Origin: Eledone cirrhosa
Lineage: Eukaryota
DNA length: 64,000 nucleotides
Assembly (NCBI GenBank): GCA_964016885.1
Contig: OZ024740.1
Location: 121,396,001-121,460,000 of the forward strand
Direction of reading: 5' to 3'
The translations under genes and the position numbers were made by a program. Within the stretch, counting starts at the first letter, position 1, and each line of letters begins with the position of its first letter. This document shows, piece after piece, positions 1 through 64,000 of this stretch. The notes below the pieces were generated by a model. That model saw nothing but the letters and a program-made list of their open reading frames with translations, was not told where the DNA came from and did no database searches.

Positions 1-125
1 AACCCCGTATCTCGGGAACACGTGCTTCGTTTTACTTGAAGCTTGTTTTATTCTATTTGTATTCCCATTTCAGAGGCAAATTCCTTTCAAAGAATTTTCC
101 TATTATGCACCCTTTTGGCTAGTGG
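1..125 (-). repeat. Dispersed repeat fragment (probable 5' end of a non-autonomous Helitron family), copy 1, cut by window edge
   Basis: aaccccgtatctcgggaacacgtgcttcg...caaattcctttcaaag...ttatgcacccttttggct recurs at ~1160-1335 and ~2745-2940. Confidence 0.55.
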
Positions 126-548
126 TCAAGTTTCTGATTTTTGCCTGTCAGCGAGAAGCCCGGGTTCATCTAGCCCTGTGATGATTCCTAGCCATTTTGA
201 ATTTGTTTCTGGCGAGGAACATGTAAGAAAAATCCAATTGAGTTATCTCCTGGTGATCTCCAACCACGTTGATTTATGCAAGAACGGATATAACTAAAAA
301 TGGGGGTAGAGATATCTTGAAGATTTTGGTAGGTTTAACTTACATTTTTTTTGTAACTTTAATTTTGTACCTAATTATGTATGGTTAACCACATGTCTAT
401 TCATTTTTCTCCAGGCTATCAGAAATAGTATGATTTGATATATGAAATACCTCTACGGTCTTGATATTTTAATTCCAGTATTGGCAGTGCCAAAACTGGA
501 ATTGAAATATCAAGACCGTAGAGGTATGTCATATATCAAATCATATAT

Positions 549-611
549 TTTATCTGACGAGGACGTACTGGAAAACAAACAACACTGTACCTTCGAAATA
601 TATATAATAAA
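549..611 (+). ncRNA. Type I hammerhead ribozyme (PLE-associated)
   Basis: TTTAT-CTGACGA(554-560)-stem II GG..GTAC/GTAC.CTTC-GAAA(595-598)-palindromic stem III ATATATAT-A cleavage (ATA)-ATAAA pairing with TTTAT; degenerate paralogue at ~43380-43510. Confidence 0.7.
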
Positions 612-681
612 GCATATATTTTTATTATGTGAATATCTTCATTTGTTAATATTTTGAATAATATATATATAATTTATTATT

Positions 682-1042
682 AATAATCTCCCCCTGGTCG
701 AGATGAAATCTGGTCATTTTGACTACTGCTATTTATAGTGGTAGTAGACTGACCTCCCTGTCTTTGCTTCTACCTTTACACACGGCACTGGACAGAATTG
801 CTTCCACATCATTCATTCTCATCTCGGGAACAATTTTGAATAGCGCCAGTTCGTAATTTGAACTCGGGAATTTGATATTCTCCGAGTGAAAAGAATCTTC
901 TGACGAGAGTTTATCTTTTCAATGGAAGCCCACAATGACTTTCCATTTATTTTTGAGACTCGAAACCGATTCGGTAAAGGTAAGTCCAGTGATTTAAAAA
1001 AAAATTAATTTTGAAAATATTTCTTATTTGCTAAATCTTGAT

Positions 1043-1045
<3 letters not shown>
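682..1045 (+). mobile_element. Short non-coding hammerhead-bearing element (PLE pLTR/retrozyme-like) flanked by (TA)n
   Basis: Closely similar to 17460-18225; contains hammerhead at 896-980; ends in (TA)n. Confidence 0.7.
896..980 (+). ncRNA. Type I hammerhead ribozyme
   Basis: TCTT-CTGACGA(900-906)-GAGTTT...AGACTC-GAAA(962-965)-CCGATTCGG-TA-AAGG; stem III ACCGA/TCGGT, GTA cleavage triplet. Confidence 0.8.
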
Positions 1046-1124
<79 letters not shown>

Positions 1125-1159
1125 ACAACACCACTACCTCTCTCTCTCTCTCTATTTAA

Positions 1160-1335
1160 GAAAGTACCCGGAAAAACCCCGTATCTCGGGAACACATGAT
1201 CCGTTTTACGCCAAGCTTGTTTTATTCCATTTATAGTCCGATTTCTGGGTCAAATTCCTTTCAAAGTATTCTCCCATTATGCACCCTTTTGGCTGTATTA
1301 CCAGCAAGCAAGCAATCACAGAGTTTTAGTTGTAT
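1160..1335 (-). repeat. Dispersed repeat copy 2 (probable Helitron 5' end)
   Basis: Similar to 1-125 and 2745-2940. Confidence 0.55.
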
Positions 1336-1489
1336 ACTAGACCGCCCGTGACCCGTTGTATCAAGTTCAGTTCAAAATATTTTTTTTAAATCATGTTCAC
1401 TTAAAATAATGTTTAGATAATTAAAATATACACTGACATGTACATAATGTGAAATTAAACTGGAAGGTTCATATATATATACGTGCGTG

Positions 1490-1551
<62 letters not shown>

Positions 1552-1571
1552 ACAAATGTGTATGTTTCTAT

Positions 1572-1602
<31 letters not shown>

Positions 1603-2407
1603 CTAGCTGATGTACCCGATAATACTCGGGAACGGGGATATTCCCAGTTCCCATTAAAATGCCCAATGTTTCTCAGACCAAAAATGAAATCAAAATATAG
1701 GACAGATAATGAAAAGCGAAGACAAATTCATTTACGAAACAATAATACAAACAAATATTGTTGATTGCATTGGTCAGGCGAAAAAATATTTGTCAGAGGA
1801 GTTGAGTGTTGCTATAAGGAAAAATATAGAACCCCCATTAAGATCTTAATATTATTGAAATTTGCTGAACTTTTGTGAATAAGCATTACATCATGTCCTT
1901 TACCTATAGTTTAAATTTCATGTAAATCGAAAGGAAAATATTTTCAGCTGGGGTTTTGTGCCCCCGGGGAACCATTTGAATAAAATGAAATATACTTAGC
2001 AAAGTACCCTGGGCAATGAGGTTTCAGAATATATATGGTTATGGGGTCTATCTCCAAAAGCATAGGAGGAGTTCGTGAAATCTTGTTCCATTTATTGGCC
2101 AAACCTTTCACTATAGGGGTTTAAACCCCATTAGGGTGTTTCAATATTGAAATTTGCTGAAATTGTATGAATAGGCATCATATCTTGTCCTTTACCTAGG
2201 GTTTGAATTTCATATGAATCGAAAGGAAACAATTTTCAGCGGGGGTTTGAGCCCGCGGGGAACCCTTTGATTAAAATGAAATATACGCAAGAAATCAAAA
2301 GGCCATGAGCCCCACGCACGTGTAAAATTTCATCAAGATCGGTTTGTTAGTCTTTGAGCTTTAGGTTCACAAACAAACAGACAGAAATTGCCATTTATGT
2401 ATATAGA
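1603..2407 (-). mobile_element. Non-autonomous Helitron
   Basis: Minus strand starts TCTATATACATAAATGGCAATTTCTGTCTGTTTGTTT and ends with hairpin CCCGAGTATTATCGGG followed 8 nt later by CTAG|T; internal diverged direct repeat ~1830-2000 vs ~2125-2290. Confidence 0.75.
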
Positions 2408-2502
2408 TATAGATGTGTATATATATATATATATATATTTATGTATGTGTGTGTGTATATATATATGTGGGTGTCTGTGATGTATCTACACTGGTCATAG
2501 AA

Positions 2503-2599
<97 letters not shown>

Positions 2600-2744
2600 T
2601 CACATATATACATACACAACAACACCACCAGCACTCTTCCATTATCCTTCTCTTTCTCCTCTCCCTCTCTCTATGTCTCTCTTTCAATCTACTCTCTAAC
2701 AACCACTATCTCTTTCTCTCAATCCTTTTCTCCCTGTGTTTATG

Positions 2745-2940
2745 AAGGTACCCGGAAAAACCCCATATCTCGGGAACACGTGCTTCGATTTACACCAAAC
2801 TTGTTTAACTCCATTTATTTTCCCATTTCAGGGTCAAATTCCTTTCAAAGTCTTTACCGATTATGCGCCCTTTTGGCTGTATTACATTACAACCAAGGAA
2901 GCAAGTAAGCAATCACTGACGTTTAGTAATATATAGATAG
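2745..2940 (-). repeat. Dispersed repeat copy 3 (probable Helitron 5' end)
   Basis: Minus strand begins TCTATATATTACTAAACG; similar to 1-125 and 1160-1335. Confidence 0.55.
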
Positions 2941-3461
2941 ATAGATATAGATGGACTGATGGTGAGATGACGCAGGCTGACGGCAGGTAAATGTGATGAG
3001 AGTGGATGAGAAGAGAAGTGAGCTCGAGAGAGTGTGTGTGGGAGAGAAAATTACGGAGGAATAGAGGAAGTGGGTTCATGCAATTTGGACATACTTTTTC
3101 ATCTCTCTACACCTCACCTACGAAAGTCAGTTTTCCACTGCTTCTTGCGTTTGAGGTTGCACAACTAAAAAGCACCATATGTTATCCATTTATTTATAGT
3201 TATAATTTTGTTCGAATTAATATCACTTTTTTGTCGAAAGACTACCATAAATTTTATTATCCATTTTTTGTTGCATATTTCTGTAAAAAAATCGATTATT
3301 CGATCTGTTATGCAATCTGACATCACGTGTGTAGTAACACCTTAATGTGGGAAACTGCACTGCCCATAAAGTGGATGACGAAATAAGAATGGTGGTGTCG
3401 TTCGTCGTGCGTGTATGTGTGCATCTCCTGCCAATATGTGTCTATATATATATATATATAT

Positions 3462-3540
<79 letters not shown>

Positions 3541-3555
3541 GGGAGAGGGAGATAG

Positions 3556-3590
<35 letters not shown>

Positions 3591-6109
3591 TCGACTAGGA
3601 GTTAGGAAAATGTAAACAAGAATTGATGAAGATTATATATATAAGGGAGGTCAAGACTGAAAATTAGCATAGGGAAGAAGTACAGCCCAATGAGCGTGCG
3701 TATTAATTTAACGTGGGAAATAATAGGTAAACAGTTTTAATGTAAATAACGTTAGAAAGAGAAGAGAGAATGTTAGGGATTGAAATAGGGACTTAGGATG
3801 AGAGACGATAGTAAAACATAGAAAAGAAAGGCAAATAAATAAACAAGAAGGCACGTGTTCGTTACTCGTCTATTTTGAATTATATACAAAAATAAACGTA
3901 ACATCTCATACAATAGAAGTAGAATTTAATCCTGTCTTTAAAGCATCTAATTAATTCAAGTCTGTTTTCAATTATCATATTCACTATAAAATATCATGTT
4001 ATATGCCCGTCCTTTTACTTTAATGACCACTGGAATACGACGAAGCATGCTGGATTTAAGCACCTGGAAGATTTAAGCATCTGAAAATTAAATATTTCAT
4101 ATATGCAATATTAAATAACACATACAACGAAATAGACTCCCATAAAAACACCAAAGCGCTAGGTGGAATAATTAAACTAAGTGACGGATCGTGTCTACTT
4201 ACACAAAATTGGAACGGCCCTCATTTCTGAGAGATCTGCACCCTGTTTCCGTCTATCAATTTCCCTCAAGTCAATTTGATGGAAGTGGGGCTCTTCTAGA
4301 AGACTTGCACAATATGAGGAACCGTAAAATTAAACTAAACGTTAAACAGCAATGCCTTTGCCTCGGTACACATACATTTTCCCATGGATTTTACACTAAA
4401 ATATGAATATACTGAAAGCAAAGAAATTGATTCACTGTAGTCATTGAAGTGAAACATATCTCAAAAGGAGCTAAAATCACCCAGAACAATATTGCTACAA
4501 TGTGCAGGTTGGATCACACAGCTATACACACGCACAACATTAAACAAATTCATCTGAATCCTTAATGTAATATAAATTGATTGACTCTAACGTCACATGA
4601 AAAAATACAAAGAAAAATCCTAAAATACACAGTTGAGAAATTTTGTAATATATTCCTTCCCATGCAAACTCGCTGAAATAAGAAAGAAGCTGTCATTGTA
4701 ATATGTAAACGAGATGCTTTTGAATAAAACCGAATGAAACTGACAAAAAATATAAAATAAATAAATTAAAAAAAGGAAATAATATGTAAGAAATCAATAG
4801 TTATTTTTGGAGGTGTTGAAACCGGTTTCCTACATCGGAAGTAATTGAATAAGAAAATATAAAACGAAAAAGAAATCTAACAAAATGCAAAATTACGATG
4901 AAATATTAGCGGAAAGCACGGCTGTCATATTTTGTAGCTGCTAAAGCTGAGTAAAAATAAATTAAGCTACCATGAAGATTTCTATTAGAGGAATGGGGAA
5001 TGGAAGAAACGCAACATTATTACTAGAATTTATGATAAATCTGTTATATATGAGTGAATTGATCACGTAGTTGTTTACATACATTTATTCTGAAACATTT
5101 TTTATTAACACAACGATACGGAACGTTCACACCAAAGCTTCACACACGCATTCTATACTAATCGGAGAGAAAATAACTACAATGAGCTACAGAGACTACA
5201 AAAACACAAAGACAGTTGTAGATACGGTGAAAATCATGCTATGTGTTTCACATTTGGGCACACATGCTAGGGGTAAAGGAAAATATAGATGAAATATGTT
5301 CACATACTAACACAGACATATCTATTGTTGATAACTGTTTCTCATTAAAACAAAAGTCTAGCAATTTACTTGGATGGGAAATACAGTTATATGGATCCAA
5401 TTGCATGGACTTTATATTATCGAACCCAAATTCTGTAAGCAAAAGAACGTAGACGGCTGTAACTAAATGTCATTTCACCAAACTCATAACGATAGTTTCA
5501 AATGCACGCATAATACCAACTACATACAGCCTTTTGATCGAAATGATATCAATTCTGCCAATCTATGACTCATATATCAAACATTGGTAATACAAGCACG
5601 GCCATATATACTTGTTCATGTAATGCTCTGAAGCAAACAGGGAACCCCACAGTGTACATATTTACATTTAAGACACAACATATTATATACAATGTGTGTG
5701 TACATATGTATATCTGTGTGTATATGTGTGTGTGTGTGTATGTATATATATATATGTTTTTTATGCATATACATATGTATGTATAAATATATATATGTAT
5801 GTGTGTGTGTGAGTGTGTGTTTTTGTGTGTTTGTGTGTGTGTATCTGTGTGTGTATAAGATTATATATATACCGCAGCTAATTTTATATTTGGGGCTTAG
5901 AACTTCGGGATGAAGTGGCACATTAAAAGATCCAGATTTTCCGAATGTACGTTTTTTAAACAACACAAAATTATACCTGCAATCTCACCTGTTACCAATA
6001 ATTTTAAGACCAACGGTAAAAAACAGCCGACGCCTAAACATTCTTATCGTTATATATATTAATTTTATTGCGTTAGAACATACATATGCTAACGTCTTGT
6101 TGCTAGTAA

Positions 6110-6290
6110 TAATTGTTTCTACTTTTGGCACAAGGCCAGCAATTATCCCAGTGCATTACCGGTACTTTCTTTTATCGAACCCGTAAGGATGAAAGGCAAA
6201 GTTAACCTAGGCGGGATTTGAACTCAGAATGGCAAAGGCCGTAACTCTATGCATCAAATCATGGCGTCCAACCCTCTATCGATACTGCCA
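6110..6290 (-). mobile_element. Degenerate tRNA-related SINE
   Basis: Reverse complement TTCTGAGTTCAAATCCCGCC...CTTTGCCTTTCATCC...GATAAAA..AAGTACC matches 16260-16450 (+); B-box-like GTTCAAA. Confidence 0.6.
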
Positions 6291-9218
6291 TGCTGTAGTA
6301 TGTTTATCAACCATTCCCGAAAACACAAGAGTTAGCAGTTATTCACATTTGCACATCAAGTACGTTATGCACTTTATACATCTGGAATATTACAGAACAT
6401 CTGAGGATGATACTGATGGTGATGATGATGGTGGTGGTGGTAATCTGAATGATAATGATGTTCCTGATGATGATGGCGCTGGCAGTGGTGGGGAGTGACA
6501 ACGATGATAATGAGGATGACGATATTGATGATGATCATTACGCTCTATATGATGAAGATAGCAATAACAGTGGTGTAGAGTTGTAAATGAAGGTACAGCT
6601 TGGATGACGATTATCAATATTAAGGGCGTTCAAATAAACTAAGGTCGGCGTAAAGGGAGATAAGTATATACAGAAATCAAGGAAATCGGGAAACAGAGAA
6701 GAGGGAGAAGAAGAAGACAAAAATTGGAAGAAGATTAGATGATGTTAAAGGAGTAAAATAATGCAGTATGGGATGTGAAATAGCTAATCTAACGCTACTG
6801 ATATCATTACTGTCCCCTATAAAATTTAAACTCTACAACACTAGTAAATTAACATTTACATGTTTATGTAATTTAATGTGATGAGAGTGATTTATTATGC
6901 TTTGTGTAATATTTGGTTTGGATTTACTAATAAATACACACGAAAAATAAGCTGAAATGAAATATAATGAGTTACATAGAAGAATTATCCGATGAACTCT
7001 GAAAGAAAAAAAAACTATATTGTTCATTCAAACACTTTATTCATATAATATGTGGAATTTGTAGATCTGTTACGGTGTATATCAACACGTTGCACTGTTT
7101 GTTCCGGCTCTCTTTTCTGATTTCATATCTCTATGATTTTCAGCTTTTCCGGCTCGTTAAATTAAAGACAATGGGGTGAATGGCTAGAATGTCTGCCGGA
7201 GACGATTCGTTGCAGTATATATTCCATCTCTTTGCATTCAGACTTAATAAGTAATATATATAATCTTTCTTCCAATACGGCACCACTATTTGATCATGGG
7301 ATGTAATTACCGGCGTTCACACTTTTGCAAATATGTATGCCAAATCTCCGCTTTTGAGATGGTGTACCCTCTTCTTTCTACCAGTCTTTAATGGCCTTTA
7401 GAAATATAATGTCCCAGACTAACAATAAATATATATTTTAAAAAGGTATAATCTATTTAAACTTGTTTAGATCTAGGTCAATACTACATGGGGAGATTTG
7501 TGATCAAATAACTTTCCAGCTATAAACATCCAGTGCTCTTCAGTTTATATCACAGATTACATTATAGAATGCATGCTTTGCTGTAGAAGACAACGAAACA
7601 TCACCCAAGGGATAATATACAATATCGCTACATCTATTATAAATAGCAACATACCCTACTAATACAACTATGGATGTAAGGTGAGAATAAAACGAAGGTT
7701 TAGTTGCTATCTTTAGCAAGCCGAACGCACACGTAGAAGTTAGTCCTCAACTGAGCTGAAGATTTTTCGGTTAGATCTTATGTAATATTAAGGAGAAAGA
7801 AATTTCTTACTTGATTAAGTGCCAGTTTGTATCTCTTAACATCCACCTGAGAAGAGACTGATACGGTCCAACAAGGCAGCAAAATAAAACATATCAACAC
7901 ACCACCAAACAAAATGCACATACTTAAAGATGGTTGATGCTATATAAAACTGCATCATTTTAACAAAAGTATCACCGCTGATGACTGTCGAATTCTGACC
8001 CATACAAACCAACGATATATGCACTCACATTAACTTTCGCGGCATCAATCCGGAAATGGGCATGATATCGTACATGTCACTTGTAATAGATGTGGTCGTT
8101 CGTATATTGAAATATTGTCAGTAGGCTAGACATACGGACCACAAATATACGAACAAGTCTACTTCTGTAAAAAAGAAAAAAACACGTACAAAATCACACG
8201 CGTGATTTGACGTCACCATTACAAATAATTTCTGCACACCTTCTACTACTACAAAGAGCTACATAAACTTTTTTAAAAGGCGAATACCACCACATGACGC
8301 AGATAAAGCAACGATGCGGGAACTTCGAGGTCTCTGATATTTTCCTACTCACTAAGTAATATTTATACTCCACCTACACGTATTAAGTACTTATTAACTT
8401 AATACATGCTGACATAGACACATACACATATATGTTTGTATATATTTGTGTTTCTACGTATATCGAAAGGAATATATATAATTACAGATCTAAGATTATC
8501 AAAACGATAATTGTTAAATGTAATTTGTGTTAATAGTTAATCATATCAGAAAGTCGTTTTGTAAGCTTAGATAAATGGCAGGATGTATATATAGTTAAAT
8601 ATGAAAATGAATAGATTGAAATATAGACGGATAGACAGACAGATACATATATAGATAGAAGGATCGGTAGATAAACAGACAGATCAGATAGTAAGGCAGA
8701 TAAAGCGCTATGACAAGGGATGGAAAAATATAATATATAGAAAAAAGAAAAAAATTATATATAACATGAATGCTGAAGAACGAACGGAAACAAAAAAAAT
8801 CATTAATTATGCCGGCAAATCCATATCGATTTGCTTAATTCTTTTGCTCAAACCTGCGATTAATCTATTTAATTAATATTATCGATTTTCACGAACGTAT
8901 TCGTCTTATCAAATATTAGGTATCAATTACAAACAATCAGAAAATGAAAAGAAGATACTCCTGTCAGTTCAGACGAGATGGAGAATTTAATTATGTTTTT
9001 AGGAAATGAATGCGAATAAGTAGATGGAAATGATTAAATAAAGATATCAACTAATTATATACCGTTATTTAATTTCGCTATTTTATTATTGGGAAATTAC
9101 TTCCGCGTGTGCTATACGGTGCCACGACTGAAGAATAATCGCATGTTTTTAGATGCTACATGTTACGAAACGATATATTTTAATCCCACATGTACATCTC
9201 TCTTTCCCTCTGTTTCTT

Positions 9219-12775
<3,557 letters not shown>

Positions 12776-12826
12776 ATATATATATATCCCTCTCTCTCTC
12801 TGTATATATATATATATATATATTTT

Positions 12827-12865
<39 letters not shown>

Positions 12866-12870
12866 TTATA

Positions 12871-13024
<154 letters not shown>

Positions 13025-13115
13025 ATATATACTTGTTTGTGTAACTATTTAACAATTTATTTATCAATCCGTTTACCGATTGTTCTTTCACTCCCACCCC
13101 TATCTCTCTCTCTTT

Positions 13116-13200
<85 letters not shown>

Positions 13201-13219
13201 TATATACATACATATATAT

Positions 13220-14100
13220 AGAAGTGGTTACACAACAGTTAGTTCACCATACCGAGAACAATGGTTTCACCTTCGCGGATCTTCAGCTCGGGATGTATAT
13301 GGTTATAGGAACAGGAAGAACAACCGTACGAACGCGCATGCGCAGAAAATCGGTCACTTCACACAGGCAATAGTAGACTGCGTGCGGGGGGGGGGGGGGT
13401 GTAAGGGAGATAACTGCGAAAGTCCGGAACCGCAGGAGGTCAAAACCTATATAGGCATGGCGGAGGGCCGATTCAAGGAACGTTTCATGAACCACCAGTT
13501 TACCTTCAGATACCCGGACATACGTTCATCCACGAAACTCGCGAGCCACGTATGGTCCCTCAAGGACTCATGTATAAGGTACTCCATTCAATGGAAAGCC
13601 ATCACTATGTCCAAGCCATACGCAAGGGGAAATCCAACGTTTGGCTTATGTATTGACGAACGAATAACCATCCTAAAGAGATTACGCAATAGTGATTGCC
13701 TAAACACGAGAAGTGAATTTTTCACACGTTGACCACACGTCACCAAACATCAATTGCATAACTACAAGGCTCCGGACTGATTCTTTTTAATTTATTTTTA
13801 AATTATTTTATTTTATTTTCAACCAGAAAACTTTCCGGACTTTCGCAGCTATCTCCCTTACACCCCCGGCACGCAGTCTACTATTGCCTGTGTGAAGTGA
13901 CCGAGTTTCTGCGCATGCGCGTTCGTACAGTTGTCCTCCCTGTTCCTATAACCATATACATCCCGAGCTGAAGATCCGCGAAGGTGAAACAATTGTTCTC
14001 GGTATGGTGAACTAACTGTTCTGTAAGCACTTCTACCTAACTACTCCCTTGGACTGAGTGCTTTACCACTACGGATATTACCTTCCAGTGTTCCACCACT
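13220..14100 (+). mobile_element. 5'-truncated PLE: GIY-YIG fragment + pLTR, with inverted pLTR copy at 5' end, in (TA)n
   Basis: [18 protein letters not shown]...[11 protein letters not shown]...LCIDE...LNTRSE at 13430-13780; 13220-13429 is the reverse complement of 13833-14035. Confidence 0.9.
13963..14002 (+). ncRNA. Minimal type I hammerhead ribozyme (inverted copy at ~13252-13291, minus strand)
   Basis: CCGAG-CTGAAGA-TCCGCGAAGGT-GAAA-CAATTG-TT-CTCGG; stem III palindrome ACAATTGT. Confidence 0.75.
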
Positions 14101-15807
14101 ATATATATACATATATTTCTCTGTCTATATATAAATAGATACGTAGATATATACATAGGTAGATTGATAGAGAGGTATTAGCTACTCGGGTAATTTGTTA
14201 GTATTATTAACGTTTATAAGATGGGGGAACTTTCTGTAAGTGCCTATATATACTGCCAATATTGTTTCGAAAACATTACTAAGATCCCAACACATTGGAT
14301 CTGAATATTCTTCTAATCCATCCACGCAACTCACAAGGTTATTCTAGATTTCCGTCCCTCTCCAAACCCGGTGAACTTTATAATTCCCTAGGATGTGTGT
14401 TAGTCTGTATTGAGTGGGTTGGAATTGTTCTTATACATTAGATTACCACTAACAATTGAATGATCGGGCGTTGACAAGGAAAGGGGTTTGTTTTTAATTT
14501 TGATTTTGATTTTAATTTTGATTAATGAATACTAGAACATAACTATTTCACCAAAAGCGTGTTCGCTATTGACATGGTTTCGTTGATAAATTATTTTATG
14601 TACCTGTAACTAGCATTCAGTTCTCTTCCTGGTGTTTTCCTATAAGGAACAGTTTAGGGATTTTAAGCTATTGGTGTGTTGCAATATATAGATCTGATTT
14701 TATTAACACACTACCTCTTACAAATACATGTTCTTCTTACCTCAGATTTCTCTCCAAAAAGAGATTCCAAGCTTTTTTTATTGTTCATCTTATATGACTG
14801 TTAAGTGTTGTTTAATATCAACTTAAATTATTGGGATATTAGACTAGATTGGTTCATTATCTGGTCTAAATCACTAATAATTTTCAGCAGTAATTCTATG
14901 GTAATTTATTGATAGTTATAAATTCATATATATATTTAAGCGTACATGTTAGCATATATTTGTATATATATGTACGTATTTGTGTATGCATTTATGCAGC
15001 TATGTATGATTGTAATTGGTATATATAAATCAGAGGTCATTGCATTACACTTGCCTTTATCAGATTGCAGATACAAAAGGACATTTTCTTGTAACATGCA
15101 AGTATTATTATAGTATTATTTGAAGTAAAACTACACTCTTCAATTTGCCTCGATATTCAAAAGTACAACGATCAACAGTTGAATATGTTAGAATCTTAAC
15201 TTGTGTTACATCCAACAGAGACAATGGAAATATTGCTTGAATTTGTTGATGTCAGTTATGTTAGAATTCAATTTACTTCTGCTAAGAATCGTTTGATAAT
15301 TTCGTGTCCAGTATACTATCTCTGTTAAAAGGAACAATACACGGGTGTGCACATACAGAGCATAATAGATCACAATTGAAAGTTGACTATTTTATCTAAC
15401 ATCTACCAATTTCGCAGCGGGAATTTCTTCTTCATGCCCTTTACTCACTCCAAATACATGTTGTCGCAACGGTTACTTCCAGGGAAGCCTTATGTCTCCA
15501 GTGTCTAGAGTATCTCTTTCGTCTTTTGTAATTCATCGGAACTGCAAACTATGAAAGCGACCAAAGAACTAAAATTATTTATCACATACAAAACGCCATG
15601 AACTTTTCTTTGATCTATTTCAAAGCTCCACCGCGTCCGTAACCTTGTTCTACTTCTTTGATCTCTCTTTTTCCATTCTCGTGTATACATACACTCAAAT
15701 ACACACATATACTTATATGTATACACATATTAATATTTACATATACGTATATATATATACGTATTTTTCTATCTATTTATCTATATATATATATATATAT
15801 TTATATT

Positions 15808-15910
<103 letters not shown>

Positions 15911-16257
15911 GAATGAGAGAGAGAAAGAGAGAGAGAGAGAGCATATAAACACGCACACATACACATAAATATATCCTTAGGTATAGGAATCGCTTAATAA
16001 GTTTTTAACCTTTCATCTCTTTCCTCATATTCAATCAATGTTATCTTGAACAACTTTACGATTTTGGAATGTAATAAACGTATAATATCGTTCTTCATTC
16101 AATGAAAACGGAATCCTTCCACTAAGCACAAATATACAAAATAACTTATCAACTATACAGTTTGTTTCTTATTTCTTCTATGGCAATCATATATTCCGAT
16201 CTGTTGTTGTTTACATAATGTCTATAGGTAAAACAAGGAGCATTATGATTATGGGCA

Positions 16258-16450
16258 AAAAGGTGGTGGATTGGCAGTGTCGGCAGTGTATCGCACTGCA
16301 TGCTTTGACGTCCATTTACCTTCTGAGTTCAAACCCCACCGATGTTAGATTTACCTTTCGTCCATTGAGAGATAAAATAAAGTACCAGTAACGCTCAGTG
16401 GTCGATATAATCGAATTTCCCCTCCACTACAATTGTCGGGGCCTAAAACG
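16258..16450 (+). mobile_element. Degenerate tRNA-related SINE
   Basis: AAGGTGGTGGATTGGCAG...TTCTGAGTTCAAACCCCACC...AAGTACCAGT...GGTCGATATAATCGA; same family as 6110-6290. Confidence 0.6.
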
Positions 16451-16954
16451 GGAAACCATCGTTATAATCGGTAAACTTCTTTGAAAATTTGAAAAATGCT
16501 AATTCTTTAGAAAGTCCTCAAAGGAATACAGGCTTATGGTTTTTTTTCGCTTAAAATGTCTATACCTTTCATGCCATGTTATAATGTCTAAGAGGTTTTG
16601 ATCTATTGTTAGAATATTTACAAAGGAACTGAGCTTCACCTATTAATTCAGCTGAAAAGCATATGGAAACAAATTCCCAAGGAATTAAAATATGCTTCTT
16701 ATTTGGAGAAACGAAACACAATTTTAAGAAATTAGGATGGATTAGCAAAAATGATTGAATATTTGATAGGATAAAAGAAATGAATATTGTTAGAATGTAT
16801 GTCGGAGCCAATTTTAGACAAGCCAAATTGGACATGGTATTATCCGGGTTAGACAGTATAAACAGTATAATAAATGTCTATCTGTCCAGAATCCATTTCT
16901 GAAAGTTTAGTATGATGAGTTAAACATTAGCTAACTTTCTTTAGTATTTACTTC

Positions 16955-17310
16955 AAGGCGGTGTGCTATCTCGTTCATATTATATTTCGAGGGTCTCCAG
17001 TCTAAAATCAGTTGCACTTGTATTTAAAAAGACCGGCGTTGCCATGTTGAATGTCGCTAAAAGAACTACACGAATGGTATATGTGATTATAGAATGCTCA
17101 GCAACTTACGCGTTCATCGCAGGAGCACGCTCTTTCATTGATGAAACAACAGCAACACTTGCCCAAGGTACAGATATATGTTGACACACATAAATACATA
17201 TGCGTGCGTTTTCGCATTTGGGTGTGTCCAAAATACCCACCAACTACCCTATGTATTGAGTACTCTGGTGAGCTATGGTCCATCTAGATCCTTACCACAT
17301 TCCTTTGTTA
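16955..17310 (+). repeat. Degenerate PLE-type 3' terminal segment ending in (TA)n
   Basis: Terminus tattgagtactctggtgagctatggtccatctagatccttaccacatt resembles 19541-19589 and 42113-42170; possible eroded hammerhead at ~17138-17195. Confidence 0.5.
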
Positions 17311-17391
17311 TATATATATATATAAACGGAAAAAATAAAACGAAATTTCATTTCTCACTCTTAGGACGGCTGTTACTTAATCCATACGTAC

Positions 17392-17458
<67 letters not shown>

Positions 17459-17459
17459 T

Positions 17460-18225
17460 ACATAATCAAGGTTTAGCAAATAAGAAAAAGTTTCAAAATA
17501 AATTTTAAAAGTTTCACTGTACTCACTATGGTTACCTTCACCGAATCGGTTTCGAGTCTCAAAAATAAATGGACAGTCCTTGCGGCCTTCCATTGAAAAG
17601 ATAAACTCTCGTCAGAAGGGTCTTTTCACTCGGAGATAATAAAATTCCCGAGTTCAAATTACGAACTGGCGCTATTCAAAATTGTTCCAGAGATGAGAAT
17701 GATGTGGAAGCAATTCTGTTGAGTGCCGTGTGTAAATATAGAAGCAGAGGCATTTATTTTTGAGACTCGAAACCGATTCGGTAAAGGTAACTATAGTGAG
17801 TACAGTAAATCTTTTAAAATTTATTTTGAAACTTTTTCTTATTTGCTAAACCTTGATTATATAGGTTCTGTTTCGTTAATTTATTAACCTGCCATTGAAC
17901 CACATTGGCATATGGTTGGACAATACAAGTGTCCCTAGGCGCTTTCTGCGTGTAGGGATATATACTTTATTATTATTATACTCCTCTTGGTCGAGATAAA
18001 ATTTTGTCGTTCTGACTGCTGCTATTTATAGTGGAAGTAGACTGACCTCCCTGCCTCTGCTTCTATCTTTACACACGGCACTGGACAGAATTGCTTCCAC
18101 ATCATTTATTCTCATCTCGGAAACAATTTTGAATAGCGCCAGTTCGTAATTTGAACTCGGGAATTTTATATTCTCCGAGTGAAAAGACCCTTCTGACGAG
18201 AGTTTATCTTTTCAATGGAAGGCCG
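17460..18225. mobile_element. Inverted + circularly permuted copies of the 682-1045 hammerhead element
   Basis: 17460-17751 is a minus-strand copy (hammerhead ~17536-17620, cleavage triplet changed to GTG); 17752-18225 is plus strand with the hammerhead 3' half first (17761-17787) and the 5' half last (~18189-18225); (TA)n on both sides. Confidence 0.8.
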
Positions 18226-18268
18226 CATATATATATATTTATTTATTTATATACATATATAAAATCAC

Positions 18269-18372
<104 letters not shown>

Positions 18373-18602
18373 GCTAATTGGAAGAGGAAACGGTATATAT
18401 TTTATCTAATAATTCTAAGGACATGATTTATGATAAATATATATATATATATATTTATTTATTTATTTATGTTTGTTGATTCACCACTGGATAGAACGGG
18501 TCATTCCGTATGGTCAACCCGATAGTATAATAAACCTTTAGGAAATTATCCCAGTCCAGCCTCATGTTATTTTAAAATATATATATATAAATATATATAT
18601 AA

Positions 18603-18633
<31 letters not shown>

Positions 18634-19391
18634 ATAAAGTATGCCCATAGAATAATTTCATAATATATATACACCATTTGTTCTCCCAATTAGCATAATT
18701 AACCACATAAAAAATAAATTAGACCAGGCTATAAGAATAAAGGCTCCTATGAAGAAATATTTGATAAATAAAAGACAACAGCCTCTTCGCGGCCGACCGC
18801 AATAGAATATTTACCCAACATTTCAACACCACGTAGAAATCGACTAATTAAACCGTCAACCATTAACAGTTAGGCATAAAATTAAAGTTAGAAGGAATGC
18901 GTACACATTTACCATATATATATATCATTTTCTAATATATATATATATATATAGAAAAGATGAATATAAAATGAAAGTGCTTTTTTTAAAAAGGAATTTA
19001 TTAGGTATTGACATATGTTTCTGTAACAGACGGAATACCTATGTATCGCTGCTTGCGTAATCATATAATGTTGGCAAGTATTCGATAGCAAATGTATAAT
19101 CAGTTGTCACTTCTTCAGAGATTTTGGATAAATTGGATAAAATCAGAAAAATTGAAGTATTTATATTAGTAATAGAGAAAGAAGAGAGGGGATAGTATAT
19201 GACAGATGGTAATTCAATTTACTGCTAAACAAGTATATAAAGGATTTCTAATGAGAATACCAAGAGTAAATGGTTCATGTAACGATATATTATCACTACA
19301 TTATTGATAACCTGAAATTTTATATATATATAGCATGGCCTCAGCCGGATGGCTGAAACAGGTAAAAGAGTAAAAGAGAATATATATATAT

Positions 19392-19590
19392 ATAGGAACG
19401 AGGAGGACCCAGACGGCTGAGCTCAAGCCGTTTCGAGGGCTAATTCTGGACTAAATTTAGTCCAGAATTAGCCGTCGAAACGGCTTGAGCTCAGCCATCG
19501 GGGTCCTACTCGTTACTATTACCCACTCTACTACGCTAAGTATTGAGTGCGTTATGGTCCACCTGGTTCCTTACCACATTTCCTTCATTA
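19392..19590 (+). mobile_element. Fold-back palindromic micro-insertion of a PLE terminus in (TA)n
   Basis: ~128-bp near-perfect palindrome centred at 19455/19456 containing hammerhead 3' half GAAACGGCTTGAGCTCAGCC(A/G)TC; same family as 42007-42170. Confidence 0.8.
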
Positions 19591-19722
19591 TATATATATA
19601 TATATATTTAGACATATATTAGAAAATGATTTTTTTTCACAAAATGAAAAGAAAAACGAGACGTTCTACACAAGTGAATGTATATAGAAAAAAGACGAAG
19701 TCGAAAATATGTATTCGTATAC

Positions 19723-19870
<148 letters not shown>

Positions 19871-19879
19871 GAAATATAA

Positions 19880-22390
19880 GAATCAAAGAACTGTTCAAAA
19901 CATTATTGTGCTTACAGCTGTTTCCTCGAAACCGAGGTTTGGATTCTTCGGAGCAATTTATTAATGAATGGACAGTTATATGACCTCCTTTTCAGTCAAG
20001 AGACATACCGATACATATGCAAATATTGTGGGTCAACATTCATTGCAGCATTTAGAGTGGCAGTACACACTTCGAGATTACATTCATAATAAAAGGTACA
20101 ATCAAAAATCAAAAATACAGGTTAGAATACAACATGAAGGTAAGCGGTTATATAGTGCAAATGTTATATGTGTGGCAAGCACGTGCGTCTTGTTTATATA
20201 GTGTGGCAGAGAGATATGTGTGGTAGGAGCACTTAGGTAGGTAAAGAAGAGTGTTAGGTTGGTTGATCTGGTGGGAAATTCTTTATATGATTGTTATAGT
20301 CCGTGTGTGGAGAAAAGATATAAGCATTAAAAATAGTGCAAGCATTAAAAGTATTAAACGTATTGGAGATGCACAGCGAAGGGATGACAAGGACCTCATG
20401 TACTTCGACATTTTCATGGTCAGAGGAGTGTATTCTTCGATTATATGCCCCTCACATAATCCACGGCAATTCTATATTGAGCGTTTGACAATCCAGTTAG
20501 AGAATCGTAGTCCGATGTTCTTTAGTTCAATACAGGAGGCTGTTACGTTTCGCGAAACGACATTGAATACAACCCGGAAGTGTGTGTGTGGCTAAGGGGA
20601 GTTAATGCATGAGGGGAGGTAACTCCGGGGTTTCTATACCTAGCTATTGAAATGTCTCAATATAGACCCTAATTTCTATGGTTATGCGCAACTTCCAAAA
20701 AATTCCTAAAGCATAAAGTGTTTTAACTATAGAGTAGTTTATTAAGTTGTGCTGAAGGTGTTCGTATTATTATGGTGAATTAACCCCCATCCTAGGGTGC
20801 CACAAATGAATATTATAGACGATGAGCGAGGATTCTAAATTAATGATCCCTGTGGTTGTACCCTACTCGTAGGACCAGGCCCGGTGATTGCAGAATCACT
20901 TCAAGACACAATGATCTCTGGTAAGTTCTGGGTCATCGCTTGCTACATTGGATGTCGAAAGGTAATCATCATCAGGGCCGGCCAGAGGTCAATCCGCAGT
21001 CCTCATGACCCCACTCAGACCATCAAATCATCCATATATGTACAACCCGCACGGCAGTTGCAATACATTCATTCTCTGCACTCAGCGTCCTGGTCCTACT
21101 GCTCGACAGCGTTACTAGATTAAATCGTTTTTCATCTGTCTAAGGAAGGTACTTCCTCCGCACAACACCACCAAACTAATCAATTCATGTTTAAATTACC
21201 TATAGAGCGGTGTTGTGCAGTTCAAGTAGGAGGGTGTTGTCACCCCTAACGTAGAGGTATAAATGGGTATTCTCCCAGCGAAGGGTTCCGGAGGGATGTC
21301 GTAGTTTGTGTTATATTAGATCAGTTAGTGTTGTGTATGCGGTATAAGGTGTGCCCCTGGTGTTTGATGCTAGATGTGGTGTTTGGTTCAAGTCCGACAT
21401 TGCTATATATTGGGCTTAAAGTTTTGGAAGGAATGTCTGAAGCGGTGCTGGCAAGTTGCAAACACCTCAGATTTTTTGTTAAGTAGGTTACGGTTGGAGA
21501 AGATAATATTGTGGGTCTCTAGTATACAGAGGTTACAAAATTTATTAGGTGGTTTGTACGAAGTCGCGCTGCCTATCACTTCCCATTTGAGTGTGTATGG
21601 TTTATTTTTAGTTTTTAGATAGTGTATGTAGCTAGATAGTGAGGTGGAGTTGGCTAGGCTGTGCTTTTTGAACGAGTGGATGTGCGAATTATATCTGATT
21701 TTGAAGCTGTTAGAAGTGGAGCCTACATAGCATAGGTTTCTGAAGAGTTGCTAGTTGTGACGGTGCATGAGTATATGATATCCTTGGTTAGGCATTTTTT
21801 ATCCAAAGGGCAGGTTCTATTAGCTCTACAGTTACAATTATCCTGTGTGTTAGTCTGCTGGTTATAATGCAGTGCAGAAGTCTGGGTGGTAGCTATAGGA
21901 TTTTGGACATTCGGGTTGTCAATCCCGGTATTATTTCTTATACTAGTGTTATTTCTATTGTTACTGCCGTTACTATGGTTGCTTGCTACAGAGGTATTTA
22001 GAAGGTTTGGATCCTGTTGTCATTTCGTTTGTTGGAAGTAAGAATTAATTTTATTTTTATTGCTGCTAGCTATGTGGTATGCTAAGTTCGGCGTCGTAGA
22101 GTATGAGATTTTAATAGTGTTTTTGATTAAAAGGTTGTGGTACTTGTGTCCTAGAGGGAAGTTTTTATCTAGTAGTGAGAAGAAAGCCCTAGGTATTTAG
22201 GTTGAAAGGAGGGTTGAAAAATATATTATTTCTTCTTCAATTTTTGCTTTTAGTGTTTGGTGTGTTGTTTCTTCCTACGGCACCACAGTAGTTTCCGTGG
22301 TAATGGCTACTTCCGGTGGCACCCTCCGCTTTGGTGTACTTGTGGTTGCTATTCCTATTATTAGGTTTCCTCATGGACATGTTGTGCGAG
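19880..22390 (-). mobile_element. 5'-truncated PLE: linker + GIY-YIG + ~1.5-kb 3' region
   Basis: Minus: IFFNPPF, NFPLGHKYHNLL, IKISYSTTPNL, CNCRANRTCPLDKKCLTKDIIYSC, YVGSTSNSFKIRYNSH, FCNLCILE, LNKKSEVFATCQH; stop ~21402; (TA)n on both sides. Confidence 0.88.
19909..19955 (-). ncRNA. Degenerate type I hammerhead (core CCGAAGA)
   Basis: TGCT-CCGAAGA-...CCTCG GTTT CGAG-GAAA-CAGCTG-TA-AGCA; stem I and palindromic stem III intact, one core substitution. Confidence 0.6.
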
Positions 22391-22397
22391 ATGATGT

Positions 22398-22482
<85 letters not shown>

Positions 22483-22868
22483 CACACGCACGTATATATA
22501 TATATATAAATACAAATAAATGATGGAGAATCGGAACTTCGGCCCACGAAATAACGAAACATAATCTTCGAAATATGTGGCAAAGTGCTCAATAGTTTGG
22601 GTGAACCAGAGGTATAACTAACGTTTAATACCAACACACTGAGACGATGCTTAAACAATCATTCGCACAGCCGAAAACACGACCAAGAAAATTCGGGTCA
22701 GGCAAATAAAAATATATATGAATGAAAAATGTATATATATATATATATATATATAAATATATATATATATGCGTGTGTATTTTTTTATATATGTATATAA
22801 ATATGCATGGATGTATGTACTGTTGTATGTGTATGTATATATATATATATATATTATACATATAAACA

Positions 22869-22984
<116 letters not shown>

Positions 22985-23066
22985 GTAAAATTTGAACAGG
23001 AACAAAACAGAGAGGCAGTACAACGAATGTTTATTAATTTCACGCTCTTGAGAGTGGGGTGGTGGT

Positions 23067-23104
23067 GGGGAACGACGTTTCGGGCATAAGGCCTTTTTCA
23101 GGTG
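23067..23104 (-). ncRNA. Degenerate Penelope-type hammerhead motif
   Basis: CTGAAAAAGGCCTTATGCCCGAAACGTCGTT within a short insert between (TA)n tracts; core G and stem I are eroded. Confidence 0.4.
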
Positions 23105-23222
23105 AAAAGTGTGTGGGAAGAGAGTTCAAAGAGTGTGTAGGGGAGTGGTGGAGAGACATATAGCGAAAAGGGGGTGGGAGGAAACGGTGCGAATGAAATT
23201 AAAAATTAAAAAAAAATATATG

Positions 23223-23429
<207 letters not shown>

Positions 23430-26400
23430 GTGTGTGTGTCTGTGTGAGTGTGTGTGTATGTGTGTGTGTATTCCTTTCCCTGTGCTACCTGTGTGTGTTT
23501 GAATGTACGTATATTCAAATCATGGAGATATGAAAAAAGAAAATTCCTCTAAATTATTTATTGCCATCTAACTTTACCTTTATGATACTTATCATTTTAA
23601 AATATAGCCTGTCCTTATTGTTCTGTTTCAAACATATACTTTTTGCAACTAGATGTTTCTAAACTATGTTATATTTAAATTGACATGTATCGTTTCACCA
23701 GAAACAAGTAAATGATTAAAAAGTAACGTTTTTGAGAGAGTATACTTAATAAAAATATAGTTTATCGACATATTACCAGTAGATATAGGATGTTAGAATA
23801 GACAATTGCTTGTTTCAGCTGAAATTTGTAACGAGCTTGCAGAATGTATTCTGTGATATTTTCTGATTTAGTGTAATTTTATGGATATTGATTCTTAATT
23901 TCATTTTCTATTCATCTCCCCAAACGATTTTCATGGCCAAAATTACATAGCAGAATAAATTCAATTTACTTATCAGATGATTCAACATATTGAAATTAAA
24001 AGTATGAGTATGTATTCTCTCAATTCGTGTAATGAAAATATAGTAGTATTAAAACACCTATAACCCCAGTAAATAACACACCCACGAAGAAACTATATGA
24101 TGAAAGGAATGTAGCGGAAAGAAAACAAACCCATATATATATGTAAATGGTCAAAATTATTCATTATCTTTCGAGGAGTTTTGTTTCAATATTATTCATA
24201 GTTAATAAACACTTACTTACTAATTAACACGTTTTTAGTTTTTCCATGGTATATGTCAGAACAGTGTCTATATTTCATGATGTTGGAAAAATACAGTTAG
24301 TCATTTGATCAACTAGAATGATAATATATTTATTCATATTCAATTAAACATATTTACAGACAGAAAGATGCAAATACAAGGAGAAACAAGAGGATGTGAA
24401 ATATATAGCTAAATATTGTATTGGGTGGAGACATACATTACACGTTCGCGCGAGATGGCGAAAGCGTTGCGACTGAGAATAGCCAGCGATATTCGCTGTA
24501 TTAGCCATTCTACTTCACAAGTCTTCTTCCCCATGCGAGAAGTACTCTTCTATATTTGGCATGAGAAAATTGCATTCGATGACCGACGGTATTAGTGATT
24601 TTCATGAAACATTCTTTTGCTAGTTAGAAGATTATTCTAATGCTTCTTTAATCATGGAGGATTGCTGACATGGAGTAATCGTATACTTGTATAATGGGTT
24701 AAATTTGAATACTATGATGTTTCTCTTGTACCTTTTTTAAGTGGCAACTTAAGAAGCACTTGTCTGGGGAAACAAAACTAACAATATTCGACCATATTTG
24801 TTCATAGAATATCTTACCATTCATATTCAACGACTTTTCTCAGATACCTAATTTATCTGGGAATAGTCGTGACATTTTCATGGAACAAGAAAACTGTTCA
24901 GAAGAAACTATGCTATTTTACCTCCTACAGATCAGTAAATTATTTTCCGTCTCATACATTTACTATGAAATTCGTTTAAGTAAAGTTGATAGACCAAATC
25001 GCATTATTGGGCTCTATATACTATTCAAGTTTGTGCCCAGAAAAAAAGACGATACACTCGCAGATATATTTCCAAAAGCGCAGCACATTTTTTAAATTTT
25101 GTTATCTATATATACATAACATGTTGGCTAAAATATATATAGTTATATTGCAGAGAAATGTAGGGCATGTGAAATAGTTTTGTGTCGTGACGCTGTATCG
25201 CTGTACATTAACGAATCTTCAGATTAATTGGCGCAAACATGTTTGATCCTCACTAGAATAATCCATGAACAAAATATCCCGACTCGTATTGACACCGTGA
25301 TTAAACAGCGAAGATTCGCGTAAATGGCTATTAAATATGAAACGTAAAATTAATGCTTTAAGTTGGGCTGTTTACAAAGGGAATAGCAGAATATTTTTCT
25401 TATTTGTTTAAATGTCCACAGCAAGGTTTTAAAGAGTAGTTACAATTGTATTAGATTTATTTTAACACTTTTGATAAACGCCTATTTGTGCATAGATATA
25501 TAATATTTACTTAATTACACCATCGGCAAGGGAGCACATTATGCAATTTAGACTTGTCATGTCATTTAAAGTATAGGTTTTGAGTGAAGTAAATAGCGTT
25601 TGTGTATATCTATCCGTGTGAACGGACGGATGAGATGGATGTCCAATATGCCACGAAAACTGTCTACTTATGTAATGCTTACATATATAAAGACATAGGA
25701 AAGTTTCTTAGTTATTAGAGAACTGGATATGTAATCGTGATGTTGCAAGTTTGATTCCCGGACAGAGTGATACGTTATGAACTAGACATATATTTCACGT
25801 TGCCATTTCTGTCAAACATTGCCACCGGTAGATAGTATCAGCAACGGAATGACCATTTGAGACATTGTTCCCTTAGCACGAGTTGACGCGTTCCTTACCG
25901 CTCCGTAAGCGAAGGATGTCTGGAATTGTATTGATCATTTCTATATATGTACACAAATGATCACGCACGTAAGCATAACTAATGGCATACGTACAGAATA
26001 TACAGCCATGGTATACGAGGATGATGTAACATAATATATATATAGATAGATAGATTAGAAAGAATGAAAGCATATTTCATGATATATATTGAGTAAGGCA
26101 AAAGTGGGAAAGATGCATGGTATGTTTAATTTTTTAAGGAAAAAGAAAAAGAAAAGATTGGCAGGAAAATAGAAAGAAAGATACATAGTAAATATAATGA
26201 TATGCACACAATTTAACTATATCTGGCAACAATGCGAAAATACTTTCGGTAAATATACACAATTGCACAATGTCTGATACAAGAATTATTTTTACAGGAA
26301 GGAACAGGAGATACTCTATTATTAAATAGTTAAATATAGTTAACATATTATTGATAATCTAGCTATTACTTGAGCATTTTACTTTCAATCAAGACGTTTA

Positions 26401-26839
26401 CACTATCGATTTTCATGCTGAAAAGTTTCAATCCTTTTTCACAATATTTCTTCATATATACTCATCATTGGGATATGTTGCCAACATCAAAGTCTCTATG
26501 GTTGAACTCTTTTCAAATATGCTATCCCCATTTGATCCTGATATTTACAGATATTTCTAATTTATCTTCCGTTAGTAAATTTTAGAATGTTCAAACACAT
26601 ATTAACTACTGTTCCATATAGTGGAAATCTAATCGAACACTTCAAAATGTTTGAAATACTTGAAAGAGTTAAAATGAATTATTGATGAAAAGTATAGCGT
26701 AGAATTTATAATAAAGAAATCCATGTTATTTATCTCAATCAGTCCTTAAGAATTGTGATCTTCGCACAATAGTTTAATTATTTTCACAAAAGATCATATG
26801 CAGATATTATTTCCAATTACTTACACCTTATATACAACC

Positions 26840-27110
26840 AAGGTGAAGACACGTGGCTTCGTATTCAAGTTGTATAGCCCAAGATCATAAAGTTGTAATT
26901 TCGGTTCCCGGAAGCGCGTTATGAGTAGCAACATACTATATTTCACGTATCTGCAGTCTTCTCAATTGGAAAAATAAATTTCACCTGTAATTCAAAGGGC
27001 CAACATTGTCACACATTATGCTACGCTTAATCTCCATTAGAATTAGGTTAAACTATGACATGTGTTTGTAGGATGCGGTGGAAAATGTACGTTAATTCTA
27101 CAAGGTAGGT
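26840..27110 (+). mobile_element. Old tRNA-related SINE remnant (relatives at ~25720-25810, ~28530-28700, ~42735-42950)
   Basis: GGTGAAG.CACGTGGC...TTCCCGG...TATTTCACGT...TGTAATTCAAAGGG...TTGTCACAC blocks recur in degenerate form. Confidence 0.45.
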
Positions 27111-29069
27111 ATTACGTATTTTAATTAAATAGAATACAAGTCTTTGGAACCGATGTAAGTCCAATAATCAGCATATGTTGACAGGGTCTTCAGATTCTTT
27201 TAAAAAAAATACTATGGTTGGAAATGCCGACCCTCATCAAACAGATATGATCAAAATGTTTCCGAGACAGAGGGTCTATCTGAAACTAAATTATCTAATA
27301 TATCCTTCTTTGTGAACTATTAAATGTAATGTGAGTGACATTTGGTTGCCTTTTCTAATAAGTAGATTATCCAGATGAAGAATTTAATTCGCATATTTTG
27401 ATCTTGAAGTAAAATGGTTTCATCAGTCTTTTTGCTTTTACATTCTACACCTTTTGTAGAGTACCTTTCCTCCTCGCTCACTTATTTCGGAGTCATGGGC
27501 AGAATCCTCAAACACACCTTCTACCGGATCCTGTCAGAAGCAACCATCTCCAATGAATTCGGCTAGTTCCCTAAGCGTAACAAACCAAGCACATGGATGT
27601 TACGCAACCGAACTGCTCGGCGTCTAAATCTGGACTCCTGCCGGTTTGTTTTGCCCGTAAAATCTGTCTAACATTTTTGTGCCTGAGACATTCTAACCAC
27701 ACGCCCATTTTATCGGAGTTGTGGTCTCTTAATTGAGAGGGATTCTCTGATCTCCATGCTGCGCAATTTATCTTCAAGTAAATGAAACCAATTCCACGTG
27801 CGTTGCGCTAATCGGTAAACAGTGTATTGTCCATGATGGACTCTTTCCTTTGTTATTTTGCGGACACTGAAAGCTCGTCTACTTTCTCAAGGAAAGAGGA
27901 AGTGAGTCACGTTTCTCCTTGCGTATTCTTGGTCATCTGCCTCGAGAAAGGAGAATAACAACTTTGTGACAGAGCACTGTTAGCATTTCAGCTGTATGTT
28001 AATTTCTTCCCTGTCCAAAGTTTACCTCTTATTAACAATGGTATCAAACCACTTCAAATGCAAGTGATGGTATTTATATTATTTTCAATATATTATTTTG
28101 GCAAAAGTGTGTGTGATAAGTTGTATTGTTGTTTGAGGTAACATTATGTCTACATTAGAATTTTCTGTACAAAAAAAAAGGAGAATCATCCTTTTCTTCT
28201 CCTTGTAAATTGTTTACGATTTGATGTATAATCATGCTTGCTTTCGTTTTCTTTTTAGTCATATTTGTTTTATTTCTCTCTTTTTCCTTCCTTCTCAAAT
28301 ATCTTTTCATTGATTTTGTTGTGCTGTTGCATTCAACTCGACGTTCGGAAGGCTAGTAATGATTGTGGACGCAGTACTATTAAGTTGTTTGAAAGATCGC
28401 TTCGTAATCATATAGGGTCAACAGCATAATATTTTTGCTAACTTTCATTTACCAAAATTTCTCATTAACTTGTGTCTCGTGGATGAAACTGTGTGTGTAT
28501 AAAATGCTTGAAATCGTGCCGGTTAGACTGTACATGTAATTCGAAAAGGAAAAACTTGTCACTTATTGAATCTACGAGATAATTTCGTTAATGGTACTCG
28601 TATCTTTGGAATGATCAAATATCTGTATGTTAATGTCATGAGCATTGCTATAAATGCAAAATTTATTGTAGAATCGACAGGGGTCTACGCATGTACTTAA
28701 AATGTTGGTTGAAGGTTGAGTTTGGCTAACAATATCTGAAAAGGACCAAGCTATTTTCTCTAGGATTATGGGAGAAATATCCAGACATGTACCGTATATA
28801 TTATATGTTTTTAACGAAATGTTTACTTCCAGTTGCGCTTGTTTACAAAACTAAATTCTGCAGAGTGAAAAGTCGCACATCTTTCGTCTACTATAGATAC
28901 AGACAACGAAAACAACAAAAATAACATCGACACTTAATTTCTAATTTAGGCACCAGGCTTAATCAGAAAGAAAATGACCATAAGGGATTTTGGTTGAGGC
29001 TCTATTCTGTCATACAAACCACCTGCAAACAGCAATAAAAGCAACAATAATAATAATAATAATAATAAT

Positions 29070-29435
29070 GAAATTATCGTGCCTGATTGTGGATGAGGCC
29101 TGCCCATTCGACACGAGAGTGCAAGAGAAGGAGAGGGAGAAAATTAACCGATACCAGGACTTAAAGTGGGAGGTAAAAAGGATTTGGAACTGCCATGAAG
29201 TCAAAGTGGTCCCGATTGTCATAGGCGCACTAGGTACTATCTCAAGGAGTTTCCAGGGATGGTTAAAGAAAATTGGCCCCGCCCCGCTTTTTGGAACACT
29301 TCAAAAGGCATGCTTGCTGAGAATGGCAAGAACCCTCCGATACGTCCTGAATATCTGAGGCTGCAGGTAGTGGCTTGATATTCATTTCAACAAACTTTCC
29401 AGTTATCTAACATCAATGACTGAGACTCAAAGAAC
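29070..29435 (+). mobile_element. Severely 5'-truncated R4/Dong-like non-LTR retrotransposon (family B) between (TAA)n tracts
   Basis: SCLIVDEACPFDTRVQEKEREKINRYQDLKWE...VPIVIGALG (REL endonuclease end) plus 3' UTR nearly identical to 40230-40307; TAA arrays at 29046-29068 and 29436-29536. Confidence 0.9.

Positions 29436-30948
<1,513 letters not shown>

Positions 30949-31041
<93 letters not shown>
30949..31041 (+). repeat. (TAA)n microsatellite, target/tail of Dong-like elements
   Basis: Pure TAA array separating two family A copies. Confidence 0.95.
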
Positions 31042-31042
<1 letters not shown>

Positions 31043-34000
31043 GGGAAGTAGACGCACGAGGTGGTAGAAGGTCAAGAAATCGCTCCCGTAAGTTTTTGAT
31101 TTTTAACATATTTAAATCAATTGTGAAATAACAAGTCTTAGTACAAATGTTGCATAAACCACAGAATCAAGTCCCATAAAATTTCGGATCCATATTATAT
31201 TGTTATATCGCTCAAATATTCAATTTTGTATTATATATTTTGTATAAAAAAAAAAGAAAATGGTTATAAATGGAAGAAAACACCCTCTGTCTACACTATA
31301 TAGAACAGCCAAATAACAGCAATTTCACCAACACCAGAAACTTGATACACTACCTACCCCATCACACTAAATATAACAGCGAGATAACGGCAATTTCACC
31401 ACCATCACCACCAATCCCAGCATCATAATTATAATTACTATTATTATTGTCCCAAGTTTTAACAAAATGTTTAATTCCAATTTTACGGGAATATGTCAAC
31501 ACAATATATATTAAACATACGAACACAAACTCATATACTACGTATCACAAAACTCAGTAACGGCAATGCCACCGCCGCCTCCACTCCCTCCATCATTGCT
31601 ACCACTATCCCATCACCGCCGCCACCACTCCTTCATTGCTACCACCACTATTCCCCTGTTAACTTGAGAGAGAAAGGGGAAGGTGGCGGTATCACTAGAC
31701 AAGGGAGAGGCTAGCAAAAGATATAAATAGATTGACTTAGTGACCTGGCCACCGGCCAAACGTCAACATCAACAACTATGGGACTGCTGGCTCACCCCTT
31801 CCTCACCAACAATATAAAAAGCCCCGGCACCACCACCGACATAGCCAACAACAATAACAGGCCACTTCAGCAAAAATTATATTATATTATTGTAATGCAC
31901 TGGGTGATTGCTGGCCTTGTGCCTGGAGTGGAGACAATTATTAATAATTTCATTCTTAAGACACGCAATGCTCACGTTAAGGAACCACTCATGATAATAA
32001 CAATTTAAAAAAACAACAAAAAGAAAACCCCGTGACCAAGAAATACCGGGATGGCGGCCGGCGGGGAATAGCCGTGTCTCTAGGGGAGAACGACCCCTCT
32101 AGTCTTGGTTGACACTCGTTCTAGAAGTGGTAACACGAAATGATTACCCCTTGGCGGATAAGGATAAAACGCGACAAAATAAAGTAAATGTCTAATGATA
32201 AAATCTCATACCGGATCGGCCGTCACCCGGGTAAAAAAGGGCCGCGTCCCTCAGAGAGGAACCAGACTGAGGTCGAAAAATCAGCTAATGGTTCAAACCT
32301 TCCCATCACTTCGGAGCTGGAGACCTCCCACAACCGGAATACTCCTACTGTTGGCCCTCCATGCTCACCACCAAGAAATCCAAAGAAAAAGAGAGAAAAA
32401 TGGTCAAGGGAAGATAATAAAGAAGTCCTTGAGGCTTTCTACACTGCCATGTACTACCCATCAAATACATCGAATACAGAACAGACATATATCAACTGGA
32501 AAAGAAACATCCCGAAAACAGAGGCTATATTGACAGTAACAAACTAACCAATATACGAAGAAATATTGTAAGAAAAAAGCTTCTAACTGATATAGAAATT
32601 GATCAGATCAAGCTATTAGCACAAAGTCAGCGAAGGGAAAATGAAACATGTGTCAGTGAGAACGTGGTAAATTGTAACACTTCGAATCCCAGGGTTGGGG
32701 CGGAATCACTGGCAACAGAACAAATTGAAGAAAGGATCGAAAAAGTGGAGGGAGTGCATGCTCAAGATGAAATTCCAAATGAAAATAATGAGATCGTAAA
32801 TGATAAAGTAATGAATGAGAATGAACTTGCCAACTTGAAGGATGAAATTATGATCGAATGGATGAAAATAAAGAATCTGACATGGGGCAACGAGACACCC
32901 TCCCTAAGATCCAGAACTCCAAACAGAACCAAAAGATAATACACAAGACTAACATAATTCTCAAAAACAATATCATCACAAACAAACTAAACATTACTGA
33001 CTTAAATCATCTCTATTATGCATCGGCTAAAGTCACCACTCACTTATGTGGAGTGAAGATGAAAAAACAAAGGAATTACCACAAGAAATCTACTTGGCAA
33101 GAGAACATCAATCGCCAAATAAACCTTCTCCGATCTGACATAGAAATGTTAACAAACTATAAAGTAGGAGAACATGTTAAACAAACTAAACTTAGAAAAT
33201 TGAGAAAAAGGTACAGTATAAAATCAACATGTGACATAGACATGCTGATAGAAATAATCAAGCAAAAAGTGTCGGCCAAAGCTGCTCGTATAAGGCGCTT
33301 TGAAAAACGATCTAGATTCTATAAGGACAATAATATGTTCAAAAACAACCAAAGGAACTTCTACAGAAAAATTGGTAAGTCAACAATAACTGCTAAATCA
33401 ATACAACCCAAGGAGGAAGTGCAAGAATTCTGGGAAAAGATCTGGGCCAAAGAAAAAGTTCATAACATACATGCCCCATGGATACACAGACAAATGAAAG
33501 ATACAGCTCACCTTGAAGAACAAATATGGGAAAACATAACAGTTGAACAGTTGCGCTTCGGCTCTAAGATAAACCAGCAAATGGAAATCCCCAGGAAAAG
33601 ACAAATTACAAAACTTTTGGATAAATGCCTTCACAGAGTCTCATGAGCTGTTAGCCCAACTTTACAATGAAATAGTTAAGGAGCCAGAAAAGATACCATC
33701 ATGGCTAGTTAACGGCATTACATTCCTGCTTCCGAAGAATGATGAGACAAACAATCCCAAAAATTACAGACCGATAACTTGCTTGACCACAATGTATAAC
33801 ATTTTAACATCAGTCCTAACTGAATACACATATGACCACCTGATAACAAATGACCTATTTCCCATTGAGCAGAAAGGGTGTAAACGAGGCTCATATGGCT
33901 GTAAGGATCAGCTTCTGGTTAACAAAATGATACTGGAAGATTGTCATAATAGACACAAAAATCTATCGATTGATTGGATAAATTATAAAAAAAGCATTCG

Positions 34001-35982
34001 ATACTTTGCCACACAGTTGGATTGAAAAATGTTTAGAGATTTTCAAAATATCCCCCGTTGTCAGGAGGTTTTTGTCATTCAGTATGAAGACATGGAGAAC
34101 GACACTCCTTTTGAATAGTGAAACAAAATCACTGGAAGCTGGAGAAGTTAATATTAATTGTGGAATTTTTCAGGGTGACTCTTTATCACCGCTTTTATTC
34201 TACATCGCACTTATACCATTAAGTAAAATGCTCAATGAAACAAAACATGGATATAAAGTCTATGACAAAACCATTAATCACCTGTTCTACATGGATGACC
34301 TGAAACTATTTGCAAAAAATGATGAACAATTGCAAGGGCTATTATCCACTGTGGAGCAGTTCAGTGATGACATTAAAATGGAGTTTGGACTTGATAAATG
34401 CGCCAAAGCAACGTTCACGAGAGGAAAGCTGCTGAAGAGTTCAGACATTAATCTTGATCGGGGGAACGTGATCAGAGAACTCGATCAAGAAAAAACTTAC
34501 AATATCTAGGTTTTTGTGAAGGAGACGGAATCAAGCACTCGACAATGAGGGAAAGGATAAGGAAGGAATGTTACTGCAGAGTAAGAGCAATCTTAAGAAC
34601 GGAATTGAATGCAAGGAATAGGATCGATGCCATAAACACGCTTGCCATACCAGTAGTAACCTACAGTTACAATGTCATCAACTGGTCAAGCACAGAGATC
34701 CGTAGGCTCGATACAAAAATTCGAAAATTCTTAACCATGCACAGAATGCATCACCCTAAGTCAGATATAGATAGAATATATCTCCCTAGGAAAAAAGGAG
34801 GACGTGGGTTAATCCAGTTAGACATTGCGTTGAAAACTGCAACAATTGGATTATCTACATATCTGAGGGAATCACATGATTGGATGATCAAACTCGTTTT
34901 GAAACACGAAAGCATCAAAAGATCATATTCCATTACAAAAGATGCACAAAGATACAGTAATGGACTACAAATTTCAGAAATCCCATTTACTGCTGAAATG
35001 GAAAACACAGAAAATGCAAAGCAGGTAAAAGTAACTGCAAAGAAAGAACTGCTACAGAAACTGGCTAAGAAATGGCAAGAAAAGCCTCTGTATGGAAAAT
35101 ACCCAGAGCGAGCTAACAATCCTGATGTTGACAAAACTTTAACCCATCAGTGGTTGGCATCCTCTGGACTGAAATCGGAGACTGAAGGACTGATTATATC
35201 AGCACAAGATCAGTGTCTGCCAACAACAAATTACCAAGCCAACATAATAAAAAATGGATGCAGCCCAGTATGCCGTGTATGCAAAAAACAACCAGAGACC
35301 ATTGACCATATAATTTCAATGTGCAGTCCTATAGCTCCAACCGAATACCTAAACAGGCATGGCAGAGCTGCACAATACATACATTGGATAATGTGTAAGC
35401 ATTTTGACATGCCCCATCAAAAGAATTGGTGGGAGCATCAACCACCTGCCATACTCTAAAAAGATCACATCTCAATCTTGTGGAACTTTAGCATCCAAAC
35501 AGACCGAAAAATAGATGCAAATAGACCTGATATAATATTGAAGGACTTTAAAAAGAGGGTATGCCTGCTAATTGATATGTCTGTTCCAATAGACAAGAAT
35601 GTATCTATAAAAACATTTGAAAAATTGAGCAAGTATAAGGACCTGGAGATAGAAATTGGAAAAATGTGGAAATTGAGAACTAAAACAATACCAGTGGTTG
35701 TAGGCGCTCTGGGAATGATACCTAAGGGGTCTAATGATTACTTATCGCAAATCCCAGGAAACCCGCGTATAGGAGAATTACAAAAGATAGTACTAAAGGG
35801 AAATGCCCATATACTAAGGAAGATTCTATCAACATAAGTACATCACAAGTCTAAACACTAAAGATGCATGTGTGAGTATATATGTTCTTTCTTGAACATG
35901 GCGGACCTTGTTGTCTCTTGAGGTCACTGGTTGTGACTTGGTTATAACTCGTATGAACATAAAGCAAGATAAATTCAGCTGT
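31042..35982 (+). mobile_element. Near full-length R4/Dong-like non-LTR retrotransposon (family A), frameshifted
   Basis: Long 5' region, single decayed ORF 32188-35837, 3' UTR ending in (TAA)n; 5' boundary inferred from the TAA array. Confidence 0.9.
32188..35837 (+). pseudogene. RT-zinc knuckle-REL polyprotein of family A (disrupted)
   Basis: YRPITCL, EQKGC, DQLL, PHSW, GIFQGDSLSPLLF, HLFYMDDLKLF, FGLDKC, GGRGL, CRVCKKQPETIDHIISMC (CCHC), RPDII..LIDMSVP..KLSKYKDL, PVVVGALG across successive ORF fragments. Confidence 0.93.
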
Positions 35983-36001
35983 AATAATAATAATAATTAT
36001 T

Positions 36002-39000
36002 CGGGAAGAAAACGCACATGGTGGATATATATCGTTACGGAATCGCTCCCGTAAGTTTTTGATTTTTACTTCTTTAAAACAACTGTGATAGAATAATTCG
36101 TATTACAAATGAACAATACGATTACAGTTTTCACGTTCAGCAAGCCATAACGCATAGGGCCCCAATATTTAATATTTAATTTTGCATCAGAAATGTTATA
36201 GTCGAAAATGAGGAAAATGGCAAAATGCTAAATAGCTAAATAGCTAAATGGCTAAGTGGACAGCAGAAATATAATTTTAGAACCAACACCACCACCACTA
36301 CCACGCTAAAAAATCTAGTCATGTTACCTCAACTTCTATTTCTACTTCAACTTCAACACCATCACTACAGTACTACGATCACACCACTACCACCATTGCC
36401 ACATTATCGCTACCGCAGCTATTCTCTCCCACTACCTCCTGCAAAGACATGCATCGTAGTGTCCCCACTAAAAGAGGAAGGCATCAAAATACATAAATAG
36501 ACTGATTTGATGACCCGGTCATAAAATCAAAAAACCAAAAATCAAAATCAAAGCAGCACAGCAACAACGAAAAACGTAAAGAAAAGAAAAATGAAAAGAA
36601 AAACAAACAGACAGAGAAGGGAAGGGAAAAAGTAAGTCAGACATTCAAACATTACATTATAATGAAACTTATGCTTATTCTTATTTTTTATTTTTTTTTT
36701 ACCTATTTGTTTGTTTGTTTATTTATGTTCGTCTACAGCGTGATAGTGCCACACAAAAAATCACCAGGAGTGATGAAATCACCGGTGGTGATGAAATCAC
36801 CGGTGGTTATGTAACCATACATTCACCAATCCTCGATAAGAGTGTTTAAATGTCGAACCTAAACAGTTCGAATTACGGTGAAGTGGAGACTAGAATGTCA
36901 TGTGACAGACTCTCATCAGCAGGTGCTCCCTGGCTCAGCAGCAGGGACCTTGCTGTCAACCAAATACTGCTGGTGTCGGAGGAAGAATAAGAAGGAAAGG
37001 CACCAGAACCAACTGGACGAAAGAATTGAATAGAAGTGTTATGCAATGTTACCTGAAGAGTAACCCCAAGGAGAAAGGCTAGAGGAAACGGATGCATAAC
37101 ATCTGGAACGAGATTGATCTACGTAAATTAGATGAACAAAAATTGGCCAGCAGGCTCGGGTAATAAGAACTAATGGTTGGATAAACGAGCTGGAACTGGA
37201 GGAACTGAGTAGAGAGATTAAGTTGGAAATGGAGAGTGGAGTATGCCAGGCAAACGAGCCAGTGGGAAATGAAGGTGAAGAGTTTGAGAGAACGGAGGAA
37301 CCATCCGAAGCAGACAATGATCTGAATGCTGAAATAAATAATACCTGGAACAAAGATACGGCCATTGAGGAGATGAATGCTGACAGGCTAGGACAAGATT
37401 TGGTTGATATCCTAAACTTAGTGGTAGATGAATTGAACGATGATAGTGGGAAACCTATGAAACTAAGATTTGTAGACAGGATAAATTTAAAGAAACAACA
37501 GTTAAGGTAAACAAAGTCATCCCATACCTTGAGGCGAGGAGCCTTCAACAGTGCAACAATATCCTCAAAGCAACAGCAAATGTGGTGATGAAATTACTTG
37601 GTATAAAAGCGAGAGGAAACAACAAACAAGAAAGATCATGGCCTTGGTGGAAGAGCGACTGAATGGTCAAATCAGGGAAATGAGAAATGACATTGGAAAG
37701 CTTGAGTCCCTACCGAATGGGACACTAAAAAACATAGACACTAAAAATAGACTGGAAATAAAGTACAAAACTAGGAGTAAAAAACTATATATTATCATAG
37801 AGGAACTGAGGCAACGCATTGTAGCAAAGAGTGCAAAAATTAGGCGATACGAGAGCAGAATCAGTCAGTATAGGCAGAACCGCATGTTTGACAACAACCA
37901 GAAGTTGCTGTTTGGACAGCTTGAAGGGAAAGAAAGAGGCAACGACTTGATCCCTGAGGCGGAACAAACCAAGACATTCTGGAGAGGAATATGGGAGCAG
38001 GATGTTAAACATAATGACCAGGCTGTGTGGATTGAGACAGTACAAAAGGAGATTAGTGAACAGACACACCAACAAACTGATTTGAGTATCACTGTTGAAA
38101 TTCTTAAGGGGCAGGCCAAAAAAACTAACCAGCTGGAAATCACCAGGCCCAGATGGTGTGCAGGCGTATTGGATTAAAAATATAACATCCCTCCACCCGA
38201 AACTTGCAACCATATTCAATGAATGTTTGATGTCAGGTGAGGTACCAGAGTGGTTGACAAAAGATACCACAGTTCTGGTAATGAAAGACCGAATCAAGGG
38301 CAATGATGTTACCAACTATAGACCTATCACATGTCTGTCCGTAATGTGGAAACTGTTGACAAGCATTATGTCTGAGGAAATCTAACATCACCTGCACACA
38401 AACAACTTGTTACCGGACGAACAGAAAGGATGCCGAAAGAAGTCCCGTGGTGCAAAGGACCAGTTACTTATTGATAAGATGGTAATGAGGAATTGCAGGA
38501 GGAGACACACTGATCTTGCCATGGGATGGATAGACTACAAAAAGGCATTTGACATGGTGCCTCATTTTTGGATAACGAAAAGCCTAGAGATCTTCAAGGT
38601 GGCAGATAACATCAGACAGTTGTTGGGCAAAAGTATGAAGTCCTGGAAAACAGAGTTAAGATCAGCTGGAGAATCCTTGGGAGGCGTGAAGATCAAGAGA
38701 GGTATCTTCCAGTGAGATAGGTTGTCCCTGACCATTATACTGCGAAAAGTGAGAGCAGGATACAAGTTGGGAAAGGGAGAGTTTACCATCAATCACCTCC
38801 TCTTCATGGACGATCTTAAGCTCTTCGGGAAAAGTGAGAAGGTGTTGGGTGTGCTTCTTGACACTGTCCGTATTTTCAGCAATTATATATGTATGCAATT
38901 TGGTATTAGTGAGTGTGGAGTCCTTGTGATGAAGAGGGGTACATTGAGCAGAAGCAACGGAATCCAGGTACCAACAGGTGAGATGATAAAGGAAATTGAC

Positions 39001-40306
39001 ACTGAAGAAGGATACAAGTATTTGGGTGTTCTGGAGGCTGATGACATCAAGAACAAAAAAATGAAGGAATTGATAAGATCTGAATACATTCGGAGAGTAA
39101 GGAGCGTATTAAAGTCACATGAACAGTAGGAATGCCATAAGTGCAGTAAATTCCCGAGCTGTGTCTATTATTAGGTACAGTGCGGGAATTCTGAGATGGA
39201 ATGTTGCTGAACAAAAAGAAATGGATAGGATGACTAGGAAGCTATTGACTATCTACAACATGTTCCACAAGAGGAGTGATGTCGATAGACTCTACTTAAG
39301 GAGATCTGAAGTTGGAAGAGGTGTTATCAGCATAGAGGACTGTGTTCAGATGGAGAAAAACAACCTACGTGACTGATAATAAGGAGCCAATGCTCAGAAC
39401 TGTACTGAAGGAGAGGACAATAGACCAGGGGATGTCCAGGGAGGAAATAACAACAAGGAGAAAGAGCAACCTTCATAAAAAATCCCTTCATAGTACCTTC
39501 TTTGAGAAAACTGAATTCAGAGATCCACAGGCATGGAACTGGTTGAAAAGAGGAGACCTTAAAAAGGCTACATAAGGAATGCTAATGGCTGCGGAAGAGC
39601 AGGCCCTCAAAACGAAGTGGTTGAAACACCATATTTACAAGGAGGAGGCCAGCCCACTGTGCAGGATCTGTGGAGAGAGAGAGGAGACTGTGGCTCACAT
39701 TGTATCCGAGTGTAAACACCTAGCCCAGACTCACTATAAGGGCTGGAGATATGATGTGATGGGGAGGGTGATCCACTGGCACCTATGCAAAGTAAACAAT
39801 TTACCACATTCTGAGAAGTGGTATGAGCATAAACCAGGGTCGGTGATAGAAAACGATCAGGTGAAGGTGCTGTGGGATTTTAGGATACAGACGGACAAGA
39901 AACTGGAACACAATAGACCTGACCTGGTGGTTTTGGCAAATAAAAAAATCGTGCCTGATTGTGAATGTGGCCTGCCCATTCGACACGAGAGTGCAAGAGA
40001 AGGAGAGGGAGAAAATTAACCGATACCAGGACTTAAAGTGGGAGGAAAAAGGATTTGGAACTTCTATGAAGTCAAAGTGGTCCTGATTGTCATAGGCGCA
40101 CTAGGTACTATCTCAAGGAGTTTCCAGGGATGGTTAAAAAAAATTGGCCCCGCCCCGCCTTTTGGAACACTTCAAAAGGCATGCTTGCTGGGAGCGGCAA
40201 GAACCCTCCGATACGTCCTGAATATCTGAGGCTGCAGGTAGTGGTTTGATATTCATTTCAAGAAACTTTCCAGTTAACTAACATCAATGACTGAGACTCA
40301 AAGAAC

Positions 40307-40307
<1 letters not shown>
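36002..40307 (+). mobile_element. Near full-length R4/Dong-like non-LTR retrotransposon (family B), frameshifted
   Basis: Begins right after the TAA tail of family A and ends in (TAA)n at 40308. Confidence 0.88.
36900..40229 (+). pseudogene. RT-zinc knuckle-REL polyprotein of family B (disrupted)
   Basis: [84 protein letters not shown]; start position approximate. Confidence 0.92.
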
Positions 40308-40336
<29 letters not shown>

Positions 40337-40338
<2 letters not shown>

Positions 40339-41537
40339 TGAAGGATTTGATAAGATCTGAATACATTCGGGGAGTAAGGAGCGTATTAAAGTCACATATG
40401 AACAGTAGGAATTCCATAAGTGCATTATATTACCGAGCTGTGTCTATTATTAGGAATGTTGCTGAACAGAAATAAATGGATAGGAAGACTAGGAAGCTAT
40501 TGACTATCTACAACATGTTCCACAAGAGGAATGATGTCGATAGAATCTACTTAAAGAGATCTGAAGGTGGAAGAGGTCTTATCAGCATAGAAGACTGTGT
40601 TCAGATGGAGAAAAACAACCTACACAAATACGTGACTGATAGTAGGGAACCGATGCTCAGAATTGTACTGAAGGAGAGGACAATAGACCAGGGGATGTCC
40701 AAGGAGGAAATAACAAGGAGAAAGAGCAACCTTCATGAAAAATCCCTTCATAGTACCTTCTTTGAGAAAACTGAATTCAGAGATCCACAGACATGGAACT
40801 TGTTGAAAAGAGGAGACCTTAAAAAGGCTACAGAAGGAATGCTAATGGCTGCGCAAGAGCAGGCCCTCAATACGAAGTGGCTGAAACACCATATTTACAA
40901 AGAGCAGGCTATCCCACTGTGTAGGATCTGTGGAGATTTAGAGGAGACTGTGGCTCACATTGTGTCAGAGTGTAAACAGCTAGCCCAGACTCACTATAAA
41001 GGCTGGAGACATGATGTGATGGGCAGGGTGATCCACTGGCACCTATGCAAATGAACAATTTACCACATTCTGAGAAGTGGTATGAGCATAAGCCAGAGTC
41101 GGTGATAGAAAACATTCAGGTGAAGGTGCTGTGGGATTTTAGGATACAGACGGACAAGAAACTGGAACACAATAGACCTGACCTGGTGGTTTTGAACAAG
41201 CGAAATAGATCGTGCCTGATTGTGGATGTAGCCAGCCCATTCAACACGAGAGTGCAAGAGAAGGAGAGGGAGAAAATTAACCGATACCAGGACTTAAAGT
41301 GGGAGATAAAAAGGATTTGTCATAGGCGCACTTGATACTATCTCAAAGAGTTTGCAAGGATTGTTAAAGAAAATTGGTCCCGCCTCGCTTTTTGGAACAC
41401 TTCAAAAGGCATGCTTGCTGGGAACAGCAAGAGCCCTCCGAAACGTCATGAATATCTGAGGCTGCAGGTAGTGGCTTGATATTCATTTCAACAAAATTTC
41501 CAGTTAAATAACATCAATGACTTAGTCTCAAAGAACG
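40337..41537 (+). mobile_element. 5'-truncated family B copy inserted in the TAA tail of the preceding copy
   Basis: High similarity to 39060-40307 with small deletions; EGGRGLISIEDC, CRICGDLEETVAHIVSEC, RPDLVVL..IVDVASP; TAA/TGA tail 41538-41618. Confidence 0.92.
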
Positions 41538-42006
41538 ATGATAATAATAATAATGATGATGATGAAGCTGATGATGATAATGATAATAATAATAACAATA
41601 GTAATAATAATAATAATTTACTTGCATAATGCAAAATAATTCGTTCATGTGTTGATTTAGAAATGCACGTTCAAAATTTTCACGGAGAGAGAAATCTTGA
41701 GAAAAATCAATAATTTGAATGGTAAATTAAGTAGATATTGATTATTTCGTGGCTACTTTGTAATGTAAATTTCTCATTACCACATTAGGAAATGACTGAA
41801 GCAATAAGGGGTAGGTGGTCTCATATGAAAATATGATCGATTGTATTTTTAAATAATTTTGTTTTCTGCTTATATCAATTAAACAAACACTTCTGCATTC
41901 ATCGACATAATTATACATGAATACGTGTACATATATATTTGCATAAACGTATATGTGTATGTTTGCGTCTGTATACCACCCACCATATATATATATATAT
42001 ATATAT

Positions 42007-42170
42007 ATAGGAACGAGTAGGACCCCGACGGCTGAGCTCAAACCGTTTCGAAACGGCTTGATCTCAGCCGTTGGGGTCCTACTCGTTCCTATTACCCACT
42101 CTACTACCCTAAGTATTGAGTACTTTGGTGCGTTATGGTCCACTTGGTTCCTTACCACATTTCCTTCGTT
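42007..42170 (+). mobile_element. Fold-back palindromic micro-insertion of a PLE terminus in (TA)n
   Basis: 86-bp palindrome centred on TTTC|GAAA (42049/42050) followed by the same 3' terminus as 19520-19590. Confidence 0.8.
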
Positions 42171-44129
42171 ATATATATATACGTGCGTATATGCGTATGG
42201 GTATTAGGTGAGTATCTCTTATTCTGTGTATACGTCAGGTCGCAAAGTGGATGTCACTGTAAGTTGATATAGACGCATACACAAACATGTGCGTCTATGT
42301 GTTCAGTTAAGTATACACAAGTAGGTATCAATACTTAGCACAAAATAATAACAATAATATGTATTGAATGCAATCCTTGAAATAATAGCTGTTAGAGTAC
42401 GAACGTAAATTAATTCCACTTAACACTTTCGACGTCTCAATTTGTTACATCATTAAATGCTTGTGTTTTAATTTCCACTGCTGTTTAGTCTTTTCCATCT
42501 CTTTCTTGTTTATTTCTCAAATCGTTTAAATATCCATTCTTGAATTCTTTTGCTGTTTTCAGTCAATAGACTCTGACGATGGTGCGATACCACCATCTAT
42601 CACATCTAGTACATTAGGTAAACTTTTGAATTCTTGTACTTATTTATCGAACTCATTTTTCTCGAAGCTCTACGTTACGGTAGACAGACATATAGATAGG
42701 CACGCACCCAAACACATAAACCCGTTATATGTATATGACCTTTGAAGCAGGCGGCCTAGATTCTTGCATTTAGCGCATGCGATCGTAATGCCGCGTGGTG
42801 TGTTGCGTTTTTTTTTCAAATAACTTCATTTCACGTAGCTGAAAAACGAACGCCATGAATTGAGAGGTGGTAAACATGCGTTGAACAGTCGCTCTCTCCA
42901 GGCAGGGGAATGCCTTATGCTCTCAGCCACTTAACACTTTAAAAAGCAGGATAATCAATGACTTTATGAGCTTCCGAACATTTAACTTGTCTGAAATATA
43001 TATGATTGACTTCTGTAATTTTCGGATACCAAATTCCAATTAAATTAATTAATCAAACCGAGGTCATAATAGAAGAAACCTACATGTGGAGCTGCGTAGT
43101 GTGGTTGAATCCACAATGTAGTTGTTAAGCAAGTTTGTACTTGTATCTAAGAAGTGGTTTTCCTACGTTTTGAACTTCCGCTTGAAGTAGGCCAGTCTTT
43201 CAACATTCATCCTAAAAACCTGTCCAGCCAATCTTAATTGAGACTTTATGAAGAAGGCCTGTATTCATTATATAACTGATCATTAGAGACTTTGTCCTTC
43301 CATATGAGACCACAAATATTTATGAGACATCTACTGTGGAAAGAATCAGGCTGTGTAATATGTTTTCAATATATATATATTGCCAATACTGGAATTGAAT
43401 CATCAAACCGTAGCGGTATGTAAACATATCAAATCTTAGATTTCGTCTGATGAAAACGTACTTAAACATCATTGTACCATTGAAATATGTATAATAAATA
43501 TATATTTATTATACATAGGGTATTTTTAAGTAATTAAATGTTTAGATGTGGTTATTAGAAATGATTATAACAAGAATTAAGATTTAGTTTATATATAATA
43601 GTTTACTTTACTTCAGTCAATAAGAACAATAATCAAGTCACCACGAGTTTCGAAGATTGACAATGTTTTTTTTGTTGATGTGAAAACAGCGAACGACCAG
43701 ATACAATGTGTTGGTGGTTAAAGTGTGTTGCAGTCCGTCCTAGTAGTTCTTGTCGTGAGTCTGAGATCATAGTGAGTGAGAGAGAGTAATGGTCTGTAAT
43801 TGATTGTAGACCACTGTGGCTTGTACATAGCGGTGAAACTTTCACATAGAGGGTCTGTAGTAGTAGAGCTCCGATCAGTCTGTATTTCTGTAGACCCCAG
43901 GGGCCTGAAGCTAGCGGTGAATCTTTATATAGATTGTTGTGTATCGTACTGCTCCGATGTCTCTGTCTGAAGTGGGATGATACATGCTATATATACCTGT
44001 CGCTTCCTGTCTCCCACCTTGAGGGGATAGCCCACGCATTAAACTATTCACACCGAAAGGGTGGTGACCTAGAATTTGACCTTTAGGTGTGACGCAAGGT
44101 TCAAAGCGTGGACAGATTTCGCTACACAC

Positions 44130-44218
<89 letters not shown>

Positions 44219-44269
44219 TAATAAGAAAAAGCTAAGCAGTTTCAGATGTTAAAGGTCTTTAATGATAAT

Positions 44270-44343
44270 GCTGTGATACATATTTCAATGCCGACAGTGG
44301 ACACACGGTTCGGTGCGCCAGTGCCGTTACATCATCAGACAGC
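44270..44343 (-). ncRNA. Type I hammerhead ribozyme within a ~600-bp non-coding insert (~44225-44830)
   Basis: GCTGT-CTGATGA-long stem II (CGGCA..TGG.CGCAC/GTGTG.CCA.TGTCG)-GAAA-TATGTA-TC-ACAGC; ATC cleavage triplet. Confidence 0.78.
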
Positions 44344-44887
44344 TTGTTAGGCAATCCAAATTGAATCGACATGGGAACGGACAAAGCGTGTGCTCTTGGG
44401 TTCTTCGCCATTTCCCTTGTGAGTCCCAATTCACCCCCACCGGTCTGCGCATGCACAGGTCCGAAGGAATTTGACCATCAACTACCGCAGAGTTCTACGA
44501 AACTCGCCTACGCAGGTCCCCCCTCACCTAAACAATGACCGCATACAACCTGTAATATGACACGGTTATAGTTTACAGCTAGCCGGCCGAAAGCCAGTGG
44601 GGGTAGGAGGGTATGAGTATCAATAGGTCTCAATACTACCTCTAAATTAATCATGGACAGTAGAATTGACCATCTCCCGCTAAGAGAACATATACTTATT
44701 TCTAGGTATTTTGGTTTCACAGTGAGGATTATGAATGAGAGTTGGAAATTAAAACTAAAAAAAAAAAAATAAATAAAAAAAAAAAAAAAAAAATTAAAAA
44801 AATTAAAAATTAAAAATTAAAAATTCGATGTATACTCCGTCACTCCTAAGTGGAAAATATTTACCTTAAGTATATACATAAGCAAAT

Positions 44888-46470
44888 TGATATTTAATTT
44901 GTTGGTAATTCAACGATTTCGAAAGCACCTGCATACCGAAATATGGCTTACTCAAGAATCTGTCATTTGTGTATCAAGGACATTTTTTATATACTTAACT
45001 GTCAAAATTCTATTAATTTAAAAAGCGAATTATTCAGTTCTTGCAGACATCGCCAAAGATCCATTGTCCGAAGTATTTTTAATCTATAACATTCATTACA
45101 CTTGACTACATCTTATACATCTTTAAATTGCTTCTGTTGTTTAGTGAGGTTTTTCTAAAAAGTTTAAAAAAACATTTTTAAATGATATTTTTCTTCTTAA
45201 ATTTAATATATTTACCATTGATATTCTTTTCGTAATGATACTTTTCTTAATATATTTATTTATTTTCTTTTTTTTTTAGATTAATATTTGTTTAGATTGA
45301 TACTTTTTAACTGATATTCTGAAAGATATCCTCTTTACGATAGTTCTTCTAAACGCACTCTTGACTTATCTAATAATATATTTTTCCTTTCTTTAATTTT
45401 CAAATTTTTCACACATCTTTCGACGTAGATAATATCCAAATACATATATATTTGAAATTCTCAACATTATAATCTCACACAAAATAGTATATAATTTTCT
45501 CTACATACTTTCTGCATTTTCTAAGAAAATTATTCATCAAATCTAATATTAATAGTCTAAAAAATAATACTGGAGTTATCTTTTCCTTTACAATTGAGCA
45601 AACATAGACATAATAACTTGTATGTTGAATTCTATATAATTTTGCTAAATTAATGATGGTCCGTAAATATTTTCAATTTTTGATAAAACAATTTGAATCT
45701 ACAAATTGTTCTTCTCTTAAAATTTGAGCTACATCTTTTTCTTAAATATATATTTAAAATGTAAAATCAACATCATTAGTAACTCATATTAGAAATGTAA
45801 ACACATTAATACGTATGTTTTATATCTATATAATCACCAATAATATTTATTTTTATACACTTATTAATCTATATAGATATTTATACACTTACAACCTGTT
45901 GTAATATAATAAGATAAATGTACTTACAACCATAATTCTTCATATAATCTAATTGTAATGATTATATATATAATATTATAACTCATGATTTAGCTAAATA
46001 TATTTTTTTTATTCTGAATTGATATTCCACCACTCCAACAAACTTTTAATTTTTCACGTTTCAATCTTTTTAAATTCACATATATTGTAGTAATATAAAT
46101 ACAAGCTTTTCTTTCTTTCTTCTTCCTATATATGAATATATATATCCTAATAATTATTTAAATCTACCTAGCGTCTAAAAATAACGTTTTTTTCAGCCCT
46201 ACGCCTCAACCTCATTTGCATATTCATCGATATAATTTGAAATATTTGTTTTTTCCTCTCTTCCCCTTTTTTTTCCTCTTTTCTCCATTTCCTTTAACTA
46301 TCGATGTGAAACTTGAACCGTCGAGGTCCCATAACTGGATATGTCAATATATAATAGACTTTGTATTTCATCTGATGAAGGCGTACCAAAGTTTTGGCAC
46401 CCTTGAAAAATATATAATAGAATAAATATGGATTTATAAATATAGTTTCCATTTATTTATATCATTGATA
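44888..46470 (+). mobile_element. 5'-truncated PLE 3' end (GIY-YIG tail + AT-rich 3' region + hammerhead ~46367-46420)
   Basis: TISKAPAYRNMAYSRICHLCIKD...LKSELFSSCRHRQ from ~44913; 3' region homologous to 53450-54420; CTGATGAAGGCGTACC..GGCACCCTTGAAA. Confidence 0.82.
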
Positions 46471-46486
46471 TATATAAATATATATT

Positions 46487-46550
<64 letters not shown>

Positions 46551-46553
<3 letters not shown>

Positions 46554-46870
46554 CCACTGATTGACCTCGATGTCACGTTATTGATTCTTTTGAATCTGCC
46601 ACCGACGCAGTAGGCAGTGATTTTCTCAATGGCTAGGAATTTAGTCCACGATTTGCTTTTTTCCATCCACTGAATTATTTTTGTATAAGTTCCAAGTGTC
46701 CACGTATTGCCTGGAAACTTAGCTGACAATAGACTTCCCTGATGACAAAAGGCTTCTCTGTACACTTCTTCGGAAAGTATGTTTATTCCCTTTCAGAAAC
46801 TAATTAGTTGGGAGTGAAATTTTAGTAAGTAAGTTAATTTTATAATTTTCTTATTTTACGTCTCTCATAT
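46551..46870 (+). mobile_element. Short hammerhead element (hammerhead 46733-46815); same family at 54445-54760 and 63686-64000 (minus)
   Basis: TTCC-CTGATGA-CAAAAGG...CCTTTCA-GAAA-CTAATTAG-TT-GGGAG; three homologous copies next to (TA)n. Confidence 0.75.
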
Positions 46871-47051
46871 TATTGTTCTGCAACCTCATGCATTGAACCA
46901 CAAAGTTACTAAGACAAAACCTATATATTTGCTAGCATAAGTATGCATCTGTGTGTATATATATGTTACTAGATATACTAATTCTTCATATATATATATA
47001 TATATATAAAATAAACCAAAGAAGCCTTCAATACATCAAAAGTCTTTATTA

Positions 47052-47089
47052 GCCAACAATGTTTCGTCCTATTAAGGACTCATCAGGGC
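47052..47089 (-). ncRNA. Minimal type I hammerhead ribozyme (inverted pLTR copy)
   Basis: GCC-CTGATGA-GTCCT TAAT AGGAC-GAAA-CATTG-TT-GGC. Confidence 0.88.
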
Positions 47090-49689
47090 AAGTAAAGCTA
47101 CAAGAAGCACTATCGGCCAATACAAGCCAAAAACTAACCACCCCAAATTTATGAGTAGCTCTATAATAAACGGTGTATCTAATAGAATTTCCACACTCTC
47201 TAAGGATATAGGAATATTTAATTCACATGCGGAGTACTATAATAATGCCCTAGCTAACTCTGGTTACTCTGGTAAAATACGTTATAATGAGAACAACCTT
47301 AGAAAGTCATCGTTTACCCATAATAATAATAACATAATATCCCATAATATGGCCATGAATGGGAGTAGAAAGCATAAGAATCGTAGAAATCCCATAGGTG
47401 TATCCGAACCCATCCATAGGTTAAGCTACCGTAATCGTAATAGTGAGTCTAATGGTACACTTTTCGGGATTAGTTCTAGGGAACAAGTTAGGCACTCTGA
47501 TCGCTCACCCAGTGGAAATGTTTTTACTAATTCTAATAGTGTTGTTTCAACTGATCCTGGTAGTAACCCTGATCCTATTGATATGATTCCAGATAACAGT
47601 AGATATACTAAAGGTAGAAACAGAAGGAGACTCAATAGGGTTTTGGCTGCTTCTAATAATGTTGTTTCAACTAGTCCTCGTAGTAACCCTGATCCTATTA
47701 GTGGGATACTGGATAACGGTAGAGTTGGTAAGGATAGAAATAGGAGGAGACTCAATACTTTATTTAACCCGCCTTATGATCATGAAGTATTAACTAACAT
47801 CCTTAGGTCTTTCTTTTCTATCTTAGAGAAAAATTTCCCTCCTTCTAATAAATACCATGGTATTTTTAATAAAAATGTAATTAAACTATCATTCTCTACC
47901 AACCCTAATATTAGTTCTCATTTAGCTAGCACTAACAATAGGAAAATTAGGGACAGCTACTCCTCTTTGCGTACTACTAGTCTGGATAGATCCATTAATG
48001 CCTTACCACCTGAGCAGACCTTATCTTATAATAACCCTAGGAGTGATGCATCACTCATTCAGCCGGTCAATAGCACCCGAAGTGTAACTGTAGAGTAAGT
48101 ATTAACTTCCCTTTAAATTGTCACTGCCTCTCTAGGAACATTGTTTATGCTTGTGAAGTTAAGACTAATTCTTCTAATAACATATATATAGGCTCCACAT
48201 CTAATACTTTTACAACTAGGTTTAATTCTCATATATCTAATTTTAAGCATGTTAAGTTTAAGAACTCTACTTCTTTAGCACACCATATCTGGGATCGTAA
48301 AGGGGCTGGTATGCCATATAGCCTTAATTGGCGTATAGTAGCACGCTCTAATAACCTATCAACACACACTAAATTCTGTAATCTCTGTATCCTAGAGACC
48401 CACTCTATAATTTTCTCTAGGGAAGTTTTGCTTAATAGAAAGTCTGAGATATTTTCTTCCTGCTCCCATGCCATTTCTAATTCTTTCTTCTATTATAGAC
48501 CTAAAAGTTCTGGTAGTTTAAATCGTATCCATTAGCTGCTATATTTCCTTATCTTTTTTGTTTAGGTTCATTTTGATTACCATCATCATTATTATTATTA
48601 TTATGAGTTTATATCTTATTAAATACTTTGTTTGGAGTCTCATTCAACTAATGAACCTCCTCCTCTACACACTTAATATCCGCCCCTTCTATTATACTAT
48701 ATATAAATTTCACCTTTATGCTCCTTTTTATGATATTATATAATATATTGATTTTACTTTTATGCTCCTTCCTATCCTCCATAACCTCTCTTCTTTCTGT
48801 TCCCATTGGTCTACCATAGTTCTATTTAGAGTCCTTTTATTTGATAACGTTATTCGACTGAACGGAGCATATTTTACTCTATTCTTGATAATTTTATTGA
48901 GATGTCTTAAACTTATACGATTTTGATGAGTTAAACACTAGCCAATTTTGAAGTGACTAAATATGTATTTTAAATACTTTTAATATTAATTAATTTAAAA
49001 AGGTTTTCTAGTCAACTCTCCGGTTTAGATTTCTATCTTTTTTCTTTTACTTACCCGCTTGTGACACCTAAGTAAATATACTTGTTTTTGTTTTTCGATC
49101 TTCGGTTCATTTTATTTATTTTTTTACTACCACACGCTGTCTGTCTGATCATGTAATTTCATTAATATATGTCTGTGTATGTCAACCACGTAAATATATA
49201 TATTAAGCATTTCCTTATACTCTGTTTGCTATTTGATATTAACGTTGTTATATCATATCATTTTTATGTAATCGTATTATAGATTTTAATATATATCTGT
49301 TATTTGAGGTACTGTTCCGTTATATTTTGTAATATTTTGTGTTATTTTGGTAATATTTATGCCAATGTAAAATGACTTGACCCTCCGTGTATTTGTTACA
49401 ATGGTATAGATATTTTTTCAACACAATTTTTTCAACACAATTTAGTACTATATGATTTTTTTGTTACCCTGTGTAAAAACTTTATACTATTTGTTAACCT
49501 TGAATTATATGTATGATGTAATTTTGTATATCTTTTGATGCCAATATATTATAATATTGTTATTATAATGTTATTATAATGTTTTTATATTGGTTATGCA
49601 CACTGACAGGGAATTATATATTATATTTTATTTTTATTGATATCTTTATTCTTATTTTTATCTTTATTATATTATTATATTATAATGTA

Positions 49690-49724
<35 letters not shown>

Positions 49725-50088
49725 AATGCTTAATAAGTGTTAGTTTGTGTTTGTACTAATGTGTATGTGTATAGATATATATATACATATATTAAGCTTT
49801 TTATTATCACCATCTATTATATTATATTATATTCTATATCGTACTGTAATTCTCGCATTATATTACCATTTGTGTTTCAAGTTTTTGCATTATACAATAT
49901 TTGCAATGTGGGTTCAACATGTTAATCACTTCCTTGCTATTTGGTCTATATATATGTTTGTAACTGCTCACTCTTAATCTTAGCCAACTTTTCCTTGGTA
50001 TCTTTCCTAAGCTTTAATAGATGTATACTCCATATTCTTCTGAGTTTTTGGCTTGTATTGGCCGATAGTGCTTCTTGTAGCTTTACTT

Positions 50089-50126
50089 GCCCTGATGAGT
50101 CCTTAATAGGACGAAATATTGTTGGC
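50089..50126 (+). ncRNA. Minimal type I hammerhead ribozyme
   Basis: GCC-CTGATGA-GTCCT TAAT AGGAC-GAAA-TATTG-TT-GGC. Confidence 0.85.
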
Positions 50127-50289
50127 TAATAGAGACTTTTGATGTATTGAAGGCTTCTTTGGTTTATTTTTTATAATTCTTCGGCTCTGTTTAATTACAT
50201 TGAGCTATATCTTATACTGTCATTTCTATAATATGAAGAGGGTGTTTAACTCCAACACACTCTAGTATTTTAATACTTATTTTAATTCT

Positions 50290-50322
<33 letters not shown>

Positions 50323-50470
50323 TAGATGGAGCCGGACGGCTGAGCTCTGCCGTCGAGACCCTATGTTACCCTATATAGTTACATTCATTTACTTAACAAG
50401 GTATCATGTACTTTGTTAAATAACGGCCTAACTAATTTATTACTAGTTCAATCTAGATATACACACACAA

Positions 50471-50557
<87 letters not shown>

Positions 50558-50869
50558 GAGAGATAGGAGGCAGGACTTCTGCAGTTTTCACCAACAAGAT
50601 GTCCGTCGTTCAATACTGATGTTTGTTTATTTTCAATTCAATATTTAAATAGTTTTTGTCAATTTCTGATTATCATTTAATATATCCGTTTCCTAAAATT
50701 CAGCATCGAGAATATATTCTTGCAACAAGTAATGGCCGATTGATAGAATATTGTAAGAGAATATAATCGATTGAAGATATAAAGAATGTAAATTAAATTG
50801 TTATCATGTTCTGAGTAAAAACATATAAAACTAGTAAACAATCGTGGAAACATTAATATATATTTATAT

Positions 50870-53800
50870 ATAAGAAGAAGGGATATTCAATTTGTTGGTA
50901 ATTCAACAAATATAAAAGTTTATAACTGATTCAGAGCACTCAACTTGTTTCTGGAGTATAATATACAATGATATTAAATAAATGGAAACTATATTTATAA
51001 AATCATATTTATTCTATTATATATATTTCAAGGGTACAAACATTTTGGTACGCTATCATCAGATAAAATACGAATTTTTTTTAATAACTGTTGACATCAC
51101 AAAGGAGAATATACCTTAACGGTTCAAGTTATCCTTGGATAGTGAAAGAAAAAGAGAAGAAAAGTGAGATATTTCAAATTATTAAGATGAGTATGCAAAT
51201 GAGGTTTATGTAAAAGGACTGAAAAAACGTTATTTTAGACGCAATGGAAAATTTAAATAATTATGATAAATTATTGTATGCGTAGGAAAGAATAAAAAGG
51301 AAGAAGAGCTAGCATTTACGTTAATTTGGGGAAAAAGATTTATTTACCTATATTGTGTATAGTATTGTATATATAATCAATTAGATTATATGAAGAATTA
51401 TGGTTGGAAGTATGTTTATATTATTACATTACGATAGGTTATATGTATATAAATATCTCTATATATATGAATAAATTGCGTATGTAATAGTTGTTTATAT
51501 ATCAAATATGAGTTACGAAGGAAGTTGAATTTGTATTTTACTTAGAAAATAGGTGTTCAAGTTGTGAGAGTAGAAAAATTGGTGGATTTAAACATTTTGT
51601 TCAACATTGAAAATGTTTTCCGAATATTGTTAATTTAGCGAAGCTATACAAATTATCAAACGTAAAATTGTTATTTTTGCACGATTGAGAAGGGAAAGAT
51701 AACTCCAATTTGTTTGTTAACCAGTAAATTAGAGAACATTATATATTATTTTGTGTGAGATCCATTATTTTAGTCGAAAGATGTGTGAATGTTTGAATAA
51801 CAAAAAGACAGAGGAAAAATGTAATGTGTTTTTCGAAGAACTATCGTAAAGAGGATATATTTTCAGAATGACAGTTAAAGATTATCAATCTACATCTAAA
51901 AATATATTTATAGGGGTGTCCTTACAAAAATAATGTCGGAATTAAAATAATGTCAGAATTAAAATAATGTAGGAAATTAAAATATTAAATATATATATTA
52001 AAAGTATTATAAATATTAGCGGTATTAAAAATATTTTTAAATATTAAAAATGTTAAAAAATAAAAAAAAATATTAAAAATATTAAAAATATTTAAAAATA
52101 TTTAAAAATATTAAAAATATTAAAAATATAAAAAAATTTTACATTTAAATTTTTGTAAAAAGGTAGGATCATTTTGAAGGTGTTTAGGAATATTATAAAT
52201 TAAAAATGTTTCTGAACGTGTAATTTTGGCGATGTTTGCAAAAATAAAATTATTCTGTTCTGAGATTAATAGAGTTTTGACAGTTAATTATATAAAAAAT
52301 GTCTTCGATACACAATTTACAGAATCTTGATAAGGCCGTATTTCGGTATGCAGGGGCTTTCGAAATCGTTCTCTAAGATATTGAATAGTCTATATTGTTG
52401 TCTTTTAAATCCCAGATTAGATGTGAAAGTGAAGTAGATTTTTTATCAGATCTCCTGAGTGTATGATTATGGTTATTCCAGCGTTCTTTAAATTTTGTTG
52501 AAATGGCACCAACATAGTTAAATATTTTGTGCATTTATAAATTATGTTTTTTGTCTAAACAATTATCTTGTAAAGGGTAGTTTGATTTGATTCTACAGTT
52601 ACATTTACTAGAGTTATTGTTATTCAGAACGGTACCATTATTCTGATAATTGTTGTTAGAAATATTATTCTTGTTATTTTGATTAGTTTGGTTAGGGTTT
52701 AAATTTAAGTTTCTATTATTAATTCTAATTCTAGTTTGTGCTATATTCATAGTAGTAGAGTAGGATAGTTTTATTGTGTGTCTGTTAAAAATAGCGTGGT
52801 ATCTGTGGGCTTTAGAAAAACATTTATCTAGTGCTTTAAAGAATAGCTTTGCTAAATGTGTTTTACCGTATTTAATTATATTTGAGTATCCTGCTCTATG
52901 TGAAGCTTCATTATAATATTTAGCCTTATCATAAAAAATATTTTTTTAGCAGAGATGCATGAAATCCGTTGTTGGACGCTATTGAAACTTACATAATTTA
53001 GATTTTCGTTAATTTTATGGAAAGGATAGTAAAGACATTTGCTAAGAAGTTAACGATTTTGTAGTTATCTCTATTTGTAACTTAAGATTGTAGTTGTTGA
53101 AAAATTGTATTATGTATTTTCTTTTCTAATTAATTTAACTATTGCTATGGTTTTCAGTTAAAAGCAACATATCGTCACGATATAAACTTCCGGTCATCTC
53201 TGGAATTTTCCTATGCAGTACATTATTAATAAATAATCCAACGAGGTCTGTAAGTTGCGCCCAATCCGATGATCGCATAGTGATAATTTTTTAATATTTT
53301 TAATATTTTAAATATTTTAAATATTTTTTAATATTTATAATATATTTAATATTTGAAAAATGTTTTAATACCGCTAATATTTATAATACTTTTATTATAT
53401 ATATTTAATATTTTAATTTCCTACATTATTTTAATTCCGACATTATTTTTAATTCCGACATTATTTTTGTAAGGACACGCCTATAAATATATTTTTAGAT
53501 GTGGATTGATAATCTTTAACTGTCATTCTGAAAATGTATCCTCTTTACGATAGTTCTTCAAAAAACACATTACATTTTTCCTCTGTCTTTTTGTTATTCA
53601 AACATGCACACATCTTTCGACTAAAATAATGGATCTCACACAAAATAATATATAATTTTCTTTAATATAGTGTCTAGCAAAAAAATTGGAGTTATCTTTC
53701 CTTTCTCAATCGTACAAAGATAAACATTTTACGTTTGAAAACCTGTATAGCTTCGCTAAATTAACAATATTCTGAAAACATTTTAATTGTTGAACAAAAT

Positions 53801-54420
53801 TTTTGAATCCACCAATTGTTCTACTCTCACAACTTGAACCACCTATTTTTTAAGTAAAATACGAATTCAACATCTTTCGTAACTCGTATTTGATATATAA
53901 ACAATTATTACATACGCAATTTATTCATATATATAGAGATATTTATATACATATAACCTATCGTAATGTAATAAGATAAAAATACTTACAACCATAATTC
54001 TTCATATAATCTAATTGATTATATATACAATACTATAACTCATAATATAGGTAAATACATCTTTTCCCCCAAATTAACGTAAATGTTAACTCTTCTTCCT
54101 TTCTCTTCTTGCTAACGCATACAATAACATATGATAATTATTTAAATTTTCCATTGCGTCTAAAATAACGTTTCTTTCAGCCCTTTTACATAAAACTCAT
54201 TAATAATTTAAATATCTAATATTTCTTCTCTTTTCCTTTCACTATCCAAGGATAACTTGAACCGTTAAGGTATATTCTCCTTTGCTATGTCAACATTTAT
54301 AAAACACACTTCGTATTTTATCTGATGATAGCGTACCAATATTTTTGGTACCCTTGAAATATATATAATATAATAAATATGGTTTTATAAATATAGTTTT
54401 CATTTATTCAATATCATTTT
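50870..54420 (-). mobile_element. Decayed PLE (RT remnant + GIY-YIG + 3' region, 50870-53285 minus) with ~1.1-kb inverted copy of its 3' region (53285-54420 plus)
   Basis: Minus: SSDWAQLTDLVGLFI, GSLYRDDMLL (~53165-53190), CNCRIKSNYPLQDNCL, YVGAISTKFKERWNNH, FCKLCIED, FCKHRQ; 50965-52120 is the approximate reverse complement of 53285-54420; hammerhead-like motifs at ~51015-51068 (-) and ~54317-54372 (+). Confidence 0.88.
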
Positions 54421-54444
54421 ATATATACACATATATATATATAT

Positions 54445-54760
54445 GAAAAACGTAAAATAAGAAAATTATAGTAATTAGCTTACTTACTTAAATTTCACTC
54501 CAACTAATTAGTTTCTGAAAGTGAATATACATAGTCTTCAAATGGATATCTTGGAGAAACCTTTTCGTCATCATGGAGTCATTCTCAGCTAAGATACCTG
54601 GCGATGCGCGGACACAGGGAACTTATACAAACATATTCAGTGGTTGTAAAAAGAACAAGCGGGGTCTAAATTCCAAGACACTGAAAACATCACTGCCTTC
54701 TTGTTCGGTGTCAAATTCCAAAGAGTCAATCACGTGCCATCGAGGTTAATCAGTGAGGAG
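54445..54760 (-). mobile_element. Older copy of the 46551-46870 hammerhead element (core mutated to ATGATGA)
   Basis: Homology to 63686-64000 and to the reverse complement of 46551-46870. Confidence 0.7.
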
Positions 54761-54849
54761 TGGGGTGTTAAAAAGACAGTAGCCAAGCTGTTACTATGAA
54801 CTATAGTAGTAATTTTGGAAAATGTTTACTCAACAATATTTGTATATAT

Positions 54850-55400
54850 ACATAGTTTAAGAGAAATTGAAGATAATGGTATAATATGCACTCATACTTT
54901 GAACTGGTCTATAGAATTCTCTAGACCTTTGTCACTAAGTAGAACCTTAAAGAATCAGCTTTTAAAGAATTTCCCTTTTCTTTAAATCCATCAATCATGA
55001 CTGACCCCCAATGATCTTATAGAGACCTGAAATCTAGACATTGTTAGCTTCAGAGAAACTTAAAAATAAGGAGTGGTACCCCATTCTGAACTTGTTTATA
55101 GAATTATTTCTGCCTTTGTTACTCTAAATATAAGCTATAGCTTTGAAGAATTAGCTTTTAATGAATTCCCTTTTCTATCAAACAATGACCTACACCCATC
55201 ACACTCCCCACTCTCTCCTACCACCTGAAGAGACCTATACATACCATATTTATTTTTTGATACCCAGATTCCTGATGATTTCTAATGAATGAAACAGTTC
55301 TAGTCCTGTAGAATCTCATCTATATTAAAACCTTTATACTCTGCAATGTATTGAGTACCTTACTTACTGTGGTTACCTCCGATTCAACCCGGAATAACGT
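54850..55400 (+). mobile_element. Short non-coding hammerhead element; second copy 61265-61558
   Basis: Shared catagtttaagagaaatt...tacccagattcctgatgatttctaatgaa; ends in (TA)n. Confidence 0.72.
55266..55316 (+). ncRNA. Type I hammerhead ribozyme (paralogue 61491-61541 has GAAA>GGAA)
   Basis: AGATTC-CTGATGA-TTTC TAAT GAAT-GAAA-CAG TTCTAGTC CTG-TA-GAATCT. Confidence 0.78.
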
Positions 55401-55417
55401 ATATATATATATATATA

Positions 55418-56165
55418 TAAGAACACAATAAGACTCTCCTACTCCACCACACATAACCTAGCTAAGAATATAGCCAACCACAATTCTAAAAAATTAAATA
55501 AGCCAACCACCTCCGAACCCAATCCCCGGACTGGGGCTTTGTGTAATTGCCTAAATAAGGAAGCATGCCCACTTGAAAACAAATGCCTCACAAATGATAT
55601 CGTATACAAATGCGATGTCATCTCAGGCACCGATGATTGCAATAACAAAAAAACTTACATCGGCATGACTTCCAATAATTTTGAGACCCGTTGGTATGCC
55701 CATACCCACTCCTTCAGGAGACCGGACAAATCAAACCAGACAACACTCGCCTCCTATGTTTGGGACCTCAAAAGAACTCCTCCCCCTTCACGCTTAAATG
55801 GAAAATCTTCCAGAAAGCGCGCTCTTACAACGGAGGACACAAGGGCTGCGACATTTGTATCTGAGAGAGATACGTAATTTTATTCGCCAAGGGCCCGCTA
55901 CTGAACAAACTCTCTGAACACTTCCCGAACTGCATGTACAAGAACTTTGTAACTTTCAAATACCTTAAGCCAGTGTTAAAGCCCGATGGCTAAAAACGAC
56001 CTCCTCCTTTTAGCCTCTCTACCTCCTTCTCACCCTACCTCCACCCCTCCTCAACCTGAAATACGGCCACTATGGTTATGTGAGTACCTCTTACCTATCT
56101 GCATTTTCTGCCTGTAGAGCTGTTTTTATGTTCCTGTGTATATGCGTATATTTATTGAGTACTTA
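55418..56165 (+). mobile_element. PLE GIY-YIG endonuclease fragment in (TA)n
   Basis: IRLSYSTTHNLA, CNCLNKEACPLENKCLTNDIVYKC, KTYIGMTSNNFETRWYAH, TTLASYVWDLK, then a frameshift to GCDIC. Confidence 0.88.
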
Positions 56166-56173
56166 TTTGTATG

Positions 56174-56204
<31 letters not shown>

Positions 56205-56215
56205 GTATATATATC

Positions 56216-56280
<65 letters not shown>

Positions 56281-56282
<2 letters not shown>

Positions 56283-56745
56283 TAAGGTGTGTTGGTTCAC
56301 CACTGGATAGAACTGGTCATTCCGTATGGTTAATCCTGGTGTAATATTGTGAAGAGTACTCAACGCAGTGCAGTTCACCCATCTTCGTTTATGTAGTTGG
56401 TGGTGCGGATACGGAGTTAATTATAAATGAATTAATAGGAGGCTGGACTGGTGTAAATCCTTGAAAGGTTTATTATACTATGATCATTTCAATGACCGGG
56501 TTCCATATGAATCCGGTGATATCATCAGGTATTGGACGGCTGGCTGTCAAGCTGGTTGGTCAGCCGCCTTCTCTGTCTCTGGTTTCACGGACCCATGGTT
56601 TTTCGGACCCATGGCTTTTTACATATTCCTTTGTTATATTCCAATACCTGATGATATCACCGGATTTATATGGAACCCGGTCATTGAAATGATCATAGTA
56701 TAATAAAGCTTTCAAGGATTTACACCAGTCCAGCCTCCTGTTACT
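56281..56745. mobile_element. Fold-back hammerhead element with ~100-bp inverted repeats (56437-56539 / 56640-56740)
   Basis: Inverted arms each contain the full hammerhead; degenerate relative at ~18470-18570. Confidence 0.8.
56644..56701 (+). ncRNA. Type I hammerhead ribozyme (mirror copy ~56477-56534 minus)
   Basis: ATAC-CTGATGA-TATCACCGG...CCGGTCATT-GAAA-TGATCA-TA-GTAT; palindromic stem III ATGATCAT. Confidence 0.82.
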
Positions 56746-56749
56746 TCAT

Positions 56750-58879
<2,130 letters not shown>

Positions 58880-59516
58880 TATAAGCAGAACAAGCAAAAT
58901 TCAACCAATTTTTTAAAATAAATTAAAAAATATAATTTAAATATTTACCTATTCATATGGCTCTTACCGATCGGTTTCGCCTTGTAAAACACCAGAGACC
59001 CAATGGATTTCTAATGGAAAATCAAGGCTCATCAGAGAAGCATTTTCCTTTCCTAGGGCTAAAGACCCAGGAACGATAAAATATATCGTTATCTGCCAGC
59101 TAGCACAGATCCAAAAGGCCGAAAAATGACCTGTACGTGAACTACCCGAGGTTAAAGCGGGAAAAACATAGACGTGTTGTCTATCTCGTTACTAAAAATA
59201 GCAGCTAAATAGAATCAACATGATTGATTACCATAGAACAACCTTAAATCATAGACAACCTATGTATTTCCAGGGGTACTTAGTACCCACGGGCTTACTA
59301 ACTTCTTCTATCACCCTCCATTTGTTGAGAACAATCATGTTGATTCTATTTAGCTGCTATTTTTAGTAACGAGATAGACAACACGTCTATGTTTTTCCCG
59401 CTTTAACCTCGGGTAGTTCACGTACAGGTCATTTTTCGGCCTTTTGGATCTGTGCTAGCTGGCAGATAACGATATATTTTATCGTTCCTGGGTCTTTAGC
59501 CCTAGGAAAGGAAAAT

Positions 59517-59598
59517 GCTTCTCTGATGAGCCTTGATTTTCCATTAGAAATCCATTGGGTCTCTGGTGTTTTACAAGGCGAAACCGATCGGTAAGAGC
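59517..59598 (+). ncRNA. Type I hammerhead ribozyme, unit 1
   Basis: GCTTCT-CTGATGA(59523-59529)-GCCTTG...CAAGGC-GAAA(59580-59583)-CCGATCGG-TA-AGAGC; stem III palindrome ACCGATCGGT. Confidence 0.88.
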
Positions 59599-59997
59599 CA
59601 TATGAATAGGTAAATATTTAAATTATATTTTTTAATTTATTTTAAAAAATTGGTTGAATTTTGCTTGTTCTGCTTATATTAATATTATAGTTCTGGTATG
59701 TCAAATTGATACCATAGAACAACCTTAAATCATAGACAACCTATGTATTTCCAGGGGTACTTAGTACCCACGGGCTTACTAACTTCTTCTATCACCCTCC
59801 ATTTGTTGAGAACAATCATGTTGATTCTATTTAGCTGCTATTTTTAGTAACGAGATAGACAACACGTCTATGTTTTTCCCGCTTTAACCTCGGGTAGTTC
59901 ACGTACAGGTCATTTTTCGGCCTTTTGGATCTGTGCTAGCTGGCAGATAACGATATATTTTATCGTTCCTGGGTCTTTAGCCCTAGGAAAGGAAAAT

Positions 59998-60079
59998 GCT
60001 TCTCTGATGAGCCTTGATTTTCCATTAGAAATCCATTGGGTCTCTGGTGTTTTACAAGGCGAAACCGATCGGTAAGAGC
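59998..60079 (+). ncRNA. Type I hammerhead ribozyme, unit 2
   Basis: Same sequence as 59517-59598 shifted by 481 nt. Confidence 0.88.
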
Positions 60080-60284
60080 CATATGAATAGGTAAATATTT
60101 AAATTATATTTTTTAATTTATTTTAAAAAATTGGTTGAATTTTGCTTGTTCTGCTTATATTAATATTATAGTTCTGGTATGTCAAATTGATACCATAGAA
60201 CAACCTTAAATCATAGACAACCTATGTATTTCCAGGGGTACTTAGTACCCACGGGCTTACTAACTTCTTCTATATATATATATA

Positions 60285-60424
60285 TTGTTATACTTTGGGA
60301 GGGTCATGTTGCCAATAAGAAACACACGCTCCAGACGCTTTCACATCAATTTATTATAATACATTTATAAATTTAGGAATTTATAATTTTCCGATGGGCT
60401 GGTTGGTTCCACAACCAGGTAGTT

Positions 60425-60520
<96 letters not shown>

Positions 60521-60660
60521 TTATTATAATAAGTTGAAGTGAAACAAATGGTGCGTGTGTTTCTTATTGGCAACATGACCCTCCCAAATTATAACAATAT
60601 CGGTTTCAACACACGATTTCAGATAAAAAATCTTGCTAAACAAATTCAGAAACGAAATAT
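60285..60660. repeat. Inverted repeat pair (~60285-60360 / ~60520-60600) around a (TA)n tract
   Basis: tttgggagggtcatgttgccaataagaaacacacgc vs gcgtgtgtttcttattggcaacatgaccctcccaaa. Confidence 0.75.
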
Positions 60661-60945
60661 ATATATATATATATATATATATACATGCATATGTGTGTAT
60701 ATGTATGTATGTGTATGTATATGTATATATATATGTATATATGTTTATATCGTTTTATGTGGGTATATATATATGTATGTATGTTTGTATGTATATGTAT
60801 GTATGGGTATATGTATATATATATTTGTGTATATGTATGTGTATATGTATAAATATATATGTGTATATGTATATATGATTGTATATATATTTGTGCATAT
60901 GTATGTATATATATATATATATACATGTGTATGTATGTGTGTGTG

Positions 60946-61018
<73 letters not shown>

Positions 61019-61063
61019 ATATATATGTATACATATATATATATGTGTGTGTGTGTGTAGATG

Positions 61064-61123
<60 letters not shown>

Positions 61124-61553
61124 AAAGTGAACAGAGATACACACATACATAGATACATATATACACACACATATATGTATATGTGTGTGTGTGTATGTGT
61201 GGGTTTATGTAGGTGCCCGCGAGTGTGTGAGTGAGTGTGTTTGTGAATGTGTCTGTTGACTTTTGGAACATAGTTTAAGAGAAATTTGAAGATAATGGTA
61301 TGATATGCACTCAATAATATGAACTGGTCTATAGAATTCTCTAGGCCTTTATCACTAAGTAGATCCTTAAAGAATTAGCTTTTAAAGAATTTCCCTTTTC
61401 TATCAACCAATGACCTACACCCATCCCACTTTTCACCCTCTCCTACCACCTGAAGAGACCTATAAATACCATATTAATTTTTTGATACCCAGATTCCTGA
61501 TGATTTCTAATGAAAGGAACAGTTCTAGTCCTGTAGAATCTCATCTATATTAA

Positions 61554-61639
<86 letters not shown>

Positions 61640-61640
<1 letters not shown>

Positions 61641-61993
61641 TACAAATAAAAGGCACGGTTACTGACTCATACTGATACCCTGTACTTAACAAGCTCAAAG
61701 TATAAATACTGAGCATTTCAATAACATATGTAGTAATAAACACAGTAAATCGTGTGTCTAAAATTACGAGGGTTGAAATATCACATTTGTTTGAGAAATT
61801 TAATCAGAAGCAAACGGAATATACAGAAAATAAAATAAAATATATACAGACCCCCTCAATAATTATTACATCGCCCGGACAGATTAGGGATTTAATCTGT
61901 TTCGCCCTAAAATTGTGTTTGTAACATATAATCCATGGGCATCATCAGCCTCGTAATTTTAGACACACGATTTACTGTTTATTACTACATATG

Positions 61994-61998
<5 letters not shown>
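61640..61998 (-). mobile_element. Short PLE terminus with hammerhead (~61875-61948) and inverted 5' arm
   Basis: Minus: CTGATGA-TGCCC...GGGC-GAAA-CAGATTA AATCCC TAATCTG-TC; 61948-61998 is the reverse complement of ~61722-61771. Confidence 0.72.
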
Positions 61999-62046
<48 letters not shown>

Positions 62047-62057
62047 AACACACACAG

Positions 62058-62093
<36 letters not shown>

Positions 62094-62139
62094 CTATATA
62101 TATATATATATAAATATATACACACACATATATATATAT

Positions 62140-63545
62140 ATATATAAAACGGAATATGTCTGTCCGTGTGTGTGTTTGATTTTTATGCATTTCCACATTT
62201 CTCTACCGATTTTGATGATTTTTTTTCCAACGATGGTCAACGCGTTATGAATTTGCCAAAAACTTCCGGCTTCTATGAAAACAATCGATAAAACTAAATA
62301 CATGATGTAACCGTCTTTCTTACACGCTTAATCACTCTCTCTACTACCCAACAGCGATAAAACTTCGTTCAGGAACGCGACATAAACTTTGAAAACTAAG
62401 CAACAGATCATTTTACACAACAACAAACATAGTCATAACGCTCTCTCCATCGCTCTTCCCTCTCTCTATAATAGATCATTCTCCCTCTCTATAATTTAAC
62501 TGCTTTACTCTCTTCATGCATTGAGGTTTAACACACCTTCCTATAGTTTCTTAGCTTTACTCTCTCTGTCGCTCTTCCCTCTCTCTATAATGTAACTGAT
62601 TTACTCTCTCTGTCGCTCTTCACTCTCTATATGACAACACTGTTTTACACACCTCCCTATATTTTCATAGCTTTACTCTCTCCATCGCTCTTCCCTCTCT
62701 CTATAATAGATTATTCACCCTGTTTAAATGCTGTGGGAGTCATTGGAGTTCCGTATTGACATACGGCTTTTCTGGTGCATTTTAAATCGGCTTATTACAA
62801 ATAACAACCCGCAAAATAACACTTCATATAACAGATTAATGCTATAGACATATAAATCGGGATGTTTAAATTATTTATGCTTTAGGGCTTTCATTAGTTA
62901 AATATTAATATGACAACACCCATAGTGTTGTACATCTGGCAATTCTGCCGAATACACTGCCAAGGATGAACCTTTTCCCCTCGGCGTCAGATATACCGTT
63001 CGATTTCCGGCGATCCCAATTCCCGGAGAGACCATGTTTTGCCATGCCCATTAACAAGTAACAAGGGCAAACATTGTCGGTGGCGGGCATCCATTTGGGG
63101 GAGCCATGCTTCTCCCATGGCCAACTTTATGTTGCATGTTCCCGCGTAGGGAGCAGGAATGGACTTTTTGCTTGCACGCCTCAAGGGATGACACGCAATA
63201 TCGTTTACACAGAGGTGCTATAGATGTTGGTGCAGGTGTTGGAGGTGTTGGAGCAACGCAATCTGGAAAACTATTTCCTGGTAGGGTCACCCATGGCGGA
63301 CAGATCTGACACCCAGCAGCATCAGGGACACCATCTTGCAAATTTGGTCCGCTAAATTCGTTATTGAAAGATTATTAACCCATCATTGATTGTCCAAAAT
63401 GGTAATTGGTTCGTAACTTTTAATAATCGGTTCAACTGCTTTATGTACTTAATAGATAAGCTTATTTGCTTTCAAGCAACGTTTACCTGCATGTAAATGT
63501 TCATAGCAAATGAACAACCCAAGCAACGCCGGGGTAAACTGCTAC
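62140..63545 (+). mobile_element. Non-autonomous Helitron carrying a RepHel C-terminal fragment
   Basis: 5' TATATAAAACGG..TGTCTGTCCGTGTG; 3' CCCAAGCAACGCCGGGG..TGCTAC|T (eroded hairpin and CTAG); internal minisatellite 62440-62710. Confidence 0.78.
62957..63223 (+). pseudogene. Helitron RepHel Pif1-family helicase C-terminal fragment
   Basis: Manual translation: LPRMNLFPSASDIPFDFRRSQFPERPCFAMPINK*QGQTLSVAGIHLGEPCFSHGQLYVACSRVGSRNGLFACTPQGMTRNIVYTEVL*; matches the Helitron motifs QFP, AMTINKSQGQT, FSHGQLYVA.SRV and NIVY.EVL. Confidence 0.92.
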
Positions 63546-63579
63546 TATATATTTATATATATATACATATATATATATG

Positions 63580-64000
<421 letters not shown>

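Follow-up and report, generated by a model that had tools for sequence, protein, structure and literature searches.

A probable, rarely used splice donor in the 5' leader shared by two R4/Dong-like retrotransposon families of Eledone cirrhosa

Two divergent families of R4/Dong-like retrotransposons in the genome of Eledone cirrhosa begin with the same type of 5' leader, and a GT in this leader very likely works as a splice donor, at least occasionally, because there are copies deleted exactly from that GT. Among ~1,980 copies, six independent insertions (~0.3%) lack sequence starting precisely there, and >99% of the counted copies retain the sequence 3' of the donor. The window analyzed here, a stretch of 64,000 nt (contig OZ024740.1, positions 121,396,001 to 121,460,000, assembly GCA_964016885.1), holds one element of each family, hereafter A and B.

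Two families with a common leader

Element A (31043 to 35985, forward strand) follows a (TAA)n target run located at 30948 to 31042 (31.7 copies, 100%, by TRF). It has an RVT_1 match, and other copies align over its positions 1 to 4943 at ~89 to 97%. Element B (36003 to 40310, same strand) terminates in (AAT)n. The initial annotation was right in treating both as essentially full-length, yet they are frameshifted relics. The A ORF, with reverse transcriptase (RT), CCHC, and restriction-like endonuclease (32188 to approximately 35830, its first ATG preceded by TAA), and the B ORF (36850 to approximately 40229), both on the forward strand, are broken in the window copies; intact relatives of the B ORF with 1,126 to 1,141 codons occur elsewhere in the genome.

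Both leaders start with a short segment, which would be exon 1 (31043 to 31087 in A, 45 nt, retained where a deletion begins at the donor; 36003 to 36050 in B, 48 nt), followed by GTAAGT (31088 to 31093 and 36051 to 36056). These positions had been correctly annotated, as had the acceptor-like AGs at 31959 to 31960 and 36737 to 36738, which delimit intervals of 873 and 688 nt and were proposed as two introns. The idea of a leader common to divergent families was also borne out, since the first 110 nt of A and B are 78% identical (E 2.7e-19) versus 26 to 58% amino acid identity per tblastx segment of their ORFs. The mini-exon and donor are indeed shared, but the similarity is not limited to them and extends ~60 nt beyond the donor. 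A second shared block (ATAAATAGA...TGACC), also part of the earlier description, is present at 31723 to 31745 and 36493 to 36515, but it is weak (37 nt, 78%, E 0.005) and eroded in the youngest subfamily.

A 26-mer spanning the donor was found twice in the window (0 in shuffles) and 675 times in the genome (0 for the reversed-pattern control). The genome search for further copies that had been suggested retrieved 1,973 bearing the exon end plus GT, and the leader total is ~2,000 copies. As anticipated, copies tend to start at GGGAA[GT], 44 to 50 nt ahead of the donor (70 of 113). The leader continues into an A- or B-type ORF region in 123 of the 131 copies examined; it is the 5' end of the two R4/Dong-like families and, as the initial annotation held, not an independent TAA-associated repeat. 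A 45-nt exon-like piece followed by GT and U-rich tracts does superficially resemble a spliced-leader (SL) RNA, and the annotation had considered such a capture. That the leader is a TAA-targeting repeat or a captured SL RNA lying beside Dong ORFs is nonetheless largely refuted by its attachment to these ORFs; there was no Rfam match near the gathering score and no conserved fold, and we regard this explanation as hardly credible.

Conservation is concentrated around the donor. Over the four leader clades, 60 of 75 columns are invariant from positions -15 to +60 (31073 to 31147 in A, a predicted promoter element), compared to 22 of 60 from +61 to +120, although positions -11 to +2 were fixed by the search used to find copies and positions -10 to +16 partly so. 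GTAAGT is perfect and near the 5' end in all four clades, which is likewise partly fixed by the search. The leader as a whole ranges in length from 0.65 to 1.45 kb, leader types have been exchanged between ORF families, and SINE-like inserts, duplications, and swaps are tolerated. One such insert (31889 to 31940, reverse strand), a piece in antisense orientation of a SINE-like repeat associated with TAA, is present in some A subfamilies only. The youngest subfamily includes at least 743 5'-complete copies, mostly B-type, with several intact ORFs. A hidden ORF1 in the leader was considered and rejected, as the ATG past the nearer acceptor (see below) opens just 3 to 75 codons in unconserved frames. 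Other Dong families were represented only by fragments in the flanks examined, and none of 256 pattern matches in metagenome contigs could be confirmed as a relative.

Clade assignment and the 5' end

One copy (L226) encodes a single ORF of 1,141 codons with an RVT_1 match (E 5e-23). Its best PDB matches were R2 proteins (E 1e-29), with L1 ORF2 at 1e-13. CRIC...H...C and RPDLVV...D...K motifs were recognized by eye in the translation, and we take them to be a C-terminal CCHC and a PD..D restriction-like endonuclease. In the profile search, the zf-RVT match was weak and below the cut-off, and neither an AP endonuclease nor any other endonuclease family was found. The 5' junction lies in a TAA/AAG run in 104 of 113 copies, and the 3' ends are in TAA runs. 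No protein named Dong or R4 was among the 120 homologs listed. Judged from its sequence, the element has the features of the R4/Dong type, i.e., an R2-related RT in a single ORF, a CCHC motif with a restriction-like endonuclease, and insertion into (TAA)n.

We lean toward the absence of a 5' HDV-like ribozyme. A strict descriptor, run without a positive control, matched 0 of 131 leaders and 0 of 120 shuffles. No conserved L3-type heptamer was found within the first 300 nt of the leaders, Rfam returned four chance-level matches and no HDV, and the fold of the 5' end was unremarkable (z from -0.5 to +2.1).

Insertions deleted from the donor

Of the six long deletions starting at the G homologous to 31088, five are each represented by one copy and the sixth by two neighboring copies (L129/L130); no spliced subfamily was seen. 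They end at four different places. L133 and L139, from different A subfamilies, share an identical junction without microhomology, running from the donor to an AG at 31255 to 31256, 169 nt from the donor and followed by AAAATGG. This nearer acceptor site, overlooked in the initial annotation, is the commonest end point, and the junction of L129/L130 falls 5 nt upstream of it. L121, an A element, and L128, a copy with a B ORF whose deletion begins at the position of the B donor (36051), both end at a SINE-like TTTAG/G site. The deletion in L147 ends ~9 nt downstream of 31960, unless this copy carries an extra 9-nt deletion; nearly the whole leader is gone, and a long copy was still inserted. 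Ends at an AG are certain in two of the six events, likely in two (L121 and L128, where the AG is inferred, since the SINE AG is polymorphic, present in 24 of 50 free copies and 7 of 26 leader-borne ones), and not at AG, judging by the nearest relatives, in the other two (L129/L130 and L147).

The GT was thus upheld as a very likely working donor, while the two specific introns were not. No exact junction to either 31960 or 36738 was found, the only imperfect one near the A site being that of L147. Allowing up to three mismatches, there were no junctions to the B far acceptor and none at the near acceptor besides the two already known. The survey of spliced copies would overlook any with GT at the beginning of exon 2 or with mutations in the exon end. 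Two further trends found no support, namely selection against the SINE acceptor in leaders (7 AG to 15 TG, versus free copies with 24 of each, P 0.20) and a scarcity of spliced copies among members of the young subfamily (0 of 743 versus 6 of ~1,230, P 0.09).

Internal deletions are frequent in these copies and two of the six events do not end at an AG, so the GT might be incidental and the deletions might reflect reverse-transcriptase jumps or repair at a local hotspot. We find this very improbable. Neighboring control positions gave 0 long deletions in 17 matches and 1 in 56, and the same junction arose twice in different subfamilies without microhomology. Based on 7 private deletions in 111 copies, 0.16 deletions are expected per position (Poisson P ~2e-8, a rough value, as the script may undercount). 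The four ends at AG contrast with a frequency of 4.6% AG per base (P ~6e-5 with both SINE AGs, or 0.03 if only two ends count).

A rarely used donor in a predicted promoter block

In the explanation that we favor, and consider somewhat likelier to be right than wrong, the donor lies within a predicted internal promoter block, unspliced RNA is the template, and splicing is occasional, as in the SpIREs of human L1. Transcription would start at or near GGGAAG, and the unspliced RNA would serve as the chief message while also templating target-primed reverse transcription into (TAA)n. Now and then the spliceosome would link the donor to whichever AG is available downstream, and the spliced RNAs would also insert, leaving relics that lack much of the predicted promoter, like L1 SpIREs. 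The match to the latter lies in the single donor, the scattered acceptors, and the small fraction of spliced copies. The donor probably persists through its overlap with a promoter element that is needed, or through recruitment of U1, two reasons that are inseparable here.

A related proposal shares most of these steps and differs in the reason for the conservation of the GT, which would be retained chiefly for the docking of U1 snRNP, to boost transcription or suppress early polyadenylation, with splicing as a side effect. U1 suppresses early polyadenylation, and an A-rich RNA with three to five AATAAA per element (four copies counted) and a perfect GTAAGT close to its start would suit such a role. 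Nevertheless, the conserved stretch of 75 nt goes beyond the 9-nt U1 site, a literature search listed no paper with a title on an element of this kind, and we consider the proposal unlikely.

The leader could also contain a true 5'-UTR intron of the Penelope kind, which is possible if doubtful. The element would then splice its mRNA at the near acceptor (+167) or at the far one, while a separate unspliced RNA would be the preferred template and the six copies would be leakage. Several observations point this way and count against SpIRE-like splicing. The site at +163 to +168 takes three of the six events and might be a dedicated acceptor. The far acceptor of B shows conservation: across four B-ORF groups, 14 of its 15 columns do not vary, versus 59 of 90 just upstream, and 45 of 46 copies have the AG. 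It also stays at a nearly constant distance from the ATG, which is how a real intron would behave; exon 2 is near-fixed in length, while the leader upstream of it varies from ~500 to 1,300 nt and accepts inserts. Within the first 800 nt of an unspliced message there would be 6 to 16 upstream ATGs, most of which far-site splicing would eliminate. There is also precedent in Penelope and Chlamys-3, where a 5'-UTR intron overlaps the proposed internal promoter (PMC8557442).

On the other hand, the conservation of the acceptor may merely reflect common descent of an ORF-side module starting ~110 to 170 nt upstream, and a mechanism is needed to keep spliced RNA from inserting. L147, which inserted despite the loss of nearly the whole leader, indicates that spliced RNA is able to insert, so an abundant spliced mRNA should have left many copies; none joins the B far acceptor despite the size of the young, mostly B-type subfamily, although weak sites did leave copies. 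As a tentative idea of similar weight, an R4/Dong lineage may have swapped its ancestral self-cleaving 5' ribozyme for a mobile pol II promoter module with a true spliceosomal intron, giving a Penelope-like cycle of spliced mRNA and unspliced template in a LINE, in which selection would hold both donor and far acceptor. A dominant spliced mRNA, if true, would challenge the rule against introns being kept in LINEs.

Comparison with known systems

The occasional use of a promoter-associated donor would mean that retrotransposed elements with splicing occur not only in primate L1 but also in an early-branching clade that has a restriction-like endonuclease and in which the members studied use a 5' ribozyme. 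This suggests that the combination of a short exon and donor beside an internal promoter arose in L1, in Penelope-like elements, and in R4/Dong. Here the leader travels between ORF families as a module, and the young subfamily with its intact ORFs provides material on why retroelements retain a seldom-used donor. Literature searches, which covered only a minority of subscription papers and of Repbase reports, yielded no description of an R4/Dong leader with a splice donor or an intron.

Bombyx Dong and Ascaris R4 (PMC3774820) likewise have a single ORF with RT, CCHC, and restriction-like endonuclease, and the 5' junction of Bombyx Dong also lies inside TAA repeats. Both carry an HDV-like ribozyme at their 5' start that cleaves at the 5' junction, whereas no such fold was detected here and a 0.65-to-1.45-kb leader with a splice donor is found instead. 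The Dong-R4 families of octopus (PMC13282606 and PMC9115989) are similarly abundant and recently active, with near-full-length copies; the main text of PMC13282606 contains neither "intron" nor "splic," and that of PMC9115989 does not contain "splic."

Penelope and Chlamys-3 (PMC8557442) resemble the present elements in their short first exon, GT, proposed internal promoter region, and an interval kept nearly everywhere. They are GIY-YIG PLEs with pLTRs in which spliced mRNA is documented, while this element is a LINE with four genomic end points and no dominant acceptor among spliced copies. The closest parallel is human L1, with a conserved splice donor in the 5' UTR, several scattered acceptors, and most copies unspliced (Larson et al. 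2018, PMC5860796), the spliced fraction being ~2% in L1 versus ~0.3% for the R4/Dong leader. L1 has two ORFs and an AP-like endonuclease, and both its promoter and the RUNX3 overlap were tested (PMC5860796). The element described here has a single ORF and a restriction-like endonuclease, its promoter is predicted, and its leader is carried across ORF families with 26 to 58% identity.

The leader shared by two ORF families

Two frameshifted retrotransposon copies adjoin each other in the window, elements A (31043-35985) and B (36003-40310), each with a TAA run before its start. Their ORFs are distant (26 to 58% identity per tblastx segment), whereas their leaders are 78% identical over the first 110 nt (E value of 2.7e-19), as the initial annotation had claimed in describing one 5' start with different ORF families. 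Its motifs were all found in place, although the second shared block that it proposed, while alignable between A and B, is weak (E value of 0.005). A 26-mer spanning the donor (GTAAGT at 31088 in A and 36051 in B) has 675 exact matches genome-wide, and a looser pattern of exon end plus GT has 1,973 (controls, 0 in both cases). We fetched 90 of the first 100 places listed for the 26-mer as loci or regions (three regions hold two places each) and 20 regions from the looser list, all fetched copies being on contig C1. An A- or B-type ORF region was reached within 1.9 kb in 123 of 131 distinct clustered copies, which argues against an independent repeat found mostly without a Dong ORF. The leader forms the element's 5' end. 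The expected start at GGGAAG holds in part: among 113 copies not selected for a variant, 70 begin with GGGAA[GT] 44 to 50 nt 5' of the donor, while 36 lack GGG and abut a TAA or AAG run and 7 start otherwise.

A young subfamily comprises 743 copies, counted by exon variant, and 7 of 22 rows examined have intact ORFs of 1,126 to 1,141 stop-free codons. The protein has a reverse transcriptase (RT) and, read by eye, CCHC and restriction-like endonuclease motifs, and is nearest to R2 among solved structures. By its ORF domains and motifs, the lineage appears R4/Dong-like.

Several other features were observed around these copies. The TAA run is often separated from the start of the element by (AAG)n tracts (L005, L006, L018, L212, L214, and L217), and that start itself reads GAAGAAG; the tracts possibly reflect slippage as reverse transcription ends. 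Head-to-tail stacking is common in the 5' flanks, with many leaders directly after an A or B 3' end and others after either of two further recurring tails. An unrelated RT ORF (L100:219-1115, minus strand; 24% identity to family A), probably of another LINE clade, adjoins one leader copy. At 29537-30640 lies an A copy that is truncated at its 5' end, carries a tandem duplication of 279 bp within the leader, and has an internal deletion from just past the ORF start into the 3' part, and 59223-60273 is a tandem repeat (unit of 481 bp, 2.2 copies, 99% identical). In both families an in-frame TAA immediately precedes the first ATG (TAAATG at 32185-32190 and 36847-36852), as in 86 of 110 anchor matches; the young subfamily has ATA instead (14 matches), the next ATG being ten codons downstream.

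Leader exchange and the conserved block

The leaders form four clades, 18 to 39% divergent over the first 230 nt. In one clade, 51 of the ORFs are of A type and 8 of B type, and in another 14 are B and 2 are A; the leader is a module swappable between ORF families. Invariant columns across clades number 60/75 at -15 to +60 from the donor versus 22/60 at +61 to +120; the search itself set positions -11 to +2 and, in part, -10 to +16. The donor had been expected to be preferentially conserved; it is not singled out, since it sits inside this wider block. The block has no unusual fold and no Rfam match, and the leaders contain no conserved ORF. Between +150 and +200, 116 of the 131 leaders have AANATGG, a candidate YY1-like site (31257-31263 and 36206-36259 in the window, with tandem repeats in B). 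Exon 1 ends in ATG-RAA-TCG-CTC-CC, to which the donor adds G-TAA, so that unspliced RNA contains an upstream ORF of five codons (31074-31091 and 36037-36054, ATG mutated in both; also L001-L090). Among 93 copies chosen without regard to its ATG, 80 have that codon; by our reading of distances, splicing to either far acceptor (AG ending at 31960 in A and 36738 in B) would leave it out of frame with the main ORF.

Deletions beginning at the donor

Searching for the exon end followed by anything except GT gave 30 matches, all fetched: 7 chance matches lacking exon 1, 16 leaders with substitutions or 1-nt losses, and 7 loci with long deletions, each beginning exactly at the donor G. These count as six events, because two of the loci lie next to each other and share a private variant; candidate intronless copies, whose existence had been in question, occur as six insertions with loss exactly from the donor GT. 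A second such search (45 matches, all inspected) added none, both searches being blind to second exons beginning with GT and to mutated exon ends. In two copies that belong to different A subfamilies, L133 and L139, the donor is linked to the base that follows AAAAAAG (+167/168; window 31256/31257), and the junction shows no microhomology. In L121 (A type) and L128 (B type), the junction leads from the donor into a SINE-like insert, at TTTAG before G; the leaders of unspliced relatives contain the insert, and its AG is found in 7 of 26 copies carried by leaders and in 24 of 50 free ones. The L129/L130 deletion stops 5 nt before the near AG (ending at 31256), and that of L147 ends about 9 nt beyond the A far acceptor, unless that acceptor was used and 9 more bases were lost. 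The abundant SINE-like repeat inserts into the same TAA runs as the elements (L011, L215, L216, L078, and others). Roughly half of its copies start with acceptor-like TTTCTACTTTAG before G, and several leader subfamilies have acquired it, in both orientations.

Control searches built in the same way gave no long deletion at +6/+7 (17 matches, one loss of about 16 nt) and one at -3/-2 (56 matches), not ending at AG. Six of seven events within one of three windows gives P of 0.007; a rough background of 7 private deletions in 111 copies, which may undercount, predicts 0.16 per base (P of about 2e-8). That deletions unrelated to splicing produced this pattern is highly improbable, and the donor very likely works, judging from these junctions.

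The sequence after the donor is retained in >99% of the copies counted, precise loss from GT being rare. We somewhat favor an L1-like reading with a promoter-borne donor, in which the leader would hold an internal polymerase II promoter, unspliced RNA would serve both for translation and as the template, and the donor would now and then be spliced to whatever AGs are available. Recruitment of U1 as the main reason for the donor seems unlikely. A true intron like that of Penelope-like elements is a weaker candidate, though less doubtful than U1 recruitment: spliced RNA can evidently be inserted, because L147 was inserted with nearly its whole leader gone; were spliced mRNA abundant, many such copies would be expected, except if it is barred from the integration complex.

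What is observed differs from the introns originally proposed (873 and 688 nt). No copy has an exact exon 1 junction to either far acceptor, nor to that of B with 3 mismatches allowed, and none of the 30 non-GT matches leads to the B one. Pointing the other way, the B far acceptor is conserved (14/15 columns in four B groups versus 59/90 just upstream), with its AG kept in 45 of 46 copies. Its spacing to the ATG is nearly constant, although the preceding stretch varies from about 500 to 1,300 nt.

Comparison with known systems

In the literature searched, mostly outside subscription journals and Repbase, nothing turned up that describes a splice donor, an intron, or spliced copies for R4/Dong. 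Dong-R4 families are reported from octopus in two papers whose main text does not mention splicing (PMC13282606, PMC9115989). Bombyx Dong and Ascaris R4 are described as having an HDV-like ribozyme at their start, with cleavage at the 5' junction (PMC3774820), whereas our own descriptor, used without a positive control, matched 0 of 131 leaders here. Penelope and Chlamys-3 are reported to keep a 5'-UTR intron overlapping the internal promoter (PMC8557442). In human L1, a single conserved donor is described as lying within a RUNX3 site and as being joined to several acceptors, with about 2% of copies spliced (PMC5860796; commentary, PMC5860798). The feature is real and of this known kind, what is new being copies like the spliced retrotransposed insertions of L1 (SpIREs), together with a common donor-bearing leader, in an R4/Dong-like lineage.
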